From: Patescibacteria group bacterium
GTDB lineage: Bacteria > Patescibacteriota > Patescibacteriia > Patescibacteriales > GWC2-42-12
NCBI GenBank assembly: GCA_041662965.1
Contig: JBAZRI010000006.1
Span: 1 to 59,090 of the forward strand
Length of the DNA stretch: 59,090 bases
Reading direction: 5' to 3'
Shown: positions 1 through 59,090 of the stretch, piece by piece
Position numbering within the stretch: position 1 is the first letter of the stretch
Layout of the letters: every line of letters begins with the position of its first letter
The notes under the pieces: model-generated
What the model saw: only the letters and a program-made list of their open reading frames with translations
Told to the model about the DNA's origin: nothing
The model's database searches: none
Program-made: the position numbers and the translations under genes

Positions 1-271
1 TCAAATCAATATTGGCCGCGTTGACGTAAACCGTGCGGCCGTCGCGGATAGCTTCATAGCCGTCAACGATTAGAGACTGGGGCGAACCTTGGAGCTTCAG
101 ATTCTTTTTGTACCAGGTTAGAGGAGAGAAATGCCCCGGGTTGGGTAAAACGCGCAGGGCGATGGCGTCGGGAGAAAGGGGGGCGGCGAAGGTAAAATGA
201 GATAATAAAAAAACCGCTGTTAAAAATATTATCACGATAAATATTTTTTTAGCCGATTTATTAAATCTCAT
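1..271 (-). CDS. hypothetical secreted/membrane-anchored protein, truncated by window edge
   Basis: Hand translation: ATG at 271-269 on minus strand gives MRFNKSAKKIFIVIIFLTAVFLLSHFTFAAPLSPD..., open to position 1. Signal-like hydrophobic N-terminus. Absent from ORF track because there is no stop in the window. Confidence 0.4.
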   Translation of the reverse strand, partial: MRFNKSAKKIFIVIIFLTAVFLLSHFTFAAPLSPDAIALRVLPNPGHFSPLTWYKKNLKLQGSPQSLIVDGYEAIRDGRTVYVNAANIDL

Positions 272-279
272 ATAAAATT

Positions 280-1134
280 TTATTTTTGGCAGCGATCGCA
301 CCAATGGGTGCCTCGGCCGCCGAGTTTCATCTTTCTGACAATGCCGCCGCAATTTCTGCATTTCTCCCCTGCCCGGCCGTAAACTTGCAAATATTTTACA
401 AAATTTCCGGCTTGCCCTCGAGCATCTACGTAATCGTTAAATGAAGTGCCGCGATATTTTATGGCATAGCGCAATATTTTAGGAATCATCAGCCATAACT
501 TTTTTATTTCATCTGGCCTTAAAGTTTCCACCCGCCTAACAGGCTTAAGGCGCGCGGCGAAAAGAGCTTCATCGGCGTAAATATTGCCTATACCGGCGAT
601 ATATTTTTGGTCCAGCAAAAATTGTTTAATCGTGGTTTTTCGCTTATGGGTTAAAACTTGTTTAAAATATTTTAAAGTAAATTTCGGGCTTAACGGCTCT
701 ACTCCCAAACTCCGGCCAATGCTTTTTAATTCACCCAAGGAAACTAATTTTATCCAGCCAAATCTCCTGACATCGTTAAAATACAAAGCGCTTTTATCGT
801 TAAATCTAAAAATAACCCTGGTAAATTTATTAGGCAGCTCTTGAGCTTGATTTAAAATCGGGTGGCCGCCGGCGATTATTTTGGTTTTTATTTTATATAC
901 CAGCTGGCCGGTCATTTTAAGGTGGACTATTAAGCTTAACTCGCCCAAATCAATAATTATCATCTTGGCCCGGCGCTTAACCGCTTTGATTTTTTTGCCA
1001 ACCGCCTCCTTGATTTTTCCGCCGGACAGCTGAAAAACTTTATGATCAAGCGATTCAATACCGATAATTTTTTTATTTTTAAGTCCCCTGTTTAAATCGC
1101 GGACGATAGTTTCTACTTCCGGCAGCTCGGGCAT
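280..1134 (-). CDS. fpg: formamidopyrimidine-DNA glycosylase (Fpg/MutM)
   Basis: N-terminal MPELPEVE catalytic motif and C-terminal CxxC...CxxC zinc finger (CRNCGG...CDRCQ); length typical of the family. Confidence 0.9.
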   Translation of the reverse strand: MPELPEVETIVRDLNRGLKNKKIIGIESLDHKVFQLSGGKIKEAVGKKIKAVKRRAKMIIIDLGELSLIVHLKMTGQLVYKIKTKIIAGGHPILNQAQELPNKFTRVIFRFNDKSALYFNDVRRFGWIKLVSLGELKSIGRSLGVEPLSPKFTLKYFKQVLTHKRKTTIKQFLLDQKYIAGIGNIYADEALFAARLKPVRRVETLRPDEIKKLWLMIPKILRYAIKYRGTSFNDYVDARGQAGNFVKYLQVYGRAGEKCRNCGGIVRKMKLGGRGTHWCDRCQK

Positions 1135-1140
1135 AATTTT

Positions 1141-1335
1141 TAAATTTCTAATTACTCTAATTACTAATTAATCTAATTAAACCCCAATGTCCAAGCGCTA
1201 ATGTCCAATAAAATCTTAAGCCCCAAATCCTAATTTATTTTTTGGGATTTAAAATTTGGAATTTTTTTGGTCATTGGGTATTGGGATTTAGTCATTTATT
1301 AGAAATTAGATATTAGGAATTATAAATTATTAATT
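1141..1335. repeat. AT-rich long imperfect palindrome (ctaatt / ccaatg word family)
   Basis: Left arm ...atctaattaaaccccaatgtccaa... faces right arm ...ttggtcattgggtattggg...attagaaattag. Shares the string atctaattaaaccccaa with the element at 32012-32150. Confidence 0.6.
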
Positions 1336-1339
1336 TTGT

Positions 1340-1909
1340 TTACATAATGATCTCTCCTTCACAATTGTTCTTATCTATCCCGGCGGCGTTGGCTTCATCC
1401 GTATCAATATGCATGGCCAGCTTAAAATCCGGGCTGACTCTGACTAAAACATTTTCAAAAAGTAAATCACGTTCGCCGCTCGTGTCAACTTTAACGCGGT
1501 CATAATTTTTTACTCCAATTTCAGCGGCGGTCGCCGGATCAATATGGATATGCCTTAAAGCTAAAATCAAGCCCTGCTTTAATTCAAGCTGGCCGCGCGG
1601 ACCGATAACTTTAATGCCAGATGTTCCGACTAAATTACCCGAATCTCTAATCGGCGGCTCTAAGCCGAGCGCTTTAGCATCAGTTTCCGATACCTCTATT
1701 TGCGTTTCTTTGCGGCAGGGGCCAAGAATTCTGACTTTTTCTATCTCCCCTCTCGGGCCGATAAGCTTAACGGTTTCATTGGCCGCGAACTGCCCGGGCT
1801 GGGATAAATCTTTATATTTTGACAAGGCAAAGCCGGCGCCGAATAAAACGGCCGTATCTTCGCATGATAAATGAATGTGGCGAGCCGATATTTCAATAGG
1901 TACTTTCAT
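1340..1909 (-). CDS. pduL: phosphate propanoyl/acetyl-transferase PduL
   Basis: Two PduL-type repeats: VPIEISARHIHLS... and ALRHIHID...; DLSQPGQFAANETV motif. Confidence 0.85.
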   Translation of the reverse strand: MKVPIEISARHIHLSCEDTAVLFGAGFALSKYKDLSQPGQFAANETVKLIGPRGEIEKVRILGPCRKETQIEVSETDAKALGLEPPIRDSGNLVGTSGIKVIGPRGQLELKQGLILALRHIHIDPATAAEIGVKNYDRVKVDTSGERDLLFENVLVRVSPDFKLAMHIDTDEANAAGIDKNNCEGEIIM

Positions 1910-1923
1910 AATAATGCTATTGG

Positions 1924-2904
1924 TTAAAGGTCTTTTTTGCTTAATAAGCCGTTTTGCGCCCCGGGGATGCTAACTACCGAAGCGGCGTTTCTTGAAGCTA
2001 AATGCAAGGCTTTTTTTATGTCTTGCTTATATAATTCCAGTCCGGCGATAAAAGCCGAACCGAAAGAATCGCCCACTCCAGTGGTATCGGCGCGCTGTTT
2101 TTCTTTTATGATCGGCTGATGATAAATTTTATTTTCGCAAATCGCGTCGGCGCCGTCCCGTCCGCCGGTGATAACAACGATTTTAGGGCCGTAAGAACTT
2201 AGAGCCAAGAGCAAATTTTTTACATTATTTAAAAAGGCGCGGCTCTTAGTTTTATATTTTTTATCTGACATGACTAATTCTATGGCTTCGTCTTTATTAA
2301 CAATCAAGCAGGTTGTATTTTTAAAATATTTCCCGATGCCAGAGAGGCCGGTTAAAATCTGCCTATGTCCCGGGTTCCAGGCAATCTTTTCATTTTTCAC
2401 GGAGAAAATCTTTTCTAAATTTCTTTTCCATTCCCCGGATAAAGAGGTTAAATATATCCACTCGCTTTGATATAGAGTCTCAACTTCAAAATTATTAATG
2501 GTTAATTCGCTGTTGGCCGCGCGATTGGAAAAAACAATATGCTCGTTAGTCGGCCCGACCAATAAAAAAGAAAAGCCGGTCTCAATTTTTTTAACTTTTT
2601 GCACTAAAGTTATGTCAACGCCATGGGCTTGAAAATTATTTAAAATTCTTTGGCCGCGGGCGTCTTCGCCGATGGCCGAGAGGCAAGCCGCCTTAAAGCC
2701 GAAGCCGGACAAACAAACCGCGGCGTTAGCCGCGCCGCCGCCGAAACTGGAAAAAGACTTATCAACCTTAATTTTGGCGCCATATTCAAAAGCCAATAAT
2801 TTCTGCCGGGTCAAATCTTTCTTGTTGTTGATTAAAATACCTTCGCTGGTATAAAAAGTAATGTCCTCGGTCGCCCCGCCTATGGTTATAACATCGTATT
2901 TCAT
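1924..2904 (-). CDS. PfkB-family carbohydrate kinase
   Basis: Ribokinase-like signatures: GGAANAA near the N-terminus and DTTGVGDSFGSAF near the C-terminus. Confidence 0.8.
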   Translation of the reverse strand: MKYDVITIGGATEDITFYTSEGILINNKKDLTRQKLLAFEYGAKIKVDKSFSSFGGGAANAAVCLSGFGFKAACLSAIGEDARGQRILNNFQAHGVDITLVQKVKKIETGFSFLLVGPTNEHIVFSNRAANSELTINNFEVETLYQSEWIYLTSLSGEWKRNLEKIFSVKNEKIAWNPGHRQILTGLSGIGKYFKNTTCLIVNKDEAIELVMSDKKYKTKSRAFLNNVKNLLLALSSYGPKIVVITGGRDGADAICENKIYHQPIIKEKQRADTTGVGDSFGSAFIAGLELYKQDIKKALHLASRNAASVVSIPGAQNGLLSKKDL

Positions 2905-2945
2905 AGAAAAATTGTTAGTATTAATATATTTATATTATAACATAT

Positions 2946-2969
2946 AAAAACCCCCTTTAACAAAGGGGG
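2946..2969 (-). terminator. intrinsic terminator hairpin after galU
   Basis: ccccctttaacaaaggggg stem-loop, followed on the minus strand by a T-run. The same palindrome word recurs in frame at 5421-5439. Confidence 0.55.
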
Positions 2970-2991
2970 TAAATATAATTTAAGGATCGCA

Positions 2992-3858
2992 TTATTTCTT
3001 TAATAACTCTTTAGTAAATTTCTTTATCTCCGGGCCGATATCATCGCGGTCAAAAGCGTATTTCAGCATGGTCTTCATGTAATTAAGCGGGTCGCCGGTG
3101 GTCAGCCATTCGCCGCCCTGCACTTTTTTAGCGTAAAATTTACCGCCTTGCTTAACATACTGCTTAATAGCGTCAACTATCCAAAGTTCGTTGCCCTTAC
3201 CCAAAGGCAAATTTTTTAAAACATCCACGACATCCTGGTTTAAAATCATGCGGCCGAAATCGGCCAGGCGCGACGGCGCTTCTTTAACGCTCGGCTTTTC
3301 AACTATATCCTGAATCTGCATAGTGCCTTTTTTAACTTTAACGATGCCGTAGCGGACAACATCTTCTTTGCTCACTTCCTGCACGCCGATCATCAGATGG
3401 CCGGTTTTATTATAATCATCGGTCATCTGCTTGGCGAAAGGCACTTTTGATTTTACCAAATCATCGCCCCAAACGAACATAAACGGCTCGCCTTTGACAA
3501 GGCTGGCCGCGGATAAAACCGGCGTGCCGTTGCCGTACGGTCCTTTTTGCCTGACATAAATAAAATTGGCGAGGTTAGCTATTTTTTTTACCTCTTCCAT
3601 TAATTTATCTTTGCCGGCTTTTTTTAAATCATCAATCAGCGCCCAATTATAATCAAAATGGTCTTCCAAAGGCTTTTTATCCCATTTAGTGACTAAAATT
3701 ATATCCTCAATCCCGGCCGCCACTAATTCTTCAACCACTAACTGGATAATCGGCTTATCAACGATCGGCAGCATTTCTTTAGGCATGGCTTTAGTCGCCG
3801 GTAAGAGCCTAGTGCCCGAGCCGGCCACGGCCACGATAGCTTTTTTTATTTTTTGCAT
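2992..3858 (-). CDS. galU: UTP--glucose-1-phosphate uridylyltransferase
   Basis: N-terminal AVAGSGTRLLPATKAMPKEMLPIVDKP nucleotidyltransferase motif; length about 288 aa. Confidence 0.9.
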   Translation of the reverse strand: MQKIKKAIVAVAGSGTRLLPATKAMPKEMLPIVDKPIIQLVVEELVAAGIEDIILVTKWDKKPLEDHFDYNWALIDDLKKAGKDKLMEEVKKIANLANFIYVRQKGPYGNGTPVLSAASLVKGEPFMFVWGDDLVKSKVPFAKQMTDDYNKTGHLMIGVQEVSKEDVVRYGIVKVKKGTMQIQDIVEKPSVKEAPSRLADFGRMILNQDVVDVLKNLPLGKGNELWIVDAIKQYVKQGGKFYAKKVQGGEWLTTGDPLNYMKTMLKYAFDRDDIGPEIKKFTKELLKK

Positions 3859-3910
3859 AATATTAATTTATAATCAAAATATTTTTATCCCGCTAGCCGG
3901 AAAAAAGTTT

Positions 3911-4699
3911 TTAACTTATCCCCCATTTTTTTAAATATTTAAGCCAGGAAATTATATGATGCCAGGCAGTTAGGCTGGTAAAAAATTTATACCAGGCGAC
4001 GCGCGCGCTTTGCCGGGCATGATTATGGATAATCATGGCTTGCGGATTATAGACGACTTTCCAGCCGGCCTGCCAAAAACGCTTGCATAAATCAGTGTCC
4101 TCAAAATAAAGAAAAAACTTTTCATCGTACAGTCCGATTTGCCTAAAGGCCGAAGCGCGGCAGAACAAAAATGAGCCTAAAAGCCAATCCACTTCGCGCA
4201 GGCTGTCTTTATTATAATCCTTATATAAAAATCTGTCTAAATCTTTTTTGCCAAGTCCAATTTTCCCTAAAGGGGTGCGCCTGAAAAGCGGCGTCATTAA
4301 TCCGGGCCAGCGAAAGCAAGAAGCCTGGATAGTCTTATCAAGGTTAAATTGCTTAGGCCCAACTACACCGGCTCCGGGATTATTTTCCAGGTAATTAAAC
4401 AGCTTTAAAAAAACATCTTTGCCGGCCAAAGTATCCGGATTCATAATCACGATATACTTCCCTTGGGCGATCCTCGCGCCTTTATTATTAGCCGCGCCCA
4501 AGCCGATATTTTGGCCGTTCATGATAAATTTAATATCTCCGAATTGCTTTAAATCATCGCCTTTTAAATCGCCGGAATAATTATCTACGATTATAATTTC
4601 ATAAGCCAAGCCGGGCCAATCAGCTTGCCTGATAGACCGGACGCAGTTCAGAGTTAAATCTTTGGACTTATAATTTACTATAACGATGCTGATATCCAT
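3911..4699 (-). CDS. glycosyltransferase family 2
   Basis: ISIVIVNYKS start, DN/DxD region, GT-A fold pattern. Confidence 0.8.
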   Translation of the reverse strand: MDISIVIVNYKSKDLTLNCVRSIRQADWPGLAYEIIIVDNYSGDLKGDDLKQFGDIKFIMNGQNIGLGAANNKGARIAQGKYIVIMNPDTLAGKDVFLKLFNYLENNPGAGVVGPKQFNLDKTIQASCFRWPGLMTPLFRRTPLGKIGLGKKDLDRFLYKDYNKDSLREVDWLLGSFLFCRASAFRQIGLYDEKFFLYFEDTDLCKRFWQAGWKVVYNPQAMIIHNHARQSARVAWYKFFTSLTAWHHIISWLKYLKKWGIS

Positions 4700-4708
4700 A
4701 ATAAAAAA

Positions 4709-5797
4709 TTACCACGCAATTAAAAACCTTACTGCCCGCCAATATATATTAAAAACCACGTTGGAAATCTCCAGCTGCTTGCTGTTAATCTCTTGATACC
4801 AGATCCTGCCGGAAAATAATTTTACTATATCTTTGTCTTTAACTTGCCTTAATTTTTGAACCCGTTCGCGGGCTTGCCTGATATAGCGCCAATTTTTTAA
4901 GCTTAAAAAATATTTGTAAACCCCGAGCTTTTCCTTAAACCAGCCTTTGCGCGCGGCAAAAAATAATAAGCCGAGTTCCATGGCAACCAGCGCGGGAAAA
5001 ATCAATATTAAAGTAAATAAATGATAATTTTTCAGCATGGCGATAAGGCGATTGCGGTCCATCCAATAATATTTTTTAATGCTGCGGGAAAACTCGTATT
5101 TATGGTAAACCACGGCTTCGCGCGCCAAAATACACTTAAAGCCGGCCAGCCATAGCCGCCAGCCCAGATCCTGATCTTCATTATACATCCAAAATTCCTC
5201 ATCAAACAAGCCGACTTTTTCTAAGGCCTCGCGCTTAAATAAAACCGCCGCGCCGGACGGGTAGCAAATTTCATTTGTCATTTGGTCTTTTTTATCCGCC
5301 ATTTCTTCTCCATAGCCTTGGCTATACCCGAAACCCAAAAAATGCGTAATATTGCCTAAGCTGTTTATTTTATTTTTATCGCTATAAAGCATTAATCTCG
5401 CCTGCACCGCGCCGATTTTACCCCCTTTAGCAAAGGGGGCTAGAGGGATTCTATTTTCTTCTGCTTCTCGCACCATCTTCCCGACGCAATCCGCCTCTAA
5501 AACCGTATCCATATTGAATAAAATCACGTAGTCAAATCCCCGCTCTAGCGCTAATTTCATGCAATCATTATTCCCTTTGGCAAACCCGCCATTATTTTTA
5601 TTTCTGATTATTTCCGCTTCCGGCGCCGCTCGCTTTAAAAAATCATAGCTTTCTTCCGTGCTTTCATTGTCAGTTATAAAAATTTTCATTTCGCCAGCGT
5701 AAGCCTGCTTTTTTATGCTAGCGGCACATTCCGCCAAATATTTTTCGGCGTAATCTTTATAATTCGGACTGATTATTATGGCAACTTTTTTATTCAT
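4709..5797 (-). CDS. glycosyltransferase family 2 with C-terminal membrane segment
   Basis: GT2 N-terminal pattern (VAIIISPNY...ITDNEST), NEDQDLGWR motif, hydrophobic C-terminal helix. Confidence 0.8.
   Translation of the reverse strand: MNKKVAIIISPNYKDYAEKYLAECAASIKKQAYAGEMKIFITDNESTEESYDFLKRAAPEAEIIRNKNNGGFAKGNNDCMKLALERGFDYVILFNMDTVLEADCVGKMVREAEENRIPLAPFAKGGKIGAVQARLMLYSDKNKINSLGNITHFLGFGYSQGYGEEMADKKDQMTNEICYPSGAAVLFKREALEKVGLFDEEFWMYNEDQDLGWRLWLAGFKCILAREAVVYHKYEFSRSIKKYYWMDRNRLIAMLKNYHLFTLILIFPALVAMELGLLFFAARKGWFKEKLGVYKYFLSLKNWRYIRQARERVQKLRQVKDKDIVKLFSGRIWYQEINSKQLEISNVVFNIYWRAVRFLIAW
5421..5439. repeat. in-frame copy of ccccctttaNcaaaggggg palindrome inside the GT2 gene
   Basis: ccccctttagcaaaggggg encodes ...APFAKGG... 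in the 4709-5797 protein; near-identical palindrome at 2951-2969 is intergenic. Confidence 0.6.
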
Positions 5798-5829
5798 AAG
5801 TTAAAATTGTCATCGCGAGCCGCGCTGAT

Positions 5830-6681
5830 TTATTCCAGCGGACTTACTATCTCTCTTAATTTATTATTCGCCACTTTGGTATAGATCTGCGTGGTTTCCA
5901 GCCGCGCGTGGCCCAATAGCTCCTGTATATACCTTATATCAGTTCCGCTTTCAAGTAAATGAGTGGCGAAACTGTGGCGCAGGCTATGCGCGGATATATT
6001 GGGCTTTACTTTAGCCAAGCGCGCCGCCTCGCCCACTATTTTTTGAATTGTGCGCACGGTTAATTTTGTTCCGGCGGGCTGGCTTTCAAATAAAAAAGTC
6101 AGCGGCTGATATTCCAGTAAATATTTTTCAATATTTCTTAAAGTCTGATCGGAAACTATCGTTATCCTGTCTTTGGCGCCTTTGCCATGCCTGACCGTAA
6201 TAATCCTGCGGAAAAAATCAATATCATTGATTTTCAGATCAACCGCTTCGCTGACTCGGAGCCCTGAACCGAATAATATTTGGATCATCAATTTATGCTT
6301 AATATTATCCAAAACGTTTATCATCATTACTACTTCATTTTTACTAAGCACAACCGGAAGCTTTTTTTCGCTTTTTGGCCGCTTAATTCCGATTTTTGAA
6401 ATAAAAAAACTCCTTTGCAATACGCCTTCGTAATAAAATTTGAAAGAATTGATGGCTAAATTAACGGTTGATGATGATTTACCGAGATTAAACAAACAAT
6501 CAATATAATCCCGCAAGTCTTCGGAGTTTATCTCTCTCGGGCTTTTATTTGCAAATCTAAGCAATTCTTTGTTATAATAAAGATAAGCTTGAATAGTTTT
6601 CGGGCTGAAATTGCGTATCCTCATTTCCCGAGCTAAATTAAACATCGGATCCTTGCTTGGATATTGATAATTTCCGTTCAT
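5830..6681 (-). CDS. tyrosine recombinase, IntI-like termini but Xer-sized (candidate cassette-array integrase)
   Basis: R...HxxR...Y catalytic set (GLRVSE, HSLRHSFATHLL, LGHARLETTQIYTKV). SAM-like N-domain (FSPKTIQAYLYYNKELLRF). C-terminal ...REIVSPLE resembles the IntI tail ...VRSPLD. The segment between GKGAKDR and HSLRH is only about 60 aa. Confidence 0.85.
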   Translation of the reverse strand: MNGNYQYPSKDPMFNLAREMRIRNFSPKTIQAYLYYNKELLRFANKSPREINSEDLRDYIDCLFNLGKSSSTVNLAINSFKFYYEGVLQRSFFISKIGIKRPKSEKKLPVVLSKNEVVMMINVLDNIKHKLMIQILFGSGLRVSEAVDLKINDIDFFRRIITVRHGKGAKDRITIVSDQTLRNIEKYLLEYQPLTFLFESQPAGTKLTVRTIQKIVGEAARLAKVKPNISAHSLRHSFATHLLESGTDIRYIQELLGHARLETTQIYTKVANNKLREIVSPLE

Positions 6682-6747
6682 AAACGGTTCTGGTTAGAAA
6701 TTTATATTATAATTTTAACTAATTTTAAATAATTAATCAACAAGTTC

Positions 6748-6767
6748 GCATATAACTAGTTATACGC
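6748..6767. other. attI-like core: near-perfect 20-bp palindrome ending in the first GTTATAC box
   Basis: gcatataactagttatacgc (18/20 self-complementary), readable as 7-bp inverted arms around ACTAGT. Lies 67 bp from the recombinase start, at the left boundary of cassette 1. Confidence 0.45.
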
Positions 6768-6874
6768 CATTTTGAAAAGCCCCCTTTATTTTTTTAATAA
6801 TTTTGGCAATTCTTTTTGGGGTCGAAGTATAACTGGAATTTATAGATAAGTATTAATAAATTAATATTAAAATT

Positions 6875-7321
6875 ATGAAAGAACCAACAATGCCAGGGAT
6901 GGAAAATAAAGGAGAGAAAAAATCCTGGGAAGATTTATCAAAAGTAGAAAAAACAGCTGAAGGTTATAAAGCTAACAGTAGATTTATTAGATATGAAATC
7001 TTAAAACAGTTAGGAGAGCAAATGGTAAATATGGCTGAAACATTTAAAGATGAAAGAACCTCAATGGACGAGAAGGCTAATGGATTGCATATAACTGACA
7101 GAGTACATGTTCAAATTCCAATGGATGAAAAATATTCTCTTGGAAATAATTTTAGTTTAAAAGAATTTGAATCTTTCGATCTAAATTTACCTGAAAGATT
7201 TATTAAGTTTATTGAAAGCGGACAATTAGACGAAATTGGATTCGAAAACGAGGCTGGTTACAAGGTTAGCGCTACCCTAGAAGGTGATAATTTAATTATA
7301 AAAAATGAAGGAGCTTTCTAA
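6875..7321 (+). CDS. hypothetical protein (cassette 1)
   Basis: 148-aa ORF with no motif I recognise; acidic, no TM segment; flanked by the 54-nt inverted repeat 6759-6812 / 7325-7378. Confidence 0.55.
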   Translation: MKEPTMPGMENKGEKKSWEDLSKVEKTAEGYKANSRFIRYEILKQLGEQMVNMAETFKDERTSMDEKANGLHITDRVHVQIPMDEKYSLGNNFSLKEFESFDLNLPERFIKFIESGQLDEIGFENEAGYKVSATLEGDNLIIKNEGAF

Positions 7322-7371
7322 AATGAATTGCCAAAATTAAATACACTAATGTAGGGGCTTTTCAAAACAGC

Positions 7372-7568
7372 GCATAACAACGCATATCTGGCTACGGGAA
7401 AATCACTCAAATATATTCAAAGGATGTGATTTTCCCTCCGCCCAAATTTTCATCCCTTAGTTTCGATGAAGATTTAGGTGGAGATAATTAAACAAAGCAT
7501 TTTCTGAAATCAAAGGTTCATCCTGTTAAATCGGGATGAAAACTTCAGATGATGCGTGAACGTTAGAC
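7372..7568 (+). other. attC-like site 1 (long, about 197 bp)
   Basis: R'' GCATAAC, 2-nt spacer, cgcatatctg ... cagatgatgcg, 5-nt spacer (tgaac), R' GTTAGAC. The interior holds three local hairpins (gggaaaatcac/gtgattttccc; ttcatc/gatgaa; tctgaa..ttcatcc/ggatgaa..ttcaga). Confidence 0.6.
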
Positions 7569-7604
7569 GAAATTTATTTTTAATTCCCTTTAATACTTAC
7601 GCTT

Positions 7605-8192
7605 ATGAAAATAGCAATCATATCAGACATTCACGACAACTTTCATAATATTATTCTGACCTTGAAAGATATTAAAAAGCGAAAGGTCGATCAAATTATT
7701 TTTCTTGGCGATTTTATCAATAACGGAATAGCCAAGGTTCTTGCGGAATCACCAATTCCAATTTTTGCCATTTGGGGAAATAATGATGGTGATAAAACAA
7801 TGATTACCAAAACATCGCTGAGTGAAAAAAGTAATTTAACCGTAAGTGAAAATATTTACGATTTTTTGGAGTTTGATAACAGAAAAATTTTTATAACCCA
7901 TTATCCAGATTTGGCTAAGCCAATGGCAAAAACTGGAATTTACGACGCAGTATTTTATGGGCATAATCATTTGAAAAACGAAGATAAAATCGGCGACTGT
8001 TTAGTAGTTAACCCTGGTGAGATATCTGCCCACAAAACTGGTGTGGCAACTTTTGTGATTTACGATACCAAGAAAAATAATATTGATTTCATTGAGTTGA
8101 AAAACTCCGTGACTTGGAAAACGAAAGTTGTCGATGAATATATAAAAACTTCCACGTTTAAATTTAGTAAGTCTAAACGCCACCAGTATTAA
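7605..8192 (+). CDS. YfcE/MJ0936-type metallophosphoesterase (cassette 2)
   Basis: MKIAIISDIHDN..., GDFINNG, WGNNDGD, GHNH motifs of calcineurin-like phosphoesterases. Confidence 0.8.
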   Translation: MKIAIISDIHDNFHNIILTLKDIKKRKVDQIIFLGDFINNGIAKVLAESPIPIFAIWGNNDGDKTMITKTSLSEKSNLTVSENIYDFLEFDNRKIFITHYPDLAKPMAKTGIYDAVFYGHNHLKNEDKIGDCLVVNPGEISAHKTGVATFVIYDTKKNNIDFIELKNSVTWKTKVVDEYIKTSTFKFSKSKRHQY

Positions 8193-8334
8193 AGGGAATT
8201 AAAAATAAACTCAAGGGGGGCGCTGCGCTTTTGCCCCGCTCATTATTAATAAATTCACATATAGGAAAGCGGGGCAAACCCTCGCCTAACAACGCGATAA
8301 GCGGAAAAGTCCTCAGCTCGGACTTTTCGCAAAT

Positions 8335-8363
8335 TTGACTTATTTTTTATTTAACAGTAAAAT
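8335..8363 (+). promoter_or_regulatory. sigma70-like promoter for hicBA
   Basis: TTGACT (8335-8340), 17 nt, TAAAAT (8358-8363), 21 nt upstream of the hicB ATG; overlaps the inner inverted repeat. Confidence 0.45.
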
Positions 8364-8384
8364 AACTGCATAAACTATAAAAAT

Positions 8385-8603
8385 ATGCGTAAAATAGACC
8401 TAAAATCAGTAGTTTGGAAAGAGGGCAAACATTATGTTTCTCAATGTTTAGAAGTTGACGTTTCCAGCTTCGGAAAAACCAAAAAAGAAGCCTTAGCTAT
8501 GCTACAAGAAGCATTGCAATTATATTTTGAAGATATTCCTGTTCCAAAAATGGCTGAGGTAAAAAATCCGATTATCGCTTCGGTTAAGCTTCAATATGCC
8601 TAA
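8385..8603 (+). CDS. hicB: HicB-family antitoxin
   Basis: 72 aa. The WKEGKHYVSQCLEVDVSSFGKTKKEALAMLQEALQLYFE pattern is typical of HicB/UPF0150. Overlaps the downstream toxin gene by 8 nt. Confidence 0.75.
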   Translation: MRKIDLKSVVWKEGKHYVSQCLEVDVSSFGKTKKEALAMLQEALQLYFEDIPVPKMAEVKNPIIASVKLQYA

Positions 8604-8817
8604 ACCTTATCCACTTCGACTCATACTGAAAGTCCTTCTTAACAAGGGCTTCTTTTTTGTTTCACAAAATGGCTCGCACGCTAAGTATCGTTGTCATCAC
8701 AACCCAGAATTAACCGTCATTATTCCAATGCACGGCAAAGAAGTGCTTTATGGCACTTTTAGGTCTATTTTACGCCAAGCAAAATTACAGCTTAGCGATT
8801 TTGATAATAAAAAATAA
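8596..8817 (+). CDS. hicA: HicA-family mRNA interferase toxin
   Basis: 73 aa; LLNKGFFFVSQNGSHAKYR...IIPMHGKEVLYGTFRSILRQA matches the HicA/YcfA pattern including the catalytic His region. Confidence 0.75.
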   Translation: MPKPYPLRLILKVLLNKGFFFVSQNGSHAKYRCHHNPELTVIIPMHGKEVLYGTFRSILRQAKLQLSDFDNKK

Positions 8818-8875
8818 GTCAAACTTCGCTTATCGGTATACGTTAGGCGAAATAAAAAAACAAATTATAAAATAT

Positions 8876-9247
8876 ATGGAAAAACCAATTTATGAACATC
8901 CTGAGGATACCGCATCGGATTTGATGAAAAATGATTATCTAAACGAATATCTTACATTTAATAGGCTACTTTACGATGAAGGCAGCAAATATAAAAAACC
9001 GCCTCTTGCTCCGAGAGGTTTTTCTCAAAGATATCCAAATATGACATTCAGCGGCCTGCCTTTTAAGATTTCAGAAATAGATAGACAAAAAATTGAAGAA
9101 CTAGATAAATTGTCTGTCGAGGCTAATCGTTTATTAAATGAAACGCCTTCAGACACAAATGCGCTATTAAAAATAGTTATTCTGGTTGCAGAAATATGCG
9201 GCAGGCCTGACTTTGCAAATAACTTTAGGGGAGGTGCCAAGGAATAA
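8876..9247 (+). CDS. hypothetical protein (cassette 3)
   Basis: The track ORF 8750-9247 runs across hicA and the GTTAGGC core. The internal ATG at 8876 (MEKPIYEHPED...) lies just inside the cassette boundary, so it is taken as the start. Confidence 0.5.
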   Translation: MEKPIYEHPEDTASDLMKNDYLNEYLTFNRLLYDEGSKYKKPPLAPRGFSQRYPNMTFSGLPFKISEIDRQKIEELDKLSVEANRLLNETPSDTNALLKIVILVAEICGRPDFANNFRGGAKE

Positions 9248-9263
9248 TTTGTTTTTTTACATC

Positions 9264-9350
9264 GCCTAACACGCGATATCCGCAAGAGCTAAAGCCACAT
9301 TTCAATTTGCTTCGCTTCATTGAAATGTCGGATATCGCGAAACGTTAAGT
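9264..9350 (+). other. attC-like site 3 (canonical size, 87 bp)
   Basis: R'' GCCTAAC, ac, gcgatatccg, bulge, acatttcaat/attgaaatgt stem, cggatatcgc, gaaac, R' GTTAAGT. Unequal spacers (2 vs 5 nt), as in attC sites. Confidence 0.7.
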
Positions 9351-9382
9351 GAAATTTTAAAGAAATATTTTTGTTATTTTAC

Positions 9383-9530
9383 AAAAAAACGACCTCTTTT
9401 GTGGGTGGGTCGTCATAGCTTCATTGAAGCAACCTCTGTTTTTTTACGAAGCTAGCCCTTCCCCTAGATTTAACCGGTGAATCCAGAGGCAATCCGACCT
9501 CCTCGGACGGCTAACTTTTCCGAGTATTTA
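9383..9530 (-). ncRNA. candidate about 145-nt structured RNA in ORF-less cassette 4
   Basis: Minus strand: TTGACA (9563-9558), 17 nt, TAAATT (9540-9535) upstream. Intrinsic terminator acgacc...ggtcgt plus U-run at 9413-9383. Internal stems uccga/ucgga, ccucug/cagagg, gcuuc/gaagc. No ORF of 40 aa or more. Confidence 0.3.
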
Positions 9531-9595
9531 TAATAATTTATATTATCCATTATAAAATGTCAAGATTTAATATATACAAAAATATTTCTTTAAAA

Positions 9596-9667
9596 CTCAG
9601 AGGGTCGCTGCGCTTTCTTTTGCCCCTATATTTTAGTATAATTACATTAAGAAATTACAAGCCTAAA
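9596..9667 (+). other. degenerate terminal attC remnant / shared pre-R'' module
   Basis: ctcagagggtcgctgcgctttcttttgcccc... ends in GCCTAAA. The first about 30 nt match 8210-8238 (ctcaaggggggcgctgcgcttttgcccc), which precedes GCCTAAC at 8284. No downstream GTTRRRY partner was found. Confidence 0.4.
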
Positions 9668-9704
9668 TAACCGGTAATTTTTATAAACTAGAAAAAAATA
9701 TCTG

Positions 9705-9944
9705 ATGAAAAATATACAGCATTATTCTAAAGAATCTTGGCCAAGGTCGCTAACAAAAATGATCACTTATAGAATAGCCATTCTTATCCTTGATTTTACC
9801 ATCGTCTATTTACTGACGGGAAAAATTGAGATTGCTTTAGGCTTTATGGTAGCCAGCAATATTTACACCAGCATAGGCTATTACATCCACGAAAGAGCCT
9901 GGGATCGCGTCAAATGGGGAAAAATCAAGCAGGCTAAAAAATAA
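9705..9944 (+). CDS. DUF2061-like small membrane protein
   Basis: 79 aa, two TM helices, HERAWDRVKWG C-terminal motif. Confidence 0.55.
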   Translation: MKNIQHYSKESWPRSLTKMITYRIAILILDFTIVYLLTGKIEIALGFMVASNIYTSIGYYIHERAWDRVKWGKIKQAKK

Positions 9945-9973
9945 CAGCGCTCTTTAATTATTAAACAAAAAAT

Positions 9974-11068
9974 ATGAAAAAAATTAATATCGGCATACTG
10001 TTTGGCGGTAAATCCGCCGAACACGAAGTCTCTCTGCAGTCGGCAAAAAATATTTTTGAAGCGATTGATAAAAAAAAATACAATCCTATTTTAATCGGCA
10101 TTGATAAATCCGGCAAATGGCTGTTAAGCGACAGCTCTAAATTCCTGCTTAACGCGGACAACCCCAAATTAATAAGGCTCAATCAAGCCAGCGACCACGT
10201 GGCTTTAGTGCCTCAAAGCGGCGGCAAAATATCAAATTTATTCCACAAAGGCAAGAAAAAATCCATTGACGTCATTTTCCCGATCTTGCACGGCCCTTTC
10301 GGCGAAGACGGCACGGTCCAAGGCTTATTAAAGCTCGCTAATATTCCTTTCGTCGGCGCCAGCGTTCTAGGCTCGGCGGTCGGCATGGATAAAGACGTAA
10401 TGAAGCGCTTATTGCGCGACGCCGGCCTGCCTATCGGAAAATTTATCACTCTCAATTCAGGCGATAAAATTCCCGGATATAAAACCATCGCGGAAAAAAT
10501 CGGCATGCCCTGCTTCATAAAACCGGCTAACATGGGCTCGTCGGTCGGCGTGAGTAAAGTCAATAGCCAAGGCGAATATTTAAAGGCCATAAAAAACGCC
10601 TGGCAATATGACACAAAAATTTTAATAGAAGAATATATCAAGGGCAGAGAAATTGAATGTTCGGTTTTAGGCAACGCCAACCCTATCGCCTCCGTACCCG
10701 GCGAAGTGACCCCCAGCCATGAATTTTATTCTTATGAAGCCAAATATCTTGATGAAAAAGGCGCGATTTTAGAAATTCCCGCAAAACTGCCCAGCCAAAC
10801 CATAAAAAAAATCCAGGCTTTAGCCGTAAAAACGTTTAAAACTTTATCTTGCGAAGGTCCGGGCCGAGTTGACTTTTTTCTCAAAAAAAACGGGGATATC
10901 ATCGTCAACGAGATTAATACCATGCCGGGCTTTACAAAAATAAGCATGTATCCGAAATTATGGGAAGCCAGCGGCATAGCTTATGCCGAGCTGATTGACA
11001 AATTAATTCAACTAGCAATTGAAAGATTTAACAAAGAGCAAAATTTAAAAACAAATTACGTTAAATAA
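9974..11068 (+). CDS. ddl: D-alanine--D-alanine ligase
   Basis: GILFGGKSAEHEVSL N-terminus, ATP-grasp core, EINTMPGFT C-terminal motif. Confidence 0.92.
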   Translation: MKKINIGILFGGKSAEHEVSLQSAKNIFEAIDKKKYNPILIGIDKSGKWLLSDSSKFLLNADNPKLIRLNQASDHVALVPQSGGKISNLFHKGKKKSIDVIFPILHGPFGEDGTVQGLLKLANIPFVGASVLGSAVGMDKDVMKRLLRDAGLPIGKFITLNSGDKIPGYKTIAEKIGMPCFIKPANMGSSVGVSKVNSQGEYLKAIKNAWQYDTKILIEEYIKGREIECSVLGNANPIASVPGEVTPSHEFYSYEAKYLDEKGAILEIPAKLPSQTIKKIQALAVKTFKTLSCEGPGRVDFFLKKNGDIIVNEINTMPGFTKISMYPKLWEASGIAYAELIDKLIQLAIERFNKEQNLKTNYVK

Positions 11069-11079
11069 AAAACGACAAA

Positions 11080-12567
11080 ATGAAAATTTATAAATATATT
11101 TTGGAAATAACGGTCTTCGCCTGCGGAACCGTTGTTATGATATTTGAGCTCGTCGGTTCAAGAGTCCTCGGCCCGTATTTCGGCACCTCTATTTTTGTCT
11201 GGACAAGCTTAATCGGCATTATTTTAGGCAGCCTTAGCCTCGGCTACTATCTTGGCGGTAAAATCGCGGATAAAAAAACCAGCCTAAGCGGCTTATCGCT
11301 GATTATTCTTTTAGCGGCAATCTCTATCGGCTTAACGATTCTAATTAAAGATTTTTTACTGGCTGTTTCGCAAGCCAGCTTTACGGATATCCGCCTGGCC
11401 GCGGTTTTAGCGTCCTTGATTTTATTCTCGCCCGCCAGCATGCTCTTAGGCATGGTTTCTCCTTACGCTGTTAAGTTAAAAATGGAAAATTTAAATACCT
11501 CGGGCAGAACCGTAGGCAATCTTTACGCCATCTCCACGGTTGGCAGTATTATCGGAACGTTTTTATCCGGTTTTTACTTAATCCCGCGCTTTGGCACAAA
11601 CAAACTCTTAATTATTTTATCAATAATATTAATTATCGTTTCTTTGGCGCTGGCTGTAAAAAAATATACTAAAACAAAATTGCTTGTTTTTATTATTGCC
11701 GTCGTTAGCTGGTCGGCAATTAGCGGGCTTGATGGCCTAGCTCTAAAAAATGGCTTTATAGACGTTGACACGGCCTACAACCGCATTTGGATATATAATC
11801 GCCTTGAACCGAATACAAACAGACTTACTAAAATAATGGGGATAAACAACGAAAATCATTCATCAATGTTTTTGGATAGCGATGAATTGGTAAATGAATA
11901 CACGAAATATTATCATTTAGCCAAGCACTTTAATCCCAATTTTAAAGCCACTTTGATGCTCGGCGGCGCCGGCTATTCATATCCAAAAGATTTTTTACTC
12001 AAATATCCCGAGGCCATGATTGATGTGGTTGAAATTGACCAAAAAATCACCGACCTGGCGAAAAAATACTTTAGGCTGAAAGAAAATCCCAGGCTGAATA
12101 TTTTCCACGAAGACGGCAGGGTATTTTTAAATAAAACGCGAAAAAAATACGACGTAATTTTCGGCGATGCTTTTAGCTCGCGCTATTCTTTGCCTTATCA
12201 GCTAACAACCAGAGAAGCTGTGCAAAAAAAATATGACATTTTAAACGATGGCGGGGCCGTCATTTTAAACATCATTTCGGCAATAGACGGCGAAAAAGGC
12301 GAATTTTTAAGAGCCGAATACGCTACCTACAAAAATATTTTCCCGCAAGTTTATCTATTCCCGGTTAGCCGGCCAAACAATGGAAGCGCGGTGCAAAATA
12401 TAATATTAGTGGCCCTAAAATCTAAATCGGAACCAAAATTTGATAGCGCTAATCCGGAATTAAATGGATATTTAGAGCATTTATGGAAAAAAGAAATTGA
12501 TACGGATATACCGATTTTAACCGATGATTACGCGCCGGTAGATTACTATATCAGTAAGGCAATTTAG
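11080..12567 (+). CDS. membrane-anchored spermidine synthase-like protein
   Basis: Multi-TM N-terminal half, then a class I MTase-like spermidine synthase fold (LMLGGAGYSYP...DVIFGDAF). Confidence 0.65.
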   Translation: MKIYKYILEITVFACGTVVMIFELVGSRVLGPYFGTSIFVWTSLIGIILGSLSLGYYLGGKIADKKTSLSGLSLIILLAAISIGLTILIKDFLLAVSQASFTDIRLAAVLASLILFSPASMLLGMVSPYAVKLKMENLNTSGRTVGNLYAISTVGSIIGTFLSGFYLIPRFGTNKLLIILSIILIIVSLALAVKKYTKTKLLVFIIAVVSWSAISGLDGLALKNGFIDVDTAYNRIWIYNRLEPNTNRLTKIMGINNENHSSMFLDSDELVNEYTKYYHLAKHFNPNFKATLMLGGAGYSYPKDFLLKYPEAMIDVVEIDQKITDLAKKYFRLKENPRLNIFHEDGRVFLNKTRKKYDVIFGDAFSSRYSLPYQLTTREAVQKKYDILNDGGAVILNIISAIDGEKGEFLRAEYATYKNIFPQVYLFPVSRPNNGSAVQNIILVALKSKSEPKFDSANPELNGYLEHLWKKEIDTDIPILTDDYAPVDYYISKAI

Positions 12568-12587
12568 AAAATAAAAATCGCTAAAAC

Positions 12588-12615
12588 AAAAACATGGCTT
12601 AAGGCCATGTTTTTT
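12588..12615. terminator. bidirectional intrinsic terminator
   Basis: aaaaacatggc-ttaag-gccatgtttttt between convergent genes; A-run and T-run on either side. Confidence 0.6.
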
Positions 12616-13471
12616 AAGTTTTACTTCGGCTCTTTATTCTAAGCTTCTCCCCTAGCGTAACTATCAGCAGACCGGCGAACCAAGCTATTTTTAAAATCCA
12701 GTATTCATAAGCCGGCCGCCATTTTTTAAAATATTTCAGCATGGAGTCGCGGAAATACTTTTGCTTGACCGCCAAATTCACTTGCTTAAAGCTCTGCCCG
12801 ATTAAATCAATGCATTCAGCCGTCGGCATATACCAAATTTGCCCGCCGGCCTGTTTAACACGCCAGCAATAATCAACTTCCTCAAACCAAAGAAAAAATC
12901 TTTCATCCAGCAGGCCGATTTTTTCAATCGCCCGCTTTCTTATCATAAAAAAACCACCCCTGATAGAATCAACCGAAGCCGATCTTGAATAATCAAAATC
13001 ATTTTTTAAATATTTATTCAAAACCGAAGGAAAGATATGAGGAATTTTTAAAATAACTGCCAACTGGTCAATTAGCGCGGGAAAACGGCGCACCTGCTTT
13101 ATAAGCTTAGCGCTTTCATCAACTAATTTACAGCCGGCCACCCAAGCCTGGTCATGCCTATCCATCCAGGAAATCATGCGCGACAAAGTATCATCAAACA
13201 CGCGCATATCCGGATTTAATAATAAAACATATCTGCCGCTCGCTTGCTTAATCGCTTGGTTATTAGCTTTGGCAAAACCCAGATTTTCCCGATTAACTAT
13301 TAATTTTACTTGCGGATAATATCGTTTGACCATTTCAACGGTGCCGTCGGCTGAATTGTTATCAACCACAAAAACTTCAAAATCAGCGCCCTGGCTTTCA
13401 AACAGCGCCCTTAAATTATCTTTTAATTTTTCCTTGACGTTCCAGGAAACGATGATGATTGAGAGGTCCAT
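12614..13471 (-). CDS. glycosyltransferase family 2
   Basis: Start moved to the internal MDLSIIIVSWN (GT2-typical N-terminus). The track start at 13600 would overlap the upstream radical-SAM gene by 124 nt. Confidence 0.8.
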   Translation of the reverse strand: MDLSIIIVSWNVKEKLKDNLRALFESQGADFEVFVVDNNSADGTVEMVKRYYPQVKLIVNRENLGFAKANNQAIKQASGRYVLLLNPDMRVFDDTLSRMISWMDRHDQAWVAGCKLVDESAKLIKQVRRFPALIDQLAVILKIPHIFPSVLNKYLKNDFDYSRSASVDSIRGGFFMIRKRAIEKIGLLDERFFLWFEEVDYCWRVKQAGGQIWYMPTAECIDLIGQSFKQVNLAVKQKYFRDSMLKYFKKWRPAYEYWILKIAWFAGLLIVTLGEKLRIKSRSKT

Positions 13472-13476
13472 ATTAT

Positions 13477-14553
13477 TTAATCTCGCCTTTTTAGGCGGTC
13501 GAGAATCGCTTTTGGTTTTTTTAAATAAAATATTAACCGTGGGTAGAAACTGGTAGACACGCTCCACTCCACCGCCCAACAGTTTAGACAACCGGCGCAA
13601 TTGACGATTTTTCTTCTAATTTCTTTCGCTTTGTCGCTCTGCCAAATTTCGGTCGGAGTATTATTTCTAACATTGCCTAATATCTCATCCCAACGGCTTA
13701 AACAAGGAGCAATATTGCCATCACAACGCAAAATAAAAAAAGTTTCGGTAGCAAAACACCTAAAATTGATCGATTTATTTTGGATAAATCTAAGCCATTT
13801 TTCACGTACGATAGTCTTAGGCTGACTACTAACAGCAGCATACATCTTTTCTTTATTTTGGTTTTTATTATTCTGGCTATTTTCATAAAAAGATGATTGG
13901 TTATACCATTGCATAATAAATTCAATATTTAAATTATTAGCATAGTCTTCAACTTTTTGCCAACTTTCTATGGTTAAATCGGACAATGTAAAGCCGATAG
14001 CTAAGGTTAAGTGGCGAGGATATTCTTGTCTTAATTTTACCAACTCGCGCAAAAGATAATCTACTTTTTTAAAATTTCCCGGCGTACCGCGCATCTTATC
14101 GTGCTCTTCGCCTATGCCATCAAGAGAAACGCTAGCATTAATCTTAATACCCTCTTTCAATACCGTGCCGACCGTCTCTATCATACGTTCAGGCAGCAGT
14201 CCGTTAGTGCTGATATTCAGACAAGCGTCCGGAAAAAATTCATGTTCCAACCTGATAATATCAATAATATCGCTCCGTAGTAATACCTCGCCGCCTGAAT
14301 TAATGATAATCTCTATGTCTTTAAAAAGCGGATCACTGAAACATTTCCTTATCTCTTTTAAGGTTAGCTCGTCTTTCGCAGGCTGTTTTTTCCAGATATT
14401 GCAATGTTGGCAGCGCGAATTGCACCTTTCTGTCAAGCCGAACCATAGCCATTTTGGCCGCAGGCTCTTGCCTAAAAAAACTTTAAATAAATTGCTATTG
14501 CCTTCAAAAAATTTGTTAACTAATTTTTTAGATAAATTTAAAAATTTTTTCAT
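13477..14553 (-). CDS. radical SAM protein with C-terminal SPASM/twitch-like Cys cluster
   Basis: CNSRCQHCNIW (CxxxCxxC) and C-terminal cysteines CDGNIAPC ... CAGCLNCW. Confidence 0.8.
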   Translation of the reverse strand: MKKFLNLSKKLVNKFFEGNSNLFKVFLGKSLRPKWLWFGLTERCNSRCQHCNIWKKQPAKDELTLKEIRKCFSDPLFKDIEIIINSGGEVLLRSDIIDIIRLEHEFFPDACLNISTNGLLPERMIETVGTVLKEGIKINASVSLDGIGEEHDKMRGTPGNFKKVDYLLRELVKLRQEYPRHLTLAIGFTLSDLTIESWQKVEDYANNLNIEFIMQWYNQSSFYENSQNNKNQNKEKMYAAVSSQPKTIVREKWLRFIQNKSINFRCFATETFFILRCDGNIAPCLSRWDEILGNVRNNTPTEIWQSDKAKEIRRKIVNCAGCLNCWAVEWSVSTSFYPRLIFYLKKPKAILDRLKRRD

Positions 14554-14559
14554 AATTTA

Positions 14560-16008
14560 TTATCTACTCGCAAAAAATTTGCTTATAATCTTAAACGAGT
14601 TTAATGGGTTGGTAAAAATATATTTAACGCCAATTATCGGGTGCTTTAAAAAAAGTCTAAACATCTTATTGGCTGAAATACGGCCGCTTCTCATTTCCTG
14701 CTCCTTAATCTCCGTTTTTATTTTCTGAAAAATAATTTTGAATTCTTTTTTAGACATAGTATTTACGATCAACCTTTCATCGTCAAAACCCATATCACTA
14801 TCTGGACATAAAACCCCATAATTAATATCCTTATTTATTAATTTTTTTTCAATTGCCATTTTCCATAGTTCTGTACCTGGATAAGGAGTAGTAATTCCGA
14901 TCCCAACAAGATCTAAATATTTAATATTATTTTTTATAAATTCCAAACTTTCCAACATATCCTGCTTCGTTTCACCTGGTGTGCCAAACATAAAACTTGC
15001 GCTTACTTTCAGGCCAGCCTGCCTGCACAATCTCATAGCTTGAACATGAGTTTCCGGAGATTCTTGCTTTTTTAAAATATCAAGCACTCTTTGCGATCCA
15101 CTTTCCATTCCTATAGATACCAATGAGCAACCATTATCTTTCATTCTAGACAAAATTCCCAAATCCACTCTTAGTATAGCATCACTACGTGCTTGGCAAC
15201 CCCAAGTAATCCTCTCTTTCAATCCATTTTGTTCGAACAGGGTTAAAAGCTTATTCAGACGGTCTTGATTTACAATCATCTCGTCATCGGCAAAGAAAAA
15301 AGTATTTAAGCCGTATTTATTTACTAAAAAATTAAGATCGTGGAAAACACGATCGGCGCTAAAATATCTTACCGGAGTAAAGCGCCCGCTATTATGACAA
15401 AATATACAGCGATAAGGACAGCCTCGGCTTGTTGTTATTGTTAGAGCCCTGGCGTCGGCCGGTGCATACGGTATAGTTTTAGCCGTGTTGTCGGTAGCGC
15501 CGATATAATATTCCATATCCATTAATTGCCAAGCCGGCGGAGGCAATAAATTTATATCATTTACAAAATCTCCTCTAATAATCCCCTTTTGCTGCTTGGT
15601 TTTAAACGGATCTTTAATAAAATCATCGACGATCTTCTTTAAAGCCGATTCGCCTTCGCCCTGAATAACTATATCAGAATGTTCCAGTGCTTCTTCGGGC
15701 ATTGCGCTGGCATGCACTCCGCCGAAAATAATCAAAATAGAAGGATTCTCCATACGGACACGATCGGCGATGGCGTATGCATCTTTGATAGTTAAAGTAG
15801 TCGAGGTAAAACCGATAATATCGGGCTTTATTTTATTTATTTTTTCAAAGATATTTTGCCCGGCCATTCCGTCAATAATGTAAACTTCTATTTCTGTAAA
15901 ATTTTCCAGCAAATAGGCCGCCAAAAATCCAATATTAATGGGCGGAGCAGCTGTTGAGACGGCTCGATGGGTTTTTGGTGGATTTATGAATGCTATTTTA
16001 AACGGCAT
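14560..16008 (-). CDS. B12-binding-domain radical SAM protein (class B)
   Basis: N-terminal Rossmann-like cobalamin-binding region, then TSRGCPYRCIFCHN (CxxxCxxC). Confidence 0.8.
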   Translation of the reverse strand: MPFKIAFINPPKTHRAVSTAAPPINIGFLAAYLLENFTEIEVYIIDGMAGQNIFEKINKIKPDIIGFTSTTLTIKDAYAIADRVRMENPSILIIFGGVHASAMPEEALEHSDIVIQGEGESALKKIVDDFIKDPFKTKQQKGIIRGDFVNDINLLPPPAWQLMDMEYYIGATDNTAKTIPYAPADARALTITTSRGCPYRCIFCHNSGRFTPVRYFSADRVFHDLNFLVNKYGLNTFFFADDEMIVNQDRLNKLLTLFEQNGLKERITWGCQARSDAILRVDLGILSRMKDNGCSLVSIGMESGSQRVLDILKKQESPETHVQAMRLCRQAGLKVSASFMFGTPGETKQDMLESLEFIKNNIKYLDLVGIGITTPYPGTELWKMAIEKKLINKDINYGVLCPDSDMGFDDERLIVNTMSKKEFKIIFQKIKTEIKEQEMRSGRISANKMFRLFLKHPIIGVKYIFTNPLNSFKIISKFFASR

Positions 16009-17073
16009 TTATTTTGTTATTATTTTTTCCAGCATAGCTGTTGACCTTTCCCAGGTGAACCCCCTAATTTTTTCATATCCGGCCAACGATAGCCTTGATA
16101 ATTTTTTCTCGTTTTCTATTAATTCAATTATTTTTTCCCCAATTTGATCTGGTTTATTTGGCGGCACTATTATAACAGTTTGTTCGTCAATAGCATAATC
16201 CCTGATCGCTCCCGTATCGGTAGAAATTACAGCGCACTTACACGCCATTGCCTCCATGGGTGGCAGGCCAAATCCTTCTTCGCGGCTGGGCCAAATAAAA
16301 ATATCGCTTTGACAGTAAAGTTTTCTTAGCTCTTCGGGGGTAGGCCGATAATAAAAATCGTAACCAGCTATTTCCGGTCCTGGCCGATAAGCTCCAAATA
16401 AAGTCAAACTAATCTCCGAATGCTTATCCTTGGCTATTAAAAAGGCTTTTAAACCGTCAAAAAATCCTTTTTTCTCAAGCACATGATACATCATCAAGAT
16501 TTTCTTCGCGGTATTGATCTTTTTGTTTTCATTAAAAAATTGTTCCGTATCGATTCCGTTGGGTACTACACCGCAAACTTGCTCATGGAATCTTGTTTCT
16601 GCTAATTTCTTCAACCGCTGGGCAATAACAATTTTTTTTAATGGCATTCTCCAGGTCGAGTCAACCAGTTCTTTATTCCTGGTCCAAATTTCATAATCCT
16701 GAATAAAATAAAATTTTTTCCCCTTACTTTGAGGATAGGCTGCCAACCAATCTGCTGTCTCGTTTGCCGTAGCTATAGTAACGTCCGTATCGGGCACATT
16801 CTCTGCTGCAAGATTTTCAATTCTTATAATTTTTACCATTGGATCAAGCTTAAACCAATCCGGCCTGTCCTTGCCACTCATTACTTTTATCCTGTATTTT
16901 AACAGTTTTAAAAAACCTAAAAGCTTTTCTTTTACAGAAGCATCTTTATTCAAAACAAAAGGACTGATAATTGTTACTTCGTGCCCCAAAAAATTCAGGT
17001 TATTAGCGTGAGCAAAAATCACCTTTATGCCTCCGGTCAAACCTGTCGTAGGGACAAGAAAATTAATTTTCAT
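16009..17073 (-). CDS. glycosyltransferase family 4 (GT-B)
   Basis: EGFGLPPMEAMACKCAVISTDTG motif of Glycos_transf_1. Confidence 0.8.
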   Translation of the reverse strand: MKINFLVPTTGLTGGIKVIFAHANNLNFLGHEVTIISPFVLNKDASVKEKLLGFLKLLKYRIKVMSGKDRPDWFKLDPMVKIIRIENLAAENVPDTDVTIATANETADWLAAYPQSKGKKFYFIQDYEIWTRNKELVDSTWRMPLKKIVIAQRLKKLAETRFHEQVCGVVPNGIDTEQFFNENKKINTAKKILMMYHVLEKKGFFDGLKAFLIAKDKHSEISLTLFGAYRPGPEIAGYDFYYRPTPEELRKLYCQSDIFIWPSREEGFGLPPMEAMACKCAVISTDTGAIRDYAIDEQTVIIVPPNKPDQIGEKIIELIENEKKLSRLSLAGYEKIRGFTWERSTAMLEKIITK

Positions 17074-18070
17074 ATGGTTCTTTTTTTATCAGTACCGCAT
17101 TAAAATAAGAATCAAACAGCAAAAAAACAAATATTCTTAAATAATTAATAACTTTCATGACGGTTTGAATGTTTAGTGCTCTTAATATTATTTTATATAT
17201 TCCGCTCCGCGATTTTAAAGCTCTTGATATATTCTCGGGCAATAATATCTCATACTCAAACTTATTTTCCTTAAAAAACGTCTTCCATTCCCTTATTGAA
17301 TATCTTTTTTCGTTCATGCCGTCTTCCAGATCGGCTTTCGCTTGGCCCCTTTCCTTGGTCCCTATCATGCCCTGGCATGGTTCATTTAAAACTACCAATT
17401 TACCTCCGGATTTTAAGACCCTATATATCTCGGCTAAAGTCTTGCCGACGTCAGGACTATGATGAAGAGAAGCGCTGATTAAAACGAAATCAAAAACCAA
17501 ATCCTTAAAAGGCAGATTACTCATATCAGCTGAAATCCTTTCAAAATAGATATTTTTATTTTTTAAAAAAATATTGCCAGATTCTAACCCGTCTGGCGGC
17601 ATGGTAAGGATATCAAGCGCAATACAATAATTTTTTTCAGCCAGCCTGGCGGTTACCCAACAATTGCCCGCCCCTATCTCTAGAATTGTTTTATTTTCAA
17701 CATTTAAATATTTACTGAAGCTTAAAATAATATTTTCGCTGATTAATCGGCCAATTCTTTCCGTACGTAAGTCTATTCCCATTTTTTTTACATTAGGAAA
17801 ATTTAACACCCAACTATCATTCTTAAAATCTGATATTTTATTATCTTTTTTTACTTCTGTTTCATTGGCTTTTTTTTCCTTCTCCGCGGATTCACTTAAT
17901 TTTTCGTATAAATAAAGAATGCCTTTCGATATCAAAAAAATAGACCTGCAACTTTCACAAATCAAGCTACCGTCAATGATTGTTTTGTTTTCTGTTTTTG
18001 ATTCAACAAATTCAAGATCACTGCCTGAACAAACCGGACAATTTATATATTTTAATAATTCTTTGCGCAT
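17063..18070 (-). CDS. class I SAM-dependent methyltransferase with N-terminal Trm112-like zinc ribbon
   Basis: CPVCSG...CESC ribbon; ILEIGAGNCW SAM motif I; VLKSGGKLVV. Confidence 0.75.
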   Translation of the reverse strand: MRKELLKYINCPVCSGSDLEFVESKTENKTIIDGSLICESCRSIFLISKGILYLYEKLSESAEKEKKANETEVKKDNKISDFKNDSWVLNFPNVKKMGIDLRTERIGRLISENIILSFSKYLNVENKTILEIGAGNCWVTARLAEKNYCIALDILTMPPDGLESGNIFLKNKNIYFERISADMSNLPFKDLVFDFVLISASLHHSPDVGKTLAEIYRVLKSGGKLVVLNEPCQGMIGTKERGQAKADLEDGMNEKRYSIREWKTFFKENKFEYEILLPENISRALKSRSGIYKIILRALNIQTVMKVINYLRIFVFLLFDSYFNAVLIKKEPYEN

Positions 18071-18078
18071 AGTTGCTA

Positions 18079-19092
18079 CTACATATATTTTTCAATTTCA
18101 TTAATACCAACTCTAATTTTCAACTGCTCTCGCCTCTTTTTTATTTCCGACGACAGACTCCATAATTTTATAAATTCTTTTAACAAATATTGTTCAAGCA
18201 ATAAGACAAAAACTAAACTTTTGATTTGATACCACCATGTCGCCGATTTAACCCGCCAGGAGATGGGCAGGTTTTTATATTTTACTAACAATATCCAATG
18301 ATTTAAATAAGCCCATTTTTTAACTTGTTTATTTTTTTTAGCTCGATTTAATATAATTTGCCAATTACTCTCTCCAACCGGGGCTATCGAACGATGATGG
18401 TAGGCGACGGCATTGGGGCTAAAAATGATTTTCCAGCCGGCTAAGCGCAAACGATAGGAAAGGTCGCAATCTTCTTTATACATAAACATCAACTCGTCAA
18501 AATATTCCGGATAATTCCCATTATCGTAAGCGACATCGCGAAGCGCTTTTAATCTTAGCATAACTGCGGCGCCGGTAAAACCAAATACTTCTTCGGAAGC
18601 GATTAAATCTTTTTTATCTTGCTCGCCTTGATGACAATCGGAAAAACGATGTTCAGGTGTGATAAAAATTCCATAGCTATCAATAATACCGGTTTTTTTA
18701 TTTTTAATAAAATCCCAATAAAGTATTTTTGGCGCGACCGCCCCGATTTTTTCATCGCTTTCCATAACCTCTAACATTTTTCCCGCCGCTTCCGGCTCTA
18801 AAACCATATCCGGATTCAGCGCTAAAAAATACTCCGCGCCGGCTTCAACCGCTTCTTTAATCATTAAATTAAAAGCTTTGGCAAAACCTAAATTTTTTCC
18901 GGCCCAGGTTAATTCAATTTCCGGAAAATTATTTTTTATATAAGCCGAATTGCCATTTTTTTCTTCTTCGCTGTTATCAACGGCTAAAATTTTAAAATCT
19001 TTAAAAGTCTGATTTCTAAGGCTTGGCAAAAAATACGGCAAATACTTTGCCGTGGATTCGCCGTAAGCTATAAAGCCGATATATAAACGCAT
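18079..19092 (-). CDS. glycosyltransferase family 2
   Basis: GT-A pattern (LAVDNSEE, NPDMV, KEDCDLSYR). Confidence 0.8.
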   Translation of the reverse strand: MRLYIGFIAYGESTAKYLPYFLPSLRNQTFKDFKILAVDNSEEEKNGNSAYIKNNFPEIELTWAGKNLGFAKAFNLMIKEAVEAGAEYFLALNPDMVLEPEAAGKMLEVMESDEKIGAVAPKILYWDFIKNKKTGIIDSYGIFITPEHRFSDCHQGEQDKKDLIASEEVFGFTGAAVMLRLKALRDVAYDNGNYPEYFDELMFMYKEDCDLSYRLRLAGWKIIFSPNAVAYHHRSIAPVGESNWQIILNRAKKNKQVKKWAYLNHWILLVKYKNLPISWRVKSATWWYQIKSLVFVLLLEQYLLKEFIKLWSLSSEIKKRREQLKIRVGINEIEKYM

Positions 19093-19103
19093 GCCTTTCT
19101 ATA

Positions 19104-19898
19104 TTACAATCTTTTTTTAGCTAAATTTTTTAATTCTTCGTTAAATTTTACGATGGCCTGATTGATTATCGGGTCGAATTTTTCGTATAATTTCTTTTCT
19201 TTAACGTATTGCCCGGCCTCCAAAAGCGAATCGAACGTGCCGGCGTCCAGCCATTTGCCTTTCACCAAGCCGACTTCCAGCTCGCCTTTTTCCAAATACC
19301 AATTATGCAAATCAACTATCTCTATCTCACCGCGAGCGCTCGGCTTAACTTGTTTAGCCGCTTTTACTACCCTGTTATCATAAATATACAGGCCGGGGAT
19401 GATATAATCGCTGACCCATTCTTTAGGCTTTTCCACGATCTTTACCGCTTTCATCTTATCGTCAAACACCACCACGCCCGACCGTTCCGGATCCGGTACT
19501 TTAACCGCGAATACTTTGCCGCCGCTCTTGAATTTTTTTATGTCTTCGGAAAAATCATCTTCAAAAATATTATCGCCTAAAATCATAGTTACATTATCCT
19601 CGCCGATAAAATTTTCACCAACGATAAAAGCGTCAGCCAAGCCGCGGGGCGTTTTCTGCACTTTAAATTCCAAGCGGATATCGTTTTTTTCAAAAATAGA
19701 GCCTAAGAGATTCAAAAAAAGGCCGGAATGCTCCGGAGAAATAATTATCAATATATCCCTTATGCCGGCCTTCACCAAAACATTCAACGGATAAAAAATC
19801 ATCTGACGATCATAAATCGGCAAAAGCTGCTTTGAGGTTGTGGCCGTTAAAGGAAACAAGCGAGTAGCCGTTCCTCCGGCTAAAATAATTCCGCGCAT
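19104..19898 (-). CDS. rfbA: glucose-1-phosphate thymidylyltransferase (short form)
   Basis: MRGIILAGGTATRLFPLTATTSKQLLPIYDRQMIFYPL closely follows the RmlA N-terminus. Confidence 0.8.
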   Translation of the reverse strand: MRGIILAGGTATRLFPLTATTSKQLLPIYDRQMIFYPLNVLVKAGIRDILIIISPEHSGLFLNLLGSIFEKNDIRLEFKVQKTPRGLADAFIVGENFIGEDNVTMILGDNIFEDDFSEDIKKFKSGGKVFAVKVPDPERSGVVVFDDKMKAVKIVEKPKEWVSDYIIPGLYIYDNRVVKAAKQVKPSARGEIEIVDLHNWYLEKGELEVGLVKGKWLDAGTFDSLLEAGQYVKEKKLYEKFDPIINQAIVKFNEELKNLAKKRL

Positions 19899-19937
19899 AA
19901 TAATATAAGTTTAAAATTTAAATTTAAAATTTGATTT

Positions 19938-20807
19938 TTACATTTTACATTTTTCAAGGTATTCTTCTAAGGCCTCCCGATAATCTCTTAACGGCGGCAA
20001 TTTGGTATTTAATAATACCGAATACTTAGGCCTTTTCGCCGGACGAGCCAGTTTTTCGCCGGTTACGGCTTTCACTTCAGCTTTAATCCCGGCCAGCTTG
20101 AATAATTCTAACGCCGCCTCATGCCAAGTGCAGGCTCCGCTATTAGTTATATGATATATGCCGTAGCCGCTGTTTTTATCAACCAATTCTTTAGTGGCTT
20201 GAGCTAAATCGGGCGTATAAGTAAAACAGCTTAGTTCTTCGTCAACCACTTCAAGTATCGGCTTAATTCGCGCTTTCTCCAGCATAATATCAAAAAAACT
20301 CGGCTTAGCCATTTCACTTTTTCCTTTAGGCCCGAATAATTTTGACGTCCTGATTAAATACCACTTCAGCCCTGAACCGCTTAATTCCAAAATCCTTTTT
20401 TCGCCGTGGAATTTAGTTTTGCCGTAGCGGTTAACCGGCCTCGGTTCTTCAGTCTCAATATAGCCGCTTTCCCGAGCTCCGTCAAAAACATAATCGGTTG
20501 AATAATGCACGAGCGTAGCGCCGATACGCAAGCAGGCTTCGGCTAAAAATTTAGGACCGTCAATATTTATTTTTTTCGCCAGCTCGTATTCTTCGTCATC
20601 AGCCTCGCATTTATCAACCGCGTTATAGGCCGCGGCATTAATTACCAATTCCGGCTTAACATCGGCTAATTTTTTTAGTATCAACTCCCGGTCGCTTACG
20701 TCAATTTCTCCCCTATCCCAAGCGATAACTTCATTACCAACCGCAAACACTTTTACTAATTGTTGGCCTAAATTTCCTTTAGCGCCTAAAATTAATATTT
20801 TTGCCAT
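19938..20807 (-). CDS. rfbD: dTDP-4-dehydrorhamnose reductase
   Basis: Start set to MAKILILGAKGNLG (Rossmann GxxGxxG). The 18 upstream codons of the track ORF are translated repeat sequence (CFVV...). Confidence 0.85.
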   Translation of the reverse strand: MAKILILGAKGNLGQQLVKVFAVGNEVIAWDRGEIDVSDRELILKKLADVKPELVINAAAYNAVDKCEADDEEYELAKKINIDGPKFLAEACLRIGATLVHYSTDYVFDGARESGYIETEEPRPVNRYGKTKFHGEKRILELSGSGLKWYLIRTSKLFGPKGKSEMAKPSFFDIMLEKARIKPILEVVDEELSCFTYTPDLAQATKELVDKNSGYGIYHITNSGACTWHEAALELFKLAGIKAEVKAVTGEKLARPAKRPKYSVLLNTKLPPLRDYREALEEYLEKCKM

Positions 20808-20815
20808 ATTTTTAA

Positions 20816-20970
20816 TGTCATTGCGAGGAGTCCGTACTCGGACGACGAAGCAATCTAACAAATTATAAACTTTTTTCTAAACTTGTCATCCGTGAGCCTA
20901 CCTGCCTACCGGCCTGCCTGCCGGTAGGCAGGTAGGCAGGCTTCGCTTCTTACAGAAGCTCGCAATGACA
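20816..20970. repeat. MITE-like palindromic element (tgtcattgcgag family) with nested GC palindrome
   Basis: Termini are tgtcattgcgaggag...gacgaagcaatct and gcttcgct...gctcgcaatgaca; the centre carries cctgcctaccgg...ccggtaggcagg. Confidence 0.7.
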
Positions 20971-20971
20971 A

Positions 20972-21691
20972 TCAGGATAAATCTAAAATTTTTTCTAAAT
21001 ACTTTTTAACCTCCAACTGTCGCTTAAGCGGATTTTCCAATTCTATGCTGATTATATCCGCCAGATAATCTTTATATTTTTTAACATAGTCAAGCTCGCT
21101 TAAATCGGCTAAATCATGGCTGTCGTAACTATAAAAATCCTGCTTACTTGACTTATCATAATAATGAATTTTTTCCGGCTTAACCGCCGCAATATGGTTG
21201 CAGCCAATTTTATGCTCTTGGCCGAATTTTTTTAATTTAATATTTTCGCTTCCGTTTTCACCCTCCGATAATACTAGCGCCTGCCAATGCGACAGATCAA
21301 AACATAGGCCGGCATATCTTTTCAAATCATTCTCTGTCGGCGTGTTACTTACAGTATTTTCAACATAAATTTTTTCAAAATAATTCTTATAATCCCGAGT
21401 TGATTTATAAAAATCATTTTCCGAATGCACGTTAAAAACTTCTGTTCCGTATTTATTTGTCAAATAATCCAATTCCTCAAGTTTCATATCATCTCTTAAA
21501 TGAACATGCGGAATTTTTTTCAAACCGGTTTTTTCTAATAAATCATAAAGTTCACGACGCTCTTCTGCGTTAAGGGAAGTAGGGAATAAAGCGATTTCTT
21601 TAAGGCCTAATTCATCAATTTCTCTAACTTTATTTTTCCATTTGCCCGGCGTCCTCGTGGTTAGCCCTGGCAAAATTTTCTTATTTGCCAT
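20972..21691 (-). CDS. hypothetical protein, possibly a TIM-barrel sugar isomerase/epimerase-like enzyme
   Basis: 239-aa ORF overlapping the rmlB stop by 11 nt. Scattered His/Asp/Glu pattern only; no firm motif. Confidence 0.35.
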   Translation of the reverse strand: MANKKILPGLTTRTPGKWKNKVREIDELGLKEIALFPTSLNAEERRELYDLLEKTGLKKIPHVHLRDDMKLEELDYLTNKYGTEVFNVHSENDFYKSTRDYKNYFEKIYVENTVSNTPTENDLKRYAGLCFDLSHWQALVLSEGENGSENIKLKKFGQEHKIGCNHIAAVKPEKIHYYDKSSKQDFYSYDSHDLADLSELDYVKKYKDYLADIISIELENPLKRQLEVKKYLEKILDLS

Positions 21692-22685
21692 ATTGTTTTT
21701 TATAATATTCCAAATATTCCCCGCTTTTTATATTCTGCCACCAAGCTTGATTATTTTTATACCAATCTATGGTTTTTCCCAGACCTTCGTCAAAATTAAC
21801 AGCCGGCTCCCAGTCCAACTCGTTTTTAGCCTTAGAATAATCTATAGCGTAGCGCAGGTCATGGCCCGGCCGGTCGGAAACGTATTCAATCATCTCTTCG
21901 CCCCGATCCATTAATTTTAAAATTTTTCTGGTCAATTCCAAATTAGTTAATTCGCTGGCTCCGCCCAAGCAATAAGTTTCGCCTATCCGGCCTTTATTAA
22001 TTATGGCGTCAACGCCGGCGTTGTGGTCACCAACATAAATCCAGTCGCGGATATTATTGCCCCGGCCATAAACCGGCACTTTTTTATTTTCCAGCAAGTT
22101 TGTTATGAATAATGGTATTACTTTTTCCGGAAATTGGTACGGGCCATAATTATTTGAACAATTGGAAATCGTAACCGGCAGCTTATGCGTATGCCAATAA
22201 GCGCGCGCCAGATGGTCTGAAGCCGCTTTAGAGGCGCTATATGGGCTTCTTGGATCGTAAGCGGTCTTTTCATTAAAAGCCGGGCCGGCCATGCCTAAAG
22301 CGCCGAAAACTTCATCCGTAGAAATATGGTGAAATCTTATTTTACCGTTATTTTTAGCCGCGTCCAATAAAATTCGCGTGCCTTCCACGTTAGTTCTTAT
22401 AAAATCGCCGCAATCTATAATAGAGCGGTCAACATGCGACTCGGCCGCGAAATGCACGATTAAATCAACGCCCTTAACAATCTGGTTGACTAAACCAGCG
22501 TCGCAAATATCGCCTTTAATGAACTTATAATTTTTATTATTTTCCAAATCGCGTAAATTTTTCAAATTGCCGGCGTAAGTCAAGGCATCCAGATTGACAA
22601 GGCTGTCAGACGGATATTTCTTCAGCCAATAGTGTATAAAATTGGAACCGATAAACCCGGCTCCGCCGGTTATAAGTATCTTCAT
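21681..22685 (-). CDS. rfbB: dTDP-glucose 4,6-dehydratase
   Basis: MKILITGGAGFIGSNF, YSASKAASDH (YxxxK), extended SDR. Confidence 0.92.
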   Translation of the reverse strand: MKILITGGAGFIGSNFIHYWLKKYPSDSLVNLDALTYAGNLKNLRDLENNKNYKFIKGDICDAGLVNQIVKGVDLIVHFAAESHVDRSIIDCGDFIRTNVEGTRILLDAAKNNGKIRFHHISTDEVFGALGMAGPAFNEKTAYDPRSPYSASKAASDHLARAYWHTHKLPVTISNCSNNYGPYQFPEKVIPLFITNLLENKKVPVYGRGNNIRDWIYVGDHNAGVDAIINKGRIGETYCLGGASELTNLELTRKILKLMDRGEEMIEYVSDRPGHDLRYAIDYSKAKNELDWEPAVNFDEGLGKTIDWYKNNQAWWQNIKSGEYLEYYKKQYGK

Positions 22686-22688
22686 ATT

Positions 22689-23492
22689 TTACTCTTTAAT
22701 TTTCGCTAAAGTATTCGCGTATTTAGCTTTAAAATCATTTTTTATGGTATTATAAGGTTTTTTAAAAAATATGGTGGAGAAATAATTTATGGCATAGAGC
22801 CAGCCGGTTTTGGCGATGCCGTCTTTCTCTAGTCTCCTGCCGGAAGCGTAAATCGGCAAATCAAAAGTGAATTTAACGCCGCCGGCTTTTATCAAGCGCC
22901 TAGCCAAATCAGCGTCTTCTCCCCAAAAATCAAAATTAGAATTAAAACCGCCGATGGCTTCTAAGGCCGCGCGCTTAACCACGAAATTTCCGCCCTGGAG
23001 CATTGAGCCGACCCCGAGGATATAGCGATTAATAAGATAAATAAAAAAACCGGCGTAATAAAAAGTTTTAACGGCCGCGCGCGCGTTTTTTGATAAATCA
23101 TAATAAATAAACGGGCCGCTTAAAGCCACGAGCTTATCATTTTTGGAAAATTCCTCAAATACTTTATCAAGCCAGCCCGGAGTCATTCTGGTATCGGCGT
23201 CAATATTAGCGACCAGTTCGCCGGTTGACGCTAAATAACCGGCGCGGCGCGCTTTCACCAAGCCTTTATCAGGCTCGTCAACCAGTTTAACCTGGGGAAA
23301 TGAAGCGATAATTTCCCTGGTTTTATCGGTTGAAGCGTTATTAACCACCACGACTTCCATATCATAATTTCTGCCGTTCATTTCCGCTAAAATTGAATTC
23401 AAACAGCCGCCGATGCGGGCCTCTTCGTTATAAGCCGGAATAACTACGCTTAATTTCACCCCGTTAGAAATTATGTTATTTTCTTTAGGCAT
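22689..23492 (-). CDS. glycosyltransferase family 2
   Basis: LSVVIPAYNEE, IDADT, GEDADLARR motifs. Confidence 0.8.
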   Translation of the reverse strand: MPKENNIISNGVKLSVVIPAYNEEARIGGCLNSILAEMNGRNYDMEVVVVNNASTDKTREIIASFPQVKLVDEPDKGLVKARRAGYLASTGELVANIDADTRMTPGWLDKVFEEFSKNDKLVALSGPFIYYDLSKNARAAVKTFYYAGFFIYLINRYILGVGSMLQGGNFVVKRAALEAIGGFNSNFDFWGEDADLARRLIKAGGVKFTFDLPIYASGRRLEKDGIAKTGWLYAINYFSTIFFKKPYNTIKNDFKAKYANTLAKIKE

Positions 23493-23538
23493 ACCTTTTT
23501 ATAAATTACCCTCGTTATCTTAATTATTTCTAACGGGG
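23459..23538 (-). promoter_or_regulatory. start-codon-enclosing hairpin (ccccgttagaa / ttctaacgggg family)
   Basis: 13-nt arms 23459-23471 and 23526-23538 with a 54-nt loop that contains the ATG of the GT2 gene. Same arms and a 53-nt loop occur at 57956-58034. Confidence 0.45.
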
Positions 23539-23560
23539 TGAATAAATTTTTAATAATAAA

Positions 23561-24781
23561 TTATTTCTCAATGTCTTTTGTACTTTCCATCGGCGTGCGT
23601 AAATAACTAATTAATTTGCTAAATTGCGATGGTCCGTTTGCCTTACCGCGCGCTCCTCGTAAAATCATTTTTCTTTCTCCACCGCCCTTGCGCATGCCGA
23701 ATCTGGCTTCGGGAAACGGCGTTAGTTTATCTAAAATTTTTCCTTTTAAATCCTTAGGCGGCTCGTCAATAGCTTCATATAAGCCAACGGCTGAAGGCAA
23801 CTTCAATCCCCGCTTTTTAAAATCAAGCATCATATGTTTAAACTGCTTGAAAAAAACATCATAAAAATAACGCTGAGCTTTTTCTCCGCCCCAGGGAAAT
23901 TTTGTCGGCATGCCGGTCTCGCCCATTTCATAATCTTTACCCCAAGTGGCTATTTCTTCAAAAACTTCTTTCAATAAATCAAATTGCCTAACCAGTTGTT
24001 TAAATATTTCTTTAGTCGGCGGCCAGCTTAAGCTAAGTTGCTTTTTTATATTCTCCATAGGGTAATGCCAGGTGCCGGGATAATAATCAATCACGATTTT
24101 ATCAAAATAATCTTTAACTTCTTTAAACTTCGGCAGAAAGTCTTTAATGTCTTCGCCGGCTAGTTTGGCTAAATTACCGGCGACTAAAGTAGCGCTTAAT
24201 TTTAAATCAGGATTATATTCTTTAAAAACTTCCTTGGTAATCCGGCACATCTCCGGCATATCTTCAACCGCCACCGGCGTATAAACTTTATTATTCAATT
24301 CATTTAAAATTTGAATCGTAATCACTTTTTTGCCGCCGGCATGCTCTAGGCCGTTTTTTACTTCTTCGGCGTATTTTCTGAATTCGTTATAAAATTCTTC
24401 TTTTTTGCCTTCTTTGTAAAGCTTTATCGCCCACTCGGGCGGATTAGATAAAATAATAATCGGCGCTTTTAGGCCGGCTTCTTCTTGGGCGAGTTTAGCG
24501 TCTTCATATCTTCCTAGAAGGTCCTTATTAAATTCTCCGGGTTTATTTTCTAACTTGCCCCAATGCCAATCATATCTGACTCGATCCACGCCATCGCTAG
24601 CCACGTCTTCATATAATTTTCTTAAATTTTCAGGGCTGCCAGTACCGGGATTATCGGGGCTATGGTCAGTGACAAAAACATCAATATCAAATTTACCCTC
24701 TCTTTCGGCTTTGGCTTCGTCTTTTTCTTTATTTTCAGGCAATTTTACATTTCCAAGCTTATCCAAAAACATTTCTTGCAT
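23561..24781 (-). CDS. hypothetical protein, possible clan GH-A-like TIM-barrel glycoside hydrolase
   Basis: RYDWHW, ILNELNN (candidate acid/base NE) and MGETG (candidate nucleophile) spaced as in GH-A enzymes. No signal peptide. Weak call. Confidence 0.3.
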   Translation of the reverse strand: MQEMFLDKLGNVKLPENKEKDEAKAEREGKFDIDVFVTDHSPDNPGTGSPENLRKLYEDVASDGVDRVRYDWHWGKLENKPGEFNKDLLGRYEDAKLAQEEAGLKAPIIILSNPPEWAIKLYKEGKKEEFYNEFRKYAEEVKNGLEHAGGKKVITIQILNELNNKVYTPVAVEDMPEMCRITKEVFKEYNPDLKLSATLVAGNLAKLAGEDIKDFLPKFKEVKDYFDKIVIDYYPGTWHYPMENIKKQLSLSWPPTKEIFKQLVRQFDLLKEVFEEIATWGKDYEMGETGMPTKFPWGGEKAQRYFYDVFFKQFKHMMLDFKKRGLKLPSAVGLYEAIDEPPKDLKGKILDKLTPFPEARFGMRKGGGERKMILRGARGKANGPSQFSKLISYLRTPMESTKDIEK

Positions 24782-24868
24782 ATTTTTTATTTAATTTTAG
24801 CTAAAATAAAAAATTATAGATCTAGTGATCTTATGCTTATTATACTACTATTATTATAATTTTCAAGC

Positions 24869-26053
24869 TTATTTTTTATAATTTTTTATAGTTTCGCTAT
24901 ATAATTTTTCCCACTCTTTAGCGATATTGGGCGCGGAAAACTGCCTGACATATTCAGCCGCGCCACGGCTCAATTTTTCCCGCAATTCGTTATTTTCTAA
25001 AAGTAAAATAAATTTCTCCGCCATAGATTTTTCATCGCCGGCTTTGACCACAAAACCATTTTTTTCATTAACATACTCGGGCAAAGCTCGCGCGTCAACC
25101 GCCACGGCCGGCAGGCCGCAGGCCATAGCCTGCATTAAAGTCAAACTTTGAGTTTCCGAAGTAGAAGCGATAGAAAAAACTTCCGCGGCTTGATATAATT
25201 TTGCCAAATCAATTTTACTTAAGGTGCCGAAAAATTTAACTTCTTTTTCAACGCCCAATTCTCGCGCCAGGCGCTTAAGCTCGTCTTCAAGCTGGCCCGA
25301 CCCGGCGATAGCTAAATTAATATCATTAATTTTTTCTTTTGCCAAAGCTACGGCTCTTATAAGTACCTCAATATTTTTTTCCAAAGACAAACGGCCGGCG
25401 TAAATAATAGTATTGTCGGATAAATTAAATTTTTTCTTATATTTCAGCTTTTCGCCGGACGGGCAGAAAGTATCAATATCAATCGGATTGGAAATAACTT
25501 TATGCGGCTTATTAAAATCATAAACCAGCATTTCTTTAAAAACCGACTGCGACGGCGCGGTTACGAAATCACAGCGGTTATAATACCAAACCGCGTAATC
25601 TAGGCTGGCCTTTTTTAAAAAATTAGGCCGAAACGGCACAAGTTTTATAAATTCCGAAATAGCGGTATGGTTAGTGCCGATTATGGGAAGCTTATTTAAT
25701 TTGGCCGCGGCCAGAGCTTTAAGGCCGACGCCGAAAAAAAGCTGGGTGTGAATTATGTCCGGCTTGAAATCCTTAAAAAAATTCGGCGATATTACGGGAA
25801 TAACTATTCTTGAATAATTGCTAATAAACGGCGCGGACGTAGAAAACAAGCGTTTAATTTTAATTTCTTTGCCAAGATCCAATTCTTCTTGATTGGCTAA
25901 ATTTAAAGCTTGATAATTTTTAGCCGAGTATTTTGGCACGTAAAAATTTATTCTATGCCCCAGTTCGGCCAGTTCTTTGGCCAGCGAAATAATTGAATCG
26001 GATATACCGCTTAGCTCCGGATAAAAATTATCGGAAAAAATAGCGATTTTCAT
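24869..26053 (-). CDS. glycosyltransferase family 4 (GT-B)
   Basis: ETQSLTLMQAMACGLPAVAVD motif; N-terminal Glyco_trans_4-like half. Confidence 0.8.
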   Translation of the reverse strand: MKIAIFSDNFYPELSGISDSIISLAKELAELGHRINFYVPKYSAKNYQALNLANQEELDLGKEIKIKRLFSTSAPFISNYSRIVIPVISPNFFKDFKPDIIHTQLFFGVGLKALAAAKLNKLPIIGTNHTAISEFIKLVPFRPNFLKKASLDYAVWYYNRCDFVTAPSQSVFKEMLVYDFNKPHKVISNPIDIDTFCPSGEKLKYKKKFNLSDNTIIYAGRLSLEKNIEVLIRAVALAKEKINDINLAIAGSGQLEDELKRLARELGVEKEVKFFGTLSKIDLAKLYQAAEVFSIASTSETQSLTLMQAMACGLPAVAVDARALPEYVNEKNGFVVKAGDEKSMAEKFILLLENNELREKLSRGAAEYVRQFSAPNIAKEWEKLYSETIKNYKK

Positions 26054-26057
26054 ATTT

Positions 26058-26660
26058 CTAATTGATTTCTTCCTGGGAAATCTTTTTTGAAATCCGAGCG
26101 AATAAATAATGAATTATAATAAACAAAACTATGACCAAAACAATCAAATACTGGCCGTAATAAAAATATTTAGCCAGCGAATCATAGGCTCGGCCGAAAA
26201 AATAGCCTATTACGGTAAAAAAAACCGCCTTAGGCAGGCTTAAGGCGAATAAAATATAAAAAAACTTTTTAAATTCAAGCTTGGCCGCTCCGGTAATAAC
26301 AAAGCCGGGCACGGGTATTATCGGCGAATATTTAATTATAAACAGGGCTTTCCAAGTATGCCGCAATAAAAATTTTTCCAATTTAAAAATCCTTGAATCG
26401 GTTAAGCCGAAATAATGGCCGAATTTTTCCACCATGCCGGCCCGGCTGATATAACCGATAAAATAAAGAATAACATCAACCGCCAGCTCGCCGAAAAAAG
26501 CCAGACTGAAAATAAAATAAACATTTAAATAGCCCAAAGCCGCGGCAAAAGCCGCGGCCGAAATAAAAATCGGACCGCCAACAATAATGGCGGCAAAAAT
26601 CATTAAGTAACTGCTGGTTAAAATCCATGGCAAAATTATTGAAAAACTGGAAGCTGGCAT
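26058..26660 (-). CDS. DedA/VTT-domain membrane protein
   Basis: Polytopic 200-aa protein with a DedA-like topology and loop pattern. Confidence 0.55.
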   Translation of the reverse strand: MPASSFSIILPWILTSSYLMIFAAIIVGGPIFISAAAFAAALGYLNVYFIFSLAFFGELAVDVILYFIGYISRAGMVEKFGHYFGLTDSRIFKLEKFLLRHTWKALFIIKYSPIIPVPGFVITGAAKLEFKKFFYILFALSLPKAVFFTVIGYFFGRAYDSLAKYFYYGQYLIVLVIVLFIIIHYLFARISKKISQEEIN

Positions 26661-27061
26661 TAGGTAATTTTAATCTTATTTAAAACTTCTTGGGCTTCAT
26701 TGCCTTGATATTTTTTTGGCGGCCACAACTTTAGGCAATCATCCAATAATCTCGGCGTAACATGAAAATGCAAATGCGGCACGACTTGGCCGGCCGCCGG
26801 ATCATTATTGGCTTGCACATTATAGCCTGGCACGGCCAAATTTTTCTTAAGGCTAAGGCCGACCTTTTTTATCGCCTTGATAATTTCGCATAATATTTCA
26901 TCGTCCGCTTCCTCAATATTAGTCAGATGTTTTTTGGATACCACTAAAGTATGGCCGGGGTTTACCGGGTTTATGTCCAAAAAGGCCAAAACCTGATCAT
27001 CTTCGTAGACTTTATAGCATGGCAATTCACCGGCAATGATTTTACAAAAAATACAAGACAT
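26660..27061 (-). CDS. HIT-family nucleotide hydrolase
   Basis: Start set to MSCIFCKII...; histidine triad HLHFHV. The 9 upstream codons of the track ORF come from the adjacent repeat. Confidence 0.85.
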   Translation of the reverse strand: MSCIFCKIIAGELPCYKVYEDDQVLAFLDINPVNPGHTLVVSKKHLTNIEEADDEILCEIIKAIKKVGLSLKKNLAVPGYNVQANNDPAAGQVVPHLHFHVTPRLLDDCLKLWPPKKYQGNEAQEVLNKIKIT

Positions 27062-27070
27062 ATGATTTGC

Positions 27071-27218
27071 TGTCATCGCGAGGAGCAATAGCGACGAAGC
27101 AATCTCACAGACAACACATTTTCACTAAAATATTACCACCTTCCCGCTTATGTGATATTCGTGAGATTGCCTGCCTGCCGGTAGGCAGGCTTCGCTCCTT
27201 TCAGTCGCTCGCAATGAC
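27071..27218. repeat. MITE-like palindromic element (tgtcatcgcgag family) with nested GC palindrome
   Basis: tgtcatcgcgaggagcaatagcgacgaagcaatctcac ... gtgagattgc-cctgcctgccggtaggcagg-cttcgct...gctcgcaatgac. Confidence 0.7.
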
Positions 27219-27226
27219 GAAAATAT

Positions 27227-27679
27227 TTAATTAATTTGATATGGCGAATCAAGATCACTCTCCCACCTAACTTCGTCAACTTCTTCTTTTTTCCCCTCGC
27301 CTTTATATAATTTATCCGGCAGATTTATGCACCAGCCGTCCGCGCTGGAAATATTTTTATAGCCATGCACTACGCCGGGCGGCACAATTACCAAAACCGG
27401 GTTATCCTCTCCGGTTTGAATTTTCATATATTCGCCGTTAGTCCGGCTATTTTCCCGCCTATCCCATAAGTGCAGCTCAAAATTACCAGGGCCAACAAAT
27501 ACAAATCCATCGCTCTGATATTTATGTTCATGCGGCCCGCGCGCTATACCCGGCTTAGTCACGCTAATATAAGCCATAGCCGGACGATATTCTACTTCGT
27601 CCTGGCGATAAAATTCGGCTAACCAGCCCCTAGGGTCCTGATTCTTAGCGATTTTTTTGATTATTACGCCATCGATCAT
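27227..27679 (-). CDS. RmlC-like cupin (dTDP-4-dehydrorhamnose 3,5-epimerase / ketoisomerase family)
   Basis: 150-aa cupin, DPRGWLAEF...ARGPHEH pattern. Shorter than canonical RmlC, so the exact activity is uncertain. Confidence 0.6.
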   Translation of the reverse strand: MIDGVIIKKIAKNQDPRGWLAEFYRQDEVEYRPAMAYISVTKPGIARGPHEHKYQSDGFVFVGPGNFELHLWDRRENSRTNGEYMKIQTGEDNPVLVIVPPGVVHGYKNISSADGWCINLPDKLYKGEGKKEEVDEVRWESDLDSPYQIN

Positions 27680-27784
27680 ATAATTGTATTATAGCACAAT
27701 TCAGTAATTTTCAATTATCAATTTTCAAACAATGTTTTAATTTATTAATTTTCAAATTGAAAATTTAATAATTGATCATTCATT

Positions 27785-27809
27785 CCTGCCTGCCTGCCGG
27801 CAGGCAGGG
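27785..27809. repeat. GC-rich palindrome cctgcctgcctgccggcaggcaggg
   Basis: Same word as at 20897-20940, 27170-27189 and 39860-39880; here it is embedded in AT-rich aaaattgaaaatt hairpin arms. Confidence 0.6.
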
Positions 27810-27836
27810 AAAATTGGTCATTGAAAATTGAAAATT

Positions 27837-29387
27837 TTAAGCCTTCCTCACTTTCGGCGTTACCCAAAAACCCATGTACTTGCCAAACATCAGCCGGGTT
27901 TGCGCGTCCAGGCCGGGTATGGCGCCAAAAAGTATGATGCTAACCGGCAAAATCAGCCACTGCAATACCATAGTCAAGCTCTTGCCAAAGCCGTATTTTT
28001 CCGGCCGCTTAGGCAGCAACATGGAAGAAATAATGGCGGAAAAAACCATGCCGACCATAGCCACGGTCATCAAAGTCCGCGATACTACCGGCAAATTGCT
28101 TGATAAAACGGTTATATTAAAACGATCGCCGCCCAAAATCATGGGCATCCAGCCGATGACGCCGATTATTAAAGCATTGGTCGCCCAAGAATTAAAGCCG
28201 TATAGCTGGATGAAAATTTTATTGATTACCTTACCGACGGGCAAATTCTTTCTCTCCTTTATGGCATTAAACATTAAATAAGGCAGATTTTCCACGCCCC
28301 AGCCCCAGCGCCTCTGCTGTTTATATAAATTTTTCATGGTGCGGATCGTAGTTTCGTCCATGCAAACATCCATGGAAACCGGAAAGTACAAAGGTTCAAC
28401 GCGATAATTGCCTTTATAGTTAAGATAGCAATGCCAAAAAACGCGCGAATCTTCGCTCACCATATTAGTAGACCAAAAATCTATATCTACCAAAGCCCGC
28501 CAAGTCATGGAGTGGGAAGAATAAGTCGCCAGCTTTTCCTGCCTGATCTGCTGCATCATCTGCCAAAAAGTATTGGAGGCGGCCGCTACGCGCGCGAAAA
28601 AAGGCGCTTGCCAGATATTATTATGATAGACCGGGATGGGCTGGTAGCTGGCCAAATACGGATCGGCTACGGTTAAAAATTTATGAGTCAAACAATAAAA
28701 ATAGCCGGGGATAACGACCGTATCCATGTCAAAAACACTAATTAAAATTTTATCATAATCATAATTGAATTTATCAATAATTTCTTGCTTGACTTGTCTC
28801 GCCGCCCAAGCCTGATTAGCGCCTTTACCTTTGATTTCACCGGCTATGTTATCAGGATGAACGGTTATTAAAAAATGCTTGAATTTATCAGCGAACTCAT
28901 ACTCAATTATCCGAGCTCTTTCCCTGGCTTCGCTGCCGGCCCGTTCTTCAATAGCTAAAACCATAATTATTTTATCGGTCGGATAACCGTCTTGAATCAG
29001 AGCCTCAAAGCTCGGCCTGATAACTTCCAGACTTTCATTATAAGTTGGAAAAATCACTAGATGAATAATATCTTGCCACTTAAAATTATTGGCCGAAGAG
29101 GCCGGTAATTCTTCGCATCGCTTAAACCAATCAATTTTTATATTTTTTTTCATGCTTAAATAAGCGGCAAAAAGATTTATGCCTAAATAGATTACGAGCA
29201 GCAGCCAATAAACATCAAAAGCAATAATAAAATAAGCCACCCAAACCGGTTTTATCGCGGAAAACACCAGTAAAATAATTAAGGTTGCCCAAGACAAAAA
29301 ACCGGGAAAAATTTCCAAAAGGCGGTAAAGCCTTCTGTCTTTCGCGTCAACTAAATCGGTCGCTTTGCTTATTTTCAAATATTGCAT
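27837..29387 (-). CDS. processive membrane glycosyltransferase family 2 (cellulose/chitin-synthase-like)
   Basis: N- and C-terminal TM bundles around a GT-A domain; QQRRWGWG (QxxRW) motif. Confidence 0.75.
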   Translation of the reverse strand: MQYLKISKATDLVDAKDRRLYRLLEIFPGFLSWATLIILLVFSAIKPVWVAYFIIAFDVYWLLLVIYLGINLFAAYLSMKKNIKIDWFKRCEELPASSANNFKWQDIIHLVIFPTYNESLEVIRPSFEALIQDGYPTDKIIMVLAIEERAGSEARERARIIEYEFADKFKHFLITVHPDNIAGEIKGKGANQAWAARQVKQEIIDKFNYDYDKILISVFDMDTVVIPGYFYCLTHKFLTVADPYLASYQPIPVYHNNIWQAPFFARVAAASNTFWQMMQQIRQEKLATYSSHSMTWRALVDIDFWSTNMVSEDSRVFWHCYLNYKGNYRVEPLYFPVSMDVCMDETTIRTMKNLYKQQRRWGWGVENLPYLMFNAIKERKNLPVGKVINKIFIQLYGFNSWATNALIIGVIGWMPMILGGDRFNITVLSSNLPVVSRTLMTVAMVGMVFSAIISSMLLPKRPEKYGFGKSLTMVLQWLILPVSIILFGAIPGLDAQTRLMFGKYMGFWVTPKVRKA

Positions 29388-29410
29388 AAAAATACGAAAA
29401 TAAAAAAAAA

Positions 29411-30151
29411 TTATTTATTTCGCTCGCCAATATTCGCGCCGTCCGTATTTATTTTTTTGAATAAATAACCGCCGGCAAAATACAATAAATATAAACCGAG
29501 CGTAAAAATCAGCCAATCTATAAAATAATTTATATTTAACAAATAAACTAAAAACACCCGCCAAAGCCAAAACGGATAAAGAAAAACATCCCAGCTGTTA
29601 AAACGGTTTAATAAGCCGAGCAATACGCCTAGCGAAGTTATGGGAATAATCAAAGCGGCGAAAAAACTTGGCCGTAATTTTTTAAATATCTCATGAGCCA
29701 AATCAGACATTAATTTCAGGAGATAATAAAAAGAAACCCAGCCGAAGCCGGAGTAAATAAAAAAAACCATAATCATCCAGGCATTATCCGCGCAAACTCT
29801 GTCCGGCGAATCAAGCGGACAATAATTTAAAAGATGCCTGATATCGGTTATGATATAAGCCGTATTGGGAAAAAATAACAGCCAAAAAATAAACAAAATA
29901 ACCGCGGCTATTTTTTGATAAAATTTCCTTAAACCGGTACGGCGCCAATACGATTTTAAAAAAATATAAAACGCTAGCGGCAGCAAAACTAAAAAAATAT
30001 TCCAAATAACGGTAACCAGCTGATAATCATTAATGGCGATATTATTTAAAGCCGGATAATGATTATAAAAATTATCGAGGCTTAAAAATGATATATGTAT
30101 AATTCTGTCCATAAAAAATAAATAACTGCCGCGTTGCTGTCGTGCCGCCAT
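29411..30151 (-). CDS. polytopic membrane protein (DUF1361-like)
   Basis: About 7 predicted TM helices, WNIFLVLLPL motif. The start may be the internal MDRIIH (30112). Confidence 0.45.
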   Translation of the reverse strand: MAARQQRGSYLFFMDRIIHISFLSLDNFYNHYPALNNIAINDYQLVTVIWNIFLVLLPLAFYIFLKSYWRRTGLRKFYQKIAAVILFIFWLLFFPNTAYIITDIRHLLNYCPLDSPDRVCADNAWMIMVFFIYSGFGWVSFYYLLKLMSDLAHEIFKKLRPSFFAALIIPITSLGVLLGLLNRFNSWDVFLYPFWLWRVFLVYLLNINYFIDWLIFTLGLYLLYFAGGYLFKKINTDGANIGERNK

Positions 30152-30170
30152 CTTATAGCAACAAAAGCGG

Positions 30171-32009
30171 CTAATCGCGGCTTAAGATCACATCTTCATT
30201 TTCTTTTATAACAGCGCCGGATTGATCGGCCTTATCAGAACCAGGCGTTTTAAAATTACCCGGCCTTGGTTCAATTTTCTTGCCTTGAAAATTAACCGGT
30301 CCGCTTTTAATCGCCTGCCCCAAACTAACAGCCGGCGCCGGCTTAGCGGCCGAAAAATTTTCGCTGATTTCCGGCCTAGCCTTAACCGAGATGCTTGATA
30401 ACTCCCGCTTTTTAGCCTCTAGCCTGCCCTCTATTTCTTGTTTTTTTTCTTTTTTAACCAAACTCAAACAATCTCTGCAGAAAATCGGCCTAATCCCGTC
30501 AGGCACGAAAGAAATTTGCGTTGGCTTAGAGCAGCGGCTGCAAACATAATTATATTTATTAATATCCGGCTCTTTAAAATTTTCCGCCGGCGGCTTGATC
30601 ACGGTGTTTTTATCGCCAGGCGCCGGCGAAAAAAATTTTGGCGCTTGTCTCGGCGCCGTAAACTGCCGCGCCTCCGCTTCTTTAAATATTTTTCTTTCCG
30701 GCCTTTTTTCAATTTTATCTACCATATCTTCATTATTGGCGTGCCAACGGTTAATTTTTTCTTCAACCGCCAGTCTTTGCTTAGCGTATCTTTCGCGCGA
30801 GACCTTAATCACTTTTTCTTTATTATCTGTTTTTTCTTCGTCGGTCAAAGGCGCCCGGCCGCGGGCGGAAAAAGGATCGGAAGAAACCCCGTCAATCATT
30901 AATTTAATATAAAATTCATATTTGGCTAAATTAACCAAATCTTCTTCAGTGAATACCGGAGTAAACTCTTTGACCAATTCTTCGGCGTCAGTCGCGCCCA
31001 CCCTGAAAACAACCAAAGTGCCGACGTTGCCGAAAACCGCCGGCTTAACTATCTCTCCCAGCTGTTCAATATATTGATGCGCCATTATTAAATTAAGCCG
31101 ATACTTTCTGGCTTCGGATAAAATATTGGCAAAACTGTCAGTCGTAAAATTTTGGAATTCATCAATATAAAGATAAAAATCTTTACGGTCACGCTCCAAT
31201 ATATCAACCCGGCTCATAACCGATAGCTGGACTTTAGTAATCATCATGGCGCCGAGTAGCGCCGAATTATCTTCGCCAATCCGGCCCTTGCTTAAATTCA
31301 AAATTAAAATTTTTCCCGTATCCATAACTTCTCTTAAATCAATTGAGGATTTAACTTGGCCGACGATATTTCTTATGAGCGCGCTGGATAAAAACTGCCC
31401 GACTTTATTCTGAATCGGCGAAACCGCTTCCGAAGCGAAATTATTGGCATAACCGGAAAATTCATTAACCCAAAAAGATTTAACCACCGGATCCTGAATT
31501 TTTTCAATAACTTTTTTCCTGAAATTTTTATCCGAGAGCATCCTGGTTATGGCTAAGAGCGTCGAACCCGGATAATCTAAAACAGCTAAAATGGCATTGC
31601 GTAAAATATATTCCAGCCTCGGTCCCCAAGAATCTGCCCAAAGCTTTTTAAAAACTCCTATCAGGCCGGAAGCGACTAAATGCCTTAAGTGCGGCTCCAC
31701 CTGTTCAACTATGTTAAAAGCGATCGGATAATCAATGTCGGACGGATTAAAATAAATTACATCGTTAACCCGGCTGGAAGGAATATAGTCAATAATTTTT
31801 TCCGCCAAATCTCCATGAGGGTCAACCACCATAACGCCTTTGCCCGACCTGATATCGTCAACAATCATATTTTCCAAAATAGTTGACTTGCCCATGCCGG
31901 TTTTACCAACCAAATACATATGGCGGCGGCGATCGTCGGTTTTAATACCGAACTGCCTATATTGATTGCGAAAATTTGTTTCCGCGAAAACTGTTATTTC
32001 TTCTGGCAT
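30171..32009 (-). CDS. VirD4/TraD-like coupling-protein-family P-loop ATPase with C-terminal zinc ribbon
   Basis: Walker A GKTGMGKST, Walker B FYLYIDEFQNF. C-terminal CSRC...FVPDGIRPIFCRDC (CxxC-x17-CxxC type ribbon). Confidence 0.65.
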   Translation of the reverse strand: MPEEITVFAETNFRNQYRQFGIKTDDRRRHMYLVGKTGMGKSTILENMIVDDIRSGKGVMVVDPHGDLAEKIIDYIPSSRVNDVIYFNPSDIDYPIAFNIVEQVEPHLRHLVASGLIGVFKKLWADSWGPRLEYILRNAILAVLDYPGSTLLAITRMLSDKNFRKKVIEKIQDPVVKSFWVNEFSGYANNFASEAVSPIQNKVGQFLSSALIRNIVGQVKSSIDLREVMDTGKILILNLSKGRIGEDNSALLGAMMITKVQLSVMSRVDILERDRKDFYLYIDEFQNFTTDSFANILSEARKYRLNLIMAHQYIEQLGEIVKPAVFGNVGTLVVFRVGATDAEELVKEFTPVFTEEDLVNLAKYEFYIKLMIDGVSSDPFSARGRAPLTDEEKTDNKEKVIKVSRERYAKQRLAVEEKINRWHANNEDMVDKIEKRPERKIFKEAEARQFTAPRQAPKFFSPAPGDKNTVIKPPAENFKEPDINKYNYVCSRCSKPTQISFVPDGIRPIFCRDCLSLVKKEKKQEIEGRLEAKKRELSSISVKARPEISENFSAAKPAPAVSLGQAIKSGPVNFQGKKIEPRPGNFKTPGSDKADQSGAVIKENEDVILSRD

Positions 32010-32011
32010 AA

Positions 32012-32150
32012 AAAAATATAATATCTAATTATTCTAATTTCTAATTTATCTAATTAAACCCCAAACTCCAATGGCCAATGACCAAGCCAACCCTAATTTT
32101 ATAATTTAATTTTATTGGTCATTGGGATTTGGTTATTGGGATTTTCAGCA
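32012..32150. repeat. AT-rich long imperfect palindrome (ctaatt / ccaatg word family)
   Basis: atctaattaaaccccaaactccaatggccaatgaccaa ... ttggtcattgggatttggttattggg; same family as 1141-1335. Confidence 0.6.
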
Positions 32151-33617
32151 TTACACTATCGGCAAATTATCCGGCGGTAAATCTTTCGGCTTAGCCTTTG
32201 ACTTATTTTCATCTAATTTATCGGCTGAAGCAAAAATATTTTCGGCTTTAGTCGGAAAACCGAACTCCAAATCTTTAGCTGAACTTTCTATGCTTACGGG
32301 CAAGCCGGCCGGCGGTTCGGCTTTTCTGCCCGGAGCCTTCTGGACTAAAGGCGCTTTAACCGAAGCTTCAACCGGAAAATGCCAGATTGAGGCTAATTCT
32401 TCGGTATTAAGAATATGCGGCAACCGTCCGCGGGCATCGCTTCTTAACCTATAAGCCGTCATTAATTTATTCTTTCTAGCGTTAACGCGATATTTGCCAA
32501 AAATTCTGTCATAAGTCACTTTAGTCATAGTGCCGCCATCGCCCGTATCCGGCTTATAGGAATTCAAATCGTTAAAATTAAATTGCTTCATATAGCCGGT
32601 AAAACCGTAAGCTACCTTATTTTTATTCATGGTTTCCTTTTTAGTCAGATAAAGATACCTGATTTTAACGCCAAAGCCGATCTTACCGATTTTTTCCTGT
32701 ATTTCTTCAACCTGTCTTTTTTGCCTGGGCTTTAAATTCATCATTTTAAATTGCGGCTCTTTTTCTTCCGCTTTAGCGGCATCAATATCTCCCCATAAGC
32801 TATAAATCATTTCACTTATCGACCCCATAAAATTAACTATGCCGTCAATAAGTTTATCCGCCAGATTATTTCCCTTTGTTTTTTCGCCGATAATTTTTTT
32901 TATTTCCTCTTCGCCTTCATCCTCCCACTTAGTGCCGATTGGTATGGTTAAAATTTGATACCATAATTGTTCGCCTTTTTTCATGCTGCCCATCAAATCC
33001 ATCAGTACGGCCATAGGATCTTTATATTGAGTTTCCGGCTCGCCCATCTGATGCTCAAAATGCTTATAAGTCTTGATCGGATAAACCGAATTTTTCACTA
33101 AAATATATTCACTGCCGAAAATATCATATTCTTCATCAGGGAAAACCGTGGGCAAGCCCTGGGTATAATCGTTGACCTCGGTAATTTCCGCGTCCGGATA
33201 TTGGGAATAAATCGCCGCTTCCACTAAATTACGATATTTTTCCGGTAGCCAGATTAAAAATTGAGTATAACCGTCAATACTGACTATCTCAAAGCTGAAA
33301 AAAAGCTGCCACTCGCCCAGCCACCATTTTTCAAATAAATCCTTGGTGCTATGCGCGCCGGCTAAATAAGCAAAAATATTTTCTACGGCCATGGGCGTTT
33401 GGGCGTTGCCTCGCGGCACATCTATAGCCAATAAAACGGCTTTTTCTGAAGCGCCGTAAGCTAAACGGATATACCTTAGCCAAACTTGAGCCACGCCCCA
33501 AATAAAAGTAGCGGCAATCGGAATCCAGCCGACATAAAGAAACAGCTTTAAGAGTATTTGATCCGCCGGCAAAGCCAAAAAATCCATTATTGGCTGTAAA
33601 TTTATAACTATATCCAT
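32151..33617 (-). CDS. hypothetical membrane-anchored protein, genomic partner of the VirD4-like ATPase
   Basis: N-terminal TM segment then a 440-aa soluble part; no motif recognised. Lies directly upstream of the ATPase gene on the same strand. Confidence 0.5.
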   Translation of the reverse strand: MDIVINLQPIMDFLALPADQILLKLFLYVGWIPIAATFIWGVAQVWLRYIRLAYGASEKAVLLAIDVPRGNAQTPMAVENIFAYLAGAHSTKDLFEKWWLGEWQLFFSFEIVSIDGYTQFLIWLPEKYRNLVEAAIYSQYPDAEITEVNDYTQGLPTVFPDEEYDIFGSEYILVKNSVYPIKTYKHFEHQMGEPETQYKDPMAVLMDLMGSMKKGEQLWYQILTIPIGTKWEDEGEEEIKKIIGEKTKGNNLADKLIDGIVNFMGSISEMIYSLWGDIDAAKAEEKEPQFKMMNLKPRQKRQVEEIQEKIGKIGFGVKIRYLYLTKKETMNKNKVAYGFTGYMKQFNFNDLNSYKPDTGDGGTMTKVTYDRIFGKYRVNARKNKLMTAYRLRSDARGRLPHILNTEELASIWHFPVEASVKAPLVQKAPGRKAEPPAGLPVSIESSAKDLEFGFPTKAENIFASADKLDENKSKAKPKDLPPDNLPIV

Positions 33618-33894
33618 GAGAGATCGGTTATAAGTTAGTTGGTTAATCAGTTGGCTAGTTGCCTCATATAAACAAAAAATCGCTCAACCGGTTAACCGAT
33701 TAACTGATTTTATTCTACCATATTTACCCTAATTCTGCCAAATAAAAAACAGACTTAACTCAACTGATAATTATCAGCTGGATTAAATCCGCTTTTTATA
33801 AAGAAACTCATTAAATTTTTATTTTTATTTTTACCCTGTCAAATAATTTCGCCCCTGGCTAAATTAGCGCTAAGCGCTATTTGACGGGGTAAAA

Positions 33895-35127
33895 TTATTC
33901 GCTAACCGGCTTATTATTTTTTATTTTATATTTACCGTCGCCAGTAACTTCAAACTTATCCCGATTCATTAAAGCTAAATTTATAGTGGCTTTTTTAACA
34001 ATCCTTTGCTCTAAAACTTTATTGATAATTTCTTCGCGGTTCAAAGGCTGGCCTGATTCAGCTATGATTTTTTCAATCACGTCGGCGACCGTGCCTTTCT
34101 GATAGCCCCATTCTTTCAGCCCATAAAGGCCGCGGCCGACTAAAATATATTTTTCATCTAAAATCAATTCATTATGCACCGTAGCCGCGTTGGCTTTTTT
34201 CTTGTCAAAACTTATTTGATTTATTCTATCGGCGATCTCGGCAAAATGCATAGGCTTGCCGCTATTTTTTAAAATCAAATAAATTTTATCGTTAATTGTT
34301 TTCGGCTTGATCTCGCGCCAATCATTTATGCCCCAAAGGCCGAATTTATTTTGTTCAATTTTCTTGGCAGCCTGCAAAATTGAATAAATAACTTTATTGC
34401 CGTTAACTACATCGGCATTTTCTTTAAATAAATCATTGGCTAAAATTCCGGATATATCTAAATTGCCGGCCGGGCTGAATTTTTCCTCGTTATTTTTATA
34501 AGCCTCGAGGCTTTTCGACAAATTAACCAATTCTTCGGTCATAAATATCTTTTTGATTTCTTGTATTTTTTCCAAAAGCTCTTTAGCTAAAGCTTCTAAA
34601 TGCTCCAAAGACTGATATTTTAATTTAAAAGATTCTTTAAAATGCTCTGAATCGCCTATGGCTTCAAATTCGTCATGCAATAATTTTGATATTAAAAAAT
34701 CAAAATGGCGCTTATGTTTTATTTCATTGGCGCCGTTTTTACCGCCGCTGATGGAAAAATTAACCAAATTATTAAACAAATATTCTTTTTCCATAAGTCC
34801 GCCGTGTTCTTCCAGCAAATTGATTATAATATTTTTTAAACCGCTTAAATAATTGTCTAAATTCTCAAGCTGCCTTAACCTTTTAATGCTGGCGGTTTCA
34901 ATCTGCCTGATGCGCTCTCTGGTTAATTTATGGATTTTACCGATTTCTTCCAAAGTTTCTTTCGTGTTTCCGCCCAAGCCAAACCGCCTAATTAAAACAT
35001 CGCGCTCTCTTTCTTCGAGCTCGCTGAATAAATTAGTGATTATTTCAACCGCGTCAAGTTTAGCGACTTCCTCGGCTTGATGGTTGTTCATTATTTGGTC
35101 TAAAATGGATTTATTGTCATTTTCCAT
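33895..35127 (-). CDS. sigma-70 region-4-like HTH protein with C-terminal HARE-HTH-like domain
   Basis: ERERDVLIRRFGL...TLEEIGKIHKLTRERIRQIETASIKRLR is a region 4.2 signature. The C-terminus (MHFAEIADRINQ...LYGLKEWG) resembles the RpoE-delta/HARE-HTH fold. Confidence 0.5.
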   Translation of the reverse strand: MENDNKSILDQIMNNHQAEEVAKLDAVEIITNLFSELEERERDVLIRRFGLGGNTKETLEEIGKIHKLTRERIRQIETASIKRLRQLENLDNYLSGLKNIIINLLEEHGGLMEKEYLFNNLVNFSISGGKNGANEIKHKRHFDFLISKLLHDEFEAIGDSEHFKESFKLKYQSLEHLEALAKELLEKIQEIKKIFMTEELVNLSKSLEAYKNNEEKFSPAGNLDISGILANDLFKENADVVNGNKVIYSILQAAKKIEQNKFGLWGINDWREIKPKTINDKIYLILKNSGKPMHFAEIADRINQISFDKKKANAATVHNELILDEKYILVGRGLYGLKEWGYQKGTVADVIEKIIAESGQPLNREEIINKVLEQRIVKKATINLALMNRDKFEVTGDGKYKIKNNKPVSE

Positions 35128-35288
35128 AAAATTGCTTACCCCGCCTCGCGCAGAGAAAAAAATTTAAATTAATATCTCCTTTTTTAAAATATATTAAACA
35201 AGACTATCAGGTTTTTGTCTATTGTATATTTTATTGCAATATATTAACATATTTATTTTCATAAGTCAAGGACTATAAAAAAATATAA

Positions 35289-35312
35289 ATAAAAAAGGCT
35301 AGTATTAGCCTT
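35289..35312 (-). terminator. intrinsic terminator after murB
   Basis: aaggcta-gtat-tagcctt hairpin followed on the minus strand by a T-run. Confidence 0.5.
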
Positions 35313-35345
35313 AAATTATCTTAATCTACTGATTAGCTCCTAACC

Positions 35346-36299
35346 TTAAAAATACTGAACTTCTTCTTCCAGGTTAATTTTATATTTATTTTTAATTTTA
35401 ATTTTTATTAAATTTATAAGGTTAACCACATCCTCGGCTTGGGCTTTGCCCGTATTTATTATGAAATTAGCATGCTTTTTACTAACTTTAGCTCCGCCCA
35501 CGATTTTACCTTTAAGCCCAAGCCGATCAATCAGCAAACCAGCGCTGATTTTACCGTTTTTAACTAAGCCTTTGGACGTTAAAGCTTCGGCCAACTTCTT
35601 ATTCCGCCTTAAAACTTTTTTATATTCCAAATTTTTAAAAACACAGCCGGCGCTCGGTTCCTTAGGCTTGGAATCAAAGCGATGATTAAAATTTTTCCGG
35701 CTTAAAGCTTCTATTTTTTCTCGCGCGCCTTTAATTAATTTCAATTTAACTCCGACGATTAACAAATTTTTTCTTTTCTTAAAAAGAGAATCGCGATAAT
35801 TAAAGCCGCAAGCTTGGTTATCAAATTTTACGAACTTTTTTCCAGCTAAATCGTAAGCTTCAACTTCGGCGACAGAGTCGGACATATCAAGGCCGTAAGC
35901 TCCGGCGTTTCCCCTAACCGCGCCGCCAAGGCTGCCGGGGATGCCGAAGGCCCATTCCAGCCCGCTTAAGCCGGCCGACGCGGAAATTTTAGCCAGCTTA
36001 GTCAGGCTCGTGCCAGCCCAGCAAGTTACATATTTTTTTTTGATAGAATAATCTTCGCCGGAAATTTTCAAAACCAAGCCTTTAATTTTCTTTCTAACGA
36101 TTAAAATATTGCTGCCGCCGGCTAAAACAGCTAGGGGTAATTTTTTGGCTTTAGCCCAAGCGGCGGCTTGAGCGAGCTCTCGCCTATTTTTTACCGCCAT
36201 AAAAAATTCGGCCTGGCCGCCGATGCGGAAAGTTGTCAAAGGGGTTAAATCAAAATTTTTTTGGATTAATTTCTCTATGGACATATTTAATATTTTCAC
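35346..36299 (-). CDS. murB: UDP-N-acetylenolpyruvoylglucosamine reductase
   Basis: FAD-binding PCMH N-domain (TTFRIGGQAEFF, GGSNIL) and MurB C-terminal domain. Confidence 0.9.
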   Translation of the reverse strand: MKILNMSIEKLIQKNFDLTPLTTFRIGGQAEFFMAVKNRRELAQAAAWAKAKKLPLAVLAGGSNILIVRKKIKGLVLKISGEDYSIKKKYVTCWAGTSLTKLAKISASAGLSGLEWAFGIPGSLGGAVRGNAGAYGLDMSDSVAEVEAYDLAGKKFVKFDNQACGFNYRDSLFKKRKNLLIVGVKLKLIKGAREKIEALSRKNFNHRFDSKPKEPSAGCVFKNLEYKKVLRRNKKLAEALTSKGLVKNGKISAGLLIDRLGLKGKIVGGAKVSKKHANFIINTGKAQAEDVVNLINLIKIKIKNKYKINLEEEVQYF

Positions 36300-36340
36300 G
36301 CACGATTAATCATAATTTATTTGATACATTATATTTTTTG

Positions 36341-36386
36341 TTTATCCCCGGAGGGGGGAAATATTATTTATCCCCGGAGGGGGGGG
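36341..36386. repeat. two direct copies of tttatccccggagggggg
   Basis: Copies at 36341-36358 and 36367-36386, between mreC and murB; followed by the hairpin aaccttttt/aaaaaggtt. Confidence 0.6.
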
Positions 36387-36414
36387 AACCTTTTTCTAAA
36401 AAAGGTTTTAAAGG

Positions 36415-37248
36415 TTACGGCAATAAAATCGCAACGACAGACAAAGTATCCAGGTCAACCAGCGGTTCAACGATAGCGGTTTGCCAAACTTCATTATTTT
36501 CTTTGTTAATCTCGGTTACCCTGCCAATCACCAAGCCTCGCGGTATGTTTTGCTCCAACCCTGAAGTGGCGACGATATCACCAGCTTTAATATTTTCCGT
36601 CTGGGGTATAAAATCCATTTTAATCATTAAGCCAAGCTCTCCCGAGGCAATGCCTGAAGTTTTATTTTCTCCAAAAATTGACGCTGCTAATTTGCTATTC
36701 TTATTGGTCACTAAATAAACTTCCGCGATCTGCTCTTTAACATTAACAATTTTACCGATAATAACGCCTTGGCTCGTAGAGCCGATAGCCGTTGAGCTAA
36801 CAACCGCCAAACCGGCGAACAAACCGTCTCTAGCGCCCTTGTCAATCACGATTGACTGGTTGCCTTCGCTGCTCGCCCCGGTTAACTCGCCGCGAGAAAT
36901 AATATTAGCCATTAAATAGCGCCGATTGTCTTTATTCAAAAAATTCAGATGCTTTCTCAATACTGTATTTTCTTCTTCTAAAAATCTTAGCTTAACATTT
37001 TCAGCTATCAATTGATTTATTTTCTCTTCGGCTTGCTTTAGCTCGGCCGCCAAATCCTGCTTCCCGGTCTCCGTCAAATAAATTTTATTCAAATTCGTGC
37101 TTAAAGAATAAAAGGTTCTAAACATCGGCTCAAGACTCTTGTTTAAAAAAGATTCAAGCGGATTTAACAACTTGGCATAATGCAAAAAAATAAGCAGCAA
37201 AATTACCGCCGTTATGACAAAATATTTTTTAACGTTTAACTTTATCAT
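36415..37248 (-). CDS. mreC: rod shape-determining protein MreC
   Basis: N-terminal TM segment, coiled coil, C-terminal beta-barrel region; position directly downstream of mreB. Confidence 0.85.
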   Translation of the reverse strand: MIKLNVKKYFVITAVILLLIFLHYAKLLNPLESFLNKSLEPMFRTFYSLSTNLNKIYLTETGKQDLAAELKQAEEKINQLIAENVKLRFLEEENTVLRKHLNFLNKDNRRYLMANIISRGELTGASSEGNQSIVIDKGARDGLFAGLAVVSSTAIGSTSQGVIIGKIVNVKEQIAEVYLVTNKNSKLAASIFGENKTSGIASGELGLMIKMDFIPQTENIKAGDIVATSGLEQNIPRGLVIGRVTEINKENNEVWQTAIVEPLVDLDTLSVVAILLP

Positions 37249-37261
37249 ACCGATTAAACAT

Positions 37262-37377
37262 TATATCAGGTAAGAATGACTAATGACTAATTTCTAATGT
37301 CAAATCAATGCCAAAATTCAAATGTCAAAAATAATTAATTTAAATTTGTCATTTGTCATTAGAAATTTGTCATTACT
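37262..37377. repeat. AT-rich imperfect palindrome (aatgac/ctaat words)
   Basis: aatgactaatgactaatttctaatgtcaaa faces tttgtcatttgtcattagaaatttgtcatt. Confidence 0.55.
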
Positions 37378-38421
37378 TTAGTATTCTTCCGTAGCCGGCG
37401 ATAGCACCTTGGCGAGCAAAGCCGGATCGGCTAATAGCATGCCCGTGCCCCTAACCACGCAGGTTAAAGGATCCTCGGCCACTCTGACCGGAATTTTAGT
37501 GGCTTGGGCGATTTCTTTATCCAAGCCGCGAAGCAAAGCGCCGCCGCCGGTTAAAACAATGCCGTGCTCGTAAATATCCGAAACTAATTCCGGCGGCGTG
37601 GTTTCTAAAGTTATTTTTATGTTTTCTATAATTTGCCTGATGACTCTTTGCATGGCTTCCCTTACCTGGCTGTCAGTTATCATAACTTCTTTAGGCAAGC
37701 CATTGATTAAATCCCGGCCGCGCAAAGGCATTTCCATGGATTCTTTCAGGGCCGAAGCCGAACCGATCCTGATTTTTATGTTTTCCGCCACCTGCTCGCC
37801 GATTAAAATATTAAATTCTTCGCGCACATATTGGATAATGTCATTATCCAGCGCGTTGCCGGCCAGGCGCAAAGTTTTCCAGGTTACCACCCCGCCCAAA
37901 GAAATAACCGCGATTTCGGTCGTACCGCCGCCGATATCAACCACCATGGTGGCCTGGGGGCCGGTAACGTCCAGGCGGGTGCCGATAGCCGCGGCCATTG
38001 ATTGCTCAATCAAAAAAACTTCGCGCGCTCCGGCCGATTTGGCCGCGTCTTCAACCGCTTTCTTCTCCACCTCGGTAATATCCAAAGGAATGCCGATAAC
38101 CACCCGCGGCCGCGGCACTAAAGTAAAATGCTCGGCGTGCACTTTATCAATAAAATACTTAAGCATTTTTTCCGTAACTTCAAAATCGGAAATCACGCCG
38201 TCCACCAAAGGCTTAATGGCCTGGATATGGGGCGGGGTTTTACCAAGCATTTTTTTCGCTTCCGCGCCCACGCATAAAATTTCATCGGTGCGCATATTAA
38301 CCGCCACCACCGAAGGTTCATTGATAACAATCCCCTTGTCCGGCGTGTAAACTAAAGTATTGGTCGTGCCCAGATCAATGCCCAGGTCTTTAGAAAATTT
38401 TCCGAAAAATTTATTTAGCAT
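37378..38421 (-). CDS. mreB: rod shape-determining protein MreB
   Basis: Actin-fold motifs DLGTTNT, VDIGGGTTE, GIVLTGGGA. Confidence 0.95.
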   Translation of the reverse strand: MLNKFFGKFSKDLGIDLGTTNTLVYTPDKGIVINEPSVVAVNMRTDEILCVGAEAKKMLGKTPPHIQAIKPLVDGVISDFEVTEKMLKYFIDKVHAEHFTLVPRPRVVIGIPLDITEVEKKAVEDAAKSAGAREVFLIEQSMAAAIGTRLDVTGPQATMVVDIGGGTTEIAVISLGGVVTWKTLRLAGNALDNDIIQYVREEFNILIGEQVAENIKIRIGSASALKESMEMPLRGRDLINGLPKEVMITDSQVREAMQRVIRQIIENIKITLETTPPELVSDIYEHGIVLTGGGALLRGLDKEIAQATKIPVRVAEDPLTCVVRGTGMLLADPALLAKVLSPATEEY

Positions 38422-38425
38422 TTAA

Positions 38426-38752
38426 TTAATTATGAGTTTCATTATAATTTTCCCATTTCCACTCCCTATTTTTATTATATTCTAATTTTTTTATAATCTC
38501 TTTTTCTAAATCTATTTTATAAACTCCGGCCAAATGTAAAATTCTGATTATTGCATCCGCTAACTCTTCGGCGAAACCGTCTTTACCATTCATTTTTTTT
38601 CGCCGATAAGCTTCCATGGCTTCGCTGACCTCGCTATGAATAAGCGCGATTTTTTCCAGCGTATTAATTTCCTCGGGTTTAACGCCGAACTTCTTATCTT
38701 CGGCAAGTTTCATAACTAGTTCAATTAATTTTTCCAAGCTTAAATTCGCCAT
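38426..38752 (-). CDS. MazG-like nucleotide pyrophosphohydrolase
   Basis: 108-aa all-alpha protein with EVSEAMEA...ELADAIIR (ExxE...ExxD) motif. Confidence 0.65.
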   Translation of the reverse strand: MANLSLEKLIELVMKLAEDKKFGVKPEEINTLEKIALIHSEVSEAMEAYRRKKMNGKDGFAEELADAIIRILHLAGVYKIDLEKEIIKKLEYNKNREWKWENYNETHN

Positions 38753-38860
38753 AAATTTATTAATTACTATTACAGTTTACCTTAAAAATAAGCTTTTTGT
38801 CAAAAAACGGCCGCTTGTAAAAATGCCGCCGTTTTTTAAATAATTATTTATTTTTTAGAT

Positions 38861-39772
38861 TTATTTTTTTCCTAATTTTTCCCAAACCACTAAAATCGGC
38901 GAAGCCACGAAGATTGAGGAATAGGTGCCGATGAAAATACCGATAGCCAAAGCCAGGACAAAAGTCCTGATGGACGCGCCGCCGAAAATAATAATGGCCG
39001 CTAAAACTAACAGCACGGTTAAAGAAGTATTAAGCGAACGAACGATAGTTTGGTTTAGGCTGGTGTTAACCGTACCTTCAAAATCTTCATTGCTTTTCGG
39101 TAAATTCTCGCGTAAACGGTCAAAGACGACGATCGTGTCATGAACCGAATAGCCGAGTACGGTTAAGACCGCGGCGACAAAAGCCGTATTAATTTCTATG
39201 CCGTAGAAATGCCCCAAAAAGGCAAATACGCCCACAGTAATAACCACGTCATGAAACATGGCGATAATCGCGGCCGAACCATATTTCCAGGCAGCAACCG
39301 GGCGGGAAACAGTCCTGAAAGCATAAGTGATATAAGATAACATGGCTATAAGCGCGAAAAATATGGCCCAAAGCGATTTGATTTTTAATTCCGCGCCGAT
39401 TGACGGGCCGACTGATTCAAAACGCTGTTCTTCGATCAAATTATTTTTATTCTCTTTTTGGGCCAGCTCGTTTAATTTGTCTAAGATGGCTTGATGGGTT
39501 TCTTCAGCTGTTTCCTGAAATTTTAACATAATATCCTGCTCGCCTACCGGCTGAATAATCAAACTATTCAGCTTAAGATCGGCTAAACCGGTTTCAATCT
39601 GGCTGACTGACGGCCTGGCGCCCGTAAACTTTGCTTCAAGCAAGCTGCCGCCGGTAAAATCAATGCCGTATTTTAAACCCCAAACAAATAAAGCCAAAGC
39701 AAAAATCACGAATAAAGCAGCGGAAATTCCCAGCCAAATATTGCGTTTTTGAATTATTTTGAAGTTAGTCAT
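38861..39772 (-). CDS. secF: protein translocase subunit SecF
   Basis: 6-TM SecD/F pattern, GIDFTGG motif, adjacent to secD. Confidence 0.9.
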   Translation of the reverse strand: MTNFKIIQKRNIWLGISAALFVIFALALFVWGLKYGIDFTGGSLLEAKFTGARPSVSQIETGLADLKLNSLIIQPVGEQDIMLKFQETAEETHQAILDKLNELAQKENKNNLIEEQRFESVGPSIGAELKIKSLWAIFFALIAMLSYITYAFRTVSRPVAAWKYGSAAIIAMFHDVVITVGVFAFLGHFYGIEINTAFVAAVLTVLGYSVHDTIVVFDRLRENLPKSNEDFEGTVNTSLNQTIVRSLNTSLTVLLVLAAIIIFGGASIRTFVLALAIGIFIGTYSSIFVASPILVVWEKLGKK

Positions 39773-39792
39773 AGAAAATTAATTATACTGGC

Positions 39793-39914
39793 TGATTGGG
39801 CTAAATTTGTAAAATTTTCGTGCGAGGACTGTTTGAGGCCGCCAGCAGGCGGACGAGTTCCCTGCCTACCGGCAGGCAGGCGCAGTAGAAAATTTTATAA
39901 ATTTAGCCCAATCA
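39793..39914. repeat. 27-nt inverted repeat around a GC palindrome, secD-secF intergenic
   Basis: tgattgggctaaatttgtaaaattttc (39793-39819) / gaaaattttataaatttagcccaatca (39888-39914), with ccctgcctaccggcaggcagg inside. Confidence 0.65.
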
Positions 39915-39923
39915 CGCATGTTG

Positions 39924-42104
39924 CTATTTATTTTTAATTGAGGTAATCAAAGCGTGCCTTTTTTCCAGCCAGGCCGACGGTATTAAATTTAAAAAATTTC
40001 TAGTGATAAATATAGCGGTAAACATGGAAATAATCACGCCGAGGCCGAGTGTTATGGCAAAACCTTTAACCGCGCTGGTCGTGAACATAATCAAAATAAA
40101 GCAAGTAATCAAAGTATTGAAATTACTATCTCTGATTGACGGCCAGGCGCGCTTAAAACCGTCTTCAATCGCGCTGGTCAACGGCTTGCCGTTAGCGATT
40201 TCTTCTTTCATCCTGGCAAAAATCAAGATATTGGCGTCAACGGCCATACCAACCGAAACAATGGCTCCGGCCAGACCGGCTAAAGTTAAGGTCACGGGCG
40301 ATAAGCCGCCGATAAAATATAATAATATATAACTTAAAAACGCGAATAAAATAAACCAGCCGTTAACCGTGATGCCGATTAAAAGGAAAATGCCGACTAG
40401 CAATAAAGCGGCCATGGAAAAACCGATTTTAAAGATGGCAAAAACTGTTAAACTGTAAACCGCCAGCGCCAAGACCGCCATTAAGCCGGGCAACCTATAA
40501 AAAAGAATCATGAATATGGCAATAATAATAAAACCGATGATGCCGGCGCGCGCGCTATCGGCCATTGATTTTTGGCCTAAGCTTGGGCCGATGGTTTGCT
40601 GGTTTACCAGTTCAATCGGCACGGGCAAAGCTCCGGCGTTAAGCCGTTGCGTTAATAATTTAGCTTCGGTAATATTAAATTTTCCGGAAATTACGGCTTT
40701 GCCGCCGGTAATTTTTTCATTAACATTCGGCACGCTGATCGGATAGTTATCCAGATAAATCGCCACCGGCTTGCCGACGTTGCGCGCCGTAATTTCTTCA
40801 AACATTTTCGCGCCTTCATCGTCAAAAACTAATGACACTTCAGGCGAACCGTCTTGAGGATTAAACTCCACAGTAGCCGATTTTAAATTTTTTCCGGTCA
40901 GCTCGGTATTTTTCCATTCGCTCTGCGTTCCGATAATATCCGTTTCGGTCATGGTTCTAATAAATATATGGCTAACTTTAATTTCTTCAACTTTTCTTTC
41001 GTCTTGCTTATAAATCAGATGATAACCGAATTCAGTTTCCACCGGCGCGGAAATCGTGCCGACCGCCTGTTTAAACACTTCGTCTTCAAACGGCTTAACC
41101 ATGGCGCCGGCGCCAAACCAGCCTAATTCGCCGCCGGTTTCTCGCGCGTTCGGTTCAGTGGAATTTTGCTTAACTAAATCCTTAAAATTAGCCGGCGTGG
41201 CTCCCTCTTTTAATTTATTAATTTTTGCCAAAGCCTCTTCTTTAGTCAAGCCGCTTTCGCAGCCGGTTACGCCGGTATAGCAAATCAGCAAATGCGAAGC
41301 TTTAACTTCTTTTTCTTCAGTATTGCTAAAAGGATTAATTTTTACTTTTTTATCTTCAACTTTAAGAATTTCAAAGCCGCCGGTTGTTTTTCCTAAATCA
41401 ACGCTGGTCTTCCCAACCGCGATATTTTTCGCTAAATTATATATTTCCGGATTATCTTTTTCCGTAATATAGCCCAAATCGCCGCCCGAAGCTTTAGTTT
41501 TTTCGTCTTGGCTGTAAGCCGCGGCCAAGGCTTTAAAATCGCCGCCGGAAATAACTTTGCCTAAAACTTCAGTAGCAAGCTTTTCCGCCGCTGTATTATA
41601 ATCCTCAAGCTGTTTAGTTTCTTCAGCCGTCATTTTCCTGATTTCATTATTCTGCTCTTTAAATTCTAGCAAAGGGGTTTCGCCGATCATTTTGATAGCT
41701 TGCTTAACGTCCTTAATGCCGGCCATTTCCACGATTATCCGATAGTCGCCGCCCGAAGTGCGGTTAATCTGCACGTTAGGCTCGCTCACGCCAAAAACAT
41801 TTATTCTGCGCTCAATCACGTCGCGCACACCTTCAACCGCGTTGCCTTTTTCAGCGGACGAAAGAGCCGAAACATCGGCCTGATAAGTTAATTGCGTGCC
41901 GCCGAGTAAATCCAGCCCCAATCTAAAAGGCACTTCTTTAACTTTAGGAAAAGGAATTTTAAATTTATCCACCGCTTTATTATAATAGGCGCCGAAATCT
42001 ATGAGCGACGTCACTAAAACTAAAATCATGATGCAAGTAAAAACCCACCAGATTTTACCGCGCGCGCTGGGTTTTAATAAATTCTGTAAAATGTTATCAG
42101 ACAT
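39924..42104 (-). CDS. secD: protein translocase subunit SecD with inserted parvulin-type PPIase domain
   Basis: SecD N-terminus (LGLDLLGG) and C-terminal 6-TM bundle. Residues of about 155-395 contain ASHLLI...GGELGWFGAGAMVKPFEDEVF...GYHLIYK, a PpiC/parvulin signature. Confidence 0.85.
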   Translation of the reverse strand: MSDNILQNLLKPSARGKIWWVFTCIMILVLVTSLIDFGAYYNKAVDKFKIPFPKVKEVPFRLGLDLLGGTQLTYQADVSALSSAEKGNAVEGVRDVIERRINVFGVSEPNVQINRTSGGDYRIIVEMAGIKDVKQAIKMIGETPLLEFKEQNNEIRKMTAEETKQLEDYNTAAEKLATEVLGKVISGGDFKALAAAYSQDEKTKASGGDLGYITEKDNPEIYNLAKNIAVGKTSVDLGKTTGGFEILKVEDKKVKINPFSNTEEKEVKASHLLICYTGVTGCESGLTKEEALAKINKLKEGATPANFKDLVKQNSTEPNARETGGELGWFGAGAMVKPFEDEVFKQAVGTISAPVETEFGYHLIYKQDERKVEEIKVSHIFIRTMTETDIIGTQSEWKNTELTGKNLKSATVEFNPQDGSPEVSLVFDDEGAKMFEEITARNVGKPVAIYLDNYPISVPNVNEKITGGKAVISGKFNITEAKLLTQRLNAGALPVPIELVNQQTIGPSLGQKSMADSARAGIIGFIIIAIFMILFYRLPGLMAVLALAVYSLTVFAIFKIGFSMAALLLVGIFLLIGITVNGWFILFAFLSYILLYFIGGLSPVTLTLAGLAGAIVSVGMAVDANILIFARMKEEIANGKPLTSAIEDGFKRAWPSIRDSNFNTLITCFILIMFTTSAVKGFAITLGLGVIISMFTAIFITRNFLNLIPSAWLEKRHALITSIKNK

Positions 42105-42215
42105 AAATTAATAACACCCTTAGGGGTGCGAATGAAGTTATTTCTCTTATTAATATATTTTAGTTTAAACTCAAGATAAAATCAAGGGAAAATAAATGGC
42201 TAAGGTTAAATATAT

Positions 42216-45059
42216 TTATTTCCCACAACACTTTTTAAACTTCTTGCCGCTCCCGCACGGACAGGGGTCGTTACGGCCGATCTTCTCCCCTTCCGCGTCT
42301 TTTACTTTTTCATGCACCAGGTCAACGGTTTCATTTTTCTTTTTATCATCGCCGCCGGTTTTAAATGCCGAGAACGAACCCGTATTCTTATCCATAGTTT
42401 TAGCCGGCGCGATATAATTCTGCGGACGCGTTTTTAAAGTCGGCGCGACAAAATTTCCCAAATCAGCCACTTTAAATATGGAATAAGCGACTTGCTTTTG
42501 AGTGAGATTATTTAATTCATTATATAAAATATAAGCCTCTTTTTTATATTCTACCAGCGGATCGCGCTGGCCGTAGCCGCGAAGCCCGATGCCATGCCGC
42601 ATATGGTCCATGGCTTCAAGATGCTCAATCCACAGCATGTCCATTGACCTGATTAAAACCGACTTTTCAACTTGCGGCCAATTAACGCTAGCTTCAGCCG
42701 CCAGCTTGGAAATTTTTTCATAATTACTTTTAGCCAAACCGGCCAGATGCTCAATAATTTTTGTCCTGACTTTTACTTTATCCAATTTATCGCCGTCTTG
42801 AATCAGCGCGGCCAAATCTTCTTTTAATTTCGGTTCAACGTTAAAAATAGTCGAGGTTACCTGATAAATTTCCTGGACATTCCAGTCGCGAGCGCTATCC
42901 GCGGCCGTATGAAAAATCACCGCCTGCTCAATTTCGTTTTCAACCATTTCTAAAATTATGGAAGACAAAGTTTTATTTTCATCGCCAGATACAGTAGAAA
43001 CCGAAGCATTCTCTTGCTCCGATGGTGTTCGTGAGATTGCTTCGCTAGCACTCGCAATGACAGTACTAGCTTCCGCCAATTCCAAAATTTCTCTTCTTTT
43101 TCTGTAAATAGTTTCGCGATGCTTGTTTATGACGTCATCATATTCAACCAAATGCTTTCTGATATCAAAATTATTGCCTTCTACCTTCATTTGCGCCGAT
43201 TCAATGGAGCGCGACACCATGCCGTTTTCTATGGGCATATCTTCCGGAACTTTTAAAGTCTTCATCAAACTTTTCATCCTGTCGCCGCCGAAAATTCTCA
43301 TCAAATCATCTTCCATGGAAACGTAAAACTGCGATGACCCGGGATCGCCCTGGCGACCGGCGCGGCCTCTAAGCTGATTATCAATGCGCCTTGATTCATG
43401 GCGTTCGGTGCCGATAATATGCAAACCGCCGGCCTGAATTACTTTTTTCTGCTCTTCTAAATCAACCGGATTGCCGCCTAAAATAATATCAACGCCGCGG
43501 CCGGCCATGTTAGTAGCGATAGTTACTCCGCCGAATTCTCCGGCCCGCGCGATAATTTGCGCTTCTTTTTCATGATGCTTGGCGTTTAAAATTTGCGGGA
43601 TTACGCCTTCGCGTTCCAGCATCTCGCCTAAAATTTCATTTTTTTCTATGGAAATCGTACCGACTAAAACCGGCTGGCCTAGAGCGTGCCGCCTTTTTAC
43701 TTCCTCAACCACGGCTTTAAATTTCCCGATTTCCGTAGCGTAAATCAAATCGTTTAGATCTTTTCGGACCATCGGCCGGTTAGTCGGGATAACCACGGTT
43801 TCCAAATTATAAATTTTAGAAAATTCTTCGGCTTCGGTCACGGCCGTGCCGGTCATGCCCGAGAGCTTAGCGTACATCCTGAAATAATTTTGAAAAGTAA
43901 CCGTGGCTAAAGTCTGGGATTCGCGCTGAATATCCACTTTTTCTTTAGCTTCTATGGCTTGGTGCAAACCTTCTGAATAACGGCGGCCGTGCATTAAGCG
44001 CCCGGTAAATTCATCAACGATAATAACTTCGCCGTCTTTTATAACATAATCGCGGTCGCGCTTGAATAAAACCCGCGCTTTTAAAGCTTGTTCAATATGA
44101 TGCACGTCCGACATGCCGCCGGCCGCATAAATATTCTCCACGCCCAGAAGTTTTTCCATTCTAGCGATGCCGGCTTCGCTTAAAGTGGCGGCGCGCATTT
44201 TTTCGTCAACATTATAATCTTCATTTTCTGTTAACAGCTCCACTAGTTGCGCAAATTTATAATATTTCTCGGTTGATTCTTCGGCCGGCGCGCTAATAAT
44301 TAACGGCGTCCTGGCTTCATCAATTAAAATTGAATCCACTTCATCAACGATGGCGTAATTTAAGCCGCGCTGAACCATTGAATTTAAATCCGGCGCCATG
44401 TTGTCGCGCAAATAATCAAAACCGTATTCATTGTTCGTGCCGTAAATTATATCGCAGGCATAAGCCTGTTTGCGCGGAACAAGTTTTAATTTAGATTCAT
44501 CAGCCTTTGCATTTTCGTAATTCTCCTCTGAGGAATAAACATACGCCGTTTCATGCGTTATGCACCCCACGCTTAATCCCAGAAAACTGTGTATCCGCCC
44601 CATCCATTCGGCGTCGCGCTTAGCCAGATAGTCATTAACCGTGATGACATGCACGCCCTTTTTAGTTAAAGCGTTTAAATAGGCGGGTAAAGTCGCCACT
44701 AAAGTTTTGCCTTCTCCGGTGCGCATCTCCGCGATCTGCCCGCGATGAAGCACCATGCCGCCCATAAGCTGGGCGTCATAATGGCGCTGGCCTAAAACTC
44801 TTTTAGCCGCCTCGCGCACCACGGCGAAAGCTTCGGGTAAAATTGCGTCAAGACCTCCCTCTCCTTTAGAAGGAGAGGGTTGGGGTGAGGTTTCTTCCAC
44901 ACCCAGCCTTTTTCTAAACTCCCCTGTCTGCGCTCGCAACTCTTCATCGCTCATGGCCTGATATTTTTTTTCCAGGCTATTAATCTGCTCAACAATCGGC
45001 CGCAGAGCCTTCACGACTTTTTCATTCGGATCACCGAAAATTTTATCAATTATGCTCAT
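42216..45059 (-). CDS. secA: preprotein translocase ATPase SecA
   Basis: MRTGEGKTL Walker [30 protein letters not shown]-terminal [14 protein letters not shown] zinc motif. Confidence 0.95.
43027..43062. repeat. in-frame half-copy of the tgtcattgcgag repeat inside secA
   Basis: gttcgtgagattgcttcgctagcactcgcaatgaca translates (minus strand) as ...[12 protein letters not shown]... in a variable SecA segment. Confidence 0.65.
44857..44879. repeat. in-frame hairpin repeat ccctctcctttagaaggagaggg inside secA
   Basis: Perfect 9-bp stem encoding ...SPSKGEGG..., at the position where E. coli SecA (from memory) has a short EKGEVLEN loop. Confidence 0.6.
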
Positions 45060-45150
45060 ATATTATAAAAAACACGCTTAAGCGTGGTATTTATTAAAAC
45101 AAATTAATTATACATCTTACTATGTAAAAAATCAATGAATTTACCTAATA

Positions 45151-45179
45151 TTGACAAAATATTAATAATATGATATAAA
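45151..45179 (+). promoter_or_regulatory. sigma70-like promoter
   Basis: TTGACA (45151-45156), 17 nt, TATAAA (45174-45179). The downstream gggaggag SD precedes the ATG at 45240. Confidence 0.5.
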
Positions 45180-45239
45180 AATATGATTTATATTTTCAAA
45201 AAAAATATACGGACATTAAAAAATGGGAGGAGAATAGCC

Positions 45240-45980
45240 ATGAAAAAATGGATTAGTTTGCCAGATGCTTTAGAAATGGATCCGCAATTTCAGAAAAAAA
45301 GCGGCGCAAGCGCCTGGGTAATAAACGAAAAAACTGGCGAGATTAATTCTCGTTGGGGTAAAGTTGCTGTTCAGGTTCAGCTAAAAAACGACGGCAATCT
45401 TGATTTCGGTCGCGGGGTATATTATGAACCGCCTAATATTAATGCGGTGGTTTATGGGTTTGAGGCCGATGGTACCTGTAAGGTAGGAATTACCATACAA
45501 GAAAGGCCATTTGCCAATAATCCTCCCGACATTGACAATCCTTACGGAACACCGGCCGATTCGCCTATTAAATTCGGACAACCGGTGATGGGTTTTTTAA
45601 AAAAAATCATCGGAGATGGCGCCGCCGCCAGTATTTTTGAATCAACAATAGGCGGAGCCACTAGAGAGGCGCTTGAAGAAGTCGGCGCGACGGCGGAAGG
45701 AATTTTGGAAGTAAAACCCTTCGGGGAACATTATCCAAATCCCACTTTTTGCGCCACAACATCCCGGCTGATTGAGATCAAGATTGATCTCAAAAAAGTA
45801 ACCGGGCAAACCGACAAAGAAGAACTTATTTATAAGGCTGAATATATCAGCCTTAAAGAGCTCTTCTGCCGGATTGGTAAAAAGGTGCATGACGGCGTTA
45901 ATTACAACGCCGCGGTTGCCAACAACACCTTTTTTATGTGGCTGGCGAAACACCCTGAGTTGTTAAGCCAGCTAACTTAA
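45240..45980 (+). CDS. divergent Nudix-like hydrolase
   Basis: Start set at the SD-preceded MKKWISL. E-x7-REALEEVGA matches the Nudix box core REUxEExGU. Confidence 0.45.
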   Translation: MKKWISLPDALEMDPQFQKKSGASAWVINEKTGEINSRWGKVAVQVQLKNDGNLDFGRGVYYEPPNINAVVYGFEADGTCKVGITIQERPFANNPPDIDNPYGTPADSPIKFGQPVMGFLKKIIGDGAAASIFESTIGGATREALEEVGATAEGILEVKPFGEHYPNPTFCATTSRLIEIKIDLKKVTGQTDKEELIYKAEYISLKELFCRIGKKVHDGVNYNAAVANNTFFMWLAKHPELLSQLT

Positions 45981-46204
45981 TTTAACGCAGATAACTGCAA
46001 ACGACCAACCAAGGAGGTAAAAATGCGATAAATTTATGCAGGGAACGCCCGCGCCTAAAAAGCAAAAGACGGGCAAGGTATTGAGTCTGGCTGATACTAT
46101 GTTAGGAGGATGAAAAATCATCCCTTAGGCTAGTCACCACTAACGCCGGTTGAAGTCTGCCTGGAAGCCGAGGGTAAACGGCCGCCCGAAGCTTTAAAAG
46201 CTCA
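45981..46204 (+). other. long non-coding tail / candidate small RNA or micro-ORF locus
   Basis: No ORF of 60 aa or more on either strand. A strong SD, aaggaggtaaaa, precedes ATG-CGA-TAA (2 codons), then a 25-codon ORF (MQGTPAPKKQKTGKVLSLADTMLGG). Direct repeat ttgagtctggctg / ttgaagtctgcctg. Ends at a strong terminator. Confidence 0.25.
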
Positions 46205-46244
46205 AAAAATAACCACCAGATTCATCACTGGTGGTTTTTCTTTT
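46205..46244. terminator. strong bidirectional intrinsic terminator
   Basis: accaccag-attcatca-ctggtggt 8-bp stem, flanked by an A-run upstream and a T-run downstream. Confidence 0.7.
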
Positions 46245-46318
46245 ATTATAAATTTAAAAACGGATATCTAACAGTTAACCAATGAACAACTTTCTTCCTT
46301 CAACCCCTAGATCCCGGA

Positions 46319-46675
46319 TCAAGCCCGGGATGACAGTACAGAACTAAATTTCTGCTTCTGCTTTTTTCTGTCTATTTTTTTATCTTTATACTTTTTTATC
46401 ACTAATTCCAGATGGTCTTTTACTTTATCAATGGCTTTAAACAAATCTTTTTCCGTCTTTTCCACTCTTAGCAAATCGCTGCCCAAGGAAATATTAACTT
46501 CGGCCGAATAGATTTCGCCTTTTAAATGATGGTTAGTGGTTTTACCGATTTCCAGGCGGGCGCTAATAACTTTCAGCTTGCCTAAATATTTATCCAGCAT
46601 ATCCATTTTTTCCTGCGCGTAAGTTTTTAATTCAGGCGTTAACTCCAAATTAGTGGCTTTAATGTTTAGTTGCAT
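46319..46675 (-). CDS. hpf: ribosome hibernation promoting factor / RaiA family
   Basis: MQLNIKATNLELTPELKTYAQEKM...KYL is the classic S30AE/HPF N-terminus. Confidence 0.85.
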   Translation of the reverse strand: MQLNIKATNLELTPELKTYAQEKMDMLDKYLGKLKVISARLEIGKTTNHHLKGEIYSAEVNISLGSDLLRVEKTEKDLFKAIDKVKDHLELVIKKYKDKKIDRKKQKQKFSSVLSSRA

Positions 46676-46686
46676 AAATTGTTATT

Positions 46687-46785
46687 TGTCATCTCGAGCG
46701 TAGCGAGAGATCTATAATAGTTGGTTAATTGTTTGCAACGTGTATTATAGATTTCTCACTTCACTTCGTTGCGTTCGAAATGACA
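46687..46785. repeat. MITE-like palindromic element (tgtcat..cgag family variant)
   Basis: tgtcatctcgagcgtagcgagagatctataata ... tattatagatttctcacttcacttcgttgcgttcgaaatgaca. Confidence 0.6.
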
Positions 46786-46797
46786 ATAAATGAGTTA

Positions 46798-47961
46798 TTA
46801 AAATATTCTTTCCCAAATCCCCTTAAACGCGTCGCCAAATCTGGCTACGTCCCGAAAAGTCACTATCAGCACCAAGAGCATTAGCAGCGCGAAGCCGATA
46901 TTATGGATAGCGCCTTCAACTTCGCTTTTAACCGGCGAGCGCTTTATTTTTTCAATGATTAAAAACAATATTCGGCCGCCGTCCAGCGCGGGAAAAGGAA
47001 AAAAGTTTATGACCGCTAAATTAATTGACAGTAAAGCCGTGAATTGGAGCAAATAAACAAAACCCATCCGCGCGACTTGGCCGGTTAGGGTGGCGATTCC
47101 CACCGGACCGGATAAATCAGCGGTCACGCCATGACCTAAAATTAAACCTTTAATTAGCTCACAAAAAGCTACAATAATCGCCCAAGTTAAAATAAAAGTC
47201 GTTTTAACGCCTTCTAGAATCGCTAAATACCACGGATAGCTAACTATGCCGGTTTCGGTAATGGCGACGCCGATTCCTCCCCTATTCGTCTCCGGCATCA
47301 GCTCGGGAACGATCTTCGCCTCGGTTAAATCCCGGCCGCGTTTTATTTTATAAAATAATGCTTTGCCGATATTAGAATTTACGTAATTCTGCAACTCTTC
47401 ATAATTTAAAAAACTATTGTTATCTATGCTGACGATAGTATCGCCGATTTGCAAGCCGGCTGATTCGGCCGGAGTATTTTTCATGACTTCTACAATTTGG
47501 ATTTTTTTATCGCTGACATTCGCGCGCGCGCTTAGCTGGCCGTCTAAAGACTGGGGCAGGCCGATCATAAAACCGGCGCTGATTAAAACCGCGGCCAAGA
47601 TAATATTCATGGTCACGCCGGCCGACAGCATAAAAGCTCTTTGCCAAATCGGCCGACCGGCGAAACTGTCCGGCTCATTTCCCCCTTCGCCGTTTTCGCC
47701 CTTAATCTTTACAAAGCCGCCGAGCGGCAGCCAATTGATGGAATAAATTGTACCCGGGCAATCGCTCACCTCTTTAGCGCCCCGGATAAATTTCCATTGG
47801 CCCTGGTTATTTTTATAAACTCCGAAAGCTCGGGGCGGAAAGCCAAAACCGAATTCCTCGGCCCGAACGCCGAATTTTCGCGCCATCATAAAATGCCCGA
47901 GCTCATGCGCGAAAACCAGGACAGAGAGAACTATGATGAATGTAATGATAGTTAGAAACAT
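46798..47961 (-). CDS. rseP: site-2 protease RseP (M50 metalloprotease with PDZ domain)
   Basis: HELGHFMMA zinc motif in TM1, central PDZ (GLQIGDTIVSID), C-terminal LDGG. Confidence 0.9.
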   Translation of the reverse strand: MFLTIITFIIVLSVLVFAHELGHFMMARKFGVRAEEFGFGFPPRAFGVYKNNQGQWKFIRGAKEVSDCPGTIYSINWLPLGGFVKIKGENGEGGNEPDSFAGRPIWQRAFMLSAGVTMNIILAAVLISAGFMIGLPQSLDGQLSARANVSDKKIQIVEVMKNTPAESAGLQIGDTIVSIDNNSFLNYEELQNYVNSNIGKALFYKIKRGRDLTEAKIVPELMPETNRGGIGVAITETGIVSYPWYLAILEGVKTTFILTWAIIVAFCELIKGLILGHGVTADLSGPVGIATLTGQVARMGFVYLLQFTALLSINLAVINFFPFPALDGGRILFLIIEKIKRSPVKSEVEGAIHNIGFALLMLLVLIVTFRDVARFGDAFKGIWERIF

Positions 47962-47989
47962 AAAAATTTGAATGCCAATGACAATCAGT

Positions 47990-48544
47990 TTAGATCGTCA
48001 TTATTTCTTCTTCTTTTTTATCTTTAATACTTTTTAAAGCGTCATTTTGCCTGGTGATTTCTTCGTCCAATTCTTTAATAAATCTGAATTTATCATCTTC
48101 ATTCATGGTTTTATCTTTAAACGCTTCTTCAATCATATTCTTAATTTCATCTCTAATTTGCCGTAACGCTATTCTCGCTGTTTCCATTTTTTCGCTCAAT
48201 TTTTTAACCAGCTCTTTGCGATTTTCCTCGGTTAATTGCGGCACCACCAGCCTGATTTTATCGCCTTCATTAACCGGATTTACGCCCAAATTAGCGGCTG
48301 TCAGAGCTTTTTCAATATCTTTGGCAATGGTTTTATCCCAGGGCGTAATAACGATACTGCGCGCTTCGGGTACGCTGATTGAAGCCAGGCCGACTAAAGC
48401 GGTTTTCGTGCCGTAGGCATCAACATAAACGTTGTCCAGCATAGCCGGATTAGCCCGTCCGGTCCTTAGGCTTGAGATGTCTTTCTTAAAAAAATCAATG
48501 GCTTTAATAAAATCAGCTTGCTTGGTTTGAATGTATTGATTCAT
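47990..48544 (-). CDS. frr: ribosome recycling factor
   Basis: 184 aa; RTGRANPAMLD and LGVNP motifs. Confidence 0.93.
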   Translation of the reverse strand: MNQYIQTKQADFIKAIDFFKKDISSLRTGRANPAMLDNVYVDAYGTKTALVGLASISVPEARSIVITPWDKTIAKDIEKALTAANLGVNPVNEGDKIRLVVPQLTEENRKELVKKLSEKMETARIALRQIRDEIKNMIEEAFKDKTMNEDDKFRFIKELDEEITRQNDALKSIKDKKEEEIMTI

Positions 48545-48568
48545 AAAATATCATTAAATATCATTTAA

Positions 48569-49648
48569 TTATTTCTTAATCTGTCTGGCCGCCAAATACA
48601 GGATAGCAGGATTTTTCGGATCTAACAACAATTTAAAGCCGACGCGGCTGGTTGGCAATTTTTTTGACGACCAATTTTTTCCTCCGTCCGACGAACGATA
48701 AAAAGTCGTGCCGGTCGCGTAATATATCTGGTCAACGTCGCTAGGATCAACGGCGACAGAGTATATTTTAGCTTCTTCTTCTTCGGTTAAAAGCTCAATT
48801 TTTGACCAAGTGTCGCCGTCATCGGTTGATTTTAATAAGCCATAATCAGTGGCTAAAAATATGTTTGCTTTTTCCGACTTTACTATGATTAAATCGCGAA
48901 AACGATTGCTGCCGTCAAAATCTTTTAATTTATCGGCCATTTTTTCCCATTTATCGCCGCCGTTAACCGAGCGAAAAATACCTTTAGTCGCCGTACCGGC
49001 GAACATGACTTTCGAGCTAACCGGGCTAATGACAATTTTATCAACCCGGCTGTTAACCCTGTCTAAAGCGCGCCAGCTAGCTCCTTTATCCGAGCTTCTA
49101 ATAATATCGCCGTTAGAAGTTCCGATAAAAATATTATTGCTGCTCGCATGATCAATCACCAGCGAGCTTATAATCGCTTGCAAATCATTATCAAAATAAA
49201 CTTGCGCCCAAGTGCGGCTGCAATCTTCAGATTTAAAAACTTTATTGGCCGCTGTGGCATAAATAATACACTTATTCGCCGGATCAACCGCGACGCTAAT
49301 TATGCTTACCTTGCCTAACCCGGCGGCAATCTGCCAGCCAAGAGCGCCGTCATAGCTATAGAACAAGCCATTTTCAAAACTGCCGGCATAAATAGCTTTA
49401 TTATCGCTCGGATCAAGGCTTAAAGAGATAATGTCAACGCCGGCAAAACTTCTCTTAGCATTAACGCCCTGGATTGAGGATAGTTGCGCCCAAGTCGCTC
49501 CCTTATTTAAAGATTTAAAAACTCCGCCGTCATTAAGGCCGCCTGTGCTTGAGCTTGAGCCGGTATTAAGGCTTAATGAACAGCCGGCCAGCATAAGCGC
49601 GGTTAACGGCAGTAATAACCCAACTTTTAAAAATTTATTTTTTAGCAT
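48569..49648 (-). CDS. BNR/Asp-box repeat beta-propeller lipoprotein
   Basis: Lipobox LMLAGCS. Six SxDxGxTW-like Asp-boxes (SLNKGATW, SEDCSRTW, SSDKGASW, SVNGGDKW, STDDGDTW, SSDGGKNW). Confidence 0.75.
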   Translation of the reverse strand: MLKNKFLKVGLLLPLTALMLAGCSLSLNTGSSSSTGGLNDGGVFKSLNKGATWAQLSSIQGVNAKRSFAGVDIISLSLDPSDNKAIYAGSFENGLFYSYDGALGWQIAAGLGKVSIISVAVDPANKCIIYATAANKVFKSEDCSRTWAQVYFDNDLQAIISSLVIDHASSNNIFIGTSNGDIIRSSDKGASWRALDRVNSRVDKIVISPVSSKVMFAGTATKGIFRSVNGGDKWEKMADKLKDFDGSNRFRDLIIVKSEKANIFLATDYGLLKSTDDGDTWSKIELLTEEEEAKIYSVAVDPSDVDQIYYATGTTFYRSSDGGKNWSSKKLPTSRVGFKLLLDPKNPAILYLAARQIKK

Positions 49649-49672
49649 ATATTTTAGTTAATTTTTTAAATT

Positions 49673-50692
49673 TTAAAAGCTTACCGCCACGCTTTCCAGC
49701 GCCAGCCGAGGATTAACGTTGGCCGCCAAATATTCCCGGCTCTGCTTTAAAACATTTATTAAATTTAACAGCGTTTTTAGGCTAAGCTTATTTTTTACCG
49801 CTTCCAGCTCTTTAGCAAACGCTTCATGCTGGATTAAATCGCTTAAATTCAATTCCATAAGCATTAAATCTCTGGCTAAATTCTGCCAAATATCAATAAT
49901 CCCGGCCGCCGATTTAACCGCTTCCTGGCCACGCGCGTCTTTCCCTAAAATATTTTCAATAGCGCTAAAACGCTCGTTGATATCAGGGCTTAAAAAGCCG
50001 GCGAAAGACTTAACGTAAGATTTGTAGCTTTCGCAGTATTCTTTGTCTTCTATAAATTTTAAGGCCAGCGCCGGCCGGCCGGCCGACAAGCGGGAAAAAT
50101 TCTTAGCCTGGCTCCTTGAAGCTTGATGGTTTTTAATCAAATCATCGTAAATATCGTCGCTTTTAACCGGCAAAAAATTTAAAATTTGGCTGCGCGATAT
50201 TATGGTTTTGGGCAAAGATTCAAGGTCGGTAACGGTTAAAATTATCACCACTTTAATTTTCGGCTCTTCCAAAGTTTTTAACAAGGCGCTAACCGCCCCT
50301 TCGCTTAAATTTTCCGCGCCCTTGATAATGCCGACTTTATAGGAATTTAAAAACGAGCTCATGCTTAAATTTCTGATAAAATCCCTGACTTGCTCAATGG
50401 AAATATTTTTTTTATCTTCCTCTCTTTTAATTAAATAAATATCGCTATGGATATTTTTAACCGCTTCTAAACAGGCCGGGCATTTGCCGCAAGGCGAAAT
50501 TAATTTATCTTTAGCTTCGCAAACCAGGCTGCGCGCGAAAAAATGCGCGGCCGTGGTTTTGCCCAAATTAGCCGGACCGGTAAAGATATAGCTGCCGGAA
50601 ATATTTTTTTTAGCCAAACTTTTAGATAAAAACTCAAAAATATGGCCATTGCCGACTAAAGGCCAGTTTGATTTAGCGGCTTCAGTTTTCAT
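49673..50692 (-). CDS. holB: DNA polymerase III delta-prime subunit
   Basis: GSYIFTGPANLGKTT P-loop and CGKCPAC zinc module. Start set to ATG 50692 because a TTGACT-17-TATAAT promoter ends 6 nt upstream; the track start is a TTG inside that promoter. Confidence 0.85.
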   Translation of the reverse strand: MKTEAAKSNWPLVGNGHIFEFLSKSLAKKNISGSYIFTGPANLGKTTAAHFFARSLVCEAKDKLISPCGKCPACLEAVKNIHSDIYLIKREEDKKNISIEQVRDFIRNLSMSSFLNSYKVGIIKGAENLSEGAVSALLKTLEEPKIKVVIILTVTDLESLPKTIISRSQILNFLPVKSDDIYDDLIKNHQASRSQAKNFSRLSAGRPALALKFIEDKEYCESYKSYVKSFAGFLSPDINERFSAIENILGKDARGQEAVKSAAGIIDIWQNLARDLMLMELNLSDLIQHEAFAKELEAVKNKLSLKTLLNLINVLKQSREYLAANVNPRLALESVAVSF

Positions 50693-50727
50693 GAAATAAT
50701 TATAACTTTTTATGGCAGACAAGTCAA
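50693..50727 (-). promoter_or_regulatory. promoter of leaderless holB
   Basis: Minus strand: TTGACT (50727-50722), 17 nt, TATAAT (50704-50699), tatttc, ATG. Confidence 0.6.
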
Positions 50728-50745
50728 AAAATATTAATTTCGCTT

Positions 50746-50778
50746 AGACGTCCGACGTCCCGGGGACGTCGGACGTCT
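50746..50778. promoter_or_regulatory. 33-bp perfect palindrome between divergent promoters (operator candidate)
   Basis: agacgtccgacgtccc-g-gggacgtcggacgtct; the half-site agacgtccgacgtcc recurs at 52179-52193. Confidence 0.5.
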
Positions 50779-50786
50779 TTTCTTGG

Positions 50787-50822
50787 TTGACTTTTACGGC
50801 CGAATATTAGTATAATAATCCC
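50787..50822 (+). promoter_or_regulatory. promoter of the leaderless priming glycosyltransferase gene
   Basis: TTGACT (50787-50792), 18 nt, TATAAT (50811-50816), aatccc, ATG at 50823. Confidence 0.6.
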
Positions 50823-52172
50823 ATGAATAATAAACTTAAAAAACTAGTTTTGCTCGGCGGGGACATAGCCGTCCTCTATTTTTCCTTGTATTTGACTTTA
50901 GTAATCAGATATTTAAGCGACTACCAAGCTAAAACCTGGGCGGCGCATTTCTGGCCGTTCACGGCTATTTTTATTTTATGGCTGATCATTTTTTATATCT
51001 CTAATCTATATAACCTGAATTTAGCCGTAAACAATATAAAATTTTACCAATCAAGCGGACGCGCCCTGATTATCGCCGGCCTGGCCTCGCTTACTTTCTT
51101 TTATTTAATGCCGCGAATCGGCATCGCGCCGAAAACCAATTTATTCATATATATCATAGTTTTCGCGGTTATTTTTTATCTTTGGCGCCAATTCTATAAT
51201 TATTCGCTAAAATCATACCTGCCTAAAAGAAATATCGGCATCGTCGGCTATAATAATTTAGTGGCGGAAATTATCAACGAGTTCAGGCAAAAGCCCCATC
51301 TAGGCTATAATCTAAGCTTTATAGTTGACGACAGCGGCGAAAAGCAGGCGGCCGGCATCAGACCGATTACCGACTTGGAAGTATTGCTGGCTGAAAATAA
51401 ATTGGATACGGTTATTTTATCTTCCGACCCGCACCGGTCGGAAAATCTGCGCGCTGTTTTATTCAATTCGCTTTACCGCCGGATAAATTATGTCAGCCTG
51501 CCTAATTTCTACGAAGCCATAACCGGCAAGGTCCCGCTGGATTCGGTTAACCAAATGTGGTTTTTAGAAAACTTAAGCGAAAGCAATAAAATCTGGTTTA
51601 ACCGCCTAAAAATAATTTATGATTTCATTATCGCTCTGGCGATTTTTATTATTACTCTGCCCTTCTGGATTATTATCGCCGTAATAATTAAACTAGAGAG
51701 TCCCGGACCGATATTTTTTATTATGAACCGGGCCGGACAAAATAATAAAGTATTCAAGTTGATAAAATTCAGAACCATGAGAGAAAAAAATAATGATTAC
51801 GCGCCGACCCGAGCGAACGATCCCCGCATAACTAAGTTCGGCGGATTTCTAAGAAAAACCAGGCTTGATGAATTGCCCCAAGTTATTAATATACTGAAAG
51901 GCGAAATGAGCTTCGTCGGGCCCCGCCCGGAGCGGCCGGAGCTGATCCTTGAGCTTGAAAAGCAAATCCCCTTCTATGGCCAAAGAACTTTAGTCAAGCC
52001 CGGCCTGACCGGCTCGGACCAGATTTCCGGCGAATATCATTCGCCGTCGCGCGAAGACAGCTTAAAAAAATTGCAATACGATCTCTTCTATATAAAAAAC
52101 CGATCTTTATTTTTAGACCTGTCCATTATTTTAAAAACCGTCGCCACGGTAATTTCCAGAGGCGGCATGTAA
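50823..52172 (+). CDS. polyprenyl-phosphate hexose-1-phosphate transferase (WbaP/PglC-type sugar transferase)
   Basis: N-terminal TM bundle, C-terminal Bac_transf motifs PGPIFF...KFRTM...DELPQ...GEMSFVGPRP. Confidence 0.85.
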   Translation: MNNKLKKLVLLGGDIAVLYFSLYLTLVIRYLSDYQAKTWAAHFWPFTAIFILWLIIFYISNLYNLNLAVNNIKFYQSSGRALIIAGLASLTFFYLMPRIGIAPKTNLFIYIIVFAVIFYLWRQFYNYSLKSYLPKRNIGIVGYNNLVAEIINEFRQKPHLGYNLSFIVDDSGEKQAAGIRPITDLEVLLAENKLDTVILSSDPHRSENLRAVLFNSLYRRINYVSLPNFYEAITGKVPLDSVNQMWFLENLSESNKIWFNRLKIIYDFIIALAIFIITLPFWIIIAVIIKLESPGPIFFIMNRAGQNNKVFKLIKFRTMREKNNDYAPTRANDPRITKFGGFLRKTRLDELPQVINILKGEMSFVGPRPERPELILELEKQIPFYGQRTLVKPGLTGSDQISGEYHSPSREDSLKKLQYDLFYIKNRSLFLDLSIILKTVATVISRGGM

Positions 52173-52178
52173 ACCACA

Positions 52179-52248
52179 AGACGTCCGACGTCCTATAAAT
52201 ACTTTGACCCGTTTTGACACCTTTTGACCTCTTTGCTATACTAATCCC
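52179..52248 (+). promoter_or_regulatory. operator half-site, phased TTTGAC repeats and promoter of the leaderless HTH gene
   Basis: agacgtccgacgtcc (52179-52193); three tttgac(c/a)c words about 10 nt apart. TTGACA (52214-52219), 17 nt, TATACT (52237-52242), aatccc, ATG at 52249. Confidence 0.55.
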
Positions 52249-52497
52249 ATGCCTACGCAAATTGACCCAAACACAATCTATACTACGGCGGAAACGCAAA
52301 AACTGCTAAAAATCAGCAACAGCACTATTAAGCGCATGCTTAAAAACGGCTTGATTAAAGCTAACAAGGTTGGCGGGCAATATAGAATACTGGGCAAAGA
52401 AATCCTGCGCCTGGTTTCTCCGGAGGTGGAAAAAAAAGCCATAAAATCATATTTAAATATAAAGCAAAAAGTCGTAAATACTATAAATAAATGGTAA
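52249..52497 (+). CDS. excisionase/MerR-superfamily helix-turn-helix DNA-binding protein
   Basis: 82 aa; YTTAETQKLLKISNSTIKRMLKNGLIKANKVGGQYRI matches the HTH_17-type excisionase-family domain. Confidence 0.65.
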   Translation: MPTQIDPNTIYTTAETQKLLKISNSTIKRMLKNGLIKANKVGGQYRILGKEILRLVSPEVEKKAIKSYLNIKQKVVNTINKW

Positions 52498-52527
52498 AGC
52501 GTGATTAAGCTCGCGCTTTTTTATTTT

Positions 52528-53571
52528 ATGAGCACAAAAAAAGCATTAATCACCGGCATAACCGGCCAAGACGGCAGCTATCTGGCAGAGCTGCTTTTAG
52601 AAAAAGGCTATGAAGTGCATGGCATAATCAGACGCGCCAGCACTTTTAACACCGAAAGGATTGACCACTTATATAAAGACCCGCATATTAACGGCGTGCA
52701 CCTTTTTCTGCATTACGGCGATTTATCCGACGGCAGTAACTTAAACCGCATTTTAGAAAAAATCAGCCCGGATGAAATTTATCATCTAGGAGCGCAAAGC
52801 CATGTCCGGGTAAGCTTTGACCTGCCGGAATATACGGGCGATATCAGCGGACTGGGAACGGTAAGGCTGTTAGATGCCATCAGAGATACTGAAATAAAAA
52901 CTAAATTTTACCAAGCCTCGTCAAGCGAGATGTTCGGCTTAGTTGATAAACTGCCGATTACCGAAGCCACGCCCTTCCATCCCCGCTCGCCTTACGCCTG
53001 CGCCAAAGTTTACGCTTATTGGATAACTAAAAATTACCGCGAAGCTTATAATTTATACGCCACCAACGGCATCTTATTCAACCACGAAAGCCCGCGCCGC
53101 GGCGAAACTTTCGTCACCAGAAAAATTACTCGCGGCCTGGCCAGGATTAAATTAGGTTTGGATGAAAAATTATTCCTCGGCAATTTAGACGCTAAGCGCG
53201 ATTGGGGCTATGCCAAAGATTTTGTCTATGGCATGTGGCTAATGCTCCAGCAAGACAAACCGGATGATTATATTTTAGCCACTAACGAAACTCATGATGT
53301 TAAAGAGTTCGTAAATAAAACCGCTGAAACTTTAGGCATGGAAATCACCTGGCAGGGCCAAGGGTTAGAAGAAATTGGCGTAGACAAAAAAACCGGCAAA
53401 ACAATTATTGAAATAGACCCGAAATATTTCCGGCCGTCCGAAGTGCCGATACTGCTCGGCGACTATGCCAAAGCCAAAACTGAACTCGGCTGGGAGCCGA
53501 AAGTTAAATTCACGGAACTGGTAAAAATCATGGCCGAAGCGGATTTTGAAAAAGAGAAAGCAAAACTATAA
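52528..53571 (+). CDS. gmd: GDP-mannose 4,6-dehydratase
   Basis: Start set to [32 protein letters not shown]; [10 protein letters not shown] (YxxxK); NHESPRRG. Confidence 0.92.
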
Positions 53572-53804
53572 ATAGACTTGCCATTCCCGCCCTCTTGTCA
53601 TTCATGCGAAGGCTAAAGGACGGGAACTTCAAAAAATTCCAACTGTTAATAAATCCTTAATAGTTCAAAAAGAGGGAGAAAGAAGCATAAAACGCGAAAT
53701 AGTATTTTATAATTTAGATATTAGCTAATATTTGACAAATTATTAATAATTATATATATTAGTAATATAAGAAATACAATAATTTATATATTGATAATAT
53801 AAAT

Positions 53805-55046
53805 ATGCTAGAAAAAAGCAAAATTGAAGAAGTTTTTATTGACCAATTCAGCCAATTCAAAAACAAAAATAGCGGCATGGAAAGAATGGTTAATATTAAA
53901 AAATATCTAGCTACCGAGCAAGTCGTGGTTATTTCCGGAATTAGGCGCTGCGGTAAATCCACGCTTTTAAAGCAATTCGCCGATCATTTAAATAATTTTT
54001 ATTACATAAACTTCGACGATGAGCGCCTGATAAATTTTACCGTTGATAATTTTAATGATTTGCTGGCTGTCTGGCAAAAAAACTTCAAATCAACGAACAT
54101 TCTTATTGATGAAATTCAGAATATAAAAAGCTGGGAGCGATTTATCAGGCGGATTCATGATGAGGGCTATAAAATTTTTATTACCGGCTCAAATTCAAAG
54201 CTTTTGTCGTCAGAGCTATCCACCCATCTAACCGGCAGATATAAAAAACTGGAACTCTACCCCTTTTCTTTCGTTGAGTTTATTAAATTCAAAAACATCC
54301 CGGCTCAAGCGAAAACAACGGAGGAAAAAGCCGTGTTAAGCAAATTTTTCAGCGAATACCTATCACGCGGCGGCTTTCCTGAATATATAAAAAATAAAGA
54401 TACGGAAACCGTCAAAAGAATTTATGAAGACGTAATCTATAAGGACATAATCGCCAGATTCGGCATCCGTGAAATCAAATCGTTCCGACTTTTGGCCAAT
54501 TGGCTTTTTACTAATTTTACCAAAGAAGCAAGCTATAATTCCCTGGCAAAAATACTGGGAATAAAAACAGCCGCCACGGTTAGCGAATACGTCTCGTTCC
54601 TGCAAGAAGCCTATTTACTGTTTGAATTGTACAAATATGATTATTCCTTAAAAAAACAATACACTTCAAACAAAAAAATATATGTAATAGACAATGGCCT
54701 GCGCAACGAAATCGCTTTTTCCGTTTCGGAAGACCGCGGACGGCTTTTAGAAAACATCGTTTTTATTGAACTAAAAAGAAGGGGGCAGGAGGCATATTTT
54801 TTCCGAGGGAAAAAAGAATGCGATTTCATCCTATTGGAAAAAAATAAAATAAAACAAGCCCTGCAAGTATCTCTCGATTTTAATGGCAACAATAAAAAAC
54901 GGGAGATGGACGGACTGCTTGAAGCAATGATAAAATTTGATTTGCCGTCAGGCGTGATTTTGACGGAAGACCAAGAAGAAGAAATAAAAATAAGCGGAAA
55001 AAAAATAAAAATACAGCCAGTCTATCGCTGGTTGGTTGAAAATTAA
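53805..55046 (+). CDS. AAA+ ATPase of the AAA_14/DUF4143 type
   Basis: Walker A GIRRCGKST, Walker B ILIDEIQ, C-terminal DUF4143-like region. Gene and flanks look visibly more AT-rich than the neighbours (by eye, not counted). Confidence 0.65.
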   Translation: MLEKSKIEEVFIDQFSQFKNKNSGMERMVNIKKYLATEQVVVISGIRRCGKSTLLKQFADHLNNFYYINFDDERLINFTVDNFNDLLAVWQKNFKSTNILIDEIQNIKSWERFIRRIHDEGYKIFITGSNSKLLSSELSTHLTGRYKKLELYPFSFVEFIKFKNIPAQAKTTEEKAVLSKFFSEYLSRGGFPEYIKNKDTETVKRIYEDVIYKDIIARFGIREIKSFRLLANWLFTNFTKEASYNSLAKILGIKTAATVSEYVSFLQEAYLLFELYKYDYSLKKQYTSNKKIYVIDNGLRNEIAFSVSEDRGRLLENIVFIELKRRGQEAYFFRGKKECDFILLEKNKIKQALQVSLDFNGNNKKREMDGLLEAMIKFDLPSGVILTEDQEEEIKISGKKIKIQPVYRWLVEN

Positions 55047-55139
55047 TTATGCATCTTTAATTATTCACAGCATTCTGATTGATTCGGATGAGCCGTATTC
55101 GTAGCGCGGCGTCTAATTAATTTATTCGGATTTAATTAT

Positions 55140-56069
55140 ATGAATAAAAACTCTAAAATTTATTTAGCCGGCCATCAGGGTTTAGTCGGCTCGGCGATTT
55201 TAAGAAAACTCTCCGCCGAAGGATTCACTAATCTGATTTTAAAAACTCGCGAGCAGGTTGACTTATTTGATCAGCGGGCTACGGAAAAATTTATGGCCGA
55301 GGCTAAGCCCGAATATGTAATTTTAGCCGCGGCCAGAGTCGGCGGCATCGGCGCCAACGTAAATTACGGAGCGGATTTTTTATACGAAAATCTGCTGATT
55401 CAAAATAACGTTATCTGGTCGGCGCTCAAAAGCGATGTAAAAAAACTTTTATTCCTCGGCTCTTCCTGCATTTACCCGCGCCAAGCCAAGCAGCCGATGA
55501 AAGAAGAATATCTCTTAGACGGCAAGCCGGAGCCGACTAACGAAGGCTACGCTTTAGCTAAAATCGCCGGCATGAAATTATGCGAAAAAATATTTGAACA
55601 ATACGGCCGCTGCTTTATCTCCTGCATGCCTACCAATATGTACGGCCCAAATGATAATTTTGATCTAGCCACCTCCCATGTCATTCCGGCCCTGCTTCGG
55701 CGCCTGCATGAGGCTAAATTGCGAAACGAGGCGCAGGTGCAAATTTGGGGCTCGGGCAAAGTCAGGCGGGAATTTTTATACGTTGACGACTTGGCGGAAG
55801 CGGTAATTTGGCTGATGCAAAACTATAATGAAAAGCAATTTCTAAACGTTGGCACCGGCCAAGATATTGCTATCAGCGAATTAGCCGAACTGATAAAAAA
55901 AATCGTTGGCTACCAAGGCGAATTGGCGTATAACACTAATAACCCGGACGGTATGCCGCAAAAACTTTTAGATGTTGAGAGAATTAATAAATTGGGCTGG
56001 AGCCATAAAATAGATTTAGAGCAGGGGCTAAAGCTGGCTTACGGCTGGTATTTAAAAAATAAAGTATGA
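55140..56069 (+). CDS. fcl: GDP-L-fucose synthase
   Basis: IYLAGHQGLVGSAILRKL, YALAKIAG (YxxxK), length 309 aa, pathway partner of gmd. Confidence 0.9.
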   Translation: MNKNSKIYLAGHQGLVGSAILRKLSAEGFTNLILKTREQVDLFDQRATEKFMAEAKPEYVILAAARVGGIGANVNYGADFLYENLLIQNNVIWSALKSDVKKLLFLGSSCIYPRQAKQPMKEEYLLDGKPEPTNEGYALAKIAGMKLCEKIFEQYGRCFISCMPTNMYGPNDNFDLATSHVIPALLRRLHEAKLRNEAQVQIWGSGKVRREFLYVDDLAEAVIWLMQNYNEKQFLNVGTGQDIAISELAELIKKIVGYQGELAYNTNNPDGMPQKLLDVERINKLGWSHKIDLEQGLKLAYGWYLKNKV

Positions 56070-57124
56070 CTGTCTGCTATTTTGGCATTTATAAAGCTGA
56101 CTACAACCGCAATAAAATTATAATGGCCGGCTTAAGAGCCAACGGCCTGGAGATTTTAGAATGCAACAGCCGGCTTAAGGGGCCAAAAAAATATTTTGAT
56201 TTGATAAAAAAGCACCGCGCCTTAAAAAATAAATATGACGTGATGATCGTCGGCTTCCCCGGCTATCAAGCCATGATTTTGGCAAAATTGATTACCGGCC
56301 GGCCGATTATTTTTGACGCTTTTTTTTCGCTTTACGACGCTATGGTAAACGACCGGAGAGCCGTCAGCCGCCTCCATCCCTTAGCTTGGTATTTTTGGCT
56401 TTTAGACTGGCTGTCAGGCTCTTTAGCCGACCGGATACTTTTAGATACCGGCGAGCACATTAAATATTTCGCCAAAACATTCGGCCTAAAGACGAAAAAA
56501 TTTATCCGAGTAATTATCGGCGCCGATACGGATATTTTCCGCCCGGCGCCGGCTAAACCGGCCTCGGCTGATTTTTTAGTCCATTTTCACGGATCATATA
56601 TCCGCAACCAGGGTATCAACTATATCGTTGACGCGGCCGAAAAGCTAAGAGGAGAAAATATTATTTTCAGCTTAGTCGGCGCCGGGCAGGATTTCACGCG
56701 GATTAAAAATAGAGTTGACGAACTGAAGCTGGCGGAAAAATTCCAGATACGCGGTTTTCTGCCGATTGAGGGCTTACTAGACTCCGTCCATAAGGCTGAT
56801 CTTTGCTTGGGAATTTTCGGCTCGGGAGAAAAAACGCAAAGGATTATATCCAATAAAATTTTTGAATGCCTGGCCTGCCAAAAAGCCCTTTTAACCGCGG
56901 ACACGCCGGCCATGAGAGAATTATTTTCCGAAAATGAAGTGGCTTTCTGCCGCGCCGGGGACGGAGAGGATTTGGCGGAAAAAATATTATATTTAAAAAA
57001 TAATCCGGAAACCAGAGAATCTTTAGCCAAAGCCAGCTATGAATTTTTTACGAACAACCTGCGGCCTGCCGGCTTAACGGCGGAATTAGCAAAAATAATC
57101 GGTTCATTGGCGGAAAAAAAATAA
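56066..57124 (+). CDS. glycosyltransferase (GT-B, family 4-like)
   Basis: C-terminal sugar-donor half with KIFECLACQKALLTADTP; start overlaps the fcl stop by 4 nt. Confidence 0.65.
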   Translation: MTVCYFGIYKADYNRNKIIMAGLRANGLEILECNSRLKGPKKYFDLIKKHRALKNKYDVMIVGFPGYQAMILAKLITGRPIIFDAFFSLYDAMVNDRRAVSRLHPLAWYFWLLDWLSGSLADRILLDTGEHIKYFAKTFGLKTKKFIRVIIGADTDIFRPAPAKPASADFLVHFHGSYIRNQGINYIVDAAEKLRGENIIFSLVGAGQDFTRIKNRVDELKLAEKFQIRGFLPIEGLLDSVHKADLCLGIFGSGEKTQRIISNKIFECLACQKALLTADTPAMRELFSENEVAFCRAGDGEDLAEKILYLKNNPETRESLAKASYEFFTNNLRPAGLTAELAKIIGSLAEKK

Positions 57125-57147
57125 AGCTTAGAGGCCGAACAGGCATC

Positions 57148-57948
57148 ATGCCAATTAATCGCCAAACTATAAAACATTTTATGCCGGATAACCAATGGAA
57201 AAAATACGAGCAAGCTTATCATCTGCGCTCGCTTAAATACGCGAAGGGCGGTAAGCTGAAATTCAGCCGCAAGCATGAAGGCCTGGCTGAATACCTTAAC
57301 GAGGCGGCGGAAAAAATCGGCCGAACGGATTTTTCATTTTTAGACGCCGGCTGCGGCAACGGAATTTATCTGAAATATATGGGCGATAAATACCCGGAAG
57401 CGCGGCTCCACGGCTTTGATTTTTCCCAAACCATCGTGGATATCGCTAAAAACAACGCGCCAACAGCTGAAATTAAATCGGGCAACCTGGAAGCAGCGCC
57501 CTATGCCGATGAAAAATTTGATATAATTTTATGCACCCAGGTGATTGAGCATCTTTTAGACGATAAAAAAGGCTTAACTGAATTATACCGCCTGCTAAAA
57601 CCAAATGGTTATTTAATTATCAGCACGGACAACGAGGATAATCTGGTCAGTAAATTCCTTAACTTGCCGATTAAACTATTATCCTCCCCCTACCGGCTAC
57701 TTAAAAGACTACTGCCTGATAAAAAATATTTTCCGCATAAATCATATAAAATCGGCGAATTCACAAAATTAATAAAAACTAGAGCCTTAATTATAGAAAA
57801 AATTTCCACTTTCCGCTTTTCCCTGCCCTGGCCGTTTTATAAAATGGGATTATTAAACCAGCTATTAAACAAACTTGAAACATTCGCCGGCAATAAAAAC
57901 TTTTTTAGAAATAACGGCGATATCGTCGTCGCTTTATGTAAAAAATAA
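57148..57948 (+). CDS. class I SAM-dependent methyltransferase
   Basis: FLDAGCGNGIYL motif I, ILCTQVIEHL, LLKPNGYLIIS. Confidence 0.8.
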   Translation: MPINRQTIKHFMPDNQWKKYEQAYHLRSLKYAKGGKLKFSRKHEGLAEYLNEAAEKIGRTDFSFLDAGCGNGIYLKYMGDKYPEARLHGFDFSQTIVDIAKNNAPTAEIKSGNLEAAPYADEKFDIILCTQVIEHLLDDKKGLTELYRLLKPNGYLIISTDNEDNLVSKFLNLPIKLLSSPYRLLKRLLPDKKYFPHKSYKIGEFTKLIKTRALIIEKISTFRFSLPWPFYKMGLLNQLLNKLETFAGNKNFFRNNGDIVVALCKK

Positions 57949-57955
57949 ATATTTA

Positions 57956-58034
57956 CCCCGTTAGAAGTACCAATTTTAGCGGGCAAAAACAAATTGTCTT
58001 TAATCATTAATTAATATGAAAACTTCTAACGGGG
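57956..58034 (+). promoter_or_regulatory. start-codon-enclosing hairpin (ccccgttagaa / ttctaacgggg family)
   Basis: Arms ccccgttagaagt (57956-57968) and acttctaacgggg (58022-58034); the 53-nt loop holds the wzm ATG (58016). The 3' arm encodes TSNGV. Confidence 0.45.
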
Positions 58035-58849
58035 TGGAAACAATAATCAGGCCGAAAAAAACTTTTTCTTTAAATGACATAAAAGAAATCTGGCAATACC
58101 GCGAGTTGCTCTATTTTTTTACTTGGCGCGATTTAAAAGTCAGATATAAGCAAACCGCCATCGGCGTGGCTTGGGCTATTTTCCAGCCGTTTACCACCAT
58201 GATTGTTTTTAGCATCTTTTTCGGCGGCTTGGCCAAAATGCCTTCCGACGGCATCCCTTATCCGATCTTCGTTTATGTCGGCCTGTTACTCTGGCAATTT
58301 TTTTCTTCGGCTTTAAGCGAAACGTCAAGCTGTTTGATTTCCAACCAATCAATCATTACTAAAGTTTATTTTCCGCGCCTGATCCTGCCGCTAGCCTCTA
58401 CTCTAACTAAATTAGTTGACTTCGCGGTCGCTTCAATTATTTTAGTCGGTCTGATGGCCTATTACCATTACACACCGAATTTAGCCGGCCTATTAATTCT
58501 GCCTCTGCTTTTACTTATAAGTTTCATGGCCGCGGTAAGCATCGGCTTATTTTTAGCTTCAATCAACGTTAAGTACCGCGACGTGCGCTATGCTCTGCCG
58601 TTTTTTATCCAGATTATGTTATTTTTAACGCCGGTAATTTACCCGCCTTCAATTGCAGGAAAATATTCCTGGATTTTAGCCATTAACCCCATGACCGGAG
58701 TAATTAAAGCCGCGCGTTCGGCGCTACTCGGCGGCGCGCCGATTAACTGGGAACTCTTAGGCATCTCCGGTATTACCTGCTTTATTTTACTGATTTTCGG
58801 CGTAATTTACTTTAAAAAAACCGAAAGATATTTCGCGGACATCATTTAA
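58016..58849 (+). CDS. wzm: ABC-2 type polysaccharide export permease
   Basis: 6-TM ABC2_membrane pattern, RDLKVRYKQTAIGVAWAI signature. Confidence 0.85.
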   Translation: MKTSNGVETIIRPKKTFSLNDIKEIWQYRELLYFFTWRDLKVRYKQTAIGVAWAIFQPFTTMIVFSIFFGGLAKMPSDGIPYPIFVYVGLLLWQFFSSALSETSSCLISNQSIITKVYFPRLILPLASTLTKLVDFAVASIILVGLMAYYHYTPNLAGLLILPLLLLISFMAAVSIGLFLASINVKYRDVRYALPFFIQIMLFLTPVIYPPSIAGKYSWILAINPMTGVIKAARSALLGGAPINWELLGISGITCFILLIFGVIYFKKTERYFADII

Positions 58850-58851
58850 AT

Positions 58852-59090
58852 ATGAATTCAATGATTGAGGTAAAAAATTTAGGAAAAAAATATAATATTA
58901 CCCATCGCCTGGGCGGATATATCGCTTTGCGCGATGTTATCGCCAATACTTTTAAAAATCCTCTAAAATTTTTAAAGCACAAAACTAAACAGGTTCTAGG
59001 CAGAGAAACCAAAGAAGAATTTTGGGCGTTAAAAGATATAAATTTTACGATTAATAAGGGCGAGGCGGTCGGCATTATCGGCTCTAACGG
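58852..59090 (+). CDS. wzt: polysaccharide ABC exporter ATP-binding protein, truncated by window edge
   Basis: Hand translation from ATG 58852: MNSMIEVKNLGKKY...FWALKDINFTINKGEAVGIIGSNG (start of Walker A). Open to the window end, so absent from the ORF track. Confidence 0.8.
   Translation, partial: MNSMIEVKNLGKKYNITHRLGGYIALRDVIANTFKNPLKFLKHKTKQVLGRETKEEFWALKDINFTINKGEAVGIIGSN

Follow-up and report, generated by a model that had tools for sequence, protein, structure and literature searches.

Chromosomal dif sites normally lie at the switch of GC skew, and in Vibrio they are also where the Xer hijackers CTXphi, VGJphi and TLCphi integrate. CTXphi-type IMEX integration at dif by XerCD (Val et al. 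2005, as summarized in PMC4792948) involves a Xer recombinase without I2, a folded single-stranded hairpin whose two inverted half-sites mimic dif, a dif-type target, and one-strand exchange with replicative resolution. In integrons, the I2 helix of the integrase IntI recognizes extrahelical bases and blocks second-strand exchange (PMC4792948). We compared the locus described here with integrons (IntI/attI/attC), including the sedentary chromosomal ones of Vibrio, Xanthomonas, and Treponema and the archaeal ones (Ghaly et al. 2022, PMC9668308). We also compared it with single-recombinase Xer systems: XerS/difSL, with difSL directly upstream of xerS in streptococci (PMC1914069); archaeal XerA/dif, with dif away from xerA, at the terminus (PMC2958812); XerH/difH; and 'Cand', an Xer-related subgroup (Smyshlyaev et al. 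2021, PMC8138268). The last comparison was with the pdif modules of Acinetobacter plasmids, which combine Xer-type sites of alternating orientation with small modules, including toxin-antitoxin pairs (PMC7399989, PMC12907356).

The locus lies in a 59-kb stretch of Patescibacteria DNA (59,090 nucleotides, hereafter the window), where a recombinase gene stands beside an array of small units (Table 1). Our best reading, to which we give a probability of about 0.7, is an integron-like platform: an Xer-type enzyme would recombine sites folded into hairpins with J1, the head site, which would act as a dif-like attI. The observations behind it are a site grammar with gene-adjacent conservation, covariation of the stems, asymmetry, own-end matching, variable content, and the lack of I2.

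Table 1. Features of the recombinase gene and the adjacent array (positions in the window)
Feature	Position	Strand	Sequence or content
Tyrosine recombinase, 283 aa	5830..6681	-	Xer/XerA-type, closely IntI-like, without the I2 insertion
Head site J1, 28 bp (11 + 6 + 11)	6743..6770	+	attI-like and dif-like; AGTTCGCATAT-AACTAG-TTATACGCCAT
Cassette 1 body	6760..7371	+	Orphan ORF 6875-7321, 148 aa
Site 1, 197 bp	7372..7568	+	GCATAAC-A-ACGCATATCTG ... CAGATGATGCGT-GAAC-GTTAGAC; structured loop
Cassette 2 body	7563..8283	+	YfcE/Metallophos_2 family metallophosphoesterase 7605-8192
Site 2, 565 bp	8284..8848	+	GCCTAAC-AA-CGCGATAAGCG ... CGCTTATCG-GTATAC-GTTAGGC; hicB-like and hicA in loop
Toxin-antitoxin pair in site 2 loop	8385-8603, 8596-8817	+	HicB-like, HicA (family matches)
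Cassette 3 body	8843..9263	+	Orphan ORF 8876-9247, 123 aa
Site 3, 87 bp	9264..9350	+	GCCTAAC-A-CGCGATATCCG ... CGGATATCGCG-AAAC-GTTAAGT
Terminal unit 4, array end	9345..9667	+	Non-coding on the + strand
7-bp boxes, first four	6759, 7372, 7562, 8284		GTTATAC, GCATAAC, GTTAGAC, GCCTAAC
7-bp boxes, last four	8842, 9264, 9344, 9661		GTTAGGC, GCCTAAC, GTTAAGT, GCCTAAA

The locus shares with integrons a recombinase gene divergent from co-oriented, mostly orphan single-gene cassettes; an insertion site adjoining that gene; palindromic sites whose outer boxes are of the type RYYYAAC...GTTRRRY, whose inner boxes covary, and whose structure is asymmetric; a putative G|TT crossover with an R'' matching the cassette's own 5' end; and lineage-specific site families, a toxin-antitoxin module, and low GC. 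Unlike integrons, it has a recombinase without I2 that fails the IntI HMM, a regular 11-6-11 dif-like palindrome as its attI equivalent, an asymmetry consisting of a ~3-nt spacer surplus instead of two extrahelical bases in the L box, an 11-bp L stem with an outer stem of 20 to 45 bp that brackets the ORF, genes in some site loops (440 to 940 bp), and a host from a CPR lineage. All the CTXphi features listed above have counterparts here, of which the single-stranded substrate, one-strand exchange, and replicative resolution are putative for the array. In contrast to CTXphi, the units are gene cassettes that carry neither phage nor replication genes; they stand in ordered arrays of numerous sites; the hairpins show conserved distortions, unlike the stem of CTX, which "mimics a ds-DNA molecule" (PMC4792948); and the site lies by the recombinase gene, off the GC-skew switch. 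The single-recombinase Xer systems resemble the locus in protein family and in their 11-6-11 site, and XerS/difSL also in the position of the site directly upstream of the gene, but none has been described with an adjacent hairpin-bounded cassette array.

Family models and alignments place the recombinase in the Xer family (XerA/'Cand'-type), not with IntI. It passes the XerA model NF040815 (242 bits; cutoff, 220) and fails the integron-integrase model TIGR02249 (215.8 bits; cutoff, 265), which it matches in two stretches; PF13495 and PF00589 both match. The best PDB match is XerA (4a8e, 1.3e-45) in a single stretch, and IntI4 (2a3v, 2e-44) matches in two, with residues 180-210 of the recombinase opposite 173-245 of IntI4. 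Aligned with VchIntIA, the recombinase lacks ~42 residues, precisely where I2, the domain specific to IntI, is located. Its catalytic-region motifs can be aligned with those of P. abyssi XerA with no gap. Patescibacteria hold thousands of homologues (252 to 295 aa); the best 120 are all 212 to 295 aa and thus too short for I2. Because TIGR02249 failed, NF040815 passed, and the ~42 I2-region residues are missing, the system, judged from its sequence, falls outside the accepted definition of an integron. The original interpretation as an integron therefore survives as a cassette platform with integron logic and a conserved insertion site by the recombinase gene, but not in its integrase.

The absence of the I2 helix, with its IntI roles in extrahelical-base recognition and in blocking the second exchange (PMC4792948), counts against our best reading, since directionality would need another source here.

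The recombinase gene is part of a conserved neighborhood (GT2-GT2-NTP_transferase-PfkB-PTAC-Fpg), the opposite side of the gene being variable; within this neighborhood it is vertically inherited. The closest relatives are Candidatus Falkowbacteria (Patescibacteria), in keeping with the CPR-like host that had been supposed.

J1 lies ~75 nt upstream of the recombinase gene, a position conserved among loci with recombinases 52 to 85% identical. Its left arm and center are kept in all orthologous loci (alignment of upstream regions, L001-L011). The right arm depends on which cassette comes first, and the right half of J1 matches the R'' side of that cassette. The spacing from ..ATAT to G|TT is always 5 nt, and crossover would fall at G6759|T6760. 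All internal sites repeat the left-arm motif as their L arm, implying a single binding protein. The centers differ (AACTWG in J1, xxWACG in internal sites), which argues against a two-strand exchange requiring center homology.

It is possible, though in our view doubtful, that J1 is the chromosomal dif site and the enzyme a housekeeping dimer resolvase, with the cassettes as selfish mini-IMEX elements hijacking Xer at dif. The 11-6-11 layout is the canonical dif architecture (PMC2958812), difSL provides a precedent for a gene-adjacent site, the gene is near-universal and syntenic in its lineages, J1 is present without cassettes in three loci (L004, L006, L008), and the window holds no second recombinase. 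Against this, the sign of the GC skew is unchanged across J1 in the window and in L017, L019, L027, and L011, so that J1 does not sit at a skew switch; the units have no replication or phage genes; and co-oriented single genes with shared site families are the signature of integron cassettes, not of IMEX. The two accounts share a mechanism and differ mainly in who benefits; any housekeeping role of the recombinase is a supposition. The sequence-only reading had counted against itself an Xer-like enzyme with a dif-like site elsewhere: an Xer-like enzyme is indeed present, but the dif-like site forms the array head.

All eight boxes were found where that reading had put them, in strictly alternating orientation, but the integron consensus (GTTRRRY/RYYYAAC) assigned to them does not hold for GTTATAC (T at an R position) or GCATAAC (A at a Y position). 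Taken alone, the short boxes are near chance and lack statistical significance: when at most 2 mismatches are allowed, GTTAGGCGAAAT has 16 matches in the window, versus 11.5 expected, although 4 of the 5 best fall within 7562-9355. The composite grammar, however, is far beyond chance. The left-arm motif plus box gives 87 matches in 104 kb on the array side (39 loci) versus 27 in 198 kb on the opposite side, and the spacing classes split by strand: 5 at J1, 5 to 6 at R'' sites, and 8 at R' sites (19 of 25 non-J1 sites; the remainder, 7 or 9). The R' strand carries a constant surplus of ~3 nt just 5' of G|TT. Unequal spacers had been recognized correctly, but the hand counts were off, the actual values being 1 to 2 nt on the R'' side and 4 to 5 on the R' side.

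The palindromic, asymmetric R''/L''...L'/R' architecture was also borne out by covariation of the stems. The hairpin pairs in alignment A1, which includes site 3, were partly picked by arm similarity, a choice corrected for by a test that paired partner arms by adjacency only: these were identical at 9.1 of 11 positions, versus 7.1 in 10,000 permutations, none of which reached the observed value. The inner helix (L box) is 94% paired, with compensatory double changes at 7 of its 11 pairs, and the covariation score of 0.282 compares with 0.118 +/- 0.017 for shuffles (0/500) and at most 0.072 with partners slid. Bottom strands, whose folding had been proposed as a check, are predicted to fold into an R box and an L stem with a 3-nt bulge between them (z, -3.1 to -5.0) and to be slightly more stable than top strands; for site 3, with an 11-bp L stem, the energy is -20.3 kcal/mol (z = -3.7). 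The 565-bp site 2, also read as an attC originally, holds hicBA in its loop; the stems are much longer than in attC. Among internal sites, those of 54 to 131 bp are in the typical attC range, and other loops hold genes (440 to 940 bp).

Could these be ordinary attC sites of a canonical integron or CALIN, served by an IntI elsewhere, with the Xer gene incidental? The attC-like sizes, the R boxes of integron consensus (GTTAGGC/GCCTAAC), and integron integrase as the protein's second-best family would suit this, but we consider it very unlikely: arrays begin at one conserved gene-adjacent site in more than 10 genomes, the L arms copy the J1 left arm, the geometry is unlike attC in its L stem of 11 bp, its 4x1 loop, and its long outer stem, the best 120 homologues are too short for I2, and the window holds no IntI. 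Still less credible is that the palindromes are intergenic structural elements (terminators or REP-like repeats) with no part in recombination. They are intergenic and stably folded, and terminator-like structures number 6 in the region versus 2.1 in shuffles; yet they occur solely beside the recombinase gene, in many genomes, share head-site motifs and strand-specific asymmetry, and delimit units that vary from genome to genome and from strain to strain, and motif scans found no site palindromes in the remaining 55 kb of the window.

Of the four units originally proposed, three are cassettes and the fourth is the non-coding terminal unit; the cargo of orphan ORFs, a phosphoesterase, and a toxin-antitoxin pair was confirmed. 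Cassette 1, bracketed by its own inverted repeats (6750-6783/7354-7387 and 6798-6817/7320-7339), is identical at 612/612 positions in L183, L184, and L185. Cassette 2 is bracketed by a perfect inverted repeat of 25 nt (7573-7597/8185-8209), within which the stop codon falls. Immediately 5' of its R'' lies a conserved GC-rich element of ~75 nt (8207-8283), which recurs in unit 4 (9596-9660) and twice in L001 (94 to 95%). The 27-nt repeat of cassette 3 (8842-8868/9244-9270, 93%) starts at the boxes and includes a conserved AA/TG mismatch; its ORF has just 3 homologues among 5.8 billion proteins. Unit 4 has a perfect 20-nt inverted repeat (9355-9374/9576-9595), a promoter-like site on the minus strand (9563-9535), no Rfam match, and a decayed R'' (9661-9667) without an L'' partner. 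The site 2 loop contains additional stem repeats (8331-8351/8806-8826) and a promoter-like TTGACT-17-TAAAAT (8335-8363), in a region where the promoter scan overall was not above chance. Matching of the R'' side to the cassette's own 5' end, first argued from single cassettes in the window, generalizes to 12 of 14 cassettes (6.7 versus 4.1 of 10 positions), with a conserved GAAAT/GATGT mismatch. The arrays are GC-poor (0.29 to 0.35 versus 0.34 to 0.47), and the uniform orientation, divergent from the recombinase, held up (5/5 ORFs in the window array, 7/7 in L019).

The site grammar recurs upstream of orthologous recombinase genes on over 10 further contigs from Patescibacteria, where the cargo is different, and array content thus varies between genomes; 16 of ~50 contigs break off no more than 320 nt upstream of the gene. 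Site families and the toxin-antitoxin module are common to different arrays at different positions. Site 1 belongs to a repeat family with box-to-box homology in L021/L022/L023 (83%), L026, and L183 (86%), site 3 has homologues in L019 and L024, and a HicAB-homologous module occupies a like interval in L029 (69 to 73% identity). Site 1 is a hotspot of structural polymorphism, differing even between strains more than 99.6% identical.

In the one mappable near-isogenic rearrangement (L183/L187 versus the window), the exchange point is next to the L'' arm (7386-7400) rather than at G|TT, which counts against our best reading.

That exchange point would suit pdif-like modules, in which double-stranded Xer sites alternate in orientation and each box is a crossover for two-strand movement or inversion of either polarity. 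So would the strict alternation of the boxes and the R''->R' intervals (the 197-bp element and the toxin-antitoxin module) shared between arrays without their neighbors. R'->R'' and R''->R' intervals alike are flanked by unit-specific inverted repeats, and either may hold ORFs (the window's toxin-antitoxin pair; 81- and 107-aa ORFs in L019), which makes the array more symmetric than an integron. We nevertheless regard pdif-like modules as improbable. The arms covary within a pair, whereas those of pdif are kept constant as binding sequences for protein; centers differ in length between the two site classes (6 to 7 versus 9), which is incompatible with double-stranded recombination of one class with the other; the inverted repeats are unit specific and reach 20 to 45 nt past any 11-bp arm; homology blocks span R'' boxes (8207-8352 versus L001); and the ORFs are all co-oriented, with no sign of inversion. 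The array is also chromosomal and anchored to the recombinase gene.

Under the integron-like reading, a single-stranded substrate, strand choice, single-strand exchange, and catalysis by this enzyme would combine as follows. The recombinase gene is transcribed away from J1, the putative insertion point. As single-stranded DNA, the imperfect palindrome R''-L''...L'-R' at a cassette end would fold into a J1-mimicking hairpin. Its L box is a copy of the J1 left arm (TTCGNATAT) and its R box a copy of the right-arm start (G|TTAGGC); the R'' strand keeps the spacing of J1, and the R' strand has its ~3 surplus bases beside the putative cleavage point. In an excised cassette, the two ends would pair, completing the right arm and leaving the conserved 2-nt mismatch. 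A folded site would react with J1 or with another folded site. Only the bottom strand would be exchanged, at AA|C (G|TT on the top strand), and replication would resolve the junction, on the model of the attI x attC reaction of integrons and the CTXphi/XerCD reaction. Repeated rounds would build a one-orientation array of promoter-poor, mostly orphan genes, which the HicAB module in a site loop, with its own promoter-like sequence, may stabilize.

We found no prior description of such a Xer-run array in the searchable literature and no report of integrons in CPR lineages, consistent with the original remark that functional integrons are essentially undescribed in ultra-small-genome lineages. 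With an integron-like array beside an enzyme that lacks the domain taken to define integron integrases, the system looks like the long-hypothesized Xer-based forerunner, or a cousin, of integrons.

The sequence-only reading had placed eight boxes beside the tyrosine recombinase gene, and both their positions and their alternating orientation were confirmed. Two of them (GTTATAC and GCATAAC) deviate from the strict IUPAC form of the integron consensus (GTTRRRY for R', RYYYAAC for R''), and the spacers counted by hand proved to be off. The boxes by themselves prove nothing, because the window shows no enrichment of the 12-mer GTTAGGCGAAAT with up to two mismatches (16 matches against 11.5 expected); as this count was not above chance there, we dropped it as a statistic in favor of a composite grammar. 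A repeat search revealed a feature missed earlier: every unit is bracketed by long inverted repeats, specific to that unit, that start at the boxes (see the table). The perfect 25-nt repeat around the phosphoesterase gene covers the stop codon along with most of the 5' untranslated region, so that the ends of the mRNA could pair; the repeat could serve recombination, transcript stability, or translation control. A GC-rich element of ~75 nt, CTCARGGG.CGCTGCGCTTTTGCCCC...GCGGGGCAAACCCTC, lies directly before R'' boxes of the "GAGGG" type; copies in the window and in the comparison locus L001 are 94 to 95% identical, with two mutually exclusive hairpins. Unit 4, the noncoding end of the array, carries on its minus strand (9380-9565) a promoter-like TTGACA-17-TAAATT at 9563-9535 and, ~150 nt downstream, a GC hairpin followed by a T run (~9385-9410, minus strand). 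These could bound a small RNA, for which the RNA fold z-score is only -2.0 and Rfam has no match. Searches of Rfam (the whole window at the gathering threshold; 6650-9750 at E<=1) and a tRNA and tmRNA scan gave nothing relevant, and the sites and unit 4 are not known RNAs.

Features of the array and its surroundings, in window coordinates unless another locus is named
Feature	Coordinates	Strand	Basis, identity, or position
Tyrosine recombinase, 283 aa	5830-6681	-	ORF and family profiles
J1, AGTTCGCATAT-AACTAG-TTATACGCCAT	6743-6770		Alignment of recombinase-gene upstream regions
ORF1 inverted repeat	6750-6783 / 7354-7387		79%
ORF1 second inverted repeat	6798-6817 / 7320-7339		95%
ORF1, orphan	6875-7321	+	ORF and family profiles
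197-bp site	7372-7568
ORF2 inverted repeat	7573-7597 / 8185-8209		25/25
ORF2, YfcE/Metallophos_2 phosphoesterase	7605-8192	+	ORF and family profiles
GC-rich element, ~75 nt	8207-8283, 9596-9660; L001 192-273, 1042-1124
565-bp site	8284-8848
Toxin-antitoxin pair inverted repeat	8331-8351 / 8806-8826		95%
HicB-like / HicA pair	8385-8603 / 8596-8817	+	ORF and family profiles
ORF3 inverted repeat	8842-8868 / 9244-9270		93%
ORF3, orphan	8876-9247	+	ORF and family profiles
87-bp site	9264-9350
Unit 4 inverted repeat	9355-9374 / 9576-9595		20/20
DUF2061	9705-9944		Beyond array
ddl	9974-11068		Beyond array

Family and structure comparisons identify the recombinase as a Xer-family enzyme. It passes NF040815 (recomb_XerA_Arch, "site-specific tyrosine recombinase/integron integrase") at 242 bits (cutoff, 220). 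The integron integrase model TIGR02249 is failed (215.8 bits in two separate stretches, where the cutoff is 265), as are NF011946 (142 against 435) and the XerD and XerC models (199 and 193 bits, both under their cutoffs). Its best relative in the PDB is Pyrococcus abyssi XerA (4a8e, 1.3e-45), with a single continuous alignment that is gap free in the active-site regions; the second is Vibrio cholerae IntI4 (VchIntIA, 2a3v, 2e-44). Opposite IntI4 173-245, recombinase residues 180 to 210 lack ~42 residues, which make up the IntI-specific I2 region, and so the domain that surrounds patch III in integron integrases is absent. The proposal that this is an integron holds for the logic of a cassette platform and fails for membership. 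Smyshlyaev et al. (PMC8138268) noted a Xer-related subgroup, "Cand," to which the enzyme corresponds. Thousands of homologues with 60 to 85% identity occur in Patescibacteria, under the names Falkowbacteria, Parcubacteria, and Patescibacteria group, and the close ones are 212 to 295 aa long. The downstream neighborhood of the gene (GT2, GT2, NTP_transferase, PfkB, PTAC, and Fpg) shows synteny across genomes; upstream, each genome compared has something different. Five metagenome contigs (L057 to L060 and L062) hold only the last ~26 recombinase codons, in midcontig and at 92 to 95% identity; these may be gene remnants or rearrangement scars.

An alignment of upstream regions from 12 genome loci placed J1 ~75 nt from the recombinase start codon, with the consensus AAGTTCGCATAT-AACTWG-TTATGCGAAAT. 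It occupies this conserved position in L001 to L011, L017, L019, L024, and other comparison loci. The left arm and the center are constant; the right arm varies between loci, tracks the first cassette, and matches its R''. J1 thus lies where an integron would have its attI, adjoining the integrase gene with the cassette junction at G|TT, and what had been read as an R' box here is the last base of the center plus the first six of the right arm. Both arms resemble the Escherichia coli dif sequence. Two inverted arms of ~11 bp surround a 6-bp center, the 11-6-11 architecture that defines dif sites (PMC2958812), and XerS/difSL is a precedent for a dif site adjoining its recombinase gene (PMC1914069). 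J1 is not where a terminus dif would be expected, since the GC skew shows no switch and keeps its sign on either side of J1 in the window and in L017, L019, L027, and L011 (weak evidence, with 5 to 50 kb per side). An origin of replication at the strand switch near 50.8 kb was rejected, as only sugar transferase and dehydratase genes, and no dnaA or dnaN, lie there. In L003 (1-232), L016 (1-268), L005, L007, and L010, J1 leads into GC-rich palindromic mini-units that have no ORFs, in place of gene cassettes, and an inverted, nearly perfect dif-like site, TTTCGCATAT-CCCGA-G|TTGTGC, lies ~125 bp on from J1; contigs L003 and L016 end just past it.

The internal sites follow a common grammar when every site is read towards G|TT. 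R' sites have the left arm CTTCGNATAT, an 8-nt spacer (rarely 7 or 9) ending in WAC, and TTAGGCGAAAT after G|TT, while R'' sites have the left arm NCNGNWTAT, a spacer of 5 to 6 nt, and TTAGGC followed by GATGT or GAGGG. J1, in the same terms, has AAGTTCGCATAT, a 5-nt spacer, and TTATGCGAAAT. A folded R''...R' pair therefore reproduces the left arm, the spacing, and the right-arm start of J1, with ~3 extra bases on the R' strand immediately 5' of G|TT. Like sites with other cargo lie upstream of the recombinase gene in genome loci L001, L002, L011, L017, L019, and L021 and in metagenome loci L024, L027, L029, L034, and others. The motif matches 87 times in 104 kb on the array side of the gene, compared to 27 times in 198 kb on the other side. 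A scan of viral contigs with the 14-mer ACGTTAGGCGAAAT yielded no evidence of phage vehicles: of 120 single matches, 119 lack the left-arm motif and are due to chance. The remaining one led to a chance find in L070 (11600-11900), a GC-rich IMG/VR contig from an unrelated organism, where canonical-looking attC palindromes occur (GTCTAAC-CACCGCATGAAGCGAACCCTGA ... TCAGGGTTCGCTTATGCGGAC-GTTAGGC and a further GCCTAAC).

In an alignment of 15 sites, 93.9% of the L-box helix is paired, and at 7 of 11 pairs both partners have changed. Its covariation score of 0.282 exceeds that of all 500 shuffles (0.118 ± 0.017) and falls to 0.072 or less when the partners are slid. Because the pairs in this alignment were chosen partly by arm similarity, we ran the test again, assigning partners by adjacency alone; arm identity across these 17 pairs was 9.12 of 11, compared to 7.15 for permutations (maximum, 8.41; 0/10,000). 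DNA folding of the bottom strands of four small sites gave z-scores of -3.1 to -5.0, and the fold predicted for three of them (87, 73, and 100 bp) consists of the R box, a 3-nt bulge, and the L stem; for the 54-bp L019 site, folding did not return the proposed hairpin. Bottom strands were somewhat more stable than top strands. Covariation, arm identity, and folding provide evidence that the palindromes are selected as structures. The agreement with attC is partial. The sites share with attC the R''-L''...L'-R' architecture, the box consensus, stem covariation, and a constant asymmetry. Their geometry is not that of attC, whose L box has two extrahelical bases: here, an 11-bp L stem is joined to a 4x1 spacer loop, long outer stems of 20 to 45 bp bracket ORFs, and some site loops contain genes (the 565-bp site of the window and the 441- and 939-bp sites of L019).

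The position of the exchange is suggested by the R'' side of the cassettes. It had been argued for single cassettes that R'' matches the cassette's own 5' end, and this generalizes: in 12 of 14 cassettes, the R'' box and its flank are closer to that end than to the downstream hairpin partner (6.7 versus 4.1 of 10 positions). Typically, GTTAGGCGA-AA-TAA faces GTTAGGCGA-TG-TAA, an outer stem that is perfect apart from a conserved mismatch of 2 nt. Own-end matching and the behavior of J1 place the exchange at G|TT, which is the bottom-strand cleavage position of a tyrosine-recombinase core site, at the boundary between right arm and center. The centers differ (AACTWG in J1, xxWACG in internal sites), making a conventional two-strand exchange, which needs identical centers, unlikely. 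The reaction would instead exchange one strand and be resolved by replication, as in integrons and CTXphi (PMC4792948). IMEX of the CTXphi type use the host's Xer to enter dif by way of a folded single-stranded hairpin that combines two inverted dif-like half-sites. The sequences here would be compatible with this, as the hairpin mimics J1; the units carry no phage or replication genes. We also keep alive a double-stranded model in which the units behave like pdif modules, with which they share alternating orientation and which would suit inverted repeats that are symmetric around both kinds of interval. pdif modules are bounded by 28-bp XerC/XerD sites with conserved arms, however, and such conserved sites do not bound the units here; the inner arms covary, spacers are 9 nt at R' sites compared to 6 to 7 at R'' sites, no ORF is inverted, and homology blocks run through R'' boxes. 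The best-supported reading remains a Xer-type, I2-less, integron-like cassette platform, widespread in Patescibacteria, with an inferred mechanism and physiological role.

Cargo is different in every locus compared. L019 has seven orphans, all in one orientation; L017 has a methyltransferase together with orphans; and in L021 a short array gives way to a type I restriction-modification system. This last system (HsdR, HsdM/S; L021 2444-9257, also in L022) lies directly past a one-cassette array, and the variable side of the recombinase gene may collect defense genes too. Array ORFs are co-oriented and never inverted, and the arrays are GC poor. The varying content and co-oriented cassettes agree with integrons, whose cassettes are mostly promoterless; a promoter scan did not rise above shuffles, and we claim no Pc promoter. 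An invertible-segment (shufflon) model was rejected, since the ORFs are complete, bear no relation to one another, and share one orientation. ORF3 has only three homologues, and the one with context (L186) shows no sites and is uninformative. In 16 of ~50 contigs, the end falls within 320 nt upstream of the recombinase gene, as expected of a repeat-rich, strain-variable locus, and the array accounts for CPR assembly breaks beside this gene.

Different arrays have site families in common, exactly from box to box: that of the 197-bp site also occurs in L021, L026, and L183 and that of the 87-bp site in L019 and L024. The HicAB module is found again in L029, in an interval of the same type as in the window. 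An apparent case of one cassette at different array positions in L017, L024, and L029 was discarded, as the sequence shared in BLAST is limited to the site and the beginning of the following unit. In sample ERZ27249449, two contigs match the window at more than 99.6% identity yet are joined differently at the 197-bp site. L183 runs from recombinase, J1, and ORF1 through this site to a 240-aa ORF, and L187 runs from ParA-ParB-FecR-Ank-Mem_trans through it to ORF2-HicBA-ORF3-ddl; the arrangement of the window is backed by an independent run (L184, L188). At this site, each of the two contigs carries a hybrid of the window's copy and a homologous copy, one the reciprocal of the other; the exchange falls within window positions 7386 to 7400, next to the L'' arm rather than at G|TT. 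This near-isogenic difference shows the sites to be natural recombination hotspots. The G|TT mechanism is not confirmed by it, and homologous recombination between repeat copies or a second cleavage position could be the cause. We withdrew the view that homology in L183 ends at a G|TT crossover, since L187 is the reciprocal hybrid and the GTTAG boundary is the end of the repeat family. The ParA-ParB-FecR-ankyrin-transporter segment and the 240-aa ORF, on separate contigs (L183 1-2230 and L187 1-5000), appear to be joined to the array and would fit a putative integrated element bearing partition genes.

In the full-text literature searched, the coverage of which is incomplete, we found no description of such arrays in Patescibacteria or CPR or of Xer enzymes with cassettes or hairpins. 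The archaeal-integron study makes the I2 domain a requirement and leaves CPR unmentioned (PMC9668308), and the IntegronFinder 2.0 report includes no such phylum. As the enzyme does not pass the IntI model, standard tools would overlook the array or, at most, report a CALIN. What defines an integron is an integrase whose I2 domain is held to enable recombination of folded single strands; that integrons arose from Xer systems is a hypothesis that lacks an extant intermediate (PMC4792948, PMC7790495). Escudero et al. posed the chicken-and-egg problem of I2 and attC and speculated on a Xer-plus-IMEX ancestor (PMC4792948). The locus might be a living "proto-integron," in which an I2-less Xer enzyme, possibly the cell's own dimer resolvase, captures single-stranded hairpin cassettes at a dif-like attI in many Patescibacteria; we hold this tentatively and consider it rather unlikely. 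It would represent the intermediate stage postulated by Escudero et al. (PMC4792948). If so, integrons would have descended from, or evolved in parallel to, Xer/dif cassette platforms. The best-supported reading, in which an I2-less Xer-type enzyme serves a widespread array with a dif-like attI and hairpin sites that mimic it, would already mean that cassettes can be captured without I2. The array would offer a test system for strand choice and one-strand exchange governed only by the structure of the DNA, through its 3-nt bulge and AA/TG mismatch, in a compact recombination system that is possibly light in host factors. For CPR bacteria, it would be a gene-acquisition device where none was previously known for their reduced genomes.

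Follow-up and report, generated by a model that had tools for sequence, protein, structure and literature searches.

An integron-like platform with a short integrase in a groundwater Patescibacteria genome

Organization of the locus

We analysed a 59,090-nt stretch of DNA (the window) from a groundwater Patescibacteria (CPR) genome (assembly GCA_041662965.1, contig JBAZRI010000006.1, positions 1 to 59,090 of the forward strand). Near its left end lies a gene for a tyrosine recombinase and, divergent from it, a small array of gene cassettes that is built like an integron (Table 1). The cassettes end in attC-like sites and are mostly single small ORFs in the same orientation, while the array is separated from the recombinase gene by a conserved leader and an attI-like core. 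A promoter-like match was noticed in the leader, however promoter-like matches in this region are not above chance. A scan of the array against Rfam gave no meaningful match.

Table 1. Features of the recombinase gene, the attI-like core, the cassette array and other genes of the window
Position	Strand	Feature	Description
5830-6681	-	Recombinase gene	ATG start; 283-aa simple tyrosine recombinase; IntI-type SAM_4 N-domain; catalytic domain with R142, K170, H232, R235, H258 and Y267; no IntI additional domain
6682-6741		Conserved leader	...ttttaactaattttaaat...; probably holds the recombinase promoter; conserved in position and sequence in related loci; promoter-like match at 6740-6712 (minus strand)
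6742-6765	+	attI-like double-strand core	AAGTTCGCATATAACTAG|TTATAC; two inverted half-sites (..TATAAC / GTTATA..); inferred crossover between G6759 and T6760; only copy in the window, 0 expected by chance
6760-7562	+	Cassette 1	ORF 6875-7321 (148 aa, no Pfam hit) and attC_1; ends are inverted repeats (6750-6783 / 7354-7387)
7367-7573	+	attC_1 (207 nt)	R'' GCATAAC at 7372-7378; L'' GCATATCTG; L' CAGATGATGC with one bulged G; R' GTTAGAC at 7562-7568, followed by GAAAT; 69.1 bits with the covariance model
7563-8842	+	Cassette 2	Metallophosphoesterase ORF (7605-8192) flanked by a perfect 25-nt inverted repeat (7573-7597 / 8185-8209); conserved 75-nt element (8209-8283); attC_2
8284-8848	+	attC_2 (565 nt)	R'' GCCTAAC and L'' CGATAAGCG(G) start at 8284; L' CGCTTATCG and R' GTTAGGC at 8828-8848; HicB-like/HicA toxin-antitoxin pair (8385-8603, 8596-8817) inside the hairpin; the two halves are found separately by the covariance model
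8843-9344	+	Cassette 3	ORF 8870-9247 (125 aa, no Pfam hit); ends are a 27-nt inverted repeat (8842-8868 / 9244-9270)
9259-9355	+	attC_3 (97 nt including flanks)	R'' GCCTAAC at 9264-9270; L stem GCGATATCCG / CGGATATCGC; R' GTTAAGT at 9344-9350, followed by GAAAT; 75.4 bits with the covariance model
9345-9651	+	Distal remnant	No ORF; inverted repeat 9355-9374 / 9576-9595; truncated copy (9596-9651) of the 75-nt element that precedes R'' elsewhere; probable end of the array
9705-9944		DUF2061	Follows the array
9974-11068		ddl	Follows the array
50823-52172		ORF	Sugar transferase (Pfam)
52501-53571		ORF	GDP-mannose dehydratase (Pfam)

The recombinase and its relation to IntI and XerA

The initial annotation described the 283-aa protein as a Xer-sized recombinase with an IntI-like N-domain and C-terminal tail that appears to lack the IntI-specific insertion, and our data confirm this. 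GKGAKDR (residues 166-172) and HSLRHSFAT (from residue 232) are separated by 59 residues, while the same distance is 100 in IntI1, 101 in VchIntIA (IntI4), 60 in Pyrococcus XerA, 62 in E. coli XerC and 66 in XerD. The IntI1 sequence used for comparison was 100% identical to plasmid intI1, VchIntIA was taken from PDB 2a3v, and the XerC and XerD sequences pass their NCBIfam equivalog cut-offs. In a MAFFT alignment the window protein and three homologues are gapped over 32 + 10 columns, which IntI1 and IntI4 fill with ...ALPDALERKYPRAGHSWPW... and ...HTHSTDPRSG.... The roughly 42 missing residues are the IntI additional domain (ALERKYP / I2 helix). A phmmer search against PDB splits the match to 2a3v (IntI4) in two pieces (query 17-180 = IntI4 10-173, and query 210-282 = IntI4 245-317), while the match to XerA 4a8e is one collinear stretch. 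The AlphaFold (AF2) model (pLDDT 80) goes from helix 178-191 through short strands to helix 209-223, with no extra helix predicted in between. Foldseek ranks XerA 5hxy (6e-17, about 276 columns), IntI4 2a3v (3.5e-16, 308-321 columns) and XerA 4a8e (4.4e-16) together.

Absence of the insertion is a family trait and not a local deletion. About 120 listed homologues (61-85% identical) are all roughly 270-295 aa long, and in a 1.8-billion-protein library, where the family comprises 2957 representative clusters at E <= 1e-30, the best 150 match in one collinear stretch of about 270 aa, so none of these has the insertion. Named members come from Patescibacteria: Falkowbacteria, Parcubacteria and Moranbacteria. 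All six catalytic residues (RKHRHY) are present and align with those of IntI1 and IntI4, and they are invariant in 40 homologues, except for the lysine K170 (90% or more).

Interestingly, outside the gap the protein looks like IntI. Pfam finds a Phage_integrase catalytic domain (PF00589, 8e-41) and an N-terminal SAM_4 domain (1.5e-15), the latter scoring 57.8 bits against 23 bits for SAM_1, while IntI1 and IntI4 score 97-104 bits on SAM_4 and XerC/D score 92-94 bits on SAM_1. The LPVVLS, KHKL and DIDF motifs are present, and the C-terminal tail reads EIVSPLE, against GVRSPLD in IntI1 and GVLSPLS in IntI4. On the NCBIfam IntI model TIGR02249 the protein scores 215.8 bits, in two pieces, which is below the cut-off of 265 but about 95 bits above XerC (121.6) and XerD (118.7). 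It also stays below the cut-off of PRK15417 (142 bits against 435).

The protein passes the NCBIfam XerA_Arch model NF040815 (242 bits, cut-off 220), however this model is unspecific, since E. coli XerD scores 219.4 (XerC 205.5, IntI4 191.5). A profile built from 40 family members scores XerA (201 and 181 bits) about as high as IntI (190 for IntI4 and 170 for IntI1), with XerD at 127 and XerC at 124. These measures place the protein between XerA and IntI, and far from XerC/D. In a neighbour-joining tree on 270 columns the two XerA, XerC and XerD separate from IntI1, IntI4 and this family in 100% of 300 bootstraps, while the family is monophyletic without IntI in only 30% of them. The tree is small, distance-based and thinly sampled, and we treat it as a lead only, but the protein is not firmly inside a housekeeping Xer clade.

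The attI-like core, attC-like sites and cassette turnover

A conserved attI-like core (AAGTTCGCATATAACTWG|TT) lies about 63 nt upstream of the gene in the window and in related loci. In 13 of 16 loci the core starts 63 nt from the start codon, and similarity between genomes stops right after G|TT. The left half of the core is conserved across genomes, while the right half changes with the first cassette. The same arrangement of gene, 63-nt leader, core and array recurs in more than 30 independent loci, down to 52% protein identity. A scan of metagenome contigs for the 20-nt core returned 58 further loci. In 14 of about 38 of these with enough flank, however, the exact core has no adjacent recombinase gene, and four more carry truncated remnants. 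A search for inverted-repeat partners of these stand-alone cores was mostly uninformative because the flanks are short.

The three attC-like sites of the window share the plan ACATC-R''(NNNTAAC)-2/3 nt-L''...L'-5/6 nt-R'(GTTRNNN)-GAAAT. Seventeen such sites from nine loci were aligned. The named R + L structure is paired in 84.3% of cells, against 74.1% in column shuffles (0 of 500 reach the observed value) and 25–38% when the partner is slid. Ten of 20 pairs, and 7 of the 11 in the L stem, change on both sides. As single-stranded DNA, attC_3 folds at -19.1 kcal/mol (z = -4.0). RNAalifold alone recovered the L stem but not the R stem, the reason being that R' in an array belongs to the next cassette. 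A simple pattern and stem search was of no use for finding sites (45 hits against 44 in shuffled sequence), and we therefore used a covariance model built on the curated alignment. It gives 25 hits with E < 0.01 in the window and the loci compared with it (numbered L001-L021), 17 of them being the sites from which the model was built, and 42 hits in the 58 metagenomic loci (L022-L079). All 67 hits are on the array side and the correct strand, and none falls in the other 52 kb of the window or in loci of unrelated recombinases. An alternative L'/R' partner for attC_2 inside the hicB-like ORF (8568-8589) lacks the flanking consensus and is not found by the model, so we treat it as chance.

Several lines of comparative evidence indicate that cassettes move. 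Each cassette start (R' + GAAAT + 15-22 nt) is the inverted repeat of its own end (... + ACATC + R''), with a median of 25 of 36 in-register matches against 14.4 +/- 4 for non-cognate pairs, and the variable triplet of R' matches the R'' of the same cassette, as a crossover at G|TT predicts. The genes downstream of the recombinase (GT2-GT2-NTP_transferase-PfkB-...-Fpg) are syntenic in the window, L016/17, L018, L020 and, in part, L021, while the arrays differ completely and consist mainly of small ORFs without Pfam hits. Between arrays only the attI region, the attC sites and a few cassette starts are shared, and these sit at different positions; an attC 83% identical to attC_1 occurs in L020. 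In public groundwater assemblies contigs break at the attC sites, and attC_1 has 3-4 times the depth of its flanks. A 92% identical copy of 7560-8212, from cassette 2, sits behind a different attC in another groundwater sample and carries its own R'' (GTCTAAC, complementary to its GTTAGAC start), and a diverged cassette-1 start follows an attC_2-type R'. We kept only these alternative continuations at attC boundaries, since several other joints, for example 6871 to 9968, rest on 20–30 nt of low-complexity sequence. It should be noted that only assembled Logan contigs, and no raw reads, underlie this comparison, in which no circular junction was seen.

These observations bear on two explanations that we consider very unlikely. 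The repeats might be transcription terminators or regulatory RNA/REP-like elements in a hypervariable island that happens to lie beside a Xer gene. The sites do contain stable hairpins and conserved central motifs (CCCAAAT), and the inverted repeats flanking the cassettes could act at the RNA level. Yet the R' triplet at each cassette start matches the R'' of its own cassette and not that of the neighbours, the junction with the conserved core is precise to the base, the same cassette or attC occurs in different arrays and positions, the half-site logic of the folded site mirrors the core, and no Rfam family matches. Alternatively, the adjacency might be incidental, the sites being recombined by another enzyme, such as a canonical IntI encoded elsewhere. 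Cury 2016 found that recombinases without the IntI domain near attC sites were generally not IntI, and the core occurs without the gene in some loci. However, the arrangement recurs in many independent loci, the nearest relatives in a 1.8-billion-protein library all lack the insertion, and no other tyrosine recombinase was found in the window, nor in up to 10 kb on either side in the loci tested (L001-L013 and L016-L021).

The possibility that the enzyme is primarily the chromosome-dimer-resolution Xer of these bacteria (the 'Cand' / XerA-like single recombinase) deserves more attention, although we find it doubtful. The core would then be its dif, as with XerS/difSL and XerH/difH, and the cassettes would be IMEX-like passengers exploiting that site. 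The XerA-like size, profile score and best structural match agree with this, as does the dif-like form of the core, with its two inverted half-sites. The exact core also occurs alone next to unrelated housekeeping genes, including ftsK with a gamma domain in L058, and the recombinase gene sits in a conserved chromosomal neighbourhood and is 60-85% conserved across lineages. Smyshlyaev et al. 2021 (PMC8138268) also treat candidate-phyla Xer-like enzymes as probable Xer substitutes. In contrast, in all but 2 of 23 loci with usable flanks genes and GC skew run divergently from the site (minus strand on the left, plus strand on the right), and none shows the convergent pattern expected at a replication terminus, though short-range skew is confounded by gene strand. 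In the window GC skew is negative on both sides of the site, with no inflection there. The truncated recombinase genes beside the core in four loci show that this copy is dispensable there, the right half-site varies freely between genomes, and the small tree groups the family with IntI. This explanation overlaps with the one given below, since the enzyme would still recombine the attC-like sites; it differs on primary function and on what selection maintains the gene.

A proposed integron-type platform and known systems

Taken as a whole, the data are best explained by an integron-type gene-capture platform, widespread in Patescibacteria, that is run by an I2-less, XerA-sized integrase. We hold this assignment to be likely, although catalysis on these sites is inferred from comparative anatomy and not observed, and an additional housekeeping role cannot be excluded. 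This supports the suggestion of the initial annotation that, if the enzyme really recombines the adjacent sites, it would do so without the hallmark domain. We propose that the recombinase is transcribed divergently from the core, TTCGCATATAAC-TW-GTTRNNNGAAAT, and that cassettes are inserted at G|TT of it. Each attC-like site can fold as a single strand into an R stem (R''/R'), an asymmetric internal loop, an L stem and a structured centre. In the folded site the R stem reproduces one half-site of the core (..TATAAC / GTTA..) and the L stem (..GATAAG.. / ..CTTATC..) a degenerate second one, so a XerA-sized enzyme could bind it without the I2 helix. The top-strand L'-R' arm (5-6 nt) is always about 3 nt longer than the R''-L'' arm (2-3 nt) and often carries one bulged base in L', and this built-in asymmetry could guide strand choice. 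As double-stranded DNA the L'-R' spacing is 3 bp longer than in the core, which would keep attC inactive until it folds. The reconstituted circular junction of cassette 3 folds into a long rod at -38.8 kcal/mol, against -19.8 in the array context, pointing to the excised circle as the preferred partner of attI. By analogy with integrons and with CTX-phage/XerCD (PMC4792948), one strand exchange would be followed by replicative resolution. That the substrate is single-stranded, which strand reacts and resolution by replication are, like the catalysis itself, inferred only.

The proposal is at odds with the view that the additional domain is the defining feature of integron integrases and necessary for their activity (Messier & Roy 2001 and MacDonald 2006, as cited in other papers), an additional domain whose acquisition is presented in experimental evolution work as the step that opened single-strand recombination (PMC7790495, PMC4792948). 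Cury 2016 concluded that recombinases near attC sites that lack it 'are not IntI', and the domain serves as a filter in IntegronFinder. A natural, widespread system with integron anatomy and an enzyme without this domain would show a second way to recognise folded sites, would give a concrete candidate for the ancestral state of integrons, and would reveal gene capture in CPR bacteria, whose small genomes are thought to lack integrons. We found no description of such a system in the literature searched. A more tentative possibility, which we regard as less likely than not, is that these platforms are a living 'pre-I2' integron, and that canonical integron integrases arose from within this radiation by gaining the insertion. 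That would be the hypothetical Xer-like intermediate of Escudero et al. 2016, who speculated about a Xer-like ancestor with IMEX-like proto-cassettes. Integron-type gene capture would then operate in ultra-small CPR genomes, where current software reports none.

Among known systems, integrons with IntI1 or VchIntIA share with the locus an integrase gene divergent from the array, an attI-type core next to that gene and a crossover at G|TT of a GTTRRRY-like box. They also share mostly single, co-oriented ORFs ending in imperfect palindromes (R''-L''...L'-R') conserved in structure rather than sequence, a toxin-antitoxin pair in the array, and in the protein the SAM_4 N-domain, the LPVVL, KH.L and DIDF motifs and the SPL(D/E) tail. 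The locus differs from them in the missing domain of roughly 40 residues and in scores below the IntI cut-offs, and its attC sites have a conserved three-part centre with CCCAAAT. Cassette ends carry 25-33 nt inverted repeats that lengthen the R stem only in the circular form, some attC hairpins enclose genes, arrays are short (1-6 sites) and the genomes are very small. Standard software would probably label such arrays as CALIN or miss them, and the integrase is expected to fail the intI_Cterm test, since the region it models is absent; here, however, a conserved recombinase gene and an attI-like core sit at the head of the array in most loci.

Archaeal XerA (Pyrococcus 4a8e and Thermoplasma 5hxy), acting on dif, has the same length and domain layout, aligns collinearly (37% and 35% identity) and is likewise a single-recombinase system. 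The window protein differs from it in its IntI-type N-domain, in its position in the small tree and in its neighbouring site, which appears to be a cassette insertion point followed by hairpin sites and not a lone terminus dif. The 'Cand' subgroup of simple tyrosine recombinases (PMC8138268) comprises Xer-related enzymes from candidate phyla, and the window protein probably belongs among them; that paper gives no target site or cassette array and presumes a Xer-like housekeeping role. Finally, XerCD integration of folded single-stranded CTX phage DNA at dif (IMEX) is a precedent for a recombinase without an I2-like domain acting on a folded hairpin that mimics a double-strand core site, with only one strand exchanged and the junction resolved by replication (PMC4792948). 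There, however, a phage hijacks a two-enzyme host system at the terminus, the phage stem has no extrahelical bases according to that paper, and there are neither arrays of promoterless cassettes nor a dedicated adjacent recombinase gene.

Core sites, remnants and genomic context

The exact 20-nt attI core is also present without an adjacent recombinase gene in the metagenome loci L022, L039, L047, L055, L057, L058, L060, L062, L064 and L078, where it lies next to unrelated housekeeping genes (methyltransferase, YchF, MreB and, in L058, FtsK with a gamma domain). Most of these loci have no attC detectable by the covariance model. Interestingly, L022 and L062 share the same right-hand sequence despite having different left flanks. 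In four other loci (L037, L051, L065 and L071) truncated N-terminal remnants of the recombinase gene, covering HMM positions of about 1-75, lie beside an intact core, and these look like decayed platforms.

It should be noted that contigs very often end within a few hundred bases of the core (among the related loci L003, L006, L007, L009, L012 and L018 and in numerous loci of the L022-L079 set), and in L009 the contig ends inside it, while Logan contigs break at the attC sites. The arrays are assembly breakpoints, which implies strain-level heterogeneity or repeats and means that such platforms are under-represented in MAGs. Outside the array, the window is dominated by cell-envelope and sugar genes: several GT2 glycosyltransferases, an NTP-transferase, PfkB, GDP-mannose dehydratase, a sugar transferase and ddl. 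GC content is about 40%, against 33-35% in the array.

Features in and around the cassette array
Feature	Locus	Coordinates	Strand
attC enclosing a toxin-antitoxin pair	window	8284-8848	
HicB-like (DUF7387) / HicA genes	window	8385-8603, 8596-8817	
21-nt inverted repeat around the pair	window	8331-8351 / 8806-8826	
Long attC enclosing a 107-aa ORF (451 nt)	L021	5976-6426	
Cassette-bracketing inverted repeats	window	6750-6783 / 7354-7387	
	window	7573-7597 / 8185-8209	
	window	8842-8868 / 9244-9270	
75-nt element	window	8209-8283	
Truncated copy of the 75-nt element	window	9596-9651	
attC centre, example	window	7449-7457	
Non-coding distal 'cassette'	window	9375-9560	minus
Promoter-like match TTGACA-17-TAAATT	window	9563-9535	minus
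Regions dominated by cell-envelope and sugar genes	window	1-5797 and 12614-58849	
Array with lowered GC	window	6-10 kb	

Conserved centres and genes enclosed by attC sites

The 'variable' centre of these attC sites is not free. In the alignment of the sites, nearly all of them have two hairpins joined by a conserved CCCAAAT(T) motif, and L' is preceded by AACTTCG, which suggests an extra protein-binding or three-way-junction feature. Some hairpins also enclose genes: the HicB-like/HicA toxin-antitoxin pair sits inside an attC hairpin, between L'' and L' and within a further inverted repeat, and a second long attC, in the related locus L021, encloses an ORF in the same way.

A conserved 75-nt element (ctcaagggg.cgctgcgcttt-hairpin-aaccctc) lies directly 5' of some R'' boxes and occurs, besides the window, in the related loci L001 (two copies) and L011. 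While one copy in the window is truncated, other contigs in the same metagenomes continue it into a full attC. The element has no Rfam match. The non-coding distal 'cassette' has a promoter-like match; as RNA it folds better than shuffles (-49.7 kcal/mol, z = -2.6) and ends in a hairpin followed by a T-run. It may be a small RNA, and it too has no Rfam match.

Inverted repeats at cassette ends

Every cassette, in the window as in many loci, is bracketed by 25-34 nt inverted repeats that extend beyond the R boxes and have a conserved 2-nt mismatch (GAAAT against ACATC). They lengthen the R stem only when the cassette is circular (for cassette 3, -38.8 against -19.8 kcal/mol). Classical integron cassettes, by contrast, do not appear to have such repeats.

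Follow-up and report, generated by a model that had tools for sequence, protein, structure and literature searches.

Terminal inverted repeats in register with the recombination core in gene cassettes of a Patescibacteria integron-like array

The DNA analysed here (the window) is a 59,090-nt stretch from a Patescibacteria group bacterium that contains an integron-like array, composed of a divergent tyrosine recombinase gene, an attI-like site and attC sites with R and L boxes. The recombinase gene (283 aa, 5830-6681, reverse strand) is divergently adjacent to the attI-like site at which the array begins, and the cassettes are separated by imperfect palindromes of the form R''(RYYYAAC)-L''...L'-R'(GTTRRRY). 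The array harbors five cargo units, namely cassettes 1 to 4 and a HicBA unit located within the second attC site (attC2). Cassettes and site types are mobile across arrays and positions, as seen from a homologous cassette in another locus (L017), from the several contexts of HicBA and from chassis families common to many contigs. The features of the array are given below on the forward strand unless indicated otherwise. Judging from the sequence, a long DNA hairpin starting exactly at the end of the recombinase-binding core would hold each cargo of this array at its tip.

The recombinase comprises Pfam Phage_integrase and SAM-like N domains and has a XerA-like architecture with an IntI-like sequence, without the IntI-specific I2 region. 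It scores 242 bits against the NCBIfam model NF040815, "XerA / integron integrase" (cut-off 220), and 215.8 bits against the IntI model TIGR02249, which is under the cut-off of 265 and involves a match split into two stretches. Pyrococcus XerA (4a8e) aligns with it from end to end. Residues 174 to 244 of VchIntIA (2a3v), 71 chain residues in all, correspond to just 29 residues of the recombinase, and the I2 α-helix that characterizes the IntI clade is absent. The literature ties I2 to single-strand attC recombination and regards the gain of this helix as the step that made a Xer-like enzyme a single-strand recombinase (PMC7790495). The protein is a member of a very large Patescibacteria family annotated as XerD or integrase, and the synteny around its gene is conserved.

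The attI-like site is a simple site, GCATATAAC-TA-GTTATAC (6748-6765), which is kept next to the recombinase gene in other loci. In the window and in L001, L005, L008, L053 and L060, ATATAAC-T(A/T)-GTT is found about 70 nt upstream of the recombinase gene. In these five loci the sequence through ...ATATAACT(A/T)G is kept beside this gene, and in all six the sequence 3' of the GTT varies with the first cassette. The crossover probably occurs between the G and the TT of this motif (6759 and 6760).

The left frame of cassette 1 (6759-6812) includes R' GTTATAC (6759-6765), helix 1 (6770-6783), a 14-nt bubble and helix 2 (6798-6812). Its right frame (7325-7378) includes helix 2 (7325-7339), the bubble, helix 1 (7354-7367) and R'' GCATAAC (7372-7378). 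The two helices, of 14 and 15 nt, are exact and in register around the bubble, as the preliminary description of this 54-nt frame had it, and the R boxes are matched at 6 of 7 positions. The cargo is an ORF of 148 aa (6875-7321) with no family match, and the attC1 site that follows extends from R'' to R' GTTAGAC (7562-7568), with hairpins inside (7372-7568). In cassette 2, a 25-nt left arm (7573-7597) begins 4 nt past R', after a GAAA linker, and is complementary over 25/25 positions to the right arm (8185-8209), a repeat earlier put at 23/24. The cargo encodes a YfcE-type metallophosphoesterase of 195 aa (7605-8192), whose stop codon (8190-8192) is overlapped by the right arm. A conserved module, CTCAAGGGG...GCGGGGCAAACCCTC (8210-8283), then precedes R''; it is near-identical in L001, where it occurs twice, and in many of the loci L019 to L058. 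In the predicted fold, this module is a hairpin that meets the arm stem and the R/L stem in a three-way junction.

The left arm of cassette 3 (8853-8868) follows R' (8842-8848) and a GAAA linker, and its cargo is an ORF of 123 aa (8876-9247) with no family match. The right-hand element (9244-9270) comprises the right arm (9244-9259), which overlaps the stop codon (9245-9247), a CATC linker and R'' GCCTAAC (9264-9270). The pair 8842-8868/9244-9270 matches at 25/27 positions, with an exact core at 8853-8868/9244-9259; the count agrees with that given earlier, and the right span starts at 9244 rather than 9243. The attC3 site (9264-9350, 87 nt) includes R'', an 11-bp L box, a tip hairpin and R' GTTAAGT (9344-9350). 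The two 20-nt arms of cassette 4 (9355-9374 and 9576-9595) match at 20/20 positions, two more than the 18/18 first noted. They enclose a candidate small RNA unit on the reverse strand (9376-9563) that has no ORF and no Rfam match, with a promoter-like site at 9563-9535 and a terminator-like hairpin near 9414-9380. An intact attC is absent from this cassette, and a truncated module (9596-9626) and a degenerate R''-like GCCTAAATAAC (9661-9671) mark the decayed end of the array (9596-9671), comparable to the truncated terminal attC of L060.

The fifth cargo, missed in the preliminary description, is localized inside attC2 (8284-8848), between R'' (8284-8290) with L'' (8295-8303) on one side and L' (8827-8835) with R' (8842-8848) on the other, and thus occupies the variable tip of the site. 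The unit (8331-8826) encodes a HicB-like protein (8385-8603) and HicA (8596-8817), the coding region spanning 8385-8817. It is bracketed by outer arms (8334-8351/8806-8823, 18/18) and carries an inner repeat within its coding sequence (8387-8405/8757-8775, 19/19), which shows 0 to 1 changes in 38 nt versus 8-11% in the rest of the operon. The insert lies at the hairpin tip between the conserved CAAATTT and AAACTTCG, where other cargos are found elsewhere, and the HicBA unit occupies the same slot in other attC types, for three attC contexts in all. About one tenth of attCs carry cargo in their variable tip. With this second slot and at least three types of right-hand junction, the single constant geometry proposed initially does not hold. 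The adjacency of right arm and RYYYAAC stands for cassette 3, through the CATC linker, but not for cassettes 2 and 4, where the module of about 75 nt intervenes.

All four of the pairs described earlier were confirmed, at or within 2 nt of the positions first assigned and slightly longer. Over the whole window, for arms 20 to 2500 nt apart, the four longest exact repeats (25, 20, 19 and 18 nt) all lie within 7573-9595, and cassette pairs supply six of the fifteen longest, including the top two. Nine of the 55 exact repeats of at least 12 nt have both arms in one cassette unit, while these units represent 4.8% of the 59,090 nt scanned. When the 5' and 3' flanks of 52 crude gene calls were compared, the longest exact repeat was 6 to 11 nt for all except three: two cassette genes, with 25 and 15 nt, and an unrelated outlier. 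A chance origin of the repeats is excluded. Each arm is found in the window at just its two positions, which speaks against the generic MITE copies considered in the preliminary description.

The same design was observed in most of 40 metagenome loci that had been fetched by the attC core pattern alone. More than 40 Patescibacteria loci supplied at least 30 distinct cassettes in which the left arm begins exactly 4 nt past GTTRRRY (R'+11) and the right arm stops exactly at either CATC-R'' or the conserved module of about 75 nt preceding R''. The 30 distinct stems measure 9 to 27 bp and 19 of them are perfect; their complementarity falls to background when the arms are shifted by 1-3 nt (0.33-0.42) or the partners permuted (0.35). 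An unselected estimate was obtained by a free-offset stem search in cassettes bounded by two validated attCs, which yielded eight stems, 8/8 at offset 4, and five stemless cases corresponding to multi-cassette spans, ORF-less mini-cassettes or a false attC call. In a set of 31 stems whose rows were pre-selected for pairing, 95.4% of cells are paired versus 48% after shuffling, with a covariation score of 1.09 versus 0.21 and 13 of 14 pairs changed on both sides. Stem mismatches give no strand signal, with three G-T on the top strand, six on the bottom strand and four others. In one recurrent frame family, about 14 cassettes have an unchanged outer 15-nt arm next to a freely variable spacer; the inner helix of this family shows uncompensated single changes and just one apparent compensated change. 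The design accompanies recombinases that are 83% (L001), 78% (L060), 73% (L005) and 53% (L008) identical, and over the loci as a whole recombinase identity goes down to 52%. The attC sites are mostly 100 nt long (72-203 nt without tip cargo), and their L stems are 9-11 bp, perfect in the examples read, with an asymmetry only in the unpaired spacer (4 versus 6 nt).

The arms are not private to each cassette, as had been supposed, and the same sets enclose unrelated genes in other genomes. Cargo that cannot be aligned with that of cassette 4 lies between the cassette 4 arms in L019 and L033, unrelated proteins are encoded within the two-helix frame of cassette 1 in L060, L034 and L037, and one frame family encloses at least ten unrelated cargos. 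Homology between such cassettes ends at the inner edge of the inner helix. The arms are thus part of an extended attC chassis that offers two slots for cargo. Stems are also present in ORF-less or "empty" hairpin cassettes (cassette 1 of L001, cassette 4 of the window). A homologue of the cassette 3 gene is found in L017 as a cassette behind a different attC, and another, in L016, lies outside any cassette and has no arms. In the terminal cassette of L060, which has a dead attC, the arms are decayed.

Folding predictions agree with the earlier suggestion that the arms stack on R'' and R' in a circular or single-stranded cassette. The virtual circular junction of cassette 3 is predicted to fold as one rod, in which the 16-bp arm stem is followed by a 2x2 loop, by the R box with 2 more bp, and then by the L box and the tip, at -38.8 kcal/mol in the circular form versus -26.7 in the array context (z = -9.9). 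The arm stems persist when complete circular cassettes, or the 3-kb array in its entirety, are folded in silico; in the latter prediction they draw R' away from the upstream attC.

We propose, with a probability of about one half, that the repeats form the outer helices of a modular, extended attC chassis, where they would clamp single-stranded DNA, loop the cargo out and shape the recombination core in advance. The conserved 11-nt arm, GTTRRRY followed by GAAA, pairs with R'' and 2 further nt, beyond which any sequence is allowed provided that it pairs with the far end of the cargo; the cargo is therefore always enclosed by the loop of a stem of 9-27 bp. At the opposite pole, the variable tip of the attC offers a second slot built in the same way. 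In a single-stranded cassette, the arms would zip and the cargo be looped out regardless of its length. An excised circle would adopt the form of one rod or of a three-way junction in which R' is clamped on its own R'', and the recombinase-binding core would thus be in place before insertion at attI. Once the cassettes are integrated, the stems would reduce several hundred nt of floppy DNA between adjacent attC hairpins to a few nt and would promote pairing of R' with the R'' of its own cassette, which should set the readiness of the cassette for excision. Simultaneous folding of both flanking attCs has been argued to favor excision (PMC5371416). Since the stems are predicted to pull R' from the upstream attC, their effect on recombination could be inhibitory rather than helpful. 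The anatomy, its register, its recurrence across diverse sequences and its absence from a class 1 array are observed, and folding as a single strand in vivo, any effect on recombination and a link to the missing I2 helix belong to the proposal. A recombinase without I2 might instead act on double-stranded sites, in which case the hairpins would be irrelevant to the chemistry.

The mostly perfect stems fit a copying or homogenizing process at least as well as selection for folding, and the repeats might be the footprint of cassette birth, with little present function. Genes would then have been captured at the hairpin tip of an "empty" chassis, for instance by tip breakage or template switching, and each cargo would have been born between the two halves of a stem. 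The finding of the same frames around unrelated cargos, between which homology goes no further than the inner helix, points in this direction, as do the all-hairpin cassette 1 of L001, the presence of cargo at either pole of the rod, the 19 perfect stems out of 30, the armless homologue in L016 and the decayed arms beside the dead attC of L060. No capture mechanism is known, however, the register is maintained across recombinases that are just 52-53% identical, and the invariance of the outer 15-nt arm in about 14 cassettes beside a free spacer looks like purifying selection. We consider this origin possible but clearly less probable than the clamp; the two explanations are compatible.

A role in RNA, in which the arms join the two ends of a cassette, 5' and 3', by pairing within a polycistronic transcript and thereby create RNase III sites or protect mRNA ends, seems improbable. 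Both arms would indeed be transcribed in promoterless sense cassettes (2 and 3 of the window), the arms cover the 5' leader on the left and overlap the stop codon on the right, and the inner HicBA repeat, more conserved than the remaining operon, lies inside a likely hicBA transcript. As a general role, the 5'-3' pairing raised in the preliminary description is nevertheless disfavored, the arms being in register with the recombination core and not with start or stop codons. Their position is set by R' and R'' while the start codon lies anywhere from 0 to 29 nt away, and ORF-less cassettes also have arms. In addition, cassette 4, HicBA and the recurrent family have promoter-like motifs within their arms (TTGAC in the frames of the recurrent family), often on the opposite strand, so that the cargo's own transcript would miss at least one arm. 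The sense strand also shows no excess of G-U-type mismatches (G-T 3 versus A-C 6). We give very little credence to an inversion switch, in which recombination between the arms flips the cargo relative to an array promoter. In L035, an L008-type arm and the 5' part of its gene are reversed relative to the attC, and recurrent-family cargos are mostly antisense to the array, but L035 is a single example in a cassette also cut by an IS30-like gene, no cargo turned up in both orientations inside the same frames, and arms of 9-27 bp are short for homologous recombination. It is just as hard to regard the units as miniature inverted-repeat transposons or as elements piled at the chromosomal dif by a housekeeping Xer recombinase, even though the XerA architecture, the XerD or integrase annotation of the family and the conserved synteny would suit the latter. 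Each arm occurs just twice in the window, target-site duplications are absent, and the units are limited by GTTRRRY and RYYYAAC with R/L-box palindromes. The absence of dispersed copies in 59 kb and flanks (GAAA versus CATC/CTCA) that are not direct repeats speak against a MITE or TIR transposon. GC skew is negative to the left and to the right of the array, which places it away from a skew switch and argues, weakly because from one 59-kb window, against Xer/dif integrated elements.

The design bears on how cassettes fold, move and are born, and the register-locked stem lends itself to mutation and yields clear expectations for excision and integration. Here bona fide attC-like arrays adjoin an IntI-related enzyme that has no I2, and conserved chassis hold unrelated genes exactly at hairpin tips. 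Annotation tools that need an IntI-specific domain and classical attC limits would miss or mis-delimit such arrays. It is tempting, if speculative, to imagine a system widespread in Patescibacteria in which a Xer-like recombinase without I2 moves rod-shaped single-stranded cassettes and the attC is a long modular chassis with two hairpin-tip slots, new cassettes arising by gene capture at the tips. Such a system would stand between Xer/dif and integrons, as a living intermediate or as a parallel solution, and would provide the first concrete structural model of cassette genesis.

The searchable literature yielded no description of this stem design for integrons. The array resembles classical integrons (class 1 59-base elements, Vibrio VCRs, IntI) in its divergent tyrosine recombinase adjoining an attI-like site, its GTTRRRY and RYYYAAC cassette limits, its imperfect R/L-box palindromes with an asymmetric unpaired spacer and a variable tip, and its mostly small sense ORFs, toxin-antitoxin cargo and decayed last site. 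In classical attCs, however, pairing ends at the R''/R' cores, and a class 1 control array showed only 0-6 bp of complementarity past the 7-bp core, in line with the absence from classical integrons surmised at the outset. The Patescibacteria stems start 4 nt beyond R' and run 9-27 bp past the R boxes into the cassette ends. These sites also often have an extra module of about 75 nt ahead of R'', about one in ten holds tip cargo, their L boxes have, in the examples read, no obvious extrahelical bases of the kind that directs strand choice in integrons, and the recombinase is devoid of the I2 region. Foreign DNA within an attC, as for HicBA in attC2, recalls the attC-inserting elements (IS1111-attC, group IIC-attC introns), but the HicBA unit has no transposase or intron and possesses its own inverted arms. 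MITEs and foldback elements share terminal inverted repeats around a short, often non-coding segment, whereas here the arms differ per unit, their position is set by the attC cores, and target-site duplications and dispersed copies are lacking. The stems that bracket rRNAs and are cut by RNase III are likewise long-range complementary segments around each unit of a multi-unit transcript; the arms described here are in register with DNA recombination cores and also flank units with likely promoters inside the arms. Finally, XerCD reportedly acts on the CTX phage attP(+) formed by a folded single strand (work attributed to Val and colleagues, 2005). A Xer-like enzyme without an I2 helix can recombine such a folded site, the stem providing the duplex binding arms. 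The CTX element is a phage genome that integrates at dif, whereas the Patescibacteria system is an array of small cassettes beside the recombinase gene and off the skew switch.

The four pairs of terminal inverted repeats put forward in the preliminary description are all present, both on direct reading and in a repeat scan. In cassette 1 (148-aa ORF), positions 6759-6812 face 7325-7378 and contain two exact blocks in register, of 14 nt (6770-6783/7354-7367) and 15 nt (6798-6812/7325-7339), with a 14-nt bubble between them. The arms of cassette 2, which carries a YfcE-type metallophosphoesterase gene, lie at 7573-7597 and 8185-8209 and match at 25 of 25 positions; those of cassette 3 (123-aa ORF; 8842-8868 and 9244-9270) match at 25 of 27, and those of the ORF-less cassette 4 (9355-9374 and 9576-9595) at 20 of 20. 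An exhaustive scan of the 59-kb window, with spacings of 20-2500 nt, places its four longest exact inverted repeats within 7573-9595, and, of its 55 exact inverted repeats of 12 nt or more, nine lie with both arms in one cassette unit. The longest exact flank-to-flank repeat per gene is 6-11 nt among 52 crude gene calls; only cassette genes (25 and 15 nt) and a single unrelated outlier exceed this. The four arm pairs thus far exceed chance expectation. Each arm occurs at its two positions in the window and nowhere else, and the earlier alternative that the arms are copies of a generic genome-wide MITE is rejected on this ground.

Other repeats were observed in the window. Outside the cassettes, the gene at 50823-52172 alone has a long inverted repeat from flank to flank (16 nt); it is bordered by palindromic AGACGTCCGACGTC repeats at 50740-50779 and 52178-52193. 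A hairpin element, TTCACCCCGTTAGAA and TTCTAACGGGGTGAA separated by about 55 nt, has two copies, at 23455-23542 and 57955-58035. The cassette 2 phosphoesterase ORF contains nested inverted repeats at 7695-7708/8068-8081 (14/14) and 7754-7772/7922-7940 (18/19), approximately concentric with the terminal arms; interior palindromy is weak overall (z about 2). The idea that a whole cargo is a degenerate palindrome was rejected, since interior z values are just -0.5 to 2.2 with a background sd of 1.35; therefore only discrete helices are involved.

The array lies next to a gene for a 283-aa tyrosine recombinase (5830-6681, minus strand). Its best curated model, above cut-off, is NF040815 'XerA / integron integrase', while TIGR02249, the model for IntI, stays under its cut-off and its match is broken in two. 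Recombinase and Pyrococcus XerA align over their whole length; in the alignment with Vibrio IntIA, 29 residues of the recombinase stand opposite 71 residues of the structure (174-244), a stretch that we take to hold the I2 helix and the residues gripping the extrahelical bases. More than 6,800 database proteins match it at E <= 1e-40; nearly all of the 120 matches listed are 270-295 aa long, with a few truncated entries, and its relatives come from Patescibacteria MAGs (Falkowbacteria, Parcubacteria, Moranbacteria). Upstream of the recombinase gene is a palindromic attI-like site, GCATATAAC-TA-GTTATAC (6748-6765), followed by units that start with GTTRRRY (R') at 6759, 7562, 8842 and 9344 and are closed by RYYYAAC-like boxes (R'') at 7372, 8284 and 9264.

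Glycosyltransferase genes are in conserved synteny with the array, including on a 487-kb contig, and GC skew in the window shows no switch at the array. This makes the system a sedentary and integron-like platform, with the sites and the cassette array of an integron and a recombinase that lacks the I2 region. A dif or terminus position of the array was considered and finds no support in GC skew. Plus-strand skew is negative on both sides of the array (window 1-52000); if skew mirrors replication, the lagging-strand template would carry the attC bottom strands. In large sedentary integrons, the reported bias is opposite to this placement. No tRNAs were found, Rfam returned nothing relevant at gathering thresholds (whole window and seven loci) or at E <= 1 (array), and the conserved hairpin module of about 75 nt that precedes some R'' boxes had no match in viral contigs.

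We compared the arms with those of related arrays. Three arrays beside recombinases 83%, 73% and 53% identical to that of the window (L001, L005 and L008) have the same arm design in other sequences, as in L008: GTTAGGC-GAAA-TAAAATTTAAATCACTTTTTTG ... CAAAAAAGTGATTTAAATTTTA-CATC-TCCTAAC. A metagenome scan with the attC-core pattern CCTAACAACGCGATAWRCGG, which includes no arm sequence, yielded 40 loci. In nearly all of those with enough upstream DNA, the stretch immediately before the attC region is complementary to the one that directly follows the preceding GTTAGGCGAAA. Once the register is forced, with R'+11 as the first position of the left arm and the conserved junction as the limit of the right one, 30 distinct stems of 9-27 bp are obtained, 19 of them perfect; complementarity falls to 0.35 when partners are permuted and to 0.33-0.42 with a slide of 1-3 nt. 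In an ungapped alignment of 31 stems, which were pre-selected for pairing and inform on sequence diversity and register, not on frequency, 95.4% of cells pair, versus 48% after shuffling (0/500 shuffles as high) and 36-54% in slid controls; both sides change in 13 of 14 pairs, and the covariation score is 1.09 versus 0.21. A less biased set comprised the units lying between two independently validated attCs, just 13 because the attC validator is conservative. With a free offset of 0-7 nt, stems were found in 8/13 units, at offset 4 in 8/8; the five others are multi-cassette spans, ORF-less GC-rich units of 90-132 nt, or a false attC call.

Such ORF-less units, of the form GTTATGCCGAAATCGCTCGC...GCGACATCGCATAAC, sit between ordinary cassettes (L046 93-225, L048 282-372, L055 174-264, L026 888-1014 and L007) and look like cargo-free hairpin units that belong to another type of chassis. 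The geometry had been described as constant. This holds for the register, with the left arm at R'+11 in the 30 stems, and not for the right junction, which takes at least three forms: CATC directly before R'', where the R helix gains a G-C and an A-T pair followed by a 2x2 internal loop; CTCA, then the 75-nt module, then R''; and a CTTCTCCGC-type module.

The arms had also been considered private to each cassette, a view contradicted by the other loci, where the same arm sets frame unrelated cargos. L019 and L033 have the cassette 4 arms around unalignable cargo, and L060, L034 and L037 share the two-helix frame with cassette 1; the L060 cargo protein is unrelated to that of cassette 1 (E = 0.9). 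A recurrent frame family, with outer helix TTTTAAAAAACAAACTT, a variable bubble and inner helix GAGCCCTTTTGAAATTTTTTT, encloses at least 10 cargos whose mutual similarity is undetectable by blastn, blastp or tblastx, and the inner edge of the inner helix is the limit of homology on both sides. For the cassette 3 gene, the sole cassette-borne homologue found (L017) keeps similar arms, the left one nearly the same minus 4 nt, with a different downstream element; the covariation check suggested earlier is uninformative with this single homologue. Neither arms nor attC accompany a homologue of 72% identity that sits among ordinary genes (L016). The shared frames and these two patterns assign the arms to the recombination-site chassis, of which they form a layer, and not to the individual genes.

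The recurrent-family cargos (L021, L024, L027, L041, L045, L051, L060) are mostly antisense to the array, and a TTGAC-like motif lies directly within their right frame. Among them are small membrane proteins, a Cys-rich 56-aa peptide and what its sequence motif leads us to take for a histidine-phosphatase-like protein. Sigma-70-like promoter sites show no overall enrichment (12 versus 12.6 in shuffles). Cassette 4 has no ORF, and on its minus strand (9376-9563) a promoter-like TTGACA-17-TAAATT and a terminator-like hairpin surround a structured stretch of about 150 nt, with an RNA fold of -44.6 kcal/mol (z = -2.1) and no Rfam match; this stretch is a candidate small RNA.

The chassis has a second cargo slot. 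The HicB/HicA genes (8385-8817) lie between R'' 8284 and R' 8842, in the variable tip of attC2, between conserved CAAATTT and AAACTTCG, and their unit (8331-8826) has its own 18-nt bracketing arms; a promoter-like TTGACT-17-TAAAAT (8335-8363) is located inside the left arm. Tip cargo likewise explains the greater length of about one in 10 attCs in the collected loci. The slot holds a conserved 138-aa ORF without Pfam match in L034 (960-1390) and L025 (2745-3165, minus strand) and, in L042 and L047, a non-coding insert of about 300 nt that looks structured; related arm pairs frame the ORF and the insert alike. In two other attC types (L063, L064/L065) the slot is filled by HicBA homologues of 85-90% identity, and 81% homologues (L066-L069) lie in an apparent orphan decayed attC among housekeeping genes. 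A 19-nt perfect inverted repeat within coding DNA (8387-8405/8757-8775) joins the first hicB codons to a conserved hicA C-terminal motif. It shows 0-1 changes per 38 nt in array-borne homologues versus 8-11% difference elsewhere, and in the orphan copies is broken by three changes at synonymous codon positions.

The arms had been proposed to stack onto R''/R' in the circular form, and folding predictions bear this out: the junction of a virtual circular cassette 3 forms one rod with an energy of -38.8 kcal/mol (z = -9.9), versus -26.7 in the array context. In circular cassette 2, the arm stem, the module hairpin and the R/L stem are predicted to meet at a three-way junction. Whichever strand is folded, no arm stem is lost from the minimum-energy structures of complete circular cassettes or of the 3-kb array as a whole. 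Within the array, the predicted partner of R' 8842 is R'' 9264 of its own cassette and not the upstream attC.

We propose, with a probability of roughly one half, that the arms act at the DNA level as a sequence-free clamp. Such a clamp would loop out the cargo, pre-form the R-box duplex of the excised cassette and draw neighbouring attC hairpins together in the array, where its effect may be of either sign, since the predicted fold also hides R' from the upstream attC. The stems keep a fixed register to a conserved 11-nt arm, made up of the 7-nt core plus GAAA; 11 nt is the length of a Xer binding arm. This register and the arms on ORF-less cassettes fit a DNA-level clamp, as does the argument that excision is favoured when flanking attCs fold at the same time (PMC5371416). 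One account regards I2 as the innovation enabling single-strand recombination (PMC7790495). The missing I2 region suggests that the recombinase may depend more on pre-formed duplex than IntI.

The main rival, compatible with a clamp, is that the arms are the footprint of gene capture at hairpin tips. We consider it rather unlikely, although unrelated cargos within shared frames, 'empty' hairpin cassettes, cargo at two poles and many perfect stems speak for it, as do decayed arms where the terminal cassette's attC is dead. The latter are seen in the complete three-cassette array of L060 (7780-8200, minus-strand reading; 487-kb contig), whose last attC is truncated: the last cassette has indels and mismatches in both arm helices, and stems are good in the two cassettes whose attCs are intact. 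What speaks against a purely neutral footprint is that about 14 cassettes of the recurrent family share an unchanged outer arm next to a freely variable spacer; the perfect conservation of this arm is partly an artefact in the motif-picked set, because members were chosen by that motif, and we rely on the motif-independent locus list instead. Pairing of mRNA 5' and 3' ends, suggested earlier as a general role, appears improbable: G-T versus A-C mismatches give no strand signal, promoter-like motifs lie within arms and cargos can be antisense. For the inner HicBA repeat, in coding DNA, such pairing may hold nonetheless. The only hint of cargo flipping between arms is L035 (1060-1320), where an L008-type arm and the 5' part of the cargo gene are reversed relative to the attC, in a cassette interrupted by an IS30-like transposase gene.

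In the full-text literature, a scope that leaves most subscription journals outside, we found no description of Patescibacteria integron-like arrays, complementarity past the R boxes or attC-tip cargo. A class 1 integron array (estX-psp-aadA2-cmlA1-aadA1) has complementarity of just 0-6 bp beyond its 7-bp cores. The window array has its site logic in common with integrons, whereas its site architecture differs and its recombinase is devoid of I2.

Follow-up and report, generated by a model that had tools for sequence, protein, structure and literature searches.

The window, i.e., the whole stretch of 59,090 nucleotides that was analysed, comes from an uncultivated groundwater bacterium of the Patescibacteria/CPR and contains a three-cassette array adjoining a tyrosine recombinase gene. 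Within this array lies a complete hicBA toxin-antitoxin (TA) operon, enclosed by an attC-like inverted repeat as had been proposed from the letters alone (the sequence-only reading). The recombinase, the cassettes and the ordinary sites are the following.

5830-6681, minus strand: tyrosine recombinase (283 aa), Pfam Phage_integrase 8e-41, divergent from the cassette array
6875-7321, plus strand: ORF of cassette 1 (148 aa), no family match
7372-7568, plus strand: attC1 (197 nt), as read from the sequence: R'' GCATAAC, L'' CGCATATCTG, hairpin, CCC-AAATTTTCATCCC...GGGATGAAAACTT-C, L' CAGATGATGCG, R' GTTAGAC
7605-8192, plus strand: metallophosphoesterase ORF (195 aa), Pfam Metallophos_2 7e-28; body of a cassette whose start is at 7563 (TTAGAC)
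8230-8278, plus strand: leader hairpin of the hicBA cassette (TTTGCCCCGCT / AGCGGGGCAAA), an 11-nt perfect inverted repeat
8385-8603, plus strand: candidate antitoxin gene in the hicB position (72 aa), Pfam DUF7387 5.7e-6, 27.0 bits for a cut-off of 27.9
8596-8817, plus strand: hicA toxin gene (73 aa), Pfam HicA_toxin PF07927 5.5e-14, 52.5 bits for a cut-off of 27
8876-9247, plus strand: ORF of cassette 3 (123 aa), no family match
9264-9350, plus strand: attC3 (87 nt, ordinary size), GCCTAAC-a-CGCGATATCCG...CGGATATCGCG-aaac-GTTAAGT

All cassettes in the window start with GTTRRRY-GAAAT, and attC1 has the architecture of the attC family found in related arrays. Rfam gave no match over the whole window.

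The only model whose cut-off is passed by the recombinase is NCBIfam NF040815, «XerA_Arch/integron integrase» (242 bits, cut-off 220). The score is 216 bits against TIGR02249 integrase_gron (cut-off 265), with a match split in two stretches, and 142 bits against PRK15417 (cut-off 435). The N-terminal half aligns with VchIntIA (1.1e-25). Near patch III, i.e., at the IntI-specific additional domain, the alignment with 2A3V leaves 29 residues in the recombinase versus 71 in VchIntIA. From these matches the enzyme is classed as XerA/IntI-like, devoid of the IntI-specific additional domain, and not as a canonical IntI. Homologues of about 282-290 aa occur throughout CPR. Homologous recombinases at loci L088 (53% identity) and L100 (40%) occupy the same divergent position, so that the layout of an integron platform (a recombinase adjacent and divergent to cassettes ending in attC) is found in the window and at both of these loci. 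The recombination chemistry and substrate in CPR arrays are assumed by analogy.

The site at 8284-8848

The segment 8284-8848 is best read as a single attC-type site of 565 bp, in which a self-promoted hicB-hicA operon replaces the short apical loop (estimated probability about 0.78). Its arms are made up as follows.

8284-8303, plus strand: R'' GCCTAAC (8284-8290), 1-nt spacer, L'' ACGCGATAAGCG (8292-8303, one unpaired G)
8304-8328, plus strand: hairpin 1, a side branch on the 5' arm of attC (GAAAAGTCC-tcagctc-GGACTTTTC)
8331-8351, plus strand: left half of the inner stem (AAATTTGACTTATTTTTTATT), a 21-nt inverted repeat at 95%
8806-8826, plus strand: right half of the inner stem (AATAAAAAATAAGTCAAACTT), overlapping the last hicA codons and the stop codon
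8827-8848, plus strand: L' CGCTTATCGGT (8827-8837), 4-nt spacer atac, R' GTTAGGC (8842-8848)

The order on the top strand is thus R''-1 nt-L''-side hairpin-CGC-left inner stem-(-10 box)-hicB-hicA-right inner stem-L'-4 nt-R', and the cassette boundary falls between G8842 and T8843. The R boxes (8284-8290 / 8842-8848) are complementary over 7/7 positions and form the sole such pair in the region. The L core CGATAAGCG (8295-8303) pairs perfectly with CGCTTATCG (8827-8835). The pairing of the arm at 8284 with 8827-8848, which the sequence-only reading had put forward, is thereby recovered, with coordinates that agree within a few bases. On the basis of the family consensus, the L pair extends to the full L'' and L' boxes listed above, with one unpaired G on the 5' side. 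In attC sites, the strand that recombines is marked by extrahelical bases of the L box. The unpaired G is shared by the window site and the L005/L085 type, while the L boxes of most family members are perfectly paired. The spacers between R and L boxes (1 nt and 4 nt) are unequal, as in the attC family. The inner stem, previously described as a 15-nt stem tightly bracketing hicB-hicA, does bracket the two genes but is longer, with 21 nt.

No conserved closer R' for the box at 8284 and no separate R'' for that at 8842 were found. The earlier statement that GCCTAAC at 8284 has no nearby partner holds in this sense, but there is a nearer, window-specific candidate at 8567-8589 (TCCGATTATCGC-ttcg-GTTAAGC), which is complementary to L'' at 11/12 positions. 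It was rejected: it lies in the conserved 3' coding sequence of hicB and is absent from the relatives.

The geometry and pairing of attC were scanned explicitly, with shuffled controls. Any YAAC...GTTR pair was retained if its R boxes were complementary over at least 6/7 positions and if an L pair of 9 nt or more without any mismatch was present. The chance expectation of such an outer pairing is 0.095 per block-shuffled window (19 of 200 shuffles), i.e., the window taken alone is only suggestive. Folded as single-stranded DNA, 8270-8860 reaches -93.2 kcal/mol versus -55.9 +/- 4.7 for shuffles (z = -7.95), and the minimum-energy fold includes the outer R and L pairs. For only 7 of 10 sites is the fold of the bottom strand more stable than that of the top strand. 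A conserved A.C mismatch of the inner stem becomes G.T on the bottom strand. The outer pair, as well as the promoter described below, is convincing because it is conserved in relatives, i.e., the comparative evidence is decisive.

It must be noted that attC sites are reported to measure 57-141 bp (PMC5027507) and that their variable terminal structure is non-coding, whereas the present site has 565 bp and an apex encoding two proteins.

Relatives in other arrays

The comparison set comprises 148 hicBA copies at 162 loci plus the window, taken from metagenomes and named CPR genomes; the comparative data are assembled contigs of older runs. From the ordinary sites (75-220 nt) of related arrays the following attC consensus was derived: RYYYAAC-a-L''(~11)-hairpin-CCC-A(A/T)ATT..stem..AAC(T/A)T-C-L'-4 nt-GTTRRRY. 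Both inner-stem motifs are present in 15 of 32 ordinary-sized sites, and the arms of the window site fit the consensus.

Both halves of the inner stem were found in 44 of the 148 hicBA copies, 30 of these 44 having GTT (R') at the right distance. A perfect L''/L' pair (at least 8 bp, next to AAC) is present in 16 hicBA copies; no fewer than 9 different L sequences are used, with covariation over a distance of more than 500 nt. The distinct L sequences include CGATAAGCG, CGATATACG, GAATATCGG, (C)GCACATCTG, GCGTATAGCAG, TCGGGCTATTTG and GCGTATATACG. This covariation points to selection on pairing across hicBA. The stems of hairpin 1 covary as well (e.g., GAAAAACTC-tcagccc-GAGTTTTTC). The hicBA-bearing sites measure 555-839 bp, and the named hosts of hicBA-attC relatives include Magasanikbacteria and Parcubacteria. 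Other genes, too, sit inside attCs.

The same arms without hicBA, whose search in related loci had been suggested, do exist. The site at 1108-1207 of L085 (100 nt) agrees with that of the window in R'', spacer, L'', CGCAAATTT and AAACTTCGCTTATCGG, an 11-nt loop taking the place of hicBA; its hairpin 1 differs from that of the window by compensated changes. A second empty copy occurs in run X25. Conversely, 142 hicBA copies have a downstream sequence long enough to be judged, and in no case does hicBA form an ordinary cassette with a small attC of its own behind it. The fit to the consensus, the recurrence with L''/L' covariation and the empty 100-nt attC bear out the view that hicBA occupies the variable loop of an attC and is not an ordinary cassette.

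Empty sites with the same arms would also be expected if hicBA and its terminal repeats (GACTTATTTTTTATT / AATAAAAAATAAGTC) were a small non-autonomous mobile element, recently inserted in the window into the attC apex of a neighbouring cassette. The repeats reach 12-15 nt beyond the stem common to empty sites, TTCGC is found on both sides of the hicBA unit, and the attCs that harbour hicBA have arms of many kinds and follow various cassette bodies. Moreover, some hicBA copies outside attCs keep a partial repeat (L033, L042). Such an insertion is nevertheless unlikely: there is neither a transposase nor an intron-type ORF, the boundaries fall on the inner-stem motif AAATTT/AAACTT-C, which sites lacking hicBA conserve as well, and contigs show hicBA plus attC as a stand-alone cassette (see below). 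TTCGC was considered as a 5-bp target-site duplication and rejected, TTC-L' being the consensus of the attC family; as sites lacking hicBA have the boundary motif too, what looks like a duplication (TTC-G..) is family consensus. In other words, of the traits of an IS or MITE only the terminal repeats are found, while the flanking repeat is consensus, a transposase is absent and the clades track the arms. Indeed, hicBA clades share L-box types (L005/L085 are 89% identical, L012/L088 86%, L019/L020/L101 81-88%), and this tracking over 11-20% nucleotide divergence speaks for co-inheritance and against frequent hopping. A single insertion long ago, after which hicBA stayed in place, would agree with the explanation by a single attC.

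L''/L' pairs are mismatched or missing in roughly half of the inner-stem hicBA sites (L003, L006, L009, L016/17, L022, L029, L030), thus many of these copies may be inactive or hybrid. Hybrids, i.e., sites whose L boxes do not match, are frequent (L009, L016/17, L006) and would fit a composite relic, made of the left half of an attC and the right half of its successor in the array after deletion of the inner halves on either side of an ordinary hicBA cassette. L002 differs from the window starting inside attC1, so that exchanges within attCs occur, and near-identical arms stand within the same arrays (e.g., L085 at 449 and 1108, L135 at 3545 and 5412). This origin is very improbable: it requires two precise deletions, repeated without change in each lineage, all clades share the boundary AAATTT|GAC...GTC|AAACTT, and no inner L'/R' or R''/L'' remnant lies beside hicBA, the partner at 8567-8589 being window-specific. 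The covariation described above, which implies selection on the pairing across hicBA, also speaks against it.

With the segment 8284-8848 taken as one attC, its relation to the phosphoesterase cassette can be considered. In the contig of run X4, an R' (GTTAAGTGAAATT) is joined directly to 8221, which makes 8221-8842 a stand-alone hicBA cassette. The leader of L010, only 68 nt long, supports the stand-alone cassette and the fusion set out here. In run X3, a homologous phosphoesterase cassette diverges from the window after 8212 and then has its own R'' GTCTAAC, the complement of the start TTAGAC; this cassette joins at GTTAGAC. From the comparison of these sequences, the phosphoesterase cassette of the window has probably lost its own attC and become fused to that of hicBA. 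The idea that the TA is lodged in the attC of its neighbour is thus to be amended: the TA is inside an attC, but hicBA and this attC are a cassette in their own right and not an insertion into the neighbour's site. The proposed inseparability of the TA from the neighbouring cassette fits these data, the attC of the phosphoesterase being probably lost and the excision unit shared.

Three loci (L012, L013, L014) have a common upstream sequence plus hicBA and three different downstream sequences. They diverge right after the GTT of R' in L012 and L014, and already within L' in L013. In L038, L012 and L135, the R'' of the hicBA attC is complementary to the R' of the site before it. These observations are evidence of recombination at the canonical crossover position, G|TT of R', where different neighbours are joined. 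The unit formed by leader hairpin, attC and hicBA belongs to an old, diversified family, widespread in CPR arrays.

The toxin-antitoxin genes and their promoter

The hicB and hicA genes overlap by 8 nt. HicA matches PDB entry 1WHZ (1.3e-4) and has 155 close relatives; the names among the matches listed are all Patescibacteria or unspecified bacterium. The upstream gene is a candidate hicB, so called mainly from its position, and its sole family match (DUF7387) is just under the cut-off; this family is matched by 20 of the 20 relatives of the 72-aa protein that were tested. Searches of PDB with the HicB sequence and profile gave nothing significant (a HicB structure at E = 0.93), and the single-sequence AlphaFold model is poor (pLDDT 53.8), with a beta-beta-alpha layout.

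HicB antitoxins have a partial RNase H fold, usually with a DNA-binding domain. As in the type II HicAB family, the present pair has a HicA_toxin domain with the conserved G-S-H motif and a small overlapping partner gene. It differs from that family in that (i) the antitoxin comes first in the window; (ii) no DNA-binding domain can be recognised in the 72-aa partner, whose sole match is DUF7387; (iii) a conserved 19-nt pairing joins the start of hicB to the 3' region of hicA. The promoter and the two arms of this pairing are located as follows.

8335-8363, plus strand: promoter TTGACT-17-TAAAAT, with the -35 box (8335-8340) inside the left half of the inner stem and the -10 box at 8358-8363
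8387-8405, plus strand: 5' arm of the 19-nt perfect long-range pairing (start of hicB), partner 8757-8775
8757-8775, plus strand: 3' arm of the 19-nt pairing (hicA codons for FRSILR), partner 8387-8405

The promoter is where the sequence-only reading had placed it, overlapping the inner stem: the -35 box of hicBA is built from the inner stem of the attC. TAnnnT follows at 16-18 nt in 74 of 80 distinct relatives having TTGAC[TA], for about 12% expected. Within 6600-9700, the number of promoter-like sites is that expected by chance (12 versus 12.0).

The 19-nt pairing between hicB and hicA covaries at synonymous sites, and L033, a copy without attC arms, retains all 19/19 pairs, with a compensatory change. 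The assumption that all nested inverted repeats serve the folding of attC was rejected because of this copy; the pairing may act in mRNA or in single-stranded DNA.

The pairing kept in L033 is also an argument for a different view of these arrays, according to which they are not integrons, cassettes being exchanged by a Xer-like recombinase on duplex DNA or by some other process, and the nested repeats of hicBA serving the control of transcription or mRNA. In one metatranscriptome, low-depth contigs include the empty site and a left arm of the L011 type, with no readable transcription start. The lack of the IntI-specific domain, the best match with archaeal XerA, the similar length (~282-290 aa) of the homologues throughout CPR and the scarcity of extrahelical bases in most L boxes point the same way. 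On the contrary, the cassette boundaries at G|TT of GTTRRRY, the complementarity of the 5' end of each cassette to its own RYYYAAC box, the arrays adjoining a recombinase in three independent loci, and the form of the sites, imperfect hairpins that carry R and L boxes and whose stems covary, are hallmarks of integron cassettes. These arrays are therefore quite improbably of another kind, and the question concerns naming and mechanism more than anatomy.

Proposed working and known systems

On the reading of 8284-8848 as an attC-type site with hicBA at its apex, the following working may be proposed. The operon, whose promoter is conserved, would be transcribed from this sigma-70-type promoter, independently of a promoter of the array. 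Since the genes lie between L'' and L', geometry implies that the TA always travels with the site, and recombination at G|TT of R' would in each case move or delete both together. The phosphoesterase cassette, devoid of its own attC, would share the excision unit 7563-8842 with the TA, as the variant contigs suggest. By analogy with the established biology of TA cassettes, a cell losing this unit would be deprived of the labile antitoxin, leaving the HicA RNase unrestrained, and the resulting selection against excision or deletion would stabilise the cassette and its neighbours. An upstream cassette that loses its own attC, as that of the phosphoesterase probably did, would thereby become addicted.

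Recombination of attC sites from duplex DNA shows an inverse correlation with the length of their variable terminal structure (PMC5027507). With an apex of about 500 nt, the hairpin should seldom be extruded from duplex DNA; folding would then rely on DNA in single-stranded form, aided by the nested helices. Because the bottom strand, presumably the recombinogenic one, is the template when the operon is transcribed, TA expression and folding of the site could exclude each other, and cassette mobility would in that case be coupled to TA activity.

Taken jointly, these elements describe CPR arrays with a short XerA/IntI-like recombinase and gene-carrying attC apices, in which hicBA is a selfish passenger, mobility and TA are coupled, and a class of cassettes is under-counted. 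This joint reading is tentative, and somewhat less than an even chance is given to all its parts being right together. Sites of 555-839 bp are far beyond 57-141 bp, hence searches set to that range may overlook such attCs and under-count CPR cassette arrays; if apices do bear genes, this would hold for a whole cassette class.

Four consequences are of more general interest: (i) an addiction module inside the recombination site inverts the usual cassette layout, the coding load being on the L-box side, and raises the question of the maximal apex length with which an attC can still fold and recombine; (ii) the locus provides a natural case of bases used both by a promoter and by a recombination hairpin; (iii) the loss of an intervening attC is a route for locking neighbouring genes to a TA; (iv) an array recombinase without the signature domain of IntI bears on the evolution of integron-type recombination from Xer-type enzymes. 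Like IntI and archaeal XerA, the enzyme of the window is a tyrosine recombinase divergent from, and next to, an attC-like array; unlike IntI, it is devoid of the IntI-specific additional domain of about 40 residues.

Insertion sequences of the IS1111-attC group and group IIC-attC introns target attC sites. Group IIB introns have also been described as attC-inserting elements (PMC7923331). As with all these elements, foreign coding DNA interrupts the attC at a defined position and both empty and filled versions exist. Unlike them, hicBA has no transposase or reverse transcriptase, its ends coincide with a conserved stem of the attC, and it is co-inherited with the arms.

Long attCs with branched variable terminal structures are known, e.g., the Vibrio cholerae repeats. 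In these as in the present site, R and L boxes flank a variable apex that is not bound by the recombinase, and branching is possible. The CPR sites differ by their length (555-839 bp), by coding for proteins and by a side hairpin and an A.C-mismatched inner stem that are specific to the family.

The TA cassettes of the Vibrio superintegron include ccdAB, phd-doc, higBA, relBE and parDE. Full-text searches of the literature yielded no report of TA genes between L'' and L' of an attC. TA cassettes stabilise integron arrays by countering the loss of cassettes and large deletions (Szekeres 2007, Guerout 2013 and Iqbal 2015, as cited in passages of PMC5027507 and PMC9668308). The hicBA locus resembles the TA cassettes of chromosomal integrons in having a type II TA pair with its own promoter in a cassette array, and a stabilising role is expected here too. 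In those cassettes the TA lies in the body between R' and R'' and is followed by an ordinary attC. On the contrary, in the window the genes lie between L'' and L', the body is reduced to a hairpin of about 65 nt, and the -35 box comes from a stem of the attC.

Layout of the array and anatomy of the hicBA site

The layout in the window is that of an integron, i.e., a recombinase followed by cassettes each ending in an attC. GC content is 33-35% around the finding vs. ~40% in the flanks. Boxes are named in the top-strand convention of the sequence-only reading (R''/L'' on the left, L'/R' on the right). Every site of the array opens with a RYYYAAC box and closes with GTTRRRY-GAAAT.

Features of the array (window coordinates)
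5830-6681, minus strand: tyrosine recombinase, 283 aa
6875-7321, plus strand: cassette 1 ORF, no known family, followed by a 197-nt site
7372-7568, plus strand: imperfect hairpin site (attC1), 197 nt
7605-8192, plus strand: metallophosphoesterase ORF, followed by region 8284-8848
8876-9247, plus strand: cassette 3 ORF, no known family, followed by an 87-nt site
9264-9350, plus strand: cassette 3 site, 87 nt

All cassettes start with GTTRRRY-GAAAT. Beyond the R box, the 5' end of a cassette pairs for at least 20 nt more with the bases that immediately precede its own R'' (8842-8868 / 9244-9270 for cassette 3, 27 nt at 93%). The same kind of pairing is found in the related locus L002 (3890-3960 / 4925-4995).

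The only model whose cut-off the recombinase exceeds is NCBIfam XerA_Arch / 'integron integrase'; the protein scores too low for the integron-integrase models and resembles archaeal XerA. It aligns with the integron integrase VchIntIA (2A3V) in two pieces, with 29 residues where IntI has 71; the IntI-specific additional domain is thus absent. Since this domain is defining (PMC9668308), the arrays are integron-like and, by strict definition, not integrons. Relatives of ~282-290 aa come from CPR (Patescibacteria), the closest named one from Falkowbacteria (83% identity), and homologues occupy the same divergent position in loci L088 (2721-3560, 53% identity) and L100 (2966-3748, 40%). L163 has a recombinase with 81% identity, and its contig stops 267 nt beyond the gene in the direction of the array, where a break would be expected if variable arrays disrupt assembly.

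The 565-bp site 8284-8848 had been proposed to be an attC with a complete hicBA toxin-antitoxin (TA) operon in its variable loop, and its parts are found again. The R boxes (GCCTAAC, 8284-8290; GTTAGGC, 8842-8848) are perfect complements, and the L boxes (CGATAAGCG, 8295-8303; CGCTTATCG, 8827-8835) pair perfectly. The inner stem, previously given as 15 nt, extends to 21 nt (8331-8351 / 8806-8826, 95% complementarity). The operon encodes HicB (72 aa) and HicA (73 aa; Pfam HicA_toxin, 5.5e-14) with an 8-nt overlap; the upstream gene is named hicB mainly from its position. The promoter TTGACT-17-TAAAAT lies at 8335-8363, its -35 box within the inner stem. As single-stranded DNA, 8270-8860 folds at -93.2 kcal/mol (shuffles: -55.9 +/- 4.7; z = -7.95), and the outer R and L helices are part of this minimum-energy fold. 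On the window alone the single-attC reading is plausible but short of proof, because an R/L pair of equal quality occurs in 19 of 200 shuffled windows (mean 0.095 per window) and promoter-like sites are as frequent in the region as chance predicts.

A nearer partner for L'', TCCGATTATCGC-ttcg-GTTAAGC at 8567-8589 (3' end of hicB), pairs with it at 11/12 positions and is spaced from a GTTRRRY box as in the family. This match is not conserved in relatives and is thus probably a coincidence, aided by the palindromic L-box consensus.

Recurrence of the site and of the operon

All sequence evidence comes from assemblies of uncultivated organisms; the sample comprises 80 metagenome loci and 80 loci of species-representative genomes. 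HicA has 155 close relatives, and among the matches listed the names given by the sources are all Patescibacteria or unspecified bacterium. Ordinary sites (75-220 nt) follow the plan RYYYAAC-a-L''(~11 nt)-variable side hairpin-CCC-A(A/T)ATT..stem..loop..stem..AAC(T/A)T-C-L'-4 nt-GTTRRRY, i.e., with spacers of 1 nt on the left and 4 nt on the right; an example is L038 453-543 (CCCAAATTTACTT-tccacttcgttcc-AAGTAAACTTC). A conserved A.C mismatch of the inner stem on the top strand corresponds to a G.T pair on the bottom strand. Of 32 ordinary-sized sites, 15 contain both inner-stem motifs; a GC-rich subfamily is without them. The window site fits this plan exactly: GCCTAAC-a-AC(G)CGATAAGCG-hairpin 8304-8328-CGC-AAATTTGACTT... 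...AAGTCAAACTT-C-GCTTATCGGT-atac-GTTAGGC, hicBA occupying the place of the 4-80-nt loop of ordinary sites.

The stems of the side hairpin beside L'' (window 8304-8328; L005, L006, L009, L012, L085) covary and its loop is recurrent (TCAGCTC, TCAGCCC or TCGGCTC). This hairpin may stand in for extrahelical bases as the asymmetry feature of the site.

In a census of 148 hicBA copies having both genes, 44 have both inner-stem halves, 30 have in addition GTT at the right distance, and in 16 L'' and L' pair perfectly over at least 8 bp immediately next to an AAC box. In roughly half of the hicBA sites with the stem, arms are mismatched or absent. Sites with paired boxes are 555-839 nt long.

L''/L' pairs of hicBA sites
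Window: CGATAAGCG / CGCTTATCG
L005, L085: CGATATACG / CGTATATCG
L010: GAATATCGG / CCGATATTC
L012, L014: CGCACATCTG / CAGATGTGCG
L019, L020, L090, L101: GCGTATAGCAG / CTGCTATACGC
L038: TCGGGCTATTTG / CAAATAGCCCGA
L135: GCGTATATACG / CGTATATACGC

These compensated changes, more than 500 nt apart, are the strongest evidence that the boxes work as one site. The nucleotide identity of hicBA follows the L-box type (L005/L085 89%, L012/L088 86%, L019/L020/L101 81-88%); operon and arms are thus co-inherited. Among the hosts are a Candidatus Magasanikbacteria MAG (L090) and Parcubacteria GW2011_GWA2_38_13 (L087).

Relatives of hicA with 58-63% identity are also present in records titled DPANN-type archaea (Pacearchaeota, Nanoarchaeia) and in Bacteroidota (Runella, Emticicia, Spirosomataceae); in the census the attC inner stem is absent from all six loci (L147, L155, L153, L154, L157, L158).

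The promoter is conserved: TAnnnT stands at 16-18 nt in 74 of 80 distinct relative upstream regions with TTGAC[TA] (~12% expected), the -10 being constant in position and variable in sequence (TATTAT, TATAAT, TAAAAT, others).

Within the operon, 8387-8405 (hicB from the G of ATG on) is perfectly complementary over 19 nt to 8757-8775, where hicA encodes the FRSILR of its invariant GTFRSILRQ motif. Synonymous changes that compensate each other are seen in relatives (CGT/TTA to CGC/TTG, ATA/TCT to ATT/TCA, GAC/AGG to GAT/AGA). Over 99 distinct sequences, 78.1% of cells pair vs. 75.6 +/- 0.3 in shuffles (0/500 reach the observed value) and at most 47% with the partner shifted by 1-3 columns; double changes amount to 66 cells vs. 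37.8 +/- 6.9. Locus L033, which has no attC arms, keeps the pairing (19/19, with a compensatory change), which thus belongs to the operon itself. The pairing may form a structure in the mRNA that masks the hicB start codon, and it could help the DNA hairpin to zip up.

Other genes also lie between L'' and L' of 460-840-nt attC sites.

Gene-bearing attC sites
L085: 2295-2971
L088: 4290-4967
L135: 3545-4007, 4501-5075, 5412-6250
L090: 1344-1878

A family of 138-142 aa, with no Pfam or NCBIfam match, lies inside attCs of two separate arrays (L085 vs. L088, 53% identity). In L135, two sites have identical arms and different cargo, one with an extra ORF plus hicBA.

Empty sites, cassette boundaries and putative exchanges

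A version of the site without hicBA exists: L085, a Patescibacteria MAG with a hicBA site in the same array, has a 100-nt empty site at 1108-1207 (GCCTAACaacGCGATAAGCGGAAAAACTCtcagcccGAGTTTTTCgcAAATTTTATTtcgctttgctcAATAAAACTTCGCTTATCGgtaaacGTTAGAC). Compared with the window site minus 8352-8805, its R'', spacer, L'', CGCAAATTT and AAACTTCGCTTATCGG are identical, and hairpin 1 (8304-8328) has compensated changes only. A sediment metatranscriptome contig has a comparable site, likewise empty, whose left arm resembles that of the window.

Indirect evidence favours recombination of the long hicBA sites. L012, L013 and L014 share upstream sequence and hicBA, but downstream the three are unrelated. 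In L012 and L014 the difference begins directly behind GTT (GTTATGC and GTTGGCC), and in L013 (GTTAATC) it begins already within L'. Cassette boundaries fall at G|TT. In L038, L012 and L135 the preceding R' is the exact complement of the hicBA-site R'', and every ordinary cassette of these arrays shows the same R'/R'' complementarity. The recombinase homologues in the divergent position of L088 and L100 point in the same direction.

L002 is 99.9% identical to the window over 7.2 kb and splits inside attC1 just after L'' + GCTAC (window 7372-7400 vs. L002 4988-5015). On its upstream side it has other cassettes (ankyrin repeat, Mem_trans), with no recombinase in the first 5 kb. The L boxes of its site do not match, so that the site is a hybrid, and the hicBA sites of L009, L016/17 and L006 are hybrids of this kind. 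These observations suggest that attCs also exchange sequence internally, at a position different from R'.

hicBA is a cassette in its own right. In a variant contig of sequencing run X4, R' (GTTAAGTGAAATT) is joined directly to window 8221, followed by a hicBA-type left arm; in L010 the hicBA-site R'' follows the preceding R' after only 68 nt. A homologous phosphoesterase cassette in run X3 begins with GTTAGAC and follows the window up to 8212, beyond which it has GTCTAAC-ac-GGCATAT, i.e., its own attC, with an R'' exactly complementary to the start of the cassette. The window R'' (GCCTAAC) is one base off the complement of the phosphoesterase-cassette start, and the junction at ~8213-8220 (CAAGGGGGG), within 8193-8283, has no R' box. 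The X3 and X4 contigs suggest that the phosphoesterase attC was deleted at this junction; from contig ends only, we infer that the phosphoesterase cassette lost its attC and became joined to the hicBA cassette. This would make 7563-8842 the excision unit, and the inferred fusion supports the earlier idea that the TA is inseparable from its neighbour.

Proposed behaviour and comparison with known systems

By its geometry, any recombination at R' would carry hicBA together with its site. By analogy with known TA-cassette biology, loss of the unit would free HicA, so that the unit and its neighbours would be stabilised. The long apex would disfavour extrusion from duplex DNA, and folding should therefore need single-stranded DNA (both by extension of PMC5027507).

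Full-text literature searches gave no account of genes lying within an attC, nor of cassette arrays in CPR, which does not prove that none has been published. None of the closest known systems matches hicBA within an attC. IS1111-attC elements and group II introns inserted in attCs are self-mobilising, and the hicBA site does not match them. Long branched attCs reach 141 bp and are non-coding, the window site being unlike them in both respects. TA cassettes of chromosomal integrons carry their genes in the cassette body, whereas here they lie inside the attC.
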